From positions 20,956,001-21,020,000 of the forward strand of contig NC_135251.1 in the NCBI RefSeq assembly GCF_964204865.1: a DNA stretch of 64,000 nucleotides, in the 5' to 3' direction. This DNA comes from Styela clava (lineage: Eukaryota). This document shows, piece after piece, positions 1-64,000 of this stretch; position 1 is the first letter of the stretch, and the number at the start of each line of letters is the position of its first letter. The notes under the pieces were generated by a model. That model saw nothing but the letters and a program-made list of their open reading frames with translations, made no database searches and was not told the origin of the DNA. The position numbers were made by a program, and so were the translations under genes.

Positions 1-43
1 TGTGCCACAGCAGTCTTGAAACAAATTTCATATCAAATCTTAC

Positions 44-3000
44 CATCCATATTTTCAATCAATTGTGAATTATTCTGAACAACGCGAACAAAGTCAATTG
101 CACCGGTGTTTGAAATAGAATGAAGGGTTGATATTGGGGCACCTTAAATAATAAAAAATGTAAGCATAATGTTCCATTTATGTAGCTTTATTCTTTATCG
201 TGTGTATTATCAGAACAATTCTCATACTTCGTAACAACAACAAACGGAAACGTGTCTAAATTACGATGTTATAAAATATATTCCAACTGGTTCGAATCTT
301 ATAATAATCGTTATCAAGACTGGAGAGTAACAAACAACATTTGTTGTATTTTTATGCGAACCTCAAAGCTTACCATTGACTGTGAAACTATTGACATTAG
401 GTCATAATACCAACTCATAAAAAACACTCTCACTATTGCTTGTATAAAATAAAAATGATCGACAATGAAAATAACAAAATTTCATTGATATGAGTTCTAT
501 TAACTCACCATTAGCAGTACCACCACAATTAATGACAACGTACGATCCACCAGGACTAAACGTTGGTTGAACCCAGTTACAACGATCTGCATATAGTGTG
601 TTCAAACCACATGAAATACATTCTCTTGGGTCGTCAGTGTTCGCTGAAATGTAGTGGGCTTATGTTATTGTGTTTTGTTTATACTATGGAAATATAGTGC
701 GTAATCTGATATTACAACATATATATCTATAGTTAGGAACCAGATTATTAAAATTTATAAATTAGAATTAGTTGATCATTTTTATGCGTTTATCAATACG
801 AGAAATAGTTGTAAAAAATATTTTTTCTCCCTTGAATAGAAAAATTCCCACAATATGTTAATCATCGTTAGTCAATCATAGTTTTTGACGTAGTCACAGT
901 TAAATCAATGAGTATGAAATATCATTTATCATATCTTTGTGTTACATTTTTAGAACCTATTCTATTCCATTTTTCCTAGTTGAAAATCTAAAATGTATGT
1001 ACATTTGACTCGCCACAAATGACGTATTCTCGGCAATCCTTCCCCGGATTCTTCTGCTTTTTCTGTGCTTGTGTAGTAAATCCAGTCGTTTGTTTCGTCA
1101 TAGAAAAAAATAGCGTGATCTCCAATACCAGTATCAGTTATCTATCGAAAGGTAATATTAAAGAAAAGGGTAACAAATTTAAAAAAATTCCCGATCTTGT
1201 GCTATCGATTCGCTTTCTACAGGACTGCTCATTCTCCTTCTATGCTCAAGTGCCAGTGTATTCATATGCATGTAAATTTTATGCAAGGATGCTGTGGCAA
1301 TAGTAAAGATAATTATCTTAAGTGATGTAAGAGTCTCGCTGCACACTAACACAAATATATATACGTGTGTAACATATAATCGTATTATATAGTCTATTAT
1401 ATAGAAATATATTTGTGTCAGTGTACAGCAAGACTCTTGAATGAGGTATTATTTTTCCCATCTGTCTTTGGAAAACCCTTACCTCGTAGTTGCCACTAGT
1501 TCTCCAATCTTTAGCATCAGTTTGTGTATCAACAACAACAATGTGAGGAAAACCAGTCGAATCACTCAACACAGTCATGTATTTATTTTCATCCGGCATT
1601 CTTACCAAATCAGCAGGTTTGTAGTGACCAAGCCATCCAGTGCTACTACTGGTTTCCATGTTCGAAACTGGAAACGAGAATTAAAATAAATATTTAAGGT
1701 ATTTTCATTTTTTAAGAAAAGTTCTCAAAAAAGGGCACAGTCAATCTAATGCTAGATTATGTCAAATTACGAAGATAGTGTTAATTTTCTATGTTAAAGT
1801 ATTATTAAATAGACAAACGCAATGGTAATGGCCTATATTTACACTGGTTCTGAACCAGTGGGCCATGGCCCACTGCTGGGCCACAGAACGAATTTGAGGT
1901 GGCCACAGAACTATTAAAATTGCTAGTTTTGTTTATGTCACAATAGTTAATTTTGATTGTAGCAGCAATCAATAACGATGCTGTTAAAGTGCAGAAAGAT
2001 CTTGATTTTTTTCGTAGTTTACCCCTTGCAATAAAAAGTTGATGAGCCACAAGAATTTTTGAGCAACAAAAATGGACCACAGGAGAAAAAGGTTGAGAAC
2101 CACTGGGCCTTAGAAGTTAAAGGAAGATAAGTATGTACCATGGGAACATGTAAATCCTGATGCAGAATCACAGGACTCAGACACAGACTCATTTTCAAAC
2201 CGGTTTTTCCAGGTAGGAGTAAACATGGTGTCGCTTCTCCAGATAGCTGAATTCAAATAAAACTCTCCCCAATCAGTCACTGCCTGAATAAAATTATGAA
2301 AAATACCATACCATGTTCAGCTTCTTACCACATAGGGCTGGTTTCAGTGAAAATTGCAGAAAAATTTAACATGTTCCAACTACAATCACACATAAGCTAT
2401 ATTAAAAAAGTGTACATATTGTTACATCGCTGCTTGATAACCAGCTTTGGTTCCCCGCGGCTTCTCTTCCTCAGTGAAATGTGTTTTTAATATTATTTAT
2501 TGGTCTTAATTTTGCATGTTAACTTCTTTACTAGATGGAAAAAATAACTTTACTATGATTATGATCACTCAAAACTTGGTAAACTCCTACTAGATTTTCG
2601 TTTTCAGTCCCATCTACAACCTATCAAACGCGACCAAGTTTTTAATTCCATTACAATATGGGAGGATCTAATAATTTTCCGATTTTAGTCGTATTTTAGA
2701 TTTAGATAAACACATCATTTTGGAGAAGTAGAATACTAACAGAGCTCGGAACGGCTTCAACGTTATTTGCGGGATCTGACATATCTGCAACAAAAGTTTT
2801 AGTTTGAGGCAACGGAGTGCCAGGCTTTGGATACGGGAAACTGATCATGTTCGGATATTGCAATCCACCAAATATAGCAAAGTCAAAATTCTTCACATTG
2901 GTTTCATCGATTCTGGAAATAGGAAATAAAATAATAGAATCGAATATGATGAATATCTGGTTAAGTTGTTTGGAATGACATTCTTACGTTGCGTATGCTA

Positions 3001-6000
3001 GGTACGATCCAGATGGAGACCACCAGAGTAAAGCGTCATCATTTGTAATTTCAATCCAATGCAACCAGTCAGCTATACCGTTAAATTTAACATTTTCTTC
3101 ACCGTCATGTGTTATTCTTGCTGGTGCTGCTTTGAAATCCTACAACAGAACATAGAACAATGATTAAGTAAAGATTAAAATAAAATACAATAAATTATAC
3201 TAAGTAAGTATACACGCAACATTGAATATCGTAATTCAACTCATAGTTATCAATTAGCAATCGAAAAATCACAGAAGCACTTTTTGAATCTATCTAATTC
3301 TAAGTAAGTTTGATCAAAACAATGATATAATCACACTAAAGAAAGAAACGGACTTTTTATATGTTCACCTAATAAATATTACCTAATATTAATCTAATTT
3401 TACTTACAACAACGACATAGACGTCAAAGTCATGAACGAACGCCATCTTGTTACCAACAGGAGCCCACTTGATTTTTTGTATTTTATCAGCTGGAAAATT
3501 TGGAATCGTCTGCTTCGTTCTGAAACAAAACTGTTAAAATAATTTTGAGAAAGAATAATGTATGTATAAATAAATGTGAATATTTGTCATCATTGTGATT
3601 CGTACGTATAAAAAATTGATTATTTAAATATATTAAATAATAATATTTGATTTTGATTAAACATTGAGAAAATAAAAGATAACACTTTTGTATGGATACA
3701 CACAAACCTAAACAGAATGAAAAACCCAATCTTGGCTCATATGAATCTTAAAGATTATGCTTTATATTTTACGTTTCATGTCAAAAGGTACGAAATTTTA
3801 AATAAAATTTACTCACGAATCAGAAGTTGAAAACACGTCCACAGAAAAAGTTTTCATGTAATTAGCATATCCCTGAAAATAGGAATAATTTTTGACACTG
3901 ATTAAATATTTTATATAACAACGATGCATGAATGTAACAATACTAGTCAACAGTACTCAATAAAATTATACATTTTTTTTCATTGTTTATTAAACTTATT
4001 ACTTTATTGATCATTGTTTATCAAGGCAATATCCATATTTAGTATATATATGTTCGAAATTTCACAATTGTAATCTATTACATAATGACAGCAATTGTCA
4101 TCTATATAAGTTCGGATTTGTATATTCGGATGTTTTATTTTTATCATGCAAGAATCAATGCAAGAAAAAGTGTATAACATAATAAAAAAAAGTAAATGTA
4201 CACATAGGATATAACGTCAGAGATCCACTGCAATCGATAAGGGGTCGCGAAGGACTGTAACAGTCTTCGGGTCAGCGACACCTGTTGGCTGAATAATTTA
4301 GAGGGAAATTATTAAAATAATTCGTGTATTATGAAATCATTCACATTAGTTTGATGAGTTGCAAAAGGAATTTAAGTTCAGAAACCATAAAGGTACTAAT
4401 GAGCAATTCAAGAAATCACCATCGGCAACGTACAAACACAATAGAACTGTGTTGGCAAATAATATCACGTAAGCGAAGTCATATGACTACGTACTGTTGA
4501 CTAGTGTTATGTCATAATTACTCCCTTTATTATTATGATAGATTGAATTGTTGTGCTAAAACTATTCTCAATAAACTTATACCCACATCAGTATTTTCAT
4601 AAGTGATTGCTACATATTCCATATCAGCAGATATTGAATAAGATGATGGATTTGATACGCTTTTCTAAATAAGAAAAATATTGAAAAACTAAGATATAGA
4701 CACGAGTGTATTCGATCCATCTAATTAATTACAGACTGTATCATGAAAGCTATGTAGATCGATCTGACATAGCCTACCGTTAAACAGCAATCGAAAAATA
4801 GACAATTTTAAAGTCAAGCATATGGTAAGTATACGACGTACAAGTCCCATTGATGGTAAAATACATTTAGTTGAATAGAAATTGAATGAGATATGACAAC
4901 TAAATTTCTGTTCCCTTATAGATTTAGAAAATAAATGCTGTTTAGGAAATTATGAGAGTTTAGCATCCTATACAAGTTTGAGGTAGCGACGTTGATCAAA
5001 ACTAGCTTTTTTTCATTTTTATGCCTCACACAAATAATATTTTGTTACCCATGCAGTCTCGTCCAACAATACACTTTCATCTTCGCTACTTATATTTTTC
5101 TTCATTATTGACCCTTCTGGTGTTCTATACGCGTATTCAGAATCTACAATTTAGAATTTTTACAATCAAAAGCGCAATCCGCAAAACAATATATGAAAAG
5201 GGGAATTAAAAATTTCCAAATGCTGATACTACATAATAGTTGACACGTATAAAAATTGAGGTACGTAACGAATTTATTGAATATTAATAATTTCAGAGCG
5301 AAATCTTTATCTCGCCAGAGCCAATTTCAGGTCCGTTCATGCCATACACATAATTGTATTTTGAGACACGGTGATACTAAAAATCCAGGGACTATAAAAA
5401 TCCAAAGGTAAATAAGCATTTTTCCTTTATAGTCATCGAGAACAAGATTTGCTGAATGTTTAAAATGCCACGACGTCACATCTGATGGCGACAGTGACGT
5501 TAATATTCCATTGTAAACGGTCCCTTTAAAAAAGTTCAAACTTCTTGAATTGATTTATTGTGTTTGTTTGAAAAATGGGGTCTCGTGTAGTTTCGTACCA
5601 CAATAACCTCTAGTGGGCGTGGAGCAACAATTTTTTTGGCGCCCCAGAAGTATGTGCACCAAGATGGCGCACAACCTGATAACCCAAACCTGGTACACAT
5701 ATTATGTTCAGGTTGTGCGCCATCTTGGTAAACATACTTCGGGAGCACCTTTTTTATATGTCATTCCTAACCCCCACCGGACTACGTCATCCAAAAGTTA
5801 CGTCACCAAAATATGCATTGCAAGACGACCAACGCGCCTTTAAACTCTTCATTTCAAGTCTCCTGAAAACTGACTATATTTGCTTATATAGTCCAATGTA
5901 GAGACTTATCGAATCTAAACGATTTGGGCCAGGCGAAATAAGTTTGGTATGTCCCAATTTTTGGCGGTATTAAAAATAACTGGAAAATATTGAATTCACA

Positions 6001-6050
6001 ATGCCAATTGGAATTAATTTTGCAAAGTAAACGGTTCTAGCTTGCACGAC

Positions 6051-6081
<31 letters not shown>

Positions 6082-6639
6082 GGCGTTATCATATAAAAAA
6101 AATGATTATAGAAAGACTTAGTATTACCTGATAACCAATTCGGATAGAATGTCGAATAACGGAATGTTCCAGACAGCCAATCATCAAATGTCATGTATTG
6201 TTTGTTGTCGGCTTTTTCTTGCACCATACCTAAATAGAGTGTTAAATAGTGATGACTATATTTTAAATATCAGTATGTTGCGAACATATAATAATATTCG
6301 AACTGTGTTACTTTTATAAGGCTAAACGATAATTTACACTACTATATAATCTACATGTGTGTATTATCTTATAGTAAAATTCAATCTCAATTTCAGTACC
6401 GCAGAAAAGGATGAAACGGGATTTCCTTGATTATAAGATATAAATTTTAAAAATTACTTGTTCTAGATTTACATGCTTATGCTCATTTTTTATATAAATA
6501 CTATACCCATGGGTTCCACATCTTTCTTTACCAGGTGTTCTTCTTTTTTATCTTGACCTCGAATATTCCAAGCAGTAATACATAAGACTGCTACAACTGA
6601 CATAAACCCCAATGCTATTGTTAATTTTAGCCTTGCCAT
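44..6639 (-). CDS. DPP4-like: DPP4/FAP-family (S9B) dipeptidyl peptidase-like paralog A; partial, catalytic-domain exons lie beyond the left edge
   Basis: 13 GT-AG exons splice in frame: 6639-6507, 6229-6128, 5143-5049, 4664-4587, 3872-3817, 3519-3408, 3139-2988, 2912-2741, 2283-2139, 1667-1483, 1141-1003, 643-509, 142-44. The protein starts with a signal anchor (MARLKLTIALGFMSVVAVLCITAW). Propeller motifs NGIADW, LLWWSPSGSYLAY, YPKPG, RHLWRV and CISC..C..FSPGGSYVVINCGG match DPP4. Exon phases match paralogs B-D. Confidence 0.93.
1212..1442 (-). mobile_element. Diverged copy of the PLE-like foldback element
   Basis: Shares ctatgct..gtgcc, tgcaaggatgctgt and the arms aagagtct.gctgcacactaacacaaatata / atatttgtgt.agtgt..agcaagactctt with 32612-32914. 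Confidence 0.75.
1842..2105. mobile_element. hAT-type MITE
   Basis: TIRs cactggttctgaacc / ggttgagaaccactg; homologous to 49148-49419. Confidence 0.75.
5641..5747. mobile_element. Short palindromic MITE
   Basis: Arms gaagtatgtgcaccaagatggcgcacaacctga / tcaggttgtgcgccatcttggtaaacatacttc; related to the 27533-27747 family. Confidence 0.75.
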
Positions 6640-8488
6640 TCCCAATATAGAACCGAATAAAATATACTAAAATGTTGAAAATATAAAACATATTAGTATA
6701 CATATGATTGGTAGTCCACAAGGAGGTCTCGGCCAATGAAACTATTCTTTTCTTTATTATACTGATGTAAAAGCAAAAATACTTCAGCGGTCGTCGTTTA
6801 TTTTAGAGACTCTACCCTCAATTGCCAAATCATTTTATTCTTCTCGATAAACCGTATATTTGTGCGCAATTTGCAGTCTGTCCTGCAGCCTGGGAGTAAT
6901 CATTGTTGATTAGCTTTGACAAACCACACCTCAACCACAAATACTTGTTATCCTGATCTTGGTTAGATAGTCATCACAATCACAGCTGATACTCATTCTC
7001 GACCCTTAAGCAAAGCTTTACAGCAACATCTAGTTTGGCATGTTCAAATTCATGTAGAAAATTCACAATTCAACACTTCACTGCAACGACAAAGAACTAG
7101 ACAATTGCATAACTGTACAGTACTTGAGATTATTACAGTTTGATTATTATTTGAACACGCCTCTTTATACAACACAGCTTCTTCGATGGATATAAAATAA
7201 TTCACGTGAAGCCCATTTTACTGACAGTTGTTCCTTCGTGTAGTTTATTTTACGTTAATGTGTAATCAACATTTACCGAGATTGCAGGTGGATAATATAC
7301 AATGCAAACATGCGTAGCGCTCGCTATCTGTTTACGACAGTTTTGCCGTAGCAAACATTATCATTCGGCGACTTGCTTGAGTTGCAAAATTTTATTGAGT
7401 CAAATGGCATTTTGTCATAACTAAGTTTTTAAACCTGATCATACGGCTGTAATATTGAAAGGACATGATGTTCAAAACAAGCGTATGTTATAAAGAAATG
7501 GATGCATTTGTATCACAATTTCTGGAGAGATTTTACTAATATCTATATATACAGTATTCGATTTTAAATATAATGATTTTTGAATGACACCCCAACTGCT
7601 ATTACGCTTGTATTATGTTTCTTAAAAATAACCAAAGCTTCATGATTTTCAGAAATATAATACTTTGTAAGTGTACATGTAAATGACGGAGAATTCAACA
7701 ATCTAAATACAGAGGTATGATTGCAAAAATGTGGTCATTTTTGTGGAACGACTGGTTAGGCTAAAAAGCATGTGAAACTAAACTTCAAAATAATTTGAAG
7801 CCTTTCTTATTACCGTTATCACTTTCATAGTAAGAATATTGTCTACACGGTTGATGAGCATAACGAATTTCTACAATAATGAAGATTCATTTGTCATAGC
7901 AAAGCAGAAAACGTTTTCGGTCAATGAAGCGTAAATTATTGAAGTAGATTACGCAACTACATTGATATCAGATTGAATTAAACTGGAACGGTTGAACAGA
8001 AATAGCTGATAAAATGTCCGGTGAATAAATATTGACGTTAAGACTGTCATTTTTATTGCGTTCCATTTCTTTCAAAATTATTAATTTTCACGAGTATGCG
8101 GCTTGCGAAATCATTCACAAAGCAAATAATACTTGCCGTGTAAATAAATGCACATTTGCAGTATGAATGGAAATTTTACAAAATTGTACGGCTTACAACT
8201 AAAATTTGGCACACACGAAAAGTAGTTTGGATTGTTGTTTCAGATGAAAGTTGCGTTTAGCATATTAGATTTTATGCTTGAAATAAGCTTCTTATTAAGT
8301 TAAAACGATCCGTTAATATAGCTAATCAATCATGCATATAACAAAATTGCAATGATATTGAAAATACGAATCGATTTAGATCCTTTTTAATTTTGACGGA
8401 AATTGGAAAATTGAAAGGAAAATTGCAAGATATTTAACTATTTGATGAGTTGTCTAGATATATGAGCTAGGTTGGTGATCACAAAGTA

Positions 8489-8504
8489 CACCATCTAGTG
8501 GTGG
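8489..8504 (-). promoter_or_regulatory. CTCF-like motif between the divergent starts of paralogs A and B
   Basis: The minus strand reads ccaCCACTAGATGGTG, close to the CCASYAGRKGGC consensus. Motif match only. Confidence 0.35.
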
Positions 8505-8812
8505 ACTGTGGAGGTTATTGATCTTCATTTAAAAGTTGCCTAATGTCAATCTTTGTATCTCGCTCTATATGAACCTTTTGACAACATATCACCTTTTGAG
8601 TTTATTTTTTTAATGAGCTATTAACAAACCAATAACGTTACAAATTAATTTTGCTGATTGCATGAGATTTGTCGACAAAGACGTGGGAAGACTAACGTTA
8701 CAAATTTCATAAACTTTTGCTACTCATCATATATTATGATTTAATAATTCATAATGGTAACTATATTTGTAAGTGTAAACCATACACTCCATACCAAGTT
8801 TAGAATTTTCTG

Positions 8813-11800
8813 ATGGATAAGTTTAAAAAGGTAGTGAGTATCGCTTTGATTATTGTTGGTGTCATCTCGTTCGTGATCTTGGTAGATCATTCAGGTGCTA
8901 CGGACGATGTAAAAGCTTTGAAAAGGGCAGGTAAGTGACTATGTTCATAAAACAAAATACATATAATTTTATTTTAATATTACAATGCTTGACATTTGGT
9001 ACAAAAATATGGCAAAATCAACATAAGCTTCTCAATTTTGCAAAATTGGAACATGATTTCGATGATTAATCGAAATTATAAAATGAGTTAATGATTGTAC
9101 TCATCGGAGTATTTCTATATATTTTTTTGCAGTGGTTGTGGAACCAAAATTGGACAACAAAAAGTACATGACTTTCGATGACTGGGTACAGGGTAAATTT
9201 GAGCCAAAATCATTCTATCCCACGTGGGTTTCAGGTAACAGCTTATTTATACATGACCATTTAAATTAAATGTAAATTAATTATATTTAAAGCATTTTTA
9301 ATAAAATAAATGTACTTTAAATGACTTTTACTTAATGCATGCGTGTAAGAATTTCACAACAAAATGATCGGTTAATTCAGAGAAACAGTTTTAGCTGTCA
9401 AGTATGGATGAAATGGTTAAATAAACCTAAATAAACAAAGTCAGTGAGTTTTAACAATTACAATGCGTTTCTATATTAGACAATTTGATTCTTGTATAAC
9501 GCTCGAGCTATTTTACCCTCTTGTTTATTTTTACTGTGTTCTTTTTTCATCCATGTTTAAATTTTGTGACATTCTATCAGTAGATTTTTAATAGATTTCT
9601 TTCTGCTATATTACTTACTTCCATTTAGATTCTGAATACATTTATCGAAATAATGATGACGCAATAATGAAGAAAAGCATTAGTAATGATGACGAATCTG
9701 AACTTCTAAGTTCCTCTGCATGGGTAGACTTTCTCAAATAAATGTTGATTTTTTCATTCTAATATCAAAACAATCACGGAATTATATATTTTTTAAAACA
9801 AAATTCATTATCATTTTACTCAAACTAAATTTAAGATAAAAATATATTTCTTTGATTTTATAACATGATTATTTAGGAAGTCCGATAATACTTGTCTTGA
9901 CAAATTTGCTTTTCGTCTTTTTAATCTCCGAAAAATTTTAAACCTGAAATTCACTACAAACAATCAATGCTTAGTTGAATTCATTCTATTGCTAAGTTTA
10001 CGGAAACAATACATTGTTTCAAACGAATATGAAAACACATATTTTTATCAATCCAAATAAATTATTACTTTACTGTTATGTTTGTTTCTAAATTTTCTCT
10101 TGTTTTATAGAAAAGTTTGAGAAATCCGTCATTATTCTACGCTTCTGCTGACCTTCAATATGTGGCAATAACTTATCAACACAAAGATGTAAGTCATGAT
10201 TGACATATAAATATCTTTGGTTTCTTATTTTTTTAAAGGCAATTATTTGGAGGCAAGCTATTGATTTTTGACAACATTGTAATTTACAAAATGATAAATT
10301 TTTAGATGTTAAAAAAGACATTTGTCTATAAATGATGACATTTTGGCATAATTTGCAAAACCTATTACCAAAAACTGTCTCATATTTATATGGGTTCAAT
10401 ATTTTTCTACATTTTTGATGACTTCACGGAAATATTGAAATATAAAACTAACCAATTACGATATTTTCAGTCCTACGTTGAGTACCTGAGGACATTTTCC
10501 GTATCAATGTTTAGAACCAACGATTCGTGAGTATTTGAATAAAATGAACAAATGCATTTTATATTTAGGAAAGCTGTGTATAAAAGGTATGTGTGTATAG
10601 GTAATAACTGGTGCTATCACCTAACTATGATATAAAGTGATATTGTGTGATTTAATGTGCGGGTCACATCAGAAATACTTGAAGTTATAGATCATCCAAC
10701 CTGTGTTGCTTGGACTTTATTGCAGTAGTAATGGACAACAGTGGGTCAGTTTATCCCGGCACTTACTCACTATTTTAATATATTTATATGACCATCACTC
10801 CAAATAGGAACTAAAAAAATAAAACAAACATAAAAAAAAACAGGAGTTACAAATACCAAATTCCAGAGCGTAATGACGAGCTGCACTCACTAAAAACACC
10901 AAAAGAAGAAAGCCTGCCGGAGAACTCACGTATGCCACATTATTGATCGGAATAGACAACCAAGTTGGCTCAATAAAATATATTTAAGACTCGCGTGTTC
11001 TAAAGCATGAGAATAATACATGCAATTAATTATTAGTAATAAATTATGGATAAAAAATTAGTTTATTCGTCAAAATGTGAATCTACTGCGCTTATAAAAT
11101 TAAATAGTAACGCACGACTGACACGACTACAGAACATAGACAGCGAAGGATTTCTAGAACACAACCTAGTGTCCATAATTAAAATGATGGAACATTTCTT
11201 ACACTGTGAGTCTTACAATCATATGAAATAACGGTTAAAACGTAAATAGAATAATGGTTGAAATTTAAACAAGTTTGATGAGTTCAAACAAGCACATTAA
11301 AAAAATAGAATATATATATAAATTTTTGCCTATAAGATTTGTACTTAATGAGCAGCTCAGGAAATTGACAAGGCTATAAATATCTATTATGTTTAATTTA
11401 AAATATTCATTTCAAAACATCACAAGCATTTAACTTTTATACTCGTTCATTATTCCTCAGACAACAAGTTTTCTCACGAGGCTTTCCCGAAGAAGGAATT
11501 CTAAAAATTAAATGGGATTCTGTTGAACACAAGATGGCGTATGTGTATGATTTCAATGTCTTTTTGTTGTTGGTATGTATCCAAAGCTATATTTGATCAC
11601 TTTGATTCATATACTATATAAAACGCTGAAGCAATATATGTTGTAATGAAATATAACCAACCATCCAAATGAGCGATATAAACGATGTAAGAACCATTCT
11701 TAGTGCTCTTTTAGGACTCCACTGTCTTCAATTATTGAACATGATGTTAATTTGCAGTTGAATTTAATAGCGCTTAACTATCCACCACGTTTTCAGAATT

Positions 11801-14800
11801 TCTCTTCCAGTCCAATACAGTACATTACCGAGGATGGTAAAAACAACATCATTGTCAACGGAATATCTGACATAACAAACGATGATGCGCTGATGTGGTG
11901 GTCACCCAATGGAGCCTATTTGGCATATGTGAAGTAAGATTAAAAGATTCTTCATAATTAATTATATCTGATGTTTTATTACGGGTATTCAACTTCTTTA
12001 ACTTCTATTAAATTTTTTGATTCAAAAAATGAAAACAGAAAAATGTGCCAATGCACTTGGCAATTATTGGTTTAAAAAAATAATCAAAAGTTTATGATAG
12101 ATTTGGTTGATGTGTTGGTCTTGTTCTATGGATATATTATTTTAACAGCATTATATCTTTTTTCACTTGTTTTATTAGATCGAATCAGACTGGAGTAGAA
12201 CGTTTTGAATTTCCCTACTATGGAGGAAGTCAGTATCCCACGATGGTCAGCTATCCTTATCCTAAACCTGGAAAGCTTATCTCGAAAACATTAATATTCA
12301 TTATTAATGTAGAGAATCCAACAGAGAGTTTTGAAGTGATACCAAGTGATGTAGGTGGCTACATATATTTTATAAGTCGTTTGAAGTATATTAGAACACT
12401 TGACAATGCGATTAGAAATAATTCGAATATTATCCTATTTGATATATAATTCTTCCTAAGAAATGGCCTGTCTTAAATAAATTCAATTTTAATTTTAATC
12501 ATTCTAATATTAATAATATAACTAATAAGGTAAATAAAACAAATAGCCCGACAGCAATGTTCGATTATATCTATTGATATGTCAATCCTAATTTCTTTCT
12601 AAACTTCTGAAAAATTGTAATGAATATTGAAATCCTACTCAATCTCAAAGTCAAGCATTTGAAAACACAATAGCACTTCAACGTTTAGTTAGTTTACGGT
12701 TTTGTATTCTATTAATTTACGTGAAGTTGTTGAAACCTTGTCACAGAGTGTCACAGGCTGGAGAGAATATTATTTAAATTCTGTAGTTTGGAAAAATGAC
12801 CAAATCTTCATGCCAACCTGGAAAAATAGACTTCAAAACGAAGCAATTTCAGAAAGTTGTATTTCAATATCAAATTTGTGGACATGTAATCATGGTAATA
12901 TTTTTAAAATGTTTTTTAAGAAATCTTTGATTTGTTTTTATACCTCATTTCATTTCTATACCTTCTGTTAACACACGCGAGGATCGAAAAGATCACTTTT
13001 TTGTGTCATTTTAGAATTACAAAATGCCTTTGCATTTTTACTATCATCCTTTTGCAACTGCACCTACAACTATTTGTCCAAACCCATTTCTTTATTCTAA
13101 GCAACTTTGATTGTTCAATAAACTTTTCAAAAATAACCGGATGATTGGTTATTTTGCGATACAATATATGTTCTATTCAAACGTAATGGTATCCACATAT
13201 TAAGATTCGAAATACAATTTATATAATAGGGCACATATACGGTTTCAATTAAGTTTAAATTTGTCGTTTATATATTATTTAGTTTCCGAAGACGTCATCA
13301 TTGGTCATAACAGTTGGTTAGGTGAGTTTGAACCATCAGATGTATATCCGATTCCAAATACAAACGAATATTTGACTGTGCGGGAAAACAGCCTTGGGTA
13401 TTTGCACCTAGTACTCGTTAACCGAACAAAGAATTCTTTGGATTGGAGAACAAATGGAACATTTGAGGTTAGTTATCATTGTAAATACCGAATGTTTGAA
13501 TACGAATACAAATATGGGCGCTCCCGTAGTATGTGAATCAATATGGTGGACACCTGAACATAGTATGTCGTCACGCTAATAACCGAATTGCGTAAGTCAT
13601 TTTTGGCAGTTTTGAGAAAAACGTAAAAAACTTCTTAATGATATTGTTATGCCATTGAGAGTCAATAATTTGCCATGGTTCAATTTTTTGATCGTAGCCG
13701 GATTTAAGTTAATTTGTATGACGCAGTTAAGTGACGTCATAATGGCGCACTGTGACTTAGGCAGAAATGTGTCTATGACTTGGGGACATACGCAATTTTG
13801 CAACTTTACTATATGCACCAGTCCTGAAGACTAAACATTCGAAAAACAAATGTTATTCTCAGTATCTACAATGTCAAAATAGCTGATCAGTTTCAATTAC
13901 ATTATTTTTTATGTTTAAAAATATATATTCCATCAATATAACACGTTCTGCACACCCACCGAAATAAGACTAAGATTAAATATAAGAATAAAACAGCAAT
14001 GCACCCAATATAAAAGCCAACCAAGGTGAATTGGACTCGGACAGTGAATATCACAAGTGCAGGTCTTCCTATACTGTAGTATAAATTCAAATTAATACGC
14101 GCTAGGCTAGAATCCGAGATGCAAAAACTCGAAAATACTTCGCCGAGGTTATTTTGTCTTTGTGACGTCACAATAGTCATGCGGTAACAATGATAATTCC
14201 TTATGACGAAACAATTGCACAAATGTACATGTCATACTAAATCTCCAATTTTATGGGTTTCGGAATTCTTAAAATAAAAATCTGAGTTAACAGACAGGTG
14301 CGCAGCATTACATAAATACCTATTTTATAAAAAACTCAAAATCGCCAAAAATGACTTACGCAATTCGGTTATTAGCGTGACGATGTGTACCAGGTTAGGG
14401 TTAGGCCATAATTTTATTCCAATTTTCCCTATTTTAGTTCTATTACGAGTTCGGGGACTAGCCATGTGAATCCCGTAGTATTTGTATCTGAAATTATGGC
14501 CTAACCCTAACCTGGTACACAAACTACCTTCCGGTGTCCGCCTTGGTTCACATACTACGGGAGAATACTACAAATCAAATTTGTTTTACTTTTGGTGCGC
14601 TCGGTAGTCCGCATTCTAGGATAGCAAAACCCTATTCGAGAAAATTGAAACAAACTCGGGAACCTGAAATGATTTCTGAGCGGATGTGGATGAAGCAATA
14701 TTCCCTATCTGGACAGTATCAGAATGATACAATCCACCAAGTGAACAAAAATGGCCGAATATATTCGAAGAGTCAAAATAATGTGGACCATAACTGAAGG

Positions 14801-17800
14801 ATGTATATGTTCATAGACGCACTTGTGTAATAATCAAAATATTATTAGAACAATCACCTTTTTATGATATTTCAGGTTGTTCATAGATCCCCAGCAGGAG
14901 AAGCCTTACATTTTTATGACAAACGAAACGATTATGCTTATTTCACAAGTACAGAAGTTGAAGGCACAGAAGATGGTTTGCCAAGAATACGCCATTTATG
15001 GAAAGTTAAAGGTTGACAATAAGAAGTGCTTTAAATTACTTAAAGCAACATTTAATTTTAATTATCGTTTTTAATCCAATTATACTGCCAAACACACAAT
15101 TTCGATAGATTCGAAAACAAAACATCGCGTCACATTGATTGTATAACAAAACATGTCTTCATCAATGACGTTTTTTTTAAAACATTCTTGTTTGACAGCT
15201 CATGGAGATAGAACTAGGGAGTGTGTCTCATGCGATCTGAATACAATATATGCTGATAGATGTAATTGGGTTGACCCAACTTTCAGTCCCGAAGGATCCT
15301 ACGTTGTTATAAACTGTGGCGGAACCGGAAACGGTAAGAACTTGGAAGAAATCGGAATAATAAATGCTGTGTTACCACTATTATATACGATGTTCAATGT
15401 AAATTAATCCGCATTTATTCCGGAATTTAAGAAATAAAAAGCCTACTTGAATTGCATTCATTTACATTAAAACTAAAGTCAATTATTTCTTTGAGACATT
15501 AAAAGCAAAAAAGAACCCAACAGGTGTTTAAGATGCTTGGAGAACTATCATGTAACGTGTTTGAATTATTTTCTATAGGAGTACCCGTCTCAACTCTTCA
15601 TCATATATCTGATTCTGGCGAAGTTAGTTTACAGAGAGTAGTTGAAAATAACACTCAGATCATCGAAAACCTTGAAGGTATATATGAAACCATTTGGATG
15701 AGAATACCCGTTGGTCTTGAAGAAACGGAAATCGCACTAATTCGATAAATCTGCTTAATTTATAGAAAATAGTGTTTTGGGTAAAACAATTGTACTGTCG
15801 ATGTCATAAACGCTAAAATTCTTGATAGTTTGCACGTGTTGGCCAGCATTCTAGTCGCTATGACCATACCGACAAACTTTTCTCTTTAAGCTTACAAATT
15901 TCGAACAAGAGAATATGGTGAGCTTAGTCTTCCTCAAGTTGATGATGAAGTCTTTTATTACACTCTACACAAACCACCAAACTTCGATTCAAGCAAGAAA
16001 TATCCATTGCTGGTTCATGTTTATTCAGGTAAAACGTTATAAGTTGTAAGTTCTTATAGTCGTCATAATTATATATATATATTATTTTATACGAAATGAA
16101 CTCATGGAACATTCTACTGTTATGCTGTTGTTGTGGAATTTTACTTTTCTTTGTGAAAGAATCGCTTTTCTCTTTAACTACTGGACCTGGGATTCGTTTT
16201 TCACTTCGAAGTTTTGTTTGATGAAATCATCAAAATAAAACTGCCTATCGTGTGGCGGTGCGCGATCGAGTGCTCTGGTGCTCAGCTCAAACGGGGTTTA
16301 TAATAAGATACCGGTAGACTTGATACTACAGTTGTGACTTATTTGGTATTTCGATTTGCGTTGAGACTGGACACATCGTCATTGTCACATAACCTGGCAA
16401 AGTTAGGACAGTCCGGATACCTTTACTGGTAAATTACGGAACTTGTGAGCTACGGTACTTGTTCCGCAGGGTATGATTTTGGGGGAATTGTGGGTGATAA
16501 TTTCGTTTCGACTTTCGTTTCCATATATTTGAGCATTGCTTTATTGTTAATTATTTTGATTTATACAAAATAGCATCGGATATCAATTTTCAGGCCCTGG
16601 CTACCAAGACACAATAGATTCCTTCATTTCGACATGGCCGATCGGTTACATACCAAGTAGCGATCTTGATGTGGTTGTGGTCACTTTTGATGGAAGAGGT
16701 ACGGGATTCAGAGGGAAACAAATCAGAAGCATGGTGAGGCGAAATTCATAAATTTTATTACTTTTGTGTAAGATGCTTTTATTGACTTTGTCTATGCAGG
16801 TCTACAATCGTATAGGAGAATATGAACCGCTGGATCAAATCGAAGCAACTCGACAAATTACAGAAAAATATAACTTTATAGATTCCAGCAAGATTGCAAT
16901 GTGGGGAAGATCTTACGGAGGGTAAGAACATTCTGGGGGTTAACTTTACATTCAAAGTTTTGTGTTAAATTTCTAATTTATGTTTTTTAGATATATAACT
17001 GCAAGAACAATGTCAGAAGACGAAAATCTCCTATTTAAATGTGGATTATCATCTGCTCCTGTAACTGACTGGATGACATATCATAGCATTTACATTGAAC
17101 GATATATGGGTTTGCCAAAGGAAAATGAAGTATGTATGCATACATGAGTTAAGTGTATCAAAATAGGATTTCTTTTCTAAACGCAATCCATTTACGCTGC
17201 TATTTAGTAACAAAGAACCACTAAGTACATGCGAATCAGTAACGCTTTCATCTTGATGAGGTAGTGATTACCTAAACGTAAATGAGACAAAATTATTAAT
17301 ATTGACATAAGCATGATAACACAATTGAATTGAGTTTATAGTGATGATCTAATCACCTCCACCTTAAAGCTTAAATTATTACTTAAAACGAATACACAAT
17401 GGACATCAATTTACTCACAAACTCATGTGCAAGTAAAAAAGTATCCAAGTACTTAGAAAACAATTTTGTAGACCAATAAAAAGCTACTAGGTTGAAAGTT
17501 GAAAAATAGGTAAAAGAAATTATTTTAAAAATATTTTATACTGTCAAACAGTGGGGGTAATATTTCATTTGTGCTGTATTTTTGAAGCGTATATGTTTCA
17601 ATTTTATAACAGAACTAATGTACCGTTTATTCGTTTGATTATTTTCAGATTGGATACAATAAATCGACAGTGTTTCAGAAACTTCACAACATCGGAAAAC
17701 ATTATTTTGTCTTGATTCATGGGACAGCCGACGACAACGTTCACTTTTTGGTATAAGACTAGTCCTGCTCACTTTTATATAAGCGTATATCTGGCCCGTT

Positions 17801-18389
17801 GGGTAATTCAATCTGGTCCGCCTGATACTGAAACGACAAAACTAAAACCAAATTTTGATGTTTTGGCTAAAAATAGCTCAGAGAATTTGTTGAGATTGCG
17901 ATTAATTTTAGTTTAGGCACGAGGCTTATTGTTTTCCACTTTTGCCCTTGTATCACTGTAAATATTGTTAAAAATGTAACTTTCACATCAAACTTACATG
18001 GCCCACCAGTCTGTATGAGCAAAATATTTTGCCCCGGGTCCAAATACCGTGCCCACCCCTGGTATATACTATACTTCATTTCGATGACAGTTATCTATTG
18101 ATTTGCGTTTAATCAACAAATTTCCGATTGATTACACTGACTTTTTAATTTGTATATATTTTTGGAATAAATTTGTTCAGTGAAAATAAAATTTTAAATG
18201 GTATTATACTATTTTAAATAACTATTTCAGCATTCTGCGAGACTTTCAAAGGCACTAATTGACGAAGACATCGATTTTTCTGCTTATTTTGCTGGCGACC
18301 AAACTCACCGTTTTGACAGAGGTGCAAATGCTTACGGTCATCACTACAAGTTGTTAACACGCCATTTGAAAACTTGTTTTGAATTATAG
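8813..18389 (+). CDS. DPP4-like: DPP4/FAP-family (S9B) peptidase-like paralog B, 19 exons, about 790 aa
   Basis: Exons: 8813-8930, 9133-9234, 9629-9723, 10111-10188, 10471-10526, 11461-11572, 11797-11933, 12179-12350, 12747-12894, 13283-13467, 14876-15011, 15199-15333, 15579-15677, 15891-16028, 16594-16733, 16800-16921, 16991-17129, 17649-17750, 18231-18389. Total 2373 nt, open to TAG. Type II anchor MDKFKKVVSIALIIVGVISFVILV; motifs KKYPLLVHVYSGP and DGRGTG; triad motifs WGRSYGG, HGTADDNVHF, GDQTHRF. Confidence 0.95.
13521..14563. mobile_element. Palindromic MITE (ctcccgtagtatgt family) split by an 816-bp TIR element
   Basis: Halves 13521-13567 and 14384-14563 join to match the intact copy at 27533-27747. 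Confidence 0.85.
13568..14383. mobile_element. Non-autonomous DNA transposon with about 40-bp TIRs
   Basis: TIR tcgtcacgctaataaccgaattgcgtaagtcatttttggc with its exact reverse complement at the other end; 2-bp TSD (tg). A second copy lies at 51409-52281. Confidence 0.9.
17789..18061. mobile_element. hAT-type MITE remnant
   Basis: The right end gtgcccacccctg and internal ggccc motifs are typical of hAT MITEs. Absent from the equivalent intron of paralog C. Confidence 0.6.
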
Positions 18390-19793
18390 TTGATTCAAAT
18401 AATCACTGGAAGATGTTGACAATAATTCCAATCAAATGTTTCATACAGCATATCGTATCGATTTGGAAATTAAATATGGGTCATTTTGTTTCAAACCTTT
18501 TTGTTTGGATTGTGTACAACTGTACTCCACATTACCGGGGATTTAGTTTTAATAATTTGTCATTTTTGTAGTTATTCACTGGGACAAAAATGATTTATTC
18601 GTCATCTACTGCACCTGTCGGAATAGCTGAATAGGAAAATTCGTCTTGAAAAGCTGATAATTTTTAAGCGATTTAAATTGTTACTAATCCTAATGCACTC
18701 CACCTGAGATTTGGCTGATTCTAAAATTTTATCACATCTTGGGCGATGGTGTAACGACCCTGTGTTCGTGTACTAAAGCATTGCTCTGTTATAAATTATG
18801 GAATGGTTCTTTCTGTACCATAAACTTTGACTGGCACTTATAATCGTTGACAACCATATCAAAATAGTTGAAAATGTTTAAAGACAGAGTCGAGTGGTTT
18901 TGTTTAATTTTGTTACAGAGCATTAGAGTATTTTAGGGCAATAAAATGTTTCGGTCAAGAGCATCAAGGCATTCAATTTTAATTTAACGGACTCCATAAA
19001 GATATATATGGTCACCTATTCTTCTCTTAAAAACTTGTCAACAACTTCAAACGAATCAGAAAGAATCTATGTGAGTTCATTTCATATGATTCGATAAATT
19101 CGCCACGGTAGTATAATTAATAAACTACCTGACCGCTCCGTGTTTAATTATCGCTTCCAGTTTACATAAACAAGAAATATTTATCATTTTTTGTGTACAT
19201 ATAATGCCATTCAATTATGTATATAGTAAAAAAATGTAGGCAATAGTTCAAGTTGGAAGTCCTATTAGACCCTCTTTTGGTATTGTTGCCTTTCTAAATA
19301 GTAATATTGACGTCAAATCGTCATCATCATATCAGGTAACTTCAATTCGGGTTTCAGTATTTTGAATAACGACAGACCATAACTAGCGCTCAGAACATCG
19401 TAAAATACGTACAGTGAATTGTTCAACTATTGCCTCATCTAATAATAAAGTCGTCGCGAAGCGGAAAAATCAAAGTAAACACAAATGCTGTCTTTCAGTA
19501 CAAGAATTCAGAGGCAAAAGAGGATATTTGGCAAGAATGAAAAGCAGACTAATTTTTTATTGGTATTGTATAAATACACAAACCTGGTGCATACAAACGT
19601 ACTAACACTGACGAGTTTTATGTTGAACAAACAAGATTGTGCACACTAAATTAGTGCAAACTTTACACTTCTACCACAGAATGTTTGCAGTTGAAATGTT
19701 GATTGAGAAAGAGCACTATATGTGAAGGCTTATGAGAATACGTAGAACGATTTTAAATGAGGAAAGTTGTTAGCAAACAACATAATTATAACT

Positions 19794-21134
19794 CAGGGTG
19801 GTCCAAACTGCGGCCCGCCGACACATTCCGTGCGGCCGCAGAACAATTTTAGCGTACACTAGTAAACCATTGGCAAATATTTGTATTTATTAGCAGAACA
19901 ATTTTGATTTATTTTTAAACTATTCCAACTGGGAATAGTCCTTTTCCTAATCCAGATGTCCGGAATTTCATTGTTGTATCTGTAAACGCCAAGACGGTGC
20001 CTATATGGCAGTGGTTCGCAACCACTAGTGGTACGCGAGCAGCTTTGAATTATTGCAACGATTAACTTTCGAGTTGGCTAAAATATGGCGACAACGCTTT
20101 ATCTTCCATACCGTATGTATTCGCTGAAGAAATTTATAGCGCTACCAGTTCTTGTCTTGAGATTGCTCTCTACCGTTACTTCCCACCTAAAACGAAAAGA
20201 TGATTAAAGCCTTTTAGCTCTGACGGCAGACGACGCAAATGCTTTCGCGATTTTGCACGCAATCAATACGTTATTACTATATAAAATTATTACGTTGAAA
20301 CTTTGCACAAAGATCTAAAATGGATGTAGTGCCATATCGAATACTCCCATAGCGCGTTTCTTTTCTCATTGGTCCCAACTCCAGTTTTGTCGGTGATACG
20401 CAACCAGAGTAAAAAACACAAAAGTGGTACGCAATTGTGATCGGTAAAAGGAGAATGAATTGTTTTGTGCAGACAGGACCAAGCCCATGAGATGAGCTCG
20501 TGACAAGTAATTCCTCATTTGAAGAGACGTTTTGTGCCTTTATTTTAGTCAAAACATTTCTCTATTTTAAACATTGGTCATGTGACAGCAGTGACGAACC
20601 GCAGAGCTGACTTGGCGCCGTGCGATTCATTTTTTTATCTGGTTCTGAGGTCCGAACTTGGACGGACTTGGTTGTTTTTTGACAGTAGCACTAGACCTGC
20701 TCTCGCTACAAGTAATAAATTTTTTCAAATATATCAATTCATAATACAATGAGTGTAGAAAAAAGGTGACCGTAGTAAACTGAGAGGAAACGCATTTCTT
20801 TACCCACAACAACGTTAAACCAGTGTGTCTGATGTGTTTTCAAGTAATATCCGTCACGAAAGAATATCATTTTAAGCGACATTACAAAACCAAACACGAG
20901 AAAAGAAACCGAAAATACCACGATATTTTTCGGGAAGCAATTTTAAAATAACCAAAGGCGTTATATAGTTTCCTTGAAAAACTTATCAGAACGATAAACT
21001 CTTATTATAAAATATATTTAAAGTGAGTAAACTCTCGATGTTTTGATTACTTTCGGGTTTCCTCCGACTGTGGCCCGCGAGACCTTCTCCAAAGTTTTTG
21101 CGGCCCTGCAACCTCGCAACCTTGGACCACCCTG
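19794..21134. mobile_element. Non-autonomous hAT transposon
   Basis: TIRs cagggtggtccaa / ttggaccaccctg; 8-bp TSD ttataact / gtataact; subterminal gcggcccgc motifs. Confidence 0.85.
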
Positions 21135-21998
21135 GTATAACTTACAGATGGACTGCGTGCAACAAATGACACTTTTTCCACATTTTGCAGAAAAAACGAA
21201 AATGGTTAGCGCGATGTATAGTGGGTATTTTGTATTGGACATTTATTAGTAACTTATGACATGAGGAGGAAGAGATAGATGTGCGACGTCAATAAACGAA
21301 CTCTGGTTTCGTCGAAGATTTTTGCGCCTTATCCTTACGTGTATAAAATCACAAAGTTAAGAAGTCCATTGCGGAAATTTTAACTGCATTAACACCGGTC
21401 TCAACGGTTCGGTATTAACACTGTAATGACATGTAATATTTCGCTACATAATTGGACTGCTCAAAACTAAAATTTGCACACGTGGGATAAGTTTAAATTG
21501 CGGCCGTCAGACTGTTCAGCATTTAATCTTTTTATGACTGCACTCCGCTTCTAATTAGGTTATCGAACAATTCGTTAAAATAGCGAACGGAGAACCGATA
21601 ACATAGTAAACTATCAACAGCGCGGAAGATCTAGAATCTGGATGGAGATTGGAATAGGGTTGAAAAGTTGATTTTTGCTTCAGAGCTGCCTAATCTAATA
21701 GCACCCGTGATACCCTGCATTATAAGGTCATTTTTTTGCTATATCAACTTCGGTGAAAAAATTATATTTGAATCCTTTGACGACATATCACCTTTTGAGT
21801 GTTCTCTTTAATGGACTGCTAACAAACCAAAATCGTTTCAAATTAAATTGCCTAACTTGTAAGATTTATCAACAAAGACGTGATGACGATTGAAATTCAC
21901 TAACATTTGTAATCTTATACAGATAGTAACTAATTCATATTAATAATTATATTTGTGAGTGTAAACGATACACTATATGCCAAGTTTAGAATTTTCTG

Positions 21999-24900
21999 AT
22001 GGATAAGTTCAAGAAGCTATTGAGTATCACTTTAATTATTGTTGGCGCCATCTCGTGCGTGATTGTGGTAGATCATTCAGAAACTACAGACGATGTAAAG
22101 GCTTTGCAAAGAGCAGGTAAGTGAATATGTATATAACAATTAAACTTATTTTCATTTTCATTTTATCATAATCACTTGCTATAAAATGTGAACTTGTGAA
22201 ATCTACATGCTTTAACATATGGATATAAAAAAATAATGGTGTAAATTCTAAATTTGATGGCAAATCGAAAACAATTAATGGAGCCAATGACCGTACTCAT
22301 TGTGGTTTATCTATAAATCAAATTTTATATTTTCAAATGCAGTGGGTGTGGAACCCAAATTGGACAACAAAAAATATATGACTTTTGATGACTGGTTACA
22401 GGGTAAATTTGAACCGAAAGAGTTCTATCCCACGTGGGTTTCAGGTAACTATCTTTTCATACATGTCATGTTGAATCAAGAGCGTATTAATTTGATGGCT
22501 TTTTAATAAAATAAAACATCTGACTTCTACTGTAAACTGCATTTCATTTATTTAGATTCTGAATACATTCATCGAAATAATGATGACGCGATAATGAAGA
22601 AAAACATTAGTAATGATGACGAGACTGAACTTCTAAGTTCTTCCGCCTTGGTATAGATTTTTTAAATCAATTTTGAGTGGTTTTTGATGTATTTGCAGGC
22701 GTTACAACTGTTTCCATTTAGAAACAATTGAAAATTTTGAATGATAACACGAACCAAATCAGAGGTGTGAAACAAAATCAGAACATTCTATTCTATGTAT
22801 ATTACACAAGCGCTACAACATACTATAATCAAATTTATAAATATAATTATTTGACTATATTGTACTGTGTACATGTATCGTACAGATCAACAAATTTTAG
22901 TCGTCTTCAAAGAAAGCAATATCTTGTTTCGAATGATCTAAAAAATAAATTCACCTTCACTTGACATATATATATATATATATTAATTACTTCTCCAAAT
23001 TACAAAAATGTACCTGCTTTCATCTAATTATATCACATCTTCAAATAATTAGTGTTAAAGCAGATTGTATGATATTGTGCTATAAATTCCAGTTCATTAG
23101 TTCGGATACAAATGGCATAAACAACTGTTAACACAATTTTCGATTTTTATTCCTTGTTTTTTTATAGAAAAGTTTGATAAACCCGTCATTATTCTACGCT
23201 TCTGGCGACCTTCAATATGTGGCAATAACTTATCAACACAAAGATGTAAGTGAAAACTATAAACTGACGGTGTAAAACAATGTGCTAAATAAATAGGATT
23301 TTCGACCGTAAACATTTAGCGTCATATTTTTACGCAGATACCTATATAAATATGCCAACATTCTTTTGAAAGAACTCTCCAATCCGGAATTGTGTCATAT
23401 TGATATTAGTCCAATTACTTTGAATTATTACTTTTCTGCTGATTTTAGAAGAATGTTGAAACATTTTCTTAAATTATCGCGATATTTGCAGGCCTATGTT
23501 CATTACATGAGGACGTTTTCAGTAGCATTTTTTCGAACCAACGATTCGTGAGTAGTTTTATAAAATTATAAAATACATTTTATTTTATATGAAAAACTAA
23601 AGAATCAAAATAAATACTTATAGAGAAAAGGCTTGGTGAACTCGCTTGATAGTGTATTTGATTTTCGAATTCTAAAGTGAAAGTTGACAAAAACGTGCAA
23701 CTGCTGAAGTATAAACATCTAAATAACTTTGGACAGGGTTAATAAGACAAAACGAGATAAATAAACTTTTGCCAATAAGATATGTTCTTGGTATTCAATC
23801 CGGATCGAGTTACTGAACCTGTAAATTTGAAAAGCCTTCAAATGTTGTTTTCACAGTATTCCGAAAACATCAAAAATATTTAGAAAAAAAGTTTCTCGTT
23901 TATTAAATATATATTAATACATTATTTTCAGACAACAAGTTTTCCCTCTAGGCTTTCCTCACGAGGGAATTCAAAAAATCAAATGGGAACCTCTAGGTCA
24001 CAAGATGGCGTATGTGCATGATTTTGACGTGTTTTTGTTGTCGGTATGTACTCAAATCTATACTTGTTATACCTTAGTATTCAAGGTTCAATCACTTCTG
24101 ACCCATAATATTCTATAAGAAAAAAATATTAAACCAAAATATGTTATGGAGAAATACACGATTGAACAATATAAAAATGACAAATATAACAAATGAACAA
24201 TATAAACGTCGTAGACAGTGTGGCTTTGTAACCTAACAATTACTTTTTTAGAATCTCTCTTCCAGTCCAATACAAGTCACCGATGATGGTGAAAACAACG
24301 TCATTTTCAATGGAATATCTGATTGGGGATATGAATTGGAAATAACAAAAGATGATGCGTTGATGTTGTGGTCACCAAACGGAACTTATTTAGCATATGT
24401 GAAGTAAGACGTTTCTGCGTAATTGATGATATGCAGTTTTTAAACTTCCCATTTTCTCAAGATTGTACTCGAATTTTGTTTTTTCAATTTATAAAATGAA
24501 AATGCAGGTAAATGAAATTGTAGTTAAAGATATATTAAAATATCATTGGCAGTTATTTTGAAATAATCGGTTCTAGATTTTACAATGAATGTTTTTTTTT
24601 ATATATAGTTTTGATTTTGTAAATATATCCAGACAGCATTATGTTGTTTCCTTTGTTTTTTTCTTAGACTCGATCAGACCGGAGTAAGAAATTTTGACTT
24701 TCCTTATTTTGGAGGAAGTCAGTATCCCACAATGGTCAGCTTATCTTATCCTAAACCTGGCAATGTTGTTCCGAAAACATTAATTTTAATTGTGAATGTA
24801 GAAAATCCGACAGTAAGCATTGAAGTAATGCCAAGTGATGTAAGTGGTAACATACCGTACATATTATACGACGTATAAGATACATTTACATACTTTAAAA

Positions 24901-27900
24901 TTTGACTAATATCTATATATTATATATTTACGATATATATATATGAATTTTTCGAGTCGTATATAGGTAATAAAAATTGTTTCTTACAATTAATAGATAA
25001 CTATAAATTTCAATCGTTTTAGTGAAACAAGATAATATACGGACTATATAGCAATGTGTGGCTTATCTATTTATACGGCAATCATTGTTTTTTCTTGAAC
25101 TTCAGAAAAATTTTAATAAAATGTAATAACAAAAAATGTAATAATAGCACTTTCACACTTTCGTGTTTCACTTATTTATGGTAATTTACTTAAATTTTCA
25201 GAATGTCACCGGTTGGGGAGAATATTATTTAAATTCCTTAATTTGGAAAAATGACCAAATCTTCATGCCAACCTTGAAAAATAGACTTCAAAACGAAGCA
25301 ATTTCAGAAAGTTGTAATTTAATATCAAATTTTTGGACATGTAATCATGGTAATATTTTAAAGTGTTTTAACTAAACGAATCTTTGAATAGTCATTGATT
25401 CTTAGTTATCGGGAAAACATTTTACACACGTGAATCGGAAAGATCCGTCTTGGTAAAATTCAATCGCTGTTTCAATATCATACTTTTGCAGACCCACAAC
25501 TGTGAAATCTTTTATGCTTGAAGTTTGCTTCAAGAACTGACTTTAAAAATGATGTAGCAGCTCGAGTAGTTGTCATTTGCAGACCCACAACTGTGAAATC
25601 TTTTATGCTTGAAGTTTGCTTCAAGAACTGACTTTAAAAATGATGTAGCAGCTCGAGTAGTTGTCATTTGCAGACCCACAACTGTGAAATCTTTTATGCT
25701 TGAAGTTTGCTTCAAGAACTGACTTTAAAAATGATGTAGCAGCTCGAGTAGTTGTCCGAGGAACTTCCTGAACATAAAATTCGATATTGTAATGGTATTA
25801 TTATTTTTTTGTGCGTTTAGTTTCGGGAGACGTCATCATTGGTCATAACAGCTGGTTAGGGGATTATAAACCCTCAGATATATATCCAATTCTAAATACA
25901 AACGAATATTTGACTGTGAGAGAAAACAGCGTTGGGTATTTGCATCTTGTACTTATTGATCGAACAAAGAATTCTTTGGATTGGAGAACAAATGGAACCT
26001 TTGAGGTTAGTTTTCATTGTAATTACTTTATAATTGTAAGACGAATACAATCAGTAAGGGTTCAAGTTTTTTGAAAACCATACTGTTTTATTGAATATTC
26101 CTGGAAAATACTCAATCAGAATATTTAGTTCTTGGGCGTGAGGAAACTAAAACGATTTACAAATGGATGTGGATGAAGAAAATACGTCATGTCTAGGCAA
26201 ATCTGCATGCATTTGATTATCGCCCTTCTGCGAAAGTGCTGATATTACCAAAATTTCTTTGAAATGTTTTGTAAATTTAGACCTTGATTGAAGTGTATTC
26301 ATTTTACCTATATATATTTCAGGTTGTCCATAGAACTCCAGCAGGAGCAGCTTTACATTTTTATGACAAAAGAAACGATTATGCTTATTTCACAAGTACA
26401 GAAGTTGAAGGCACAGAAGATGGTTTGCCAAGGATACGCCATTTATGGAAAGTTAAAGGTTGACAATAAGTAGTACTGTTATTACTTAACACAACATTCA
26501 ATTTAAAAACTATTTTCAATGCCAAAACACGATCTCGATCGATTTGAAAACAAAACAATATTGTTGTTGATTGTATAACAAAACATGTCTTTATCAATAG
26601 CGTTCCCTTTAAAACATTCTTGTCCTACAGCTCATGGAGATAGAACAAGGGAGTGTGTCTCATGCGATCTGAATACAATATATGCTGATAGATGTAATTG
26701 GGTTGACCCAACTTTTAGTCCCGAAGGATCCTACGTTGTTATAAACTGTGGCGGAACAGGAAACGGTAAAAAATCTGAATATTGAAGATGTCTTACAACA
26801 ATGCAAATTAATTTATATTTAATATCATAATTCCCATAGATTTTAGTTTTTTTCCGATCTCAGCGGCTGAATATGGTTTGCATGTCACAGCTTTATTTTC
26901 AACAGGAGTACCCGTTTCAACTCTTCATTATATATCTGATTCTGGTGATATTAGTTTACGTGGCGAAGTGGAAAATAACACTCAACTCATAGAAAACCTC
27001 GAAGGTGACAGAACCAACTGTGTCTAGTGTTTCAGTAATTTTATTTTTGTATTTGCAATCATTTTCATGTTAGTCACTTTACTTATTAAGCAGGGGCAAA
27101 TAAAAGCAAATCATTGGGTAAGAGACATATTGAGTTTATAAGCAGGAGAAAATCACTAATTCGATAGAGTCTGCTCCATTTTATGGGAAGTATATATAAT
27201 ATTTGGGTTAATGTAATGGACTGTCGAGGTTATGAACAGTGGAATTCGCACATGTTTTAGCCATAAATATGCCAGCATTACCACGAACTTCTCTATCTTT
27301 TTTTCTTTTTCAAATTTCAAAGCTTTCAAATTTCGAACAAGAGAATATGGTGAAATTAGTCTCCCTCAAGTTGATGATGAAGTCTTTTATTATACTTTGC
27401 ACAAACCTCCAAACTTTGATCCAAGCAAAAAATATCCGTTACTGGTTCAAGTTTATTCAGGTGACACATTATATGTTTTCATTACTAAAAGGATTTTCTA
27501 AATTTCCCATCAATTTTGTCGTTTTGTTGGTACTCCCGTAGTATGTAAACCAAGATGGTGGACACCGAAACGTAGTATGTGTACCAGGTTAGAATTAGGC
27601 CATAATTTTATTCCAATCTTCCTTATTTTAGTTCCATTACGAGTTTGGGGACAATAGCCAAGTGACTCTTTGTACCTGAAATTATGGCCTGACCCTAACT
27701 CATACTACGTTCCGGTGTCCGTCATCTTGGTTCACATACTACGGGAGTAACGTTTTTAAAGGAAAAATGAGTTTTATTCCACTAGGCATGACGTTTGTCT
27801 TCCGTTTTGATGTGTGCGAACTCGTGCTACGCGAAAGTCGGAAGTTTTTCGATACATGTAACGCAATGTAGACTAGACACAATTAACTACTGTAAACGGT

Positions 27901-29549
27901 TAAATACTGTAAAAGATTTGATAAGTCAGTTGTGAGTCGATTCATGTGGTATTTTAATTTACGTTCGCATTAGACGCATAAATCATCATCATCACAGGAC
28001 CTGGTAAGGCTAGGACTGTTCGGGTACAGTACCGGTAATAGTAAGATACGGTTCTGTGCAGTTACAGCTTCGTCTAGGATGATTTTAGAGAAACTTTCTG
28101 GATGAAACATTTCGTTTTGGCGTTTGTGTCCAAATATTTGAGCATTGCTCATTTTTTTTTACATATAACGATAATCATATGATTAAATAATTCAGGTCCT
28201 GGCTACCAAGACACAATAGATTCCTTCATTTCGACATGGGCGATCGGTTACATACCAAGTAGCAATCTTGATGTGGTTGTGGTTACCTTTGATGGAAGAG
28301 GTACGGGATTCAGAGGAGACAAAATCAGAAATATGGTGAGACAAAATTAGTTTTTTATTCTTATGAAAGGTATTTTTATTAACTTTCTCATTGAAGGTTT
28401 ACAATCGTTTGGGAGAATATGAACCATTGGATCAAATCGAAGCTACTCGACAAATTACAGAAAAATATAACTTTATAGATTCCAGCAAGATTGCAATGTG
28501 GGGAAGATCTTACGGAGGGTAATTATATGAACGCGAGGTGATTTATGTATTTAACTTCACATTCAAATCAGATTTTGTGTTATTTTATTTATGTTTAGAT
28601 ATATAACCGCAAGAACAATGTCAGAGGACAAAAATGTTTTATTCAAATGTGGATTATCAGTTGCGCCTGTAACTGACTGGATGACATATCATAACTTTTA
28701 CACTGAACGATATATGGGCTTGCCCATGGAAAATGGAGTATGTATGCATACGTATATAGATATGACTTTGATGAATTATAATATATACCCTACTTTACCC
28801 AATGAACATGATAATCGGGAACTAATGCGCGAGTTAAAAATAACCCATGTACTGTTAGGCCAATAAAAAGCTCTTACGTTGAAAGTTAAAAATAGGAAGG
28901 ATAGAAATATAGGTTTTCATAATTGCAAAATAAACAAAAATATGTTTCATAGTGTACAACAATCTTCGTGCTCCAAGTGTTTTATTGTATAACAATACTA
29001 CTATATCGTTTGGTAATTTTCAGATAGGATACAATAAATCAACAGTGTTTCAGAAACTTCACAACATCGGAAAACATTATTTTGTACTGATACATGGGAC
29101 AAGCGATGAAAATGTTCACTTTTTGGTAAAATAGTATTTCTGCTTACTAATATATTACATATTTTTTTGATTTGAGCTACGTATCTATCTACGTTCACTT
29201 AATAATTGCCAAATGAATTTAGAACGAATACCCATTTTTAGATTAGATTTATTTGTATATATGTTTCTGCGATAGAATGTTATTATACTATTTCAAAGGA
29301 ATTTTAGGTGAATAAATAGTTAATACATGATATAATATAAACATGAATTTTTTTTGTGTTTTCTCATTTTTAACTTTTCAATTTTTTCAGCATTCTGCAA
29401 GACTTTCAAAGGCGCTAATCGACGAAGACATTGATTTTTCAGCATATTTTGCCGGCGACGAACCTCACCGTTTTGACAGAGGTGCAAATGCATACGGTCA
29501 TCACTACAAGTTGTTAACACATCATTTAAAAACTTGTTTCGAATTATAA
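21999..29549 (+). CDS. DPP4-like: DPP4/FAP-family (S9B) peptidase-like paralog C, 19 exons, about 795 aa; tandem duplicate of B
   Basis: Exons: 21999-22116, 22343-22444, 22556-22650, 23168-23245, 23492-23547, 23932-24043, 24252-24403, 24668-24839, 25202-25349, 25821-26005, 26323-26458, 26631-26765, 26906-27004, 27323-27460, 28196-28335, 28397-28518, 28599-28737, 29024-29125, 29391-29549. Total 2388 nt, all introns GT-AG. Motifs WGRSYGG, VAPVTDW..YTERYMG, HGTSDENVHF, GDEPHRF. The 5' and 3' flanks still align by eye with those of paralog B. Confidence 0.96.
25485..25756. repeat. Perfect 3 x 91-bp tandem repeat in intron 9 of paralog C
   Basis: Unit tttgcagacccacaactgtg...gctcgagtagttgtca starts at 25485, 25576 and 25667; no differences seen between units. 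Confidence 0.97.
27533..27747. mobile_element. Palindromic MITE (ctcccgtagtatgt family)
   Basis: TIRs ctcccgtagtatgtaaaccaagatg / catcttggttcacatactacgggag; inner inverted repeats ggccataatt / aattatggcc. Confidence 0.85.
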
Positions 29550-30982
29550 CTGATTTAAGTAATTTTTGTAAAAGGTTGACCCAAACAAATTGTTTTCGAT
29601 TTTACGTATTGACCTATCGTTTTGATTTAATTTTTTTCAACTGGACACGAAGAAAATTTCTGATATACTCTCAATAATTTGTTGCTATAGTAGTTGTTTG
29701 CTGTGACAAAAATAACTTATTCTTCCGCTTCTGGGCCAATTTGAATAGCCTGAAAATGTTTAAAGACATAGTTTAGTGATTCTGTTTATTTATGCTACAG
29801 ATGATTAGCGCATTGTTTGTCAATACAATGTTCGAATGAAGCATCATTGGGCTTCTAATTTTAATTTATCCGTCTTTATAAGAATGTAGCTAATATTCGT
29901 TTTACTGGCGAAACGTTACAGAAACAACCCGTGTGAGTTCACTTCCCATGATTCGACAAAGAATATCAAGGCTTACGCCATCTGACCGCGCTTGTTTGTG
30001 TTTTGCTTCCAGTTTACATAAAACATCCTATAAAAACAAGCCTTCATCAATTTTATGTACATAATCACGCCGTTCAATTACGTATATTGTGAAGTTACGT
30101 TGGCAATAAATAAGGTGCGATCAGGAGGGAGCCCGTTGTAACTCGAGTTAGATAAGAAACTGCTTTGGTAACGTTGCTCTTTTAAAATTGAAATATAGAC
30201 TTCAAATATAGCCGTCATTATCATATCTGGAGCCATCAATTTGGGGTTTGGCATTTCCAAATATCTTCAGAACAAGTGCTTGAAATAATCAATGAGTTGA
30301 AAAAGAGGATTACTATCTTAAAAAAAGCTTTCAAACGAAAAGTTTGACAACTGATATTGTGTCATTCCACAAAATCGGAATGCCGCTAGCAAATGAAAAG
30401 CAAACATATACACTAGGTTTCTAGAGGGTGTCTAAACAAGAATTCAACAAAGGAGTTAACAAAGGGCATACTGCAAGAATGAAAAGCATACCTATTCTAT
30501 CAGCATTGTACAAATACCCAGACATATTCATATACCCTATTTCATATAGACATCCGAAAACTGACCCGTATATGCGTTAAACAATATTGTATGCACTAGG
30601 TAAATTTACACAAACTTCTATCACAGCATTTTGCAGTTTGAAACGTGGCTTGCATTGTCCAAAATAATGAAGTTTAGGAGAGTACAAAAGTAGTTTCCGA
30701 CGTGATATTATGAGATAATTGCTTGCTAGGAATAGTGTATAACATAGCAATGAACTGCTTTGAAACAACTGAAGCAGCAATTTTCATGACAATAGAAAAC
30801 GCCGAGCTCGTTGCATATTGGTTATTTTGAATTGGCAGAAAATTCCACCAGTTAGACTGGTTTTCGCATAGGCGAAATTAATGAATGTCATCAGAGCAAC
30901 TAGTTAATTGTTAGGGTGAAAAAGTCAATACAAGTCAATAAAGTAATTCGAGTTTGGTCATTCGAATTCAACGCAGAAGGCT

Positions 30983-31280
30983 CAGTATATTTTTTTCTTA
31001 TCTCGTGGCCCCATTCCAAGTGCTTTTATCATTCATGGCCCCCCTGTTTAGCATTCCAGTGGTATTAATGGTGCTTTTTTTATTGGTAGATTTCAAATTC
31101 AAATATTTTCAAACGATTCATGCTCAACAAAGGGAAAACATCTTGTTATATAGCCTTATTAAGTAATGAAACTAGGAAGAACAAAGAGTTTTGGAGTGAG
31201 AGAAAAAGTAAAATCAGTTTTGCGTCTAGCATGGTGTCCACCCTCCAACTCGGCCACGGCCCCCCGGCTGGAAACCCCTG
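30983..31280. mobile_element. hAT-type MITE, degenerate copy of 32954-33273
   Basis: Collinear identity, e.g. tgtttagcattcc.gt.gtatt...attcatgctcaacaaaggg...aaagtaaaatcagttttgc. Confidence 0.8.
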
Positions 31281-32157
31281 GGCCCTAGCTGGTAAAGCGT
31301 TAGACTTAACGATCTCAGCATAGTAGCAGATTATAGATCTCGGTTACGAATACCATACCCCCTCCTGACCCAGATAGACAATGCCGAACAAGGAAGACTG
31401 CGGCTCTACCAAACTTAGTAGGACCTTTTTAGGTATATATGAGTAGTGCGAACGAATGGCTTGAATAACAGTCGTATAGAAAGTGCCAACCAGATAAACG
31501 AAATTTTTTTAATTGCTTGCTTATATTTTAACTGTATGTTAGAATCGGTCTTATGTCCCCGTTCAAATAATTTTTCGTGGTTATTTGAAGAGCCCAAACA
31601 AATTTGATGAGCGTAAACAAATTTGGCGAGTATCCTGTGGTGGCGAGCTTAGCCGAAAATTTCAGCCTACATCGTGCTGACATCATGCTTTTCTACCATA
31701 ATGTGGACCTAAAATTTTTTTACATTGATCACAATGCAATCAATACGAGTTAAAATGTTTATTTTTAATAGAAACTGAAATAAATTTCATATTTGGGTTA
31801 ATTTTTTTGAAACATTCTGCTGTTTATTAGATGTATAACACTTCAGGAACAAATAAGTCTTTTTAATGCTTAGAATAAAACTTGTATTTGCTTTGCCCAT
31901 AGGTGAATCGTTCACGCGAATTTTCGCTTAGTTACAGCTCCATGCAATAATGCTTGTTTGGTAGGTTTGAGTATACTAATGATATGAATTGCAGTTCACT
32001 CGCACTGTTTGCGCAAAATTCTGAACTGCGTTTAGACTGTACGTTTACTCTATAGAATATTGGTTTGAAAGCAACGTTTGTTAACTTTCTATTCAAATAT
32101 TTCGATTAAATTTCGAAATACTAGGACTGATAAAAAAAAATATATTTCCTATACCAA

Positions 32158-40214
<8,057 letters not shown>

Positions 40215-42549
40215 TATAAAGTGTAAAACTGATCTTATTCATTAGTACCGCGTCAATTAACTGAGAAATAGTAACAGATTGATTAACATGATTTTTAATT
40301 TTAAACATTATTATCAATAACAATTATAAATGATATACGAAGTTAAGTGCACTTCCAGACTTTAGTTCACAATTGCGACACGATCGGTTACCAGTGTTCA
40401 TGGGAGCAAATAAATATACTCTGCTGAATTTGTCAGTTCTTTAAAATACAATGTGTTACCCAAGCTAAGAAAAAAAATAGGTGCAATAGATAAACCGAAT
40501 ATTAATTGAGATGGCCTATTTGGTATCTGGTATTTGGTAAAAATTTTTACACAACTAAATAGTTAAATGCGAGTGCTCGAACTTTTTTCGAATGTGAGTC
40601 AAAAACTTCAGACTAAACGCTTGGACAGTCGTTCATTTATTTATCTACACTCTACAGTCATTCAATGTATCTCTTCTTCTGCTTCTTCCCGATGTGAAAA
40701 AATTGCTTTAATCATTAAGTATCGGACCAATTGCTTTATTGTTATTATGATTCTTCTTTTTGGACACGGAATGTAAATATGGATCACTCTTCTTGCTGTT
40801 GGTTCTCCATAACTTCTGGACCAATAGCTCTCAGTGGTTCAAGATTGTTGTTGCCGCTAGAAGGCAATTACTTTTATCTATTTCGTCATTAAAATCCAAA
40901 ATTTCGCACCGTATGCCGGTTTCACGATCGCACTCAGCGTTTCCGGTTTTCGGTGGAATTTATTCTACTATTAGGAATAAAACTATTTGTAATATTTTAT
41001 GTATTAGACTGACCATCTGCACTAGTATCCTGGCCGGTAGCGGTTTCTTTTGGCCTTCGTATCTATATATTTGAGCGTTGCTTCTTTGTATTTGTATCAC
41101 TTACAGTTTGTTGAAATTTGCAATCACTTTTAATTAGAAAATTACCCCCGACTATAGCTACACCGTCTCCATAGCGCGAGGATAGGGTTTCCAATGGGTT
41201 GGGTCCAGGTAGATTGTTTAGGTTCAATATAACTGTCGGAGATTTGATAACATGGCATCTTAATGTTATCAAATAACAACAATTCTTGCAAATAAAATTA
41301 TTTCCCAGTTACCTGGGGTACTTTTTAATAGCAACAAATCGAGTCAAACATTTTGGTAAATGAGTTCGTTGGCTGACATAAACAAATTTTGAGCAGAATC
41401 TTATAACCTTACAGATGGCGCTAACATATAACGGAAACTGTTTATTATCCGGGTTCATGAGTATGCCAAAAAATGATTTTCTTGATTGAACAATTATAAA
41501 CAATAACACGTCTCAACCTGGCGTTGTCCCGAGCAGGCACCTAAAAATCACCAAAACTATTTAAAGGCATATATGGTTGAGTAGCGTGCTCCTACCGTTA
41601 CTGTTCCTTCCCCATTGCCTATGATGTTGCGTTGATCTTTGTCTGTGGATCTGTATGCAGCGACAGACATAAGACTGTAACAAGCCTCCGTAAGTCTGAC
41701 ATTTGTCAGACAATACAATACAGAATCAAATTTCTGAAAGTGACACCCCGTCCACTAGAATTGAACTACGCTAAACCCTCGGTTGCCCTACGTACGTACA
41801 CTTACAAAAACCTTCTGACTTTCGCGTAGCACGAGTTCGTAAAATTGTAACCGAGGCCGTCACGGTTGGCGAAATAAAAACTGTGTTCCCAATCCCATAC
41901 CGACTGCAAACTATTCTTTCCTAACTTGGCTTAACTTAAAATTTTCACTTCAGGAAACTCACGCTTACGTATTTGCCAATTCACGTTAATATTGAAATGA
42001 CTTATGTATTCGTCAGTGGCACAACAGATGACAACAGAAAACTTATAAATACATCTTTCACCATCGAATGTTTATCGTAAGAAGCCTAAATGTTTTTAGA
42101 TGCAAATTGTTTTCCTGATTTTGCAGTCTAGCGCTCATTAAAGAAAATATTACCTAAAATATGGATTAAGTTTTAAAACGCTGATTGCTGGAATCGCCAA
42201 ACTCATTTTTTCGTCAGGATGACATAATGGTATTCGAAGGAATAGACATAAACGATTAAGCGAAATTTCTTTCTAAGTCCGCGAGTACATTTCATTTAGT
42301 GCTATCGATCTGCTAGTATTTAATGGCTGAGACCAACCACTGTTCTAAAACATTGTTACTCTATGACTCCATATTATTACTTTGCAGCCATTTGTTTTTA
42401 AACAGAAGCCAAAAAAATTCAATAATTTTCTACTCTCAAGCAATGTTATTGAATGATTTATAAATTCATTGCTCCTGGCCATAGAAAACAAGAAAAACCT
42501 AAAATTTTCTTCTGCAAAAAATGGCTTGATTATTCCGGCAATCTTTTCA

Positions 42550-45500
42550 TCACCCCAATAATACTTTGATTTTGTTGTTCATGAGCGACCAAAATATTGC
42601 CCTGAATTAAAGTAAAATACGGCTGCTGTTAACTACTGTCATATATATATATATACTAATTTTTGTCAAGGTTTATCATATATATGGAACGCTTAATCTT
42701 TTGACAGTCAATGCTTTTAAATTTCATATCATTGACGTATTTACCTGTGAGAAGGATTAATCACCTGGTAAATTTAATTTATTCATATTTATTCAAGAGA
42801 ACGTTGAGAGTGCTTTAAAAAAGACTAGTACTAACTCATTTTCCTTTGAAATAATGTTGTAGAATGTTCTTGTTTTGAATCCATTAAAACCACTCGAACA
42901 TGCAAAAGTGTAAGCTCCAGCATCTGTTTGACGAACAAAAAGAAAGTGAAGACTTTTTGTAAAAAAAAGCAATAATTTCATTCAGCAAACATTACCTTTC
43001 CAAAATAGCCAGTCATCGCAGTCCAATTTCGGCACAGATATTTTCTTAGCTAACGCCCGAGCATCGCAAGTTGGACCCCACAACCAAGCGTAATGGCGAT
43101 CCTTGTCTGCTTTTTCCTATAAGGTAAACTATAAACTAGGAAAAAATTTTGTCCAAAAAATAATTTTTAAAATTCTCCGAAATCGAAATGGAAAAATATC
43201 TAATTGTGTGGATGATATGATTTTCATTATTTAGTTTATAATTTCTATTATATATACATATATGCATATCAATTACCCCCGGAACATAAGGATTCATTTC
43301 TCCTGGTAAAGTATCATGCAAATACACCAGAGATCCATACAATCCTTCATTGATGATGTACTCAACATCCACGTTCGGTAGCTTTGTGTGCTCTGGAATA
43401 GATTGTAACATATATAGCAGATTGTATAAATTTACATGAATTCATTTTTACAATAAAATATTCAACTTTGTACATACACGCATCATAAAATCTGATAAAG
43501 TTGTTCCTAGTTTGGTGTTGAACCTTTTCCCCCTCTTTCGTAGAATCACTTACCCCGTTTCGTTATCACATTTGTTGCCAACACAAACGCGGTTGCTGCA
43601 TAATATCTTCCCGGCTCAGCGATAACCTCCAAATTTTTGTATATTTTAGAAGGAAACTCATTTTCTAAAGAGGCATTCACGGATGATGCTATCTGGAAAC
43701 AATTTGTACTTTATGAAAGTAAAAAGGCTGGGATAGTTCAGAAAGTAATATGTAGGAAAGTACAAAATATATAAAATATTTCGGAACATGATTCATATGT
43801 CAAAGTAGGCGTAAACGGGAATGTATCTGATGACAGAAAAAATGAATAACAAAACAACGAAACGATCGCATAGAGAAAATGAGGAAGTCCAGGAATAAAA
43901 AGAGAAGAAATATGAGTGCAAAGGCAGGAATATTAAGATAAATCAAAGTGATGAGAAACATTTAAATTTGTATACTTCCTCAATAGACAGTTTGGATCCT
44001 GGAAGTGCCGGAAACCCTCCTCCGATATCTAAAATGGTGAAATCCATTTCAAACGTCTTTCCGTAATCAAACAGTACTCTTGCGCGTTCGATTGTTTCCC
44101 TAAATGACTTGGCGTCCAGACATCCACTACCGACATGAAAACTGGAATGAAATAGTAATTTTAGTTATTCATTTTATGTAATTCTTTTACACACCTATTC
44201 ATAGATGTTTTAATTTTGAAATGATTCTCAGCAATCTGGAAAAAGGATTTCAAATCAAACTATGGATTAATGAAATCAAATTGACGAAGGTTTCGGTGAT
44301 TAAATGTTTCACTTTCTCATCTTCGTGGATTCGTCTTTAATCGTCATTTCACCTCACTTTCGATGGTGATACATAAAAATTATAAAAAACACCATTATTT
44401 TGATACCTTATTCCTATAATCTTCATATTAGTTAAGCTTGCAGTAGTGATTAGATGTTGAGACTCTTCAAAGGTTGCACCGAACTTGCCATCGAGAGGAA
44501 ACTCAGCTGTTGGATTGTCAACGCTTATTCGTAAAACCAATCTTGAAATAAAATAGTTTTAGATTTTTTTAGGTTTGATTGTTATGATTGTTTAGTCGAC
44601 AGACAAGAGAGAGTATGAAATATAAGCCAGTCCATCCACGGGTATGATATTGTCATTTTTTCTCCACCCGCAGAAGACAAAAAATATTCATGTGATATAG
44701 TTCTAGTTTTAAATTTCCTAAACTTGCATGACAGTATTTTTCATACATTTACAATAAAAAAAATATTTTATATCTTTTTGCATAAAACAGTAACAATTAC
44801 GGGGATCCATATCAAATATTTGAAACAAGACAAACAGCAGGAAAAATTCAGGATACTACAGCATGTGAATTCACTTAATAATATTTTCAAAATCAAATTA
44901 TCTCAGAATAGTAGTAATATTAAACCAAATATATTTTCTGGCAATCATCACCCGTGTTTTTCAGGTTTAAATTTTTTCTCTCATATTTGATTTCAACAAT
45001 TAAATCGGTCTATCTATCTTGTATGAAGAAAACGTTTGGATATACTGAACCGTAATTATGACTTTACCCAGCATTTTTAATTAAAGACAAATAAATAAAA
45101 AACGTAATTAAATTTAAGACCTACTCCGAATCTGGAAAATGTTTCTTGATCTTCTGAAGTTCTAGTTCACTGTCGAATACCAACATTTTCACTCCATTCT
45201 CTCTTGCATGAATAATATGTGAGACTGGTTTTGACGGGTTGGCAAAAATGATAGAATCTGGAGTTGATCCATTGTTTAATACCAAATCAATTTCTTCCTG
45301 AAATAAACTAATTTTAGTAGTCTAAATGATGCTAGTGTTTTTTACTTGGATGTTGTGTTGCGTGCGTTTTAGCAGCTTAGATAGGCCTATCGTTATACAT
45401 GATTATGTAGTTAGTAACAAGCCGCAAATACATTTGCTTTATACAACTTATATATTTTAAATGTTTATAAAGGTGTGAAACTAGAATTACTCATTTGCTT

Positions 45501-46096
45501 ACCTGACTAGCGCAATCAAATCCAGCACCTAATGCAGACAAACACCTAACCATTGGTGGATATGGAGCAACTTTCACTGCATAAAATGGACGCGAGGTGG
45601 GAAATAATTCCTGCCATCTTTTATGCTTTTTTGCAATATCGCCGAAGTCGCATATAAAGAAGCTGTCATCATAATTCTAGAAATAAACACTTCACAATAT
45701 GAAAATACACAATGTAACATATTATTGTATCGCATTTGAGGTTCTTTCACTACATGTACCATTCAGCATGAAACGTATCGCGCAGGTGAAACCAAGTGAA
45801 AATGTATAGTGAGATGTATATAGTGAGTCGGAATATACAACTTTCATTCAAATCGATTGTCGAATTCAAAACTTTCGGAAAAAATAAAAAACGTCAAATT
45901 CTCGATAGACACATAAAAATAAATGTGATTTTCTCGGAATTCGGAGTTGCAGTCAAATTTGGAGTCATATTCGCTTTTAGGCCAAGAGGAATTCAATACA
46001 AAAAAAATGTCGCCTCACCTTGCGACCTTCTGGAGAGTTTGAAATGGTAGTTGCCGCATCGTTCATCGTTATCCCTTCAATTACATCAATGCCGTC
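42550..46096 (-). CDS. ODC1-like: Ornithine decarboxylase-like (group IV PLP-dependent decarboxylase) paralog A; first exon and start codon uncertain
   Basis: Exons: 46096-46019, 45676-45503, 45297-45125, 44541-44407, 44141-43976, 43692-43554, 43392-43277, 43116-42996, 42923-42836, 42601-42550; in frame to TGA. Motifs PFYAVK, GFDCAS, IIFANPSK, VFDSELE, LVLRI, KFGA, SFHVGSG, LDIGGGFP, IAEPGRYY, WGPTCD, GAYT..FNGF. In-frame ATG at 46066. Confidence 0.93.
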
Positions 46097-47470
46097 CTGG
46101 AGAAAAAGTATGATGAGTATCAATACAAAACAAAATTTATATCTATATGATCAAATACGTATCCTCCCAGAGTAGAATATAATACCGAATTTGACGAATT
46201 CAGCAGTTCGCGATATTTTAAGCAAATTTTCCTTCAATAATTGCAAGCTGCTTGTCATAAAATATTGGCAGTTCAATCGAAACTAACTTGTTATAAAGTA
46301 TCAAGGATGTATGAAAAAGTGTTAAGGTTAGTTATGAATAGATTATACGTTGTCATATGACTGAATTTTATGTAGCGGGTTAGTGGCTGTCACGTAGGCA
46401 GCTGGTTCGATTGCTAGGTAAAATAATCACGACGTGTAGTGTCGTGATAAAACGCAGTACCTCTCCAGCCTTTCGAACAAGCACTATTTTTTAAATCTCA
46501 CCTTAGTGCCTATTTGAAACGTTGTGTATTTCGCCATTTCTAGTCTTGTAGAGTACAACAGATATCTAAATTCAAATACCCTAGAAAATCGCTTGTCTAT
46601 CCAACGGTCACTTCAGCCACCTTCCTGTATCATTATTAAGTAAACCTCATCATTGTTATTGGATTGCGTGGAACCCATGGTGTTATCGCAGTATCCTGCT
46701 GCGCAAATACCACTAAGTAAAACGCATAATTGTTGTCCCAATTTTCGTAACACGTCGTGATATCGTAGTACGCGCAAATATCAATATAGTTTGAAGAGTG
46801 TAAAAAAAACTAGATAACTTTAGATAGCCAACACTTTTCACAAGATAGTTGTTTGTTTTTTGTTATTGTGGAATTATCTCTTTTTTGCAAGCAATATACC
46901 AATCGATTACAAAATTCGCAATTTTTTTTCATTTTTTTCAAATTTGCTAGTTTTGAGTCTTATGGGACTTGAAGTTTCACCCAAAATTTTGCATTTATGT
47001 TTTAATTATATCTGTAATCTAAATATTGGGGGCTGTCTTTAGCATATTTTGGGATATGATTTATATGCTTCATCTGTCCAACGAATCAAATCCTAGAACT
47101 TGGGTCTGTTGTTGTTTATAACTGTTCAATCAAGTCATTTTCTTCCCGATATAGCCATGTGGCCGTCTAATTCGAATGCACTGATTTTCTAAAACGTTAA
47201 CGACATCCCTGACGTTATAGAAGCTGACCTAAATTTATCTCAGCCAAACCTTCAAATTTACCGATGTGTTTACTCAGTCATCTCGCCAACCTCATACCAC
47301 TTTAGATTCGGTAAGCTATGTACGGGGCATATTCTATGCGTTGGAGTGATTATGAGCTTTAACAAACTGATTGAAAGTGGTGCACAATTACGGCTGATAA
47401 AAACAGCAGTTGTTTGCTTGAAATTCAAAAAAACTTCTAAATACGCATTTTTGAATTTGTATAGCTTATG

Positions 47471-48344
47471 CAGGGGTGGCCAACCTGCTTTTGACCGCGA
47501 TCGACTAAAATATTCAAAATAGTCTGCAATCGACTGATCGGTAATAAGGTACTACACAAAAACAAATGGATACTGAATACGCAGATAACTGCACACACAC
47601 ATAGGAAAAACTTCACCACTGCCAATAACTCGGCTTTGTGGGCGCATTTTTAATGAAATCACAAAATTTGTATTTTATTGTTCCATTTAGGTTGTTAATT
47701 TGATTATTTAATTGTACCCGGAGTGAATGTTTCATTATTTATTTTATATTTATTCAAATCATACAATTCAGATACTGTCTATGGCCTGCCTAATTTTTAG
47801 ACGGAAGTGTTGAAAATTCCTCAAGAAACCTTGCCAAGTATTCATGTATTATCTGAATAGCGAAAAAAAATATTCTCAAATCATGAATGTTACACGACTG
47901 CTCAAACTTCAGTATCTAATTTACAATTTTCTCCAATTTGCTTAGAATTAGAACAAGTTGTCATGCCACAGCTACCATTGCGGATGAAATTTATCACACT
48001 ACTCTTGGAGTGAGACAATAACTTTTGCATAATGCGGAAGTTGTTGTAGGATCGTTTGTCAGTCTAGAGTAGACTCTAGACACGCGATATTTGGCACTTC
48101 ATTTTTAAATCTTGGCAGCGGAAAAACTTGCTTTTGTTACGTAATAATATGCTTTATAGTGATTGCCCAGACTTAAATACTGTATGTGTATATTGTATTT
48201 TGCGCATGTAAAGTGCTGTATTCTTCCTGTTGTAAACACACAACTGGTTCGAGGCAATTTTGGGGGGTATTTGAATAAAATTCACTCAACATCAGACGCG
48301 ATCGACTGCTCGAGTAGTGGCGATCTACGTGTTGGCCACCCCTG
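47471..48344. mobile_element. Longer member of the 37479-37999 hAT family
   Basis: Same TIRs and subterminal gcgatcgact motifs; flanks gcttatg / gcttatag. Confidence 0.88.
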
Positions 48345-49147
48345 GCTTATAGAATCAATCGTCGTCATTAAAAGTTATAAGAGCCCATGTCAGCTAAAGC
48401 TATTTAGCAAATGTTAATGTTCAGAACATCTTGTCTCAGCTAACCCTTCAGCTGTCCTTTTTACGTTCTGAAGTAAACGCAGGGGGTAAACTCAAATGTC
48501 ACTCAAATGTCATGACCAATATGTCTCTATATTTATCTAAACTTCATTTACATTTAAACAAAAAATCAACGCTGAAATATATCGCTACTATGGCCAAAAG
48601 AAAATATTTTACCCTCAATTTTCCGAAAATCTTTAAAACTTTATTCTGAAAGAAGCTGGTACTGTGGAACAGCTATGGTAACTTACCAGAACCTGTATCA
48701 GACATTAAGCAGGAGATCCACCGACTTTCGCTGAGCACGAGATCCGCTGGACTTAGATAGAAAAAAATATCCCGCTAAGTCCTGTGGAAGTTTTGAATTA
48801 AATAATAGTTATAGCCTTTTATCCAAAACAAAAATCTGTAACTACCTGATATTTTAAAGCAATGGGTGCAGTAAAACAACAAAAACATAATAACAAAACC
48901 ATCCGTAAGTACACTTCGTGAACTTGACTTGCTAAAACCAGTGCTTCCCAAACTTTTTGTGGATGTAAGACATTTGTGAAACACGGAAAATTTGTGACCC
49001 GCGAAAATTATATTTAACCAGTCTTATGATGTTTTGATTCAATGGTTTTAGGCATATTAAGCAGTGGAGTCTTAACCTGATGATTGAAGCAGAATGAATA
49101 AAGTATACGAAATTTGCTTAGCATGTGATGGATTATTCAGCCTAGGC

Positions 49148-49419
49148 CATGGGTTCTCAACCATGGCCCACTGCTGGTCCATAGAAACATTTTCAAGTAG
49201 GCCACAAACCTCTTAATAATAGCTAGAGTTGTTGAATTATTGGTTAAACTTTGATTGTAGCAGCAATGAATAATAATGCTGTCTTTAATTTTCATTCTAC
49301 AGTGTCTATTTTTTCCGAAAGTTTCTCGTAGTTTTTCTCAGGCATGAAAATGTTAATGAAACACCGAATTTTTATGTAATGAAAATGGGCCATGAAAGGG
49401 AAAAGGTTGAGAACCTCTG
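49148..49419. mobile_element. hAT-type MITE (same family as 1842-2105)
   Basis: TIRs catgggttctcaacc / ggttgagaacctctg; 8-bp TSD gcctaggc / tcctaggc. Confidence 0.82.
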
Positions 49420-50897
49420 TCCTAGGCCAATGGCGTACCGCGCATTTTCCCAGTGCGTCCATATATAGCTGTTCAGAGAAATAAGGAACAACAGACAAAA
49501 CAAATATGAACCTATTGGTTTTACTACTCAGATATTTTATGACTTTTATTTCTTTTATTAATGTTGTTGATAGATACTCTTTTCTCACCGAAAAAAAAAT
49601 GTACTATAATTGTGTATATGAAAGCAGGTAAGCTTAGTATCAGAATATATTTATTATACTATGAGAGAGATAAGTATTAGTTGTCTATAAACTATATAGA
49701 CATTTTGATGAAAAGACTGTTTCTCATTAATTTTTTATCTTGTGGTATTGGAGTCGATGCATAGGTCTTATCGCATGCTGATAATTCGATTTGACTTTTT
49801 AAACTAGGAGCTAACGATTCCAGTTGGAAATATTTTTGATTTATTTCAACAAACGATTTTGTGGTTATAATATTATTACACACGAAATGTACATAAACGC
49901 ATAAATTATCGTTTACTCGGAAACTGGGAAAGATGGGACAGTCGGTGTTAAGACCCGTATGTAACCAATGAAAAATAACCAGGCTAATCTTCCGTTGCCA
50001 ACACGCGAGTACATTGCTCAAGTATTGTAGCAACAAGATTGTGGTCTAACTGGTACACGGCAGGGTTGGTAACGTGCTATACATATACAGCCAAAAATAC
50101 GAATAAAAATATATAAATCCCTATTAACTTATATAAGGCCAACCAAAAATAAACATATACTGTACAGCCAATGATGTACATGCACAGGACAGCCAATGCA
50201 TTTTACATATGCTGCGGTTGCCTCCACGTGTTATGGTTATGGACATAACGACGCAAGTCAATTCAGACACATCTGTACATAAGGTTGCAATATAGGATGC
50301 CATAATGCCCCATAACAGCTGATCATTCATAACGCGAGGTATGTGCTGGCAACAACAACGACGATTGGAATTCCTTTTGAATTACTATTGTTCGACCCTT
50401 GGAGCTAAACTGGTGTCAAGCTAATCAAATTAAAGTTTAGTGCAAACTATTAATGCGTTATTTTTTGTTCGGTTCAAAATGCGTCGCCAGATTAGATATA
50501 TCTGTAGGATGAAGCTGAGTTTACTGACGAAATGCAGTAGAGATCTTTCGCTTACAGAAACCCAAAAAACAAGTGTATAGTAGATGCAATAAATTACTAT
50601 GATTAAAGTTCCATTCAACGGTAAGCTTCCACATTTTATTTGCGCATAGTAATACATATAGATGCAGCTGCTCGTAGTGCATGAATATACACGCATTAAT
50701 ATGAAAGTAGCCTACTTGAATACGTACGTTTAATTTCAAATCTTGAATGTCATAATGCCTCACAGTAGATGCTCGCTAATACCACGAGATATGGTGTTGG
50801 TAACGGTGACCGTGCATTTGAACCCACGTTCATTTGAACCCATGTGTATATCCGCGGGTTCAATCTATATGTGGATGCTAAAACCCATGGCTTAGAC

Positions 50898-53185
50898 CAG
50901 GGGTTCTCAAACTTTTGGTGTTGCGGAGCCCTTGAAAAGATTAACTATTATTCACGGAGCCCCAAATAAAATGTTAAAATTGTTACTTTTCTATTAATAT
51001 TCCTGAGTAAAATTAAAAGTACTTTACTTAATTTGAATGCTAAACCTTTTTTAATAGGGTTAATACAAGTCATAAATAAATCTAAATTTCAAAGATAAAT
51101 TATGTATACTAAAACTGTAAATTTGACACTTGATAAACATATTAATAAATTATGGACCGAATCTTTACCCTTTCGACATTTTCAGAAGACTTACAAAGCC
51201 GCTGATAACGTGCGCGAATGTATTTTGTTACATTCGCCGATGGTTCTCCTCAGCATGGCATGTTTTTAACATCTTTACGTCGGTGTTTATTCTCCATAAA
51301 TCAAAAATTTCCGTCGGCACGTACATGTATTGTTTCACAATGACGACGATAATTGCTTTTTTGTTCTCGTGGGGAATTATGAGTTCAATGTGAAAAACAT
51401 GTTACCATATCGTCACGCTAATAACCGAATTGCGTAAGTCATTTTTGGCGATTTTGAGTTTTTTTTTATATAATAGGTATTTATGTGATGCTGCGCACCT
51501 GTCTGTTAACTCAGATTTTATATTAAGAATTCCGAAACCCATAAAAATGATGATTTAGTATGACATGCACATTTGTGCAATTGTTTCCTCATAATGAATT
51601 ATCATTGTTACCGCAGGACTATTTTGACGTCACGAAGGCAAAATAACCTCGGCGAAGTATTTACGAGTTTTTGCATCTCGGATTCTAGCTTAGCGCGTAT
51701 TAATTTGAATTTATACTACAGTATAGGAAGGCGTGCACTTGTGATATTCACTGTCCGAGTCCAATTCACCTTGGTTGGCTCTTATATTGGGTGCATTGCT
51801 GTTTTATTCTTTATATTCAATCTTAGTCTTTTTTCGGTGGGGTGTGCGGAACGTGTTATATTGATGAAATATATATTTTTAAACATAAAAAATATTGAAA
51901 TTAAAACTGATTAGCTATTTTGGGGATTAGACATTGTAGATACTGAGAATTACATTCGTTTTTGGAATGTTTAGTTTTCAGGACTGGTGCATATAGTAAA
52001 GTTGCAAAATTGCGTATGTGCCCAAGTCATAAACACATTTCTGCCTAAGTTACAGTGCGCCTTTATGACGTCACTTAACTGCGTCATACAAATTAACTTA
52101 ATCCGGCTTCTTTATTAAATTATTTTTAGCGTTTTGTCGCCGATGACTATAATATCATCACGCTAATAACCGAATTGCGTAAGTCATTTTTAGCAGTTTT
52201 GAGAAAAACGTAAAAAACCTCCTAATGATATTGTTATGCCATTGAGAGTCAATAATTTGCCATGGTTCAATTTTTTGATCGAGGTAAATTCGAAACTCAA
52301 ATTTCTTGATTGAAAAACGATATTCTGAAATAATAAAACTTAAAATGAAAGATCACACTATAAATTTTATTTCAGCAGTCTCACGTGAGATCAAAAACGC
52401 TTTTATATAGGCATTGGAAATCACAAAATTTGGTGTTATGTTAGGTTTTCTCTGGTGATTCATCGTAGTAACTGCGAAATCGTAACACAGTCAATTGTGC
52501 GCGCGATGTACCTTTTTTTCATTCTGAAACCACCGACGGAGCCGCATGCAATAAATTAATTTCAATCGTTCGTATTTTGCCGAGACCTTGTGATTTTTTA
52601 AACGGCGATTAAAATATCAATTATTATCTTGCTTAAAAATAATCTCGAGTGCAAAAGAACAAATGAAGTTTGACAAATCCCAAGATCGCAAAAATACGAC
52701 TCCAATTTATTTATAGTTGGCAGTTTATCACGTATTTTATGTTATTTTAGAATAGTAATCCTAATAGTAATCTCGAATCAAACGTGAGTAACGACGAGCA
52801 CAATTATATTATTAGAACAAGACACTTTAATTAAATGCTCGCATCGGTCATGGATTGAATATTTTACGCAACAGAAATCTCGCAATCCGTTTTTTTTTAA
52901 ATCGCGAAGAATGTCGCGCGGAAGTTTCCGATTCCATTCCCACCCCCTCCTCAGAAGTCTGGCTGCGCTCCAGCTTATAAATAATTTCATTTTTTAATTT
53001 CGCCTCTTTGCCATATTTCAAGGCTATATATTGTTTCAGATATTATCAAAGCTGTTATTGCTTCTTTGAACTGTTACAAAATTAGTCAAGTCAGTATTTT
53101 GAAAAGTAATCGAATAACTCGCGGAGCCCCTGGGTTTCTCTCGCGGAGCCCTGGGGCTCCGTACGGAGCACTTTGAGAACCTATG
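50898..53185. mobile_element. Non-autonomous hAT transposon nested in the MITE
   Basis: TIRs caggggttctcaaa / tttgagaacctatg; perfect 8-bp TSD gcttagac; subterminal gcggagccc repeats. Confidence 0.92.
51409..52281. mobile_element. Rearranged copy of the 816-bp TIR element, nested in the hAT
   Basis: About 51409-52107 is the reverse complement of 14383-13697; about 52156-52281 is a forward copy of 13568-13694. Confidence 0.88.
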
Positions 53186-54423
53186 GCTTAGACTAGGGTT
53201 GGTATGAGTTCAAATATCCGTAAAACAAAAAAATTTCCATAGGTGCAATAGTATGTAGGTGCAATTGTCGCGGGTTCAAATATACGTGGGTTCGAATGTC
53301 ATGGAACTGTTGGTAACGACGGCGAAATTAGAACTTCTCCTGAATATAGTCTAATATTTAGGCATTGCAATTGAACCGAGAAAAAAACTAACCAAGTTTT
53401 ATACAGACCATTATTACTCAAGTTGCATTTTATTATAAGTAGTTCGCGGCGGCTGACTGTGTATGTACCAGGGCTGTGGAGTCGGAGTCCAATTTGACAA
53501 GGTTGCTCTTGAGTAGAACTTTCTGCAGTCGGAATTTCATACTTTTATTGTTGATAACAAATGTCATCTTGTAAATCTGTCAAATGTAAATCTTTTTTTT
53601 TCAGAAAATTAAGGCGTAATCCATACCGTCACTGTGAATATGGCATGGCATGTTTGTGAACTGCATGTGTTAAACTCCCTAGCACAGGGTTTCTTAAAAT
53701 AACCCCCGGTGTTCCTGGGTCATTTTGACACCCCTCTAAAAAAAATTTAATATTTCACCAACCAAAAATGCCAAAAACATCATTAATGTGTCCTTGAAAA
53801 GCTTATTTTCGTCGCTTTCCGCTAAAATGCGCCCAAATTACGTAGCACAAATGTGTACGGCCGTACGCCGGTAAGAAGAGAGAAATTTTGAAAAAATTTC
53901 GAAAAAAAGTTTTCTCACTTTTAACGCTGTGGTCGACACGTGATTGATATGCGAGAGAAAGAGTTCTCTTTTAGAAGAGCTTTACGTCACCTTCAAAATA
54001 AAACAAGAGTGGGATTTGTAAGTGAAGTGATATTCGTTTTATCGAAGAGCATTTGATCGCGTGCTGTCTGGTATCTTTGTTTGTTTATTATGAGCCGAAG
54101 AACGTTGCTCGCGCGTTCAAAATACTCCGTTTTCAACTAACAACAGATTCCTTGTTTATTTTTAAGCTTTGAAATACTCATACAAATATAATTGACCTTG
54201 TTGCAAAATAAAAATTATACATAAAAAAATATGATGACGTCACCGTAATTAAGAACACTCGGATCAAGCATGGATGATTTAAACTCAAACATTTTGAGTT
54301 TTGAAATTGGTTTTGTTCACATGCAGACCACTATGAAATACTTGACCCCTCAAAATACATTTAATTTAGCCATAATCCCAAATTATGACACAGGGTACCC
54401 CTTTATGACCAGGCCGATCCTAT

Positions 54424-54495
54424 CGGGTTTTAACCTAGGTTCGATCGAACCCCTGGGGTTCGGTGAAGCTATTCCAGGGGTTCGACGAAGGTCCT
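54424..54495 (+). mobile_element. hAT/Charlie-like terminal fragment
   Basis: ttttaacctaggttcgatcgaacccctggggttcgg...caggggttcg resembles hAT subterminal repeats. Confidence 0.5.
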
Positions 54496-55066
54496 CTGAA
54501 ACAGGTATATTTAATAAAGACTTTATATAACACAGCATACTAATCAAACAAAAATAACAATAGATCATCGAAGACATAAAATTTTACACGTTTAAACAAC
54601 TCGTAAATTAGCTGTGTGTAGCTTCGCGCAGATAAAAGTTCTAGTCGAAATTTCAAATACTTTTACAGCTTGAATTCCAGCACACTTCATAACAAACTTA
54701 TATCGACACAGATATCGTACGCTTTAGCATTTTCAGATTCTTTTCGCTTATGAGCACAAAACATCTTAGGTTATAATGACAAACGTTGGGGTTTTAAGCA
54801 AATTTTGCGCGTGTGAAACCTTATTCATATGCTACTAATAAATTATAGCTCAGTATAGCAAGTGGGTGTATATAAATTGATATAAAATCAAGACGTGTTT
54901 AAAAATTTGTGGCGAAGAATATTTTATTGAAGAGCTTTTCTTAAAAATCTGGACGAGCTCAATATAACGCTAAGTCATAAGGTTGACCGTGTCTATTTCG
55001 GCAAAACAGCCGACAAACTCTTTTATCTGCATTCGAATGCAATTTGAAGTTTTAGAAACGGATGAC

Positions 55067-55334
55067 TGGATCAACTCCCGATTCTATCATTTTTGCCAAC
55101 CCGTCAAAACCACTCTCACATATTATTCATGAAAGAGAGAATGAAGTAAAAATGTTGGTATTCGACAGTGAAGTATAACTCCAGAATATCAAGAAACATT
55201 TCCCAGATTCAGAGTGTGTTCCACATTTTTATTTTATCTTTTTATTATAATAAAAAATCGGGTATCAATGCTATAAAAACAGAAAGAGTTATAAAGAAAG
55301 ATATGTAAAAAAAAATTGGAACCTGGCGAGAACA
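55067..55334 (+). pseudogene. ODC-like pseudo-exon 4 plus the start of intron 4 (relic of a third ODC copy)
   Basis: Translates as GSTPDSIIFANPSKPLSHIIHERENEVKMLVFDSEV*LQNIKKHFPDS, with TAA at 55176-55178 where intact copies have GAA. It has no 5' acceptor. The following sequence (gtgtgttccacattttt...gagaaca) matches ODC-B intron 4. Confidence 0.92.
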
Positions 55335-57024
55335 TGATGGTATGCACTTTTTAAATCCAATTTCGTTGATTAGATCACTCATATTCGGTAATGGAATATA
55401 ACGCGTTTAACTGAGTAAATATATTGGTCGTCTGTGAATAATCGATTACAAACATTTGTTTCCCATTTTCACCCTTCACGACGACAACTTGAGCTCTCCA
55501 CGGAGATCTGCCAGACGCTACAATTCCTTCCTGTAACAAACGGTTGACCTTAATTTCAATAAACATTGTCATCTTTGGAATACTAATGAGACATTGTAGC
55601 AATAGTCAGCAGCAGCAGCAGCAGATCGCAGTCAGCAGTTAGATTTTTGAATGGTTCTGATGACAAACTTTTGAAAGTTGAGAAGCCACTTACAGACATT
55701 GGAAGTCGATCGCCGCGGTAAACATAAGTTACACTTTGATGCTGTCCTTGAAGGTCTATTCCAAGTAAAATGTCACAACATAAATTATCCATTACCCTTA
55801 ATATGAATTTTGGATAGCGTCGGCCCTGATATTCAATATCTGCTGCTGTACAACCTTTTAGTTAGAGGAATGGAATAGGCCAGAGAAGCCATTGCTACCT
55901 TGTCCTTAACTGTGTGTCCCTTTTGATTGGGAGGTTACACCTTTCTATGAGACGAGGGTGTATGAAACTCTGGCTACTGCAACTATAAAAAAGTGCACGT
56001 ACTTTGTGTCTTTCAATACGAATCACAGGAGAACCTCTCAATAATTTTGGGCTGTGATTTTTGATATGCAGTGACTTCGTCAGGTTTTTGTGGGTTGAAA
56101 ACTGCTTCTATGCAGACTTTTATGAAACGTCCCCTTTTATGACACTTGAAACAAAACACATTTCGGGCTGGACATTTTAACGATGATGTTTCTTTCCGCA
56201 CAGAAAAAGCAAGTAGAATTTGCAGTAGCAGATATTTTCTCGATATCACACGATGACTTATTGAATGGAGTTTCACTGTTTTGAGCTGACACAGTAGAAG
56301 AAAGATCGGATACTCGATAAGCTTCAGTGTTCTTAATTGCTATTTCTAAGCTCCTGGCTCGATCGAATGTCGTATTAAATTAAGATGTTTGTTTTCCAAC
56401 GAGCGCGGCCGTATCCATGTGGAGTTTAATCCCCGGATAAAAGCGTCTCGGACATAAGCATCTCGATTTTGAACAGCAAATACAGTTTTGAAATTACAAT
56501 GTTGCTTAACAATTTCAATGCTTGCATGTATTCGCCTACATTTTCAGATGCTTGTTGGTTCCTGGTTGCCAGAACATGCCGAGAATTAACTTCATTGCGG
56601 GGTTTGACAACATTGTTTTCAGAATCTCAATCACAGTATCGTATGATTCTGTCTCTTCAATATATTGGAATATACGAGGAAATATGAAATTCACCAATAC
56701 ACCTAGTTTATGCGTTACGGCGTTCAGAAAATTATCGAAAGTCTTCTTCCAGTGAAGCCACTCACAGGATGCTTCATGAGAGTTAGGATCTACCTCTAGT
56801 CTCTCAGGTTTCAGAACCTTGTCCATGCTTATACCAGAATACTCTTGTGAAATGCGATAAGTTGAATAAATTGTAATGAATGATAAATGTAGTACCTTGA
56901 TATAAGGCTTTCTTTATTCAGCCTAAATCTGAAGCACACTTGGAATGAATCTAAAGTAAAATATAACACAAGTAAATGTTATTAAACAAGAAAACAAATA
57001 CGTAGCGAATTGCTGATTCTAACA
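55335..57024 (-). mobile_element. Decayed Ty3/Gypsy LTR retrotransposon (5' LTR, gag, protease, N-terminal RT; 3'-truncated)
   Basis: Gag starts MDKVLKPERLEVDPNS at 56826. Degenerate zinc knuckle CFKCHKRGRFIKVC; protease remnants (CDILLGID); RT motifs SPWRAQVVVVK, VIDYSQT and LDLKSAYH ending at 55335. Several stops and frameshifts. A TG...CA-bounded segment at 56872-57024 is the putative short LTR. Confidence 0.88.
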
Positions 57025-58306
57025 GTAAGCGGCCCCATAGTTGAATAAATAAAAATGGAAGAACTACATTACATCTACACTACATCTACAGCACAGCAAT
57101 AACTGATGTCTGATTTAAAACGCTTCAGCAATCATCGCTAGACTGCAGCTGTATAAACGAATAGATTCATTAAGTTACATTTACAAGGTATTACAACATG
57201 TTATGGGAATAACGACGCAAGTCAATTCTGAGACATCTGTACATAAGGTTGCAATATAGGATGCCATAATGCCCCATAACAGCTGATCGTTCCTAACGCG
57301 AAGTATGTGCTGGCAACAACGACGACGATGGACCTTTCCCCGACCTTTGACCCCCGAAAAATTCTTCCTATACTTTCCATTGCAAAATGTTCGGGGCTTA
57401 TTTCAAGAGTTGTTTCGCGACATGGCGCCTGTAAAATGGGGTATGTGTTTTAAACCATCATTATGATTCATCGCATGTAACAATCTGTTTTTAAAAGTAC
57501 CGGTAAAGAATTTCAGCCCAGTCTATTACAGCTATTTCTAAACTCTTTTTTATTTCTGCAATTAAATTGAAACTCCTAAGAAGACAGAGTGATCATTGAA
57601 TTATCTGATTTATATTTAAATTTCCGAAACACAACGGAAAACTAACAAATAGAGTTCAAAAACGCAAAAACTAGGTAATGTTTACGACCGCGCCTGGAAA
57701 TCTGTCTGAGTGAGAAAAGTGTCTGAACGGATGCGAAAAGGAAGCATTGTTTGTTCAATTCAAAACGCGTCGCCAGATCATATTTGTAGGATGAAGCTGA
57801 GTTTAATGACGAAATGCAGTAGAAATCTTTCGCTTACAGAAACTCCAAGAACGATTTTAAGGTTGAAATATGAACAACGATTCCAAACAAGTGTATAGTA
57901 GATGTAATAAATTACTATGATTTAAGTTCTATTCAACGGTAAGCTTTTACATGTAATTTGCGCATAGTAATACATACAGATGTAGCTACTCGTAGTGCAT
58001 GAATACGTACTTATTAATTTGAAATCTTGGATGTCATAAGGCCTCACAGAAGATGCTCGCTCATACCACGAGATATGGTGTTGTTATCAACGACGAAACT
58101 GGAACCTCTATTGAATATAGCCTATTATTTAGGCATTGCAATTGAAGTGGAAACAAACTAATCAAGTTAAAGTTTAATACAGACCATCACGTTGTATTTT
58201 TTAGAATATAGATGCATATTTTTGCAATTCTTTCTTATTTTATGACCCAATTTTTTCAGCTTAGTTGAATTTTAGTAACTGTGCCTATTTCCAAGACATC
58301 AAAATC

Positions 58307-61300
58307 ATGGAGTGTTCGACGTTCTGTATAGGTACAAAGGTACGATTTTATTCATAAAAGAAAAGTTCGTAATAACTCGGTCCGGGTTGCAGCGGTAGTC
58401 AATCTCTGTGATCTTATTTATTACACTTTAGAAACTCTATCTTAAAGTACGGCTACAAGTTAATAATATTTATTTATTTAAATGTATAATTATCCTTTTT
58501 GTATCGTTACTCATCACATTTTCTGCAGGACAACATTGATGTATTTGAAGGAATAACAATGAACGAAGCGGCAAAATTCATTTCAAGTTTTCCTGCAGGT
58601 CGCAAGGTAAGGTGGCAACACTGTTGTATTGTATTCCCACGGAAAAACGTAATAATTGTAAAGCTTGCAAATTAATCGCAGACAGTAGTTAATGATGATA
58701 TTTGAAACAGAATACAACACTATTATCAAAATCGCTCGAGCTCTGTAGATGTTTCCATTCAATTCTCAAGTGATTAATCAAATTGAAGTAATTGGTTTTG
58801 CGCTATGTTATTGATATGCATGCTTTTGCGGGTATTTGATTGAAGCTGTTTGATTCATAATTAACTACTCAATAATAGGGCCAGTTCTTATAGATTATTT
58901 CAATATCTCAATATCGTACCTGAGAAGGCATGAAAGATTTTGAAAAAAAAAATCAGAAAAAGGCCACTGCAAGCTTGGTTATTTAAAGTTTGCGTTCTTG
59001 GAAGCTTACAATTAATAATCTTAGCAGAAATATATATCTTACATATTTCATTTTATAATTTTGTGAAATATTCCTCGTTCAGAATTTTGACGACAGTTTC
59101 TATATATGCGATTTCGGAGATTTTGCAAAGAAGCACAAACGATGGCGGGAGTTATCTCCCAATTCTCGTCCGTTTTACGCAGTGAAAGTTGCTCCATATC
59201 CACCAATGATTAGATGTTTGTCTGCAATGGGCACTGGATTTGATTGCGCCAGTCAGGTGAATAAAATTAAATTCTAATCGCACACATGTATATACAATGG
59301 AAAGGTTCGAAAATTGCCTATCAAAACGGTAAATTCGAACGTGGTTAGAATTTTGATACTTTACTCTTCACGAGAAATCAGAATTGGGATAAAACCTCCT
59401 TATCCGACAATAAGATGACAGGAAAGGTAATTATGACTTTTTAAAGTTTATATATTCACTTTATTATCTTAATTTTATTTCGTAAGGAAGAAATTGATTT
59501 GGTATTAAACAATGGATCAACTCCGGATTCTATCATTTTTGCCAACCCGTCAAAACCTGTCTCACATATTATTCATGCAAGAGAGAATGGAGTGAAAATG
59601 TTGGTATTCGACAGTGAACTAGAACTTCAGAAGATCAAGAAACATTTTCCAGATTCAAAGTGTGTTCCACATTTTTATTTTACCTTTTTATTATAATAAA
59701 AAAAAAACGGGTTGAAAGATAGGTAAAAAAAAAATGAAATCCGGGGAGAACAGAACTATATCAATAACGAGATTTTTCTTATAACTCATCATGATGTAAC
59801 TAATTTGTAAAAAAAAAGTTCACGAGATAGGTATATGGATATTTTAATTGACGCAGCTCAATATCCTTGCGTGCGTATTTAAAATAAAACATCTAATATC
59901 TATGGATCTTTCATTTCAAGGTTGGTTTTACGAATGAGCGTTGACAATCCAGTGGCAGAGTTTCCTCTAGACGGCAAGTATGGTGCAACATTGGAAGAGT
60001 CCCGACATCTGATCAATATTGCAAACTTAGAGGACATGAAGATAATAGGAATAAGGTGCAACTATTAAAATTATTGAAATGAACTTCTATACCTGGTCAA
60101 CATGGGAATTCAGACAAAATTTCGCCTTTAACAAGATCCTTATATGTAGATCAATGTCATTTATTGCTTGTATTGTAACTCATAAAACTTTAAAAAGATT
60201 GATTACACATTAAAGATTCACATGCTTTATAAAAGTAAAATTAATTAATTAGAGACAAAGAACTGTAATGGAAAAAACACATTTTCATTAATTCCCTGAT
60301 TTTAAAAGTTTGCTTTATACGTTAGAATAAATTATACAAACGTTTATTATTTTTGGTTAGTTTTTTGGGTACGGTGTTCCGCTGATTCTATGAGTTACTG
60401 CCAATCAACAAGATAATATAATTAAAACATCTCTAATCTTGTAAATAAATTTTTCGGATGATTGTTTCATTCCAGCTTTCATGTTGGTAGTGGATGCCTT
60501 GATGCCAATTCATTTAAGGAAACAATTGAACACGCAAGGGAACTGTTTGATTACGGAAGAACACTAGGAATGGATTTCGATATTTTAGATATTGGAGGAG
60601 GCTTCCCTGCACTTTCGGGATCCGCTCTATCAATCGAGAAAGTATACAAATTTATTGTTACTTTCACCGCTTTATTCGTATATTTCTCTTTCCTTCTTCC
60701 TGTTGGCTTATTTCAGCTAACTCCATTTTAACGGTGTACTTTTTTCTGATTATTTGGTTCCTGCGAGACTAACTACTTATCCTTCTTCTATGCTTTTGTG
60801 CCGGTGGATCCGTATGCATGCAAGGATGCTGTAGCATAAGTAGAGATAACAATCCTAAGTGATTCAAGAGTCTTGCTGCACACTAACAGAAATAGATTTG
60901 TGTTAGTCTGCAGCAAGACTCTTAAATCACTTAGTACTTTTCTCTTGTCCTGTATCATTTCCTTTGCCAGGCTCATTGCCTACCTTTTTTCAATCCTATG
61001 TTGACATTTGGATAATATTTCCATATGTATTGCTTTTTATTTGTACTCTCGTCCTTATTGTTCTTTGTGTCATATCTACAACTCCTCATTTTTGAACGTA
61101 AAGTACAATTGTTTACAGATAGCGTCAACCGTGAATGCCTCTTTGGAAATGAATTTTCCCGCTGAAATATTTGATAAATTGCGTGTTATCGCGGAGCCAG
61201 GACGATATTATGCAGCAACAGCGTTTGTTTTGGCAACAAAGGTGATAACTAAACGAGGTAAGTGATTATATAATACAATCTAAAGGTTCAAAACTGAATG

Positions 61301-62126
61301 TTTATAGAATTCCCCATAGCATTTAGGTCATATTTATCAGATTTGTTAGGGATATACTGTTGTAATGTGATTTCATTTTGAATCAATCCAATCTGTTTCA
61401 TATATGTTATAATCAATTTTAGAGCACTCAAAACTGCCTAATGTGGATGTTGAATATACTCTAAACGAAGGAAAGCACGGATCTCTGCAGCTTTCTTATG
61501 GGACTCTACCGGGAGAGATGATTCCTTATGTTCCGGAGGTATCACAACGATATCTTGATAAAGACATTATCCTTACAATTAACAGATTCAGTTCTCGACT
61601 GCCGAGTACAAATATGTCACTATTCTTTTTATTGGTTAAATAATGGTTTTTGCATTATAGGAAAAAGCAAATAAGAATCGCCATTATGCTTGGCTCTGGG
61701 GTCCGACTTGCGATAACAAGGCGTTATCTAAGAGAATATTGGTGCCAAAATTACACATCGACGACTGGCTGTTTTGGAAAGGTAATATTTACTGCCCGAA
61801 ATCAAATTTGTCCAATATGACAATTCTTGACAAAAAGTCTATAATATGAATATCCATTTCTTTGTCAAACAGATGCTGGGGCTTACACTTTTGCATGTTC
61901 TACTGGATTTAACGGATTTAAAACAACGGCATTTTATAATATTATTTCAACAGAAAATGAGTTAGTAACTATTTTATTTTAAAATGACTTTTATGGTCAA
62001 ATTATTCTATTTAAAAAAAATAAAATTAATCAAAGATTAATTTATGTACAAATTATTTTACTTCGATTCAGAGCAATATTTTGGTCTCTCATGAATAATA
62101 AAGTCGAAGTAATATTGGAACGATGA
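58307..62126 (+). CDS. ODC1-like: Ornithine decarboxylase-like paralog B, 11 exons, about 425 aa
   Basis: Exons: 58307-58339, 58529-58606, 59083-59256, 59487-59659, 59921-60055, 60476-60641, 61119-61257, 61423-61538, 61661-61781, 61873-61960, 62072-62126. All GT-AG and open to TGA. Same ODC motifs and intron phases as paralog A. Confidence 0.95.
60746..60934 (-). mobile_element. Shorter copy of the PLE-like foldback element, without the hammerhead
   Basis: Near-identical to 32612-32770 plus a short inverted arm. Flanked by tactttttt / tacttttct. Confidence 0.8.
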
Positions 62127-63968
62127 AGAGATTGTCTCAATTTGCCGAAGGAGAAAAAATCAAGCAGAAATACATAGTTTATTTTAAGTTGTTATTGTTA
62201 AAAAAGTTTTGTTAACCGTTTGAAACACTTGAGTTAGACAAATAAATTATAGGTGCAAAAGATATAGCATTTTTAAGCAAAATATACAGTTATATCTGTC
62301 GATAATTTATTTTTTTTTGCAAAAAATAAAAGCATTATATATTAGGTTACTGTTCCATTAATTTAAATTAGTATGTATATATTTAAAGATAAAGGTACAT
62401 TTTTTCAAATTTAGACTGATTCATTAACTCGACAGTATATAGTTTTTTTAATTTTTCCGACGGGAAGTATTTGGAACAAAATTGTTATTATCAGCTTTAT
62501 AGAAAAAATTCTGTAACGGATAAATTTCAATTAGAAAAACGACCTAAAAATGAATATTAGTTCAAAATTGAATGTCGATATCCTGAAGACTTGAGGCCCC
62601 TAGACTTAATGCTGATGGTAAATTCAGTCTCGCATACCATTAAGGCTACATGTTGAGCTGCGAGTACGAACGTTGTCAGACTGGCCCGGCCTAATGCCGT
62701 ATGGTGGCGCCATATTCGTTAGATTCCTGTGTTCTATATAGATATGTAATTTAACAATTTACAGGTATATACGCATAACTGAATATTGGCGACCACCAAA
62801 TTGATGAAATAACTTGAAACAAAAACTTGATGCTACATAGGTTTTTACGTCGGAATGTTAAAGCAAAGCAAGGTAGCTGTCATTGAACAATAAAAAGATA
62901 AAATAACCGCAATTGAAACAAATTTTTAAACTTACGACGCGTAGGAAAACTGAGTCACATTGTTTTGAATTAAAATTTCCTTCACGGCCGAACGATGATT
63001 CGAACTACAGTATCGTATCATGAGAAGATTATAAAAAACACAATGTAACAGAAGATTAGTGTAATGTTTATTTTTGTTTCTAAGCTATACAGATAAAAAA
63101 ATCCTCGTTATTTATATGCGAGCCCCATGTTTATACGATCTCATATCGGAAAGATTTTAAAACAATCTGAACGTTCTCGAGTTTATGAAGTTTGTATTAT
63201 AAATACTCTGCTTTCAGATAAATTTTCGCAGTAATTTTACTCCGTTAAAGTACAATAATTGGAATGTCATGTGTTGTGATTTTGAGAGTCACTTGCAACA
63301 TTCTCACGTTGAGAAATGTGAACATATTATACATTTCGAGGTAATTTTACTCTCACGTGTGAGTTGTGTTCCATATCTCCTTTGTAGATTCATTCGACAT
63401 ATAACTCTCTTGTTTTATTGGATAAATATTCGTGATATAAAATAAAATTTCCACACTAAACAAAAATACCTTATATCAGTTTCGCTTCTGTTTACTTATT
63501 TTGTGTTTGAGATATAATCAACGCCATTCAGTGCCCACTGAATACGATTACTTTTCAGAATATGGCAGACCCTTTGTTGCATACTAGTTGCCCAGTACAT
63601 AAGGATTAAACTGAAATATGAACATATCAATGATAGTTCGATGTTATGCCTATATTCCTGGCGTTGTGAAAAAGTTTATCTATTCAAAACAATTTTGTTT
63701 GTTATAGAAATGTATTGGGAAATAGTTAGAAATTATAATCGTATTAAGCGAAAGGCATAGACATAAATCGATATGTCGGCAAATCAAAGCATTTTTAATG
63801 TGATGAAACGAAATTGATTATGAGATTATGTATAGAAAAACTTGTTATTAAAAATTAAGCATGAAAGCAATGGTAAAATGTCATGCTAATATGGAAACTG
63901 TTATCACATCTCCAAATATAACATTGTTACTTATCGATCTTAAGATCGGTAAGTATATTGATAGGTAT

Positions 63969-64000
63969 TTGTCTGTATGTCTGTCTGTCTGTCTGTCTGT
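63969..64000. repeat. (TGTC)n microsatellite
   Basis: tgtctgtatgtctgtctgtctgtctgtctgt at the window end. Confidence 0.9.

Follow-up and report, generated by a model that had tools for sequence, protein, structure and literature searches.

Two genes of the ascidian Styela clava, designated here as A and B, encode proteins of the ornithine decarboxylase (ODC) fold in which the catalytic residues are retained almost completely and the substrate pocket has been rewritten. Judging from their sequences, there is about an even chance that A and B are active PLP-dependent decarboxylases, derived from duplicates of the tunicate ODC, which have acquired new, non-ornithine substrates, probably a different one in each copy. 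A shift of this kind would parallel those of the mouse leucine decarboxylase LDC1 (Gm853) and the S-methylmethionine decarboxylase of Spartina.

Gene Structure and Genomic Setting

The window, that is, the whole stretch of 64,000 nucleotides analyzed here, contains gene A on the reverse strand (42550..46537) and gene B on the forward strand (58307..62126), each composed of 11 coding exons that encode 425 amino acids, with a mutual identity of 80%. The exons of A are found, in order, at 46537-46502, 46096-46019, 45676-45503, 45297-45125, 44541-44407, 44141-43976, 43692-43554, 43392-43277, 43116-42996, 42923-42836, and 42601-42550, and those of B at 58307-58339, 58529-58606, 59083-59256, 59487-59659, 59921-60055, 60476-60641, 61119-61257, 61423-61538, 61661-61781, 61873-61960, and 62072-62126. 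The span given in the preliminary description (42996..61781) placed both genes in the right region, but its ends were too short, given that A runs to 42550 and B to 62126. In both genes, the frames are open and the splice sites are canonical, and the products are identical to the proteins P0001 (XP_039260187.2, gene A) and P0284 (XP_039260186.2, gene B).

The exon models of both genes were derived from the window, and six intron joints of A are also listed in transcript-like runs. The splicing of A was recovered in all three of these runs (X1, X3, and X6, from three studies); no run is recorded as RNA, and the RNA label of these three is a guess. The rows listed for these runs contain no splice joints of B, but the runs were picked using gene A, so nothing can be concluded from the low coverage of B. 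Between the two genes, on the forward strand (55068..55220), lies an orphan fragment that reproduces most of exon 4 in broken form, with a stop codon in frame; its 3' flank resembles intron 4 of B. Gene fragments are found at four places in the genome.

Both proteins match the PF02784 and PF00278 domains above the cut-off, which gives them the PLP barrel and C-terminal sheet domain of the ODC subfamily, within the group IV decarboxylases of fold-type III (alanine racemase fold), and neither has a C-terminal degron tail. The AlphaFold monomer of A has a pLDDT of 94.9, and its best Foldseek match is the human ODC, with a TM of 0.86.

Conservation of the Catalytic Residues

When the residues are numbered by mapping onto the 461-aa mammalian ODC1 (P0100), both A and B have the equivalents of K69, D88, R154, K169, H197, E274, R277, C360, D361, and Y389, as the preliminary description had reported. 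The PLP lysine, the GGG phosphate loop, the EPGR motif, H197, Y389, and the catalytic cysteine are thus recognizable at the sequence level, with D361 still beside C360. Each protein keeps 17 of the 18 essential ODC residues tabulated in PMC5574924, the exception being D364. This retention does not represent a significant enrichment in comparison with the remaining positions that do not vary in ODCs (17/18 vs. 53/64, p = 0.20; vs. 52/64, p = 0.16).

The PLP lysine is Lys73 in A (codon 45572..45574, reverse strand) and Lys72 in B (59185..59187, forward strand), followed in both cases by Val-Ala in place of Cys-Asn. This change of KCN to KVA, noted previously, was confirmed in both genes; KVA occurs in 0/347 relatives, and the canonical CN in 304, in a comparison set that was gathered by similarity, is rich in vertebrate ODC1, and is made up of non-independent rows.

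The earlier claim that the pair is catalytically intact holds for the residues listed, but both proteins lack D364 and N71, V322 is replaced by a lysine in B, and a further allele of B has the change E274A. Another allele of the copy C6a carries C360L, and both of these changes could be either natural losses or assembly errors. In the human ODC, activity is negligible in the K169A and V322D mutants (PMC4139326). The near-inactivity of these mutants, the otherwise invariant D364, and the lysine at 322 in B all count against activity.

Remodeling of the Cysteine Loop and the Substrate Pocket

The catalytic cysteine is located in exon 9, as Cys356 in A (codon 43068-43066; exon 42996..43116, reverse strand), followed by Asp357 and Arg359, and as Cys355 in B (61709-61711; exon 61661..61781, forward strand), followed by Asp356 and Lys358. 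The replacement of CDGLD by CDARA in A and CDNKA in B, with the loss of D364 and the gain of a basic residue, proved to be correct, and both genes share the same one-residue deletion. D364 is present in all 321 of the non-Styela relatives that could be parsed (26 of the 347 could not), and only one of the 321 has Lys or Arg three residues past the cysteine. The span from C360 to W380 is 20 residues in A and B, against 21 in 227/244 relatives; the loop is thus one residue shorter, and the basic residue may sit at either position 363 or 364. The intersubunit K169-D364 pair is broken in both proteins, in which K169 is kept and D364 is gone. A basic residue follows the cysteine in all five proteins of the subclade, four of them with an acid at 167/168, in comparison with 12/337 relatives.

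The specificity element, canonically YGSFNCxxYDH with D332, has been rewritten in both proteins, and was found where it had been described, i.e., as YGSLVYLHDTL in exon 8 of A (43277..43392, reverse strand) and as HGSLQLSYGTL in exon 8 of B (61423..61538, forward strand). The element of A contains a single acid, Asp327, whereas that of B has none, and B has Lys317 and His318 at the positions of V322 and Y323; A keeps Y323. In comparison with the canonical enzyme, the helix region has one additional residue, and its register is ambiguous, given that HMMER, using gaps, places Asp327 of A on D332, an alignment that neither MAFFT nor a pairwise aligner reproduces. In the AlphaFold monomer, residues 321-340 score 73-83, and no helix of four residues or more is called. 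The residues F326, N327, and H333, which do not vary among 20 canonical ODCs, have been replaced. An acid is found at the place of Asp327 of A in C4 and XP_039268185, and the element lacks an acid in C6a and C6b, as in B.

The lid loop, overlooked in the preliminary description, is also altered (C164F, R165P, and S167D) in exon 5 of both A (44407..44541, reverse strand) and B (59921..60055, forward strand), the exon that also encodes R154 and K169 in A. An aromatic residue at 164 is accompanied by a non-canonical helix in 20/22 relatives, in comparison with 26/216 of those with Cys164. Four of the five positions that contact ornithine (Y323, Y331, D332, C360, and D361; PMC3543441) are located in or adjoin the altered segments. 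These segments (158-168, 322-333, and 361-368) correspond to the specificity-setting elements of the fold (PMC7857480).

Selection and Divergence

Purifying selection acts on both A and B, with a dN/dS of 0.19 between them at a dS of 0.55, and values of 0.19-0.30 in all six pairs. The pocket segments differ by 35-61%, in comparison with 15-22% for the core, in all 10 subclade pairs, and evolve 2-3.5 times more rapidly than the core in A and B, while the reverse is true of the canonical ODCs, where, in 12 of 13 pairs, the pocket is the less divergent of the two and, in the other, it equals the core, although the pairs in these comparisons are not independent. Positive selection in the pocket was not supported (pocket dN/dS of 0.3-1.2). 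The copies that lack C360, D361, and R277 present the same rapid divergence of the pocket (3/3 pairs) and a similar dN/dS (0.18-0.29, seven pairs), which means that neither signal is specific to catalysis.

Exon 4, which holds the antizyme-binding element (human 117-140), is nearly identical in A (45125..45297, reverse strand) and B (59487..59659, forward strand), with differences at only 4/173 nucleotides, in comparison with 14-26% in the other exons. Its pS is 0.08, against 0.34-0.54 elsewhere, and the surrounding introns have diverged, a pattern which is likely the product of gene conversion between the two copies.

Family Membership and Phylogeny

Divergent paralogs of ODC are known to recur in animals. 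The Styela genome contains one canonical ODC1 and at least 14 full-length divergent copies, which form a single tunicate-derived clade. The membership of A and B in this family had been missed in the preliminary description. Nine of these copies lack C360, which is kept in 7/7 proteins of the branch that includes A, B, C4, and P0142, and was lost in the sister branch (nine genes). Identity above 50% was found only with Styela clava proteins, and the relative P0142 reaches approximately 40%. One protein from another assembly, XP_039268185, could not be matched in full to any of the loci retrieved. The literature searched, from which subscription journals and genome-paper supplements fell outside the scope, contained no relevant paper on this family in Styela or the ascidians.

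Descent of the Styela clade in common with the koala protein P0394 and two fish ODC-like proteins was rejected (p-AU = 3.6e-5); mouse LDC1 was outside the tree set, and P0394 stood in for it by inference. A sister relationship with a Clavelina "AZIN2-like" protein (p-AU = 0.36) or with the group formed by the Styela ODC1 and the two proteins closest to it (p-AU = 0.35) was neither rejected nor supported.

Proposed Function and Alternative Interpretations

By analogy with the chemistry of ODC, A and B would form homodimers with PLP bound to Lys73 and Lys72, respectively. The alpha-amino group of the substrate would displace this lysine from the PLP, CO2 would leave, and Cys356 or Cys355 of the partner subunit would protonate the intermediate, releasing the amine. 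With Asp357 and possibly a helix acid still in place, A would accept substrates whose side chain carries a distal amine but differs in size or bears an extra group, while B, in which the helix acid is lost and Lys and His are gained, would accept side chains that are neutral or acidic. The Arg or Lys acquired after the cysteine would serve either as the partner of the acid newly present in the lid (167/168), replacing the K169-D364 bridge, or as a ligand for an anion of the substrate. The earlier suggestion of non-ornithine substrates is partly supported by the existence of a canonical ODC1 elsewhere in the genome, the altered contact positions, and the rapid divergence of the pocket; that of different substrates in A and B is favored by the differences at 11/31 pocket positions, but is weakened by a helix register that depends on the aligner. 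Given that LDC1 switched substrate and yet kept D332 and D364, the substrate cannot be read from the sequence.

Among the alternatives, it is possible, if somewhat doubtful, that A and B are dead or nearly dead regulators, either antizyme-inhibitor-like decoys or subunits that form heterodimers with ODC1, with a pocket that drifts because no substrate is bound. The loss of D364 and N71, the V322K change and missing D332 of B, and the purifying selection on nine sister genes without C360 would all be consistent with this, as would the single antizyme locus in the genome and the repeated origin reported for inactive ODC homologs (PMC5574924, citing Ivanov 2010). Even so, K69, C360, D361, R277, Y389, H197, and E274 are all kept, and the AZIN1 signature (S277, D389, K125, and K140) is absent. 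The exon of the antizyme element has the lowest pN in 4/6 pairs, but its pS is also low in the A/B pairs, a pattern that suggests conversion and not selection. Of the seven residues that contact antizyme in the human protein, only one is retained, a count shared with the Styela ODC1, so no gain of contacts is visible.

It seems rather unlikely that A, at least, still decarboxylates a basic amino acid (ornithine, lysine, or arginine), as an isoenzyme that lacks the degron, is stable, and feeds polyamines or cadaverine/agmatine. The retention of Y323, D361, and the Asp that HMMER aligns to D332, with an acid there in C4 and XP_039268185 as well, would fit such a role, and the ODC of Entamoeba tolerates four pocket changes, still decarboxylating ornithine with Y323H, D332E, and D361N (PMC3543441). 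Xenopus ODC2, a lysine/ornithine decarboxylase (PMC6738921), offers a precedent. The replacement of F326, N327, and H333, the shortened cysteine loop with its basic residue, and the acid-free elements of B, C6a, and C6b argue otherwise, as does the retention of the canonical set of residues in Xenopus ODC2.

More speculatively still, and with a low probability, the ascidian clade may be a diversifying toolkit of amine-making enzymes, in which the A/B subclade has exchanged D364 for an invariant Arg/Lys that grips a second anionic group, as in SbnH. These would be the first animal ODC-fold enzymes to act on acidic, acylated, or sulfur-bearing amino acids, with a different amine per copy, and the nine Cys-less copies with a PLP lysine would have separate roles as partners that bind PLP or another ligand. 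Finally, it is very improbable that A and B are decaying, presently functionless duplicates of a birth-and-death family, as the gene fragments, the damaging-looking E274A and C360L alleles, and the unmatched XP_039268185 might suggest, given the frames and splice sites maintained over a dS of 0.55 and the spliced transcript-like contigs of A, and a reading of this type is largely refuted by the dN/dS.

Divergent invertebrate ODC homologs are usually assumed to be inactive regulators, and the Styela family would test this assumption against that of enzymes with new substrates. A new substrate has been proven in few eukaryotic ODC paralogs, i.e., the mouse leucine decarboxylase, the Spartina S-methylmethionine decarboxylase, and the lysine/ornithine enzymes, and at least 14 copies with differing pockets in one genome represent a natural panel for the study of specificity change in this fold. 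If A and B are active decarboxylases, they would show that the otherwise invariant D364 is dispensable, and the copies could point to unrecognized ascidian amines; the current annotation, "ornithine decarboxylase-like", would misguide the reconstruction of pathways.

Comparison with Known Systems

The fold-type III enzyme ODC1 (EC 4.1.1.17) is approximately 40-43% identical to A and B, and shares with them the fold, both Pfam domains, and 17/18 essential residues. The differences are KVA instead of KCN, FP instead of CR in the lid, the rewritten specificity element, the loss of D364 together with a deletion, a shortened acidic 298-310 loop, and the missing C-terminal tail.

Mouse Gm853/ODCrp/LDC1, unlike A and B, keeps the equivalents of D332 and D364. 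The koala P0394, which we take to be an LDC1 ortholog from its CDAFD/RE motifs, has the same FPL lid as A and B, although the rejection of common descent with this type of clade implies that the likeness is convergent. The SaSDC of Spartina anglica derived from ODC and acquired a new substrate, as proposed for A and B, but it is a plant enzyme, and, as described in PMC11464771, it reportedly differs by a few substitutions and has no substantial indels.

Planarian ODC2-6, the mosquito copies, and AZIN1/AZIN2 are also extra ODC homologs found beside a canonical gene, with changes in key residues (PMC5574924). The C17, C13, and C8 copies are the best fit to this pattern, whereas A and B keep K69, C360, R277, and Y389, and have Glu and Gln in place of Lys125 and Lys140, which raise the affinity of AZIN1 for antizyme. 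The contrast with the antizyme inhibitors drawn earlier is thus borne out, in that R277 and Y389 are lost in AZIN1 (as S277 and D389), while positions 331/332 (S331 and E332 in AZIN1) are altered in A and B in an ambiguous register.

The bacterial citryl-amino-acid decarboxylases SbnH and FigC are more remote in sequence, with E values of approximately 1e-23, against 1e-181 for ODC. His357 of FigC lies three residues past the catalytic Cys354, and Lys347 of SbnH, at the same place, binds a carboxylate of the substrate (PMC7857480). The Arg/Lys of A and B is likewise three residues past the cysteine, in what may be an equivalent register, and, while FigC replaces the Asp adjoining the cysteine, A and B keep it.

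Structure and possible transcripts of genes A and B

The two ODC-like genes, A (46537-42550, minus strand) and B (58307-62126, plus strand), are divergently arranged, each with 11 exons and with GT-AG introns, the phases of which match between both genes. Their products are identical to P0001 and P0284, which the database names as ornithine decarboxylase-like proteins of Styela clava; they share 80% identity, and are 42-43% identical to the mammalian and Styela ODC1, with PF02784 and PF00278 both present in each. The AlphaFold monomer of A (pLDDT 94.9) matches human ODC at a TM of 0.86. Exon 4 differs between the two genes at 4 of 173 bases, yet its introns have diverged, and this near-identical exon beside diverged introns points to gene conversion between A and B.

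Among the joints listed, those of six introns of A, which have CT..AC ends, occur in contigs from three runs, each of a different study, the RNA status of these runs being a guess from the data; none is listed from a fourth, genome-like run. No intron joint of B is among those listed from the same runs, and one contig piece of run X3, the start of which coincides with the acceptor of exon 11 (62072), provides a weak hint.

Elsewhere in the window, what looks like a tandem array of dipeptidyl peptidase IV-like genes, several in number and on both strands, lies within 1-41000 (a DPPIV_N match in three of the four open frames tested). Broken open frames at 55375-56913 (minus strand) gave a Pfam match in none of four; by eye, with a zinc knuckle and reverse-transcriptase-like stretches, they resemble a retroelement. 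High-copy repeats, which the genome-like run covers at thousands of times the depth of single-copy sequence, lie at 47000-48400, 50400-54300, 57000-58300, and in intron 6 of B near 60800-60950, and a similar stretch occurs twice (~50124-50381 and 57181-57402).

Catalytic and specificity elements

The preliminary description was of a pair that looks catalytically intact, with non-ornithine-type specificity elements; every residue and motif that it named was found in A and B (human ODC1 numbering, unless stated otherwise), and 17 of the 18 essential ODC residues tabulated in the available text of PMC5574924 are kept in each. The 18th, D364, is indeed lost from both, and this loss accompanies a one-residue deletion, with a C360-W380 span of 20, versus 21 in 227 of 244 relatives. 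In a comparison set collected by similarity, in which vertebrate ODC1 is heavily represented, D364 is found in all of the 321 non-Styela proteins that could be parsed, out of 347; one of the 321 has Arg or Lys three residues beyond the Cys, and none of the 347 has the KVA motif.

The Cys-loop deletion is common to the subclade of A, B, the two copies on contig C6 (C6a and C6b), and XP_039268185, from another assembly. All five have Arg or Lys after the Cys, amid variable neighbouring residues, and four have an acid at 167/168, versus 12 of 337 relatives, the parsed ones among these 12 all retaining D364. The loop 158-168, which we take to be the lid, is altered by C164F, R165P, and S167D. The specificity element of A and B is one residue longer than that of ODC, and Asp327 of A (own numbering here and for Asp357, Lys317, and His318 below) is aligned on D332, with gaps, by HMMER, and not by MAFFT or pairwise alignment. 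A keeps Asp357, while B has Lys317 and His318, the helix acid being absent. Other alleles carry E274A in B and C360L in C6a. A and B do not classify as ODC on D332 and D364, nor as antizyme inhibitors (AZIN), the signature residues of which are absent, nor as LDC1 orthologs.

The ODC-like family and its phylogeny

The family census, which combined genome searches (lower bounds) with exon chaining on 20 stretches plus the window, recovered one canonical ODC1, on contig C19 (KCN, YGSFNCLFYDH, CDGLD), and at least 14 divergent genes in which exons 3-10 are open, namely A, B, two on C6, one on C4, six on C17, two on C13, and one on C8, the C6a model being without exon 2, which exon chaining did not recover. 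Four ODC-like gene fragments were found besides these 14; partial fragments lie at C6:5595600-5597800, C6:2500300-2501300, and C17:8167000-8167200 of the Styela genome (G000). The genome has a single antizyme domain match (C18:5079986-5080246, L051).

The C4 copy (C4:10042000-10048000, L050), annotated as 'antizyme inhibitor 2-like', groups as sister to the A/B subclade and offers a useful intermediate, with C360, D361, and D364 retained, and D88E and K169R. The nine genes at C17:8115000-8160000 (L031-L036), C13:8218000-8236000, and C8:21465000-21472000 keep K69, H197, E274, and Y389, and lack C360, D361, and R277; these Cys-less genes, stranger than A and B, are under purifying selection. The orientation of the six C17 copies alternates, and the exon 3 donor of copies 2-5 is GC rather than GT (four of six models). 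Within each of two C17 gene pairs the members are almost identical, which could reflect very recent copying or, alternatively, duplication in the assembly.

In a tree of 24 rows (seven from the Styela clade and 17 others, picked from 53), in which P0142 and a Clavelina protein have long branches, the divergent genes and P0142 form one clade (100/99), nested in a tunicate group (95/92). A union with koala and two fish ODC-like proteins was rejected (p-AU 3.6e-5). P0142 is the only recognisable non-Styela member among the best 150 matches from 1.84 billion representatives, and a search found no close relatives of this protein.

Selection on the pocket

Six pairs have dN/dS of 0.19-0.30 over exons 3-10. 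At the 31 sites of the pocket segments, set by human numbering (158-168, 322-333, and 361-368), all ten subclade pairs differ at 35-61%, versus 15-22% in the core, while the pocket is less different than the core in 12 of 13 canonical ODC pairs, and equal in one. This inverted divergence is the strongest sign that the pocket is no longer held to an ornithine-binding form, and it cannot tell new specificity from lost catalysis, since the same inversion is found in three Cys-less pairs and two fish-paralog pairs, the dN/dS of the Cys-less copies is 0.18-0.29, and that of the pocket is 0.3-1.2. The 18 essential residues are not kept significantly above other invariant sites (p 0.16-0.20).

Proposed mechanism and alternatives

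The observation on A and B is real and well defined. In the ODC fold, two elements set substrate choice, the 3-10 specificity helix and the Cys loop, which present acidic residues to basic substrates and basic residues to carboxylates (section 8 of PMC7857480, in the part available). The most likely reading, held with roughly even confidence, is that A and B are ODC-type decarboxylases on another substrate, which would perform ordinary ODC chemistry as homodimers, with altered distal recognition. In A, Asp357, and perhaps the helix acid, suggests a substrate with a distal amine on a different scaffold, and in B, the missing helix acid, together with Lys317 and His318, suggests a side chain that is neutral or acidic. 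The Arg/Lys that follows the Cys may pair with the acid at 167/168 and so rebuild the lost bridge; alternatively, by analogy with Lys347 of SbnH, this basic residue may bind a substrate anion.

It counts against activity in A and B that K169A and V322D nearly abolish that of human ODC (PMC4139326, available part). That the two proteins are inactive regulators is unlikely, the AZIN1 signature residues being absent from both, and their antizyme contacts no better kept than in the Styela ODC1. An enzyme of basic amino acids is slightly less likely still; in favour of residual ornithine activity, the Entamoeba ODC works with Y323H, D332E, and D361N (PMC3543441, as excerpted). Decay of the two genes, which over exons 3-10 have a dN of 0.104 and a dS of 0.554 (ratio 0.19), can be given hardly any weight.

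Comparison with known systems

The literature searched contained no paper on this ascidian family, which may be mentioned in subscription journals and genome-paper supplements, outside its scope. Fish 'ODC-like' proteins and a Clavelina 'AZIN2-like' protein (P0019, P0021, P0150, P0318, P0327, and P0309) keep the catalytic residues with non-canonical specificity elements, and are independent candidates for new substrates. In the portions available of the papers cited, planarians, mosquitoes, Ciona, and amphioxus are reported to have several ODC homologs in which key residues are altered (PMC5574924, citing Ivanov 2010), Spartina SDC is derived from ODC (PMC11464771), Xenopus ODC2 is a lysine/ornithine decarboxylase (PMC6738921), and the mouse Gm853, with all of the ODC residues kept, decarboxylates leucine and not ornithine (PMC6313458, PMC7671201, PMC5518511).
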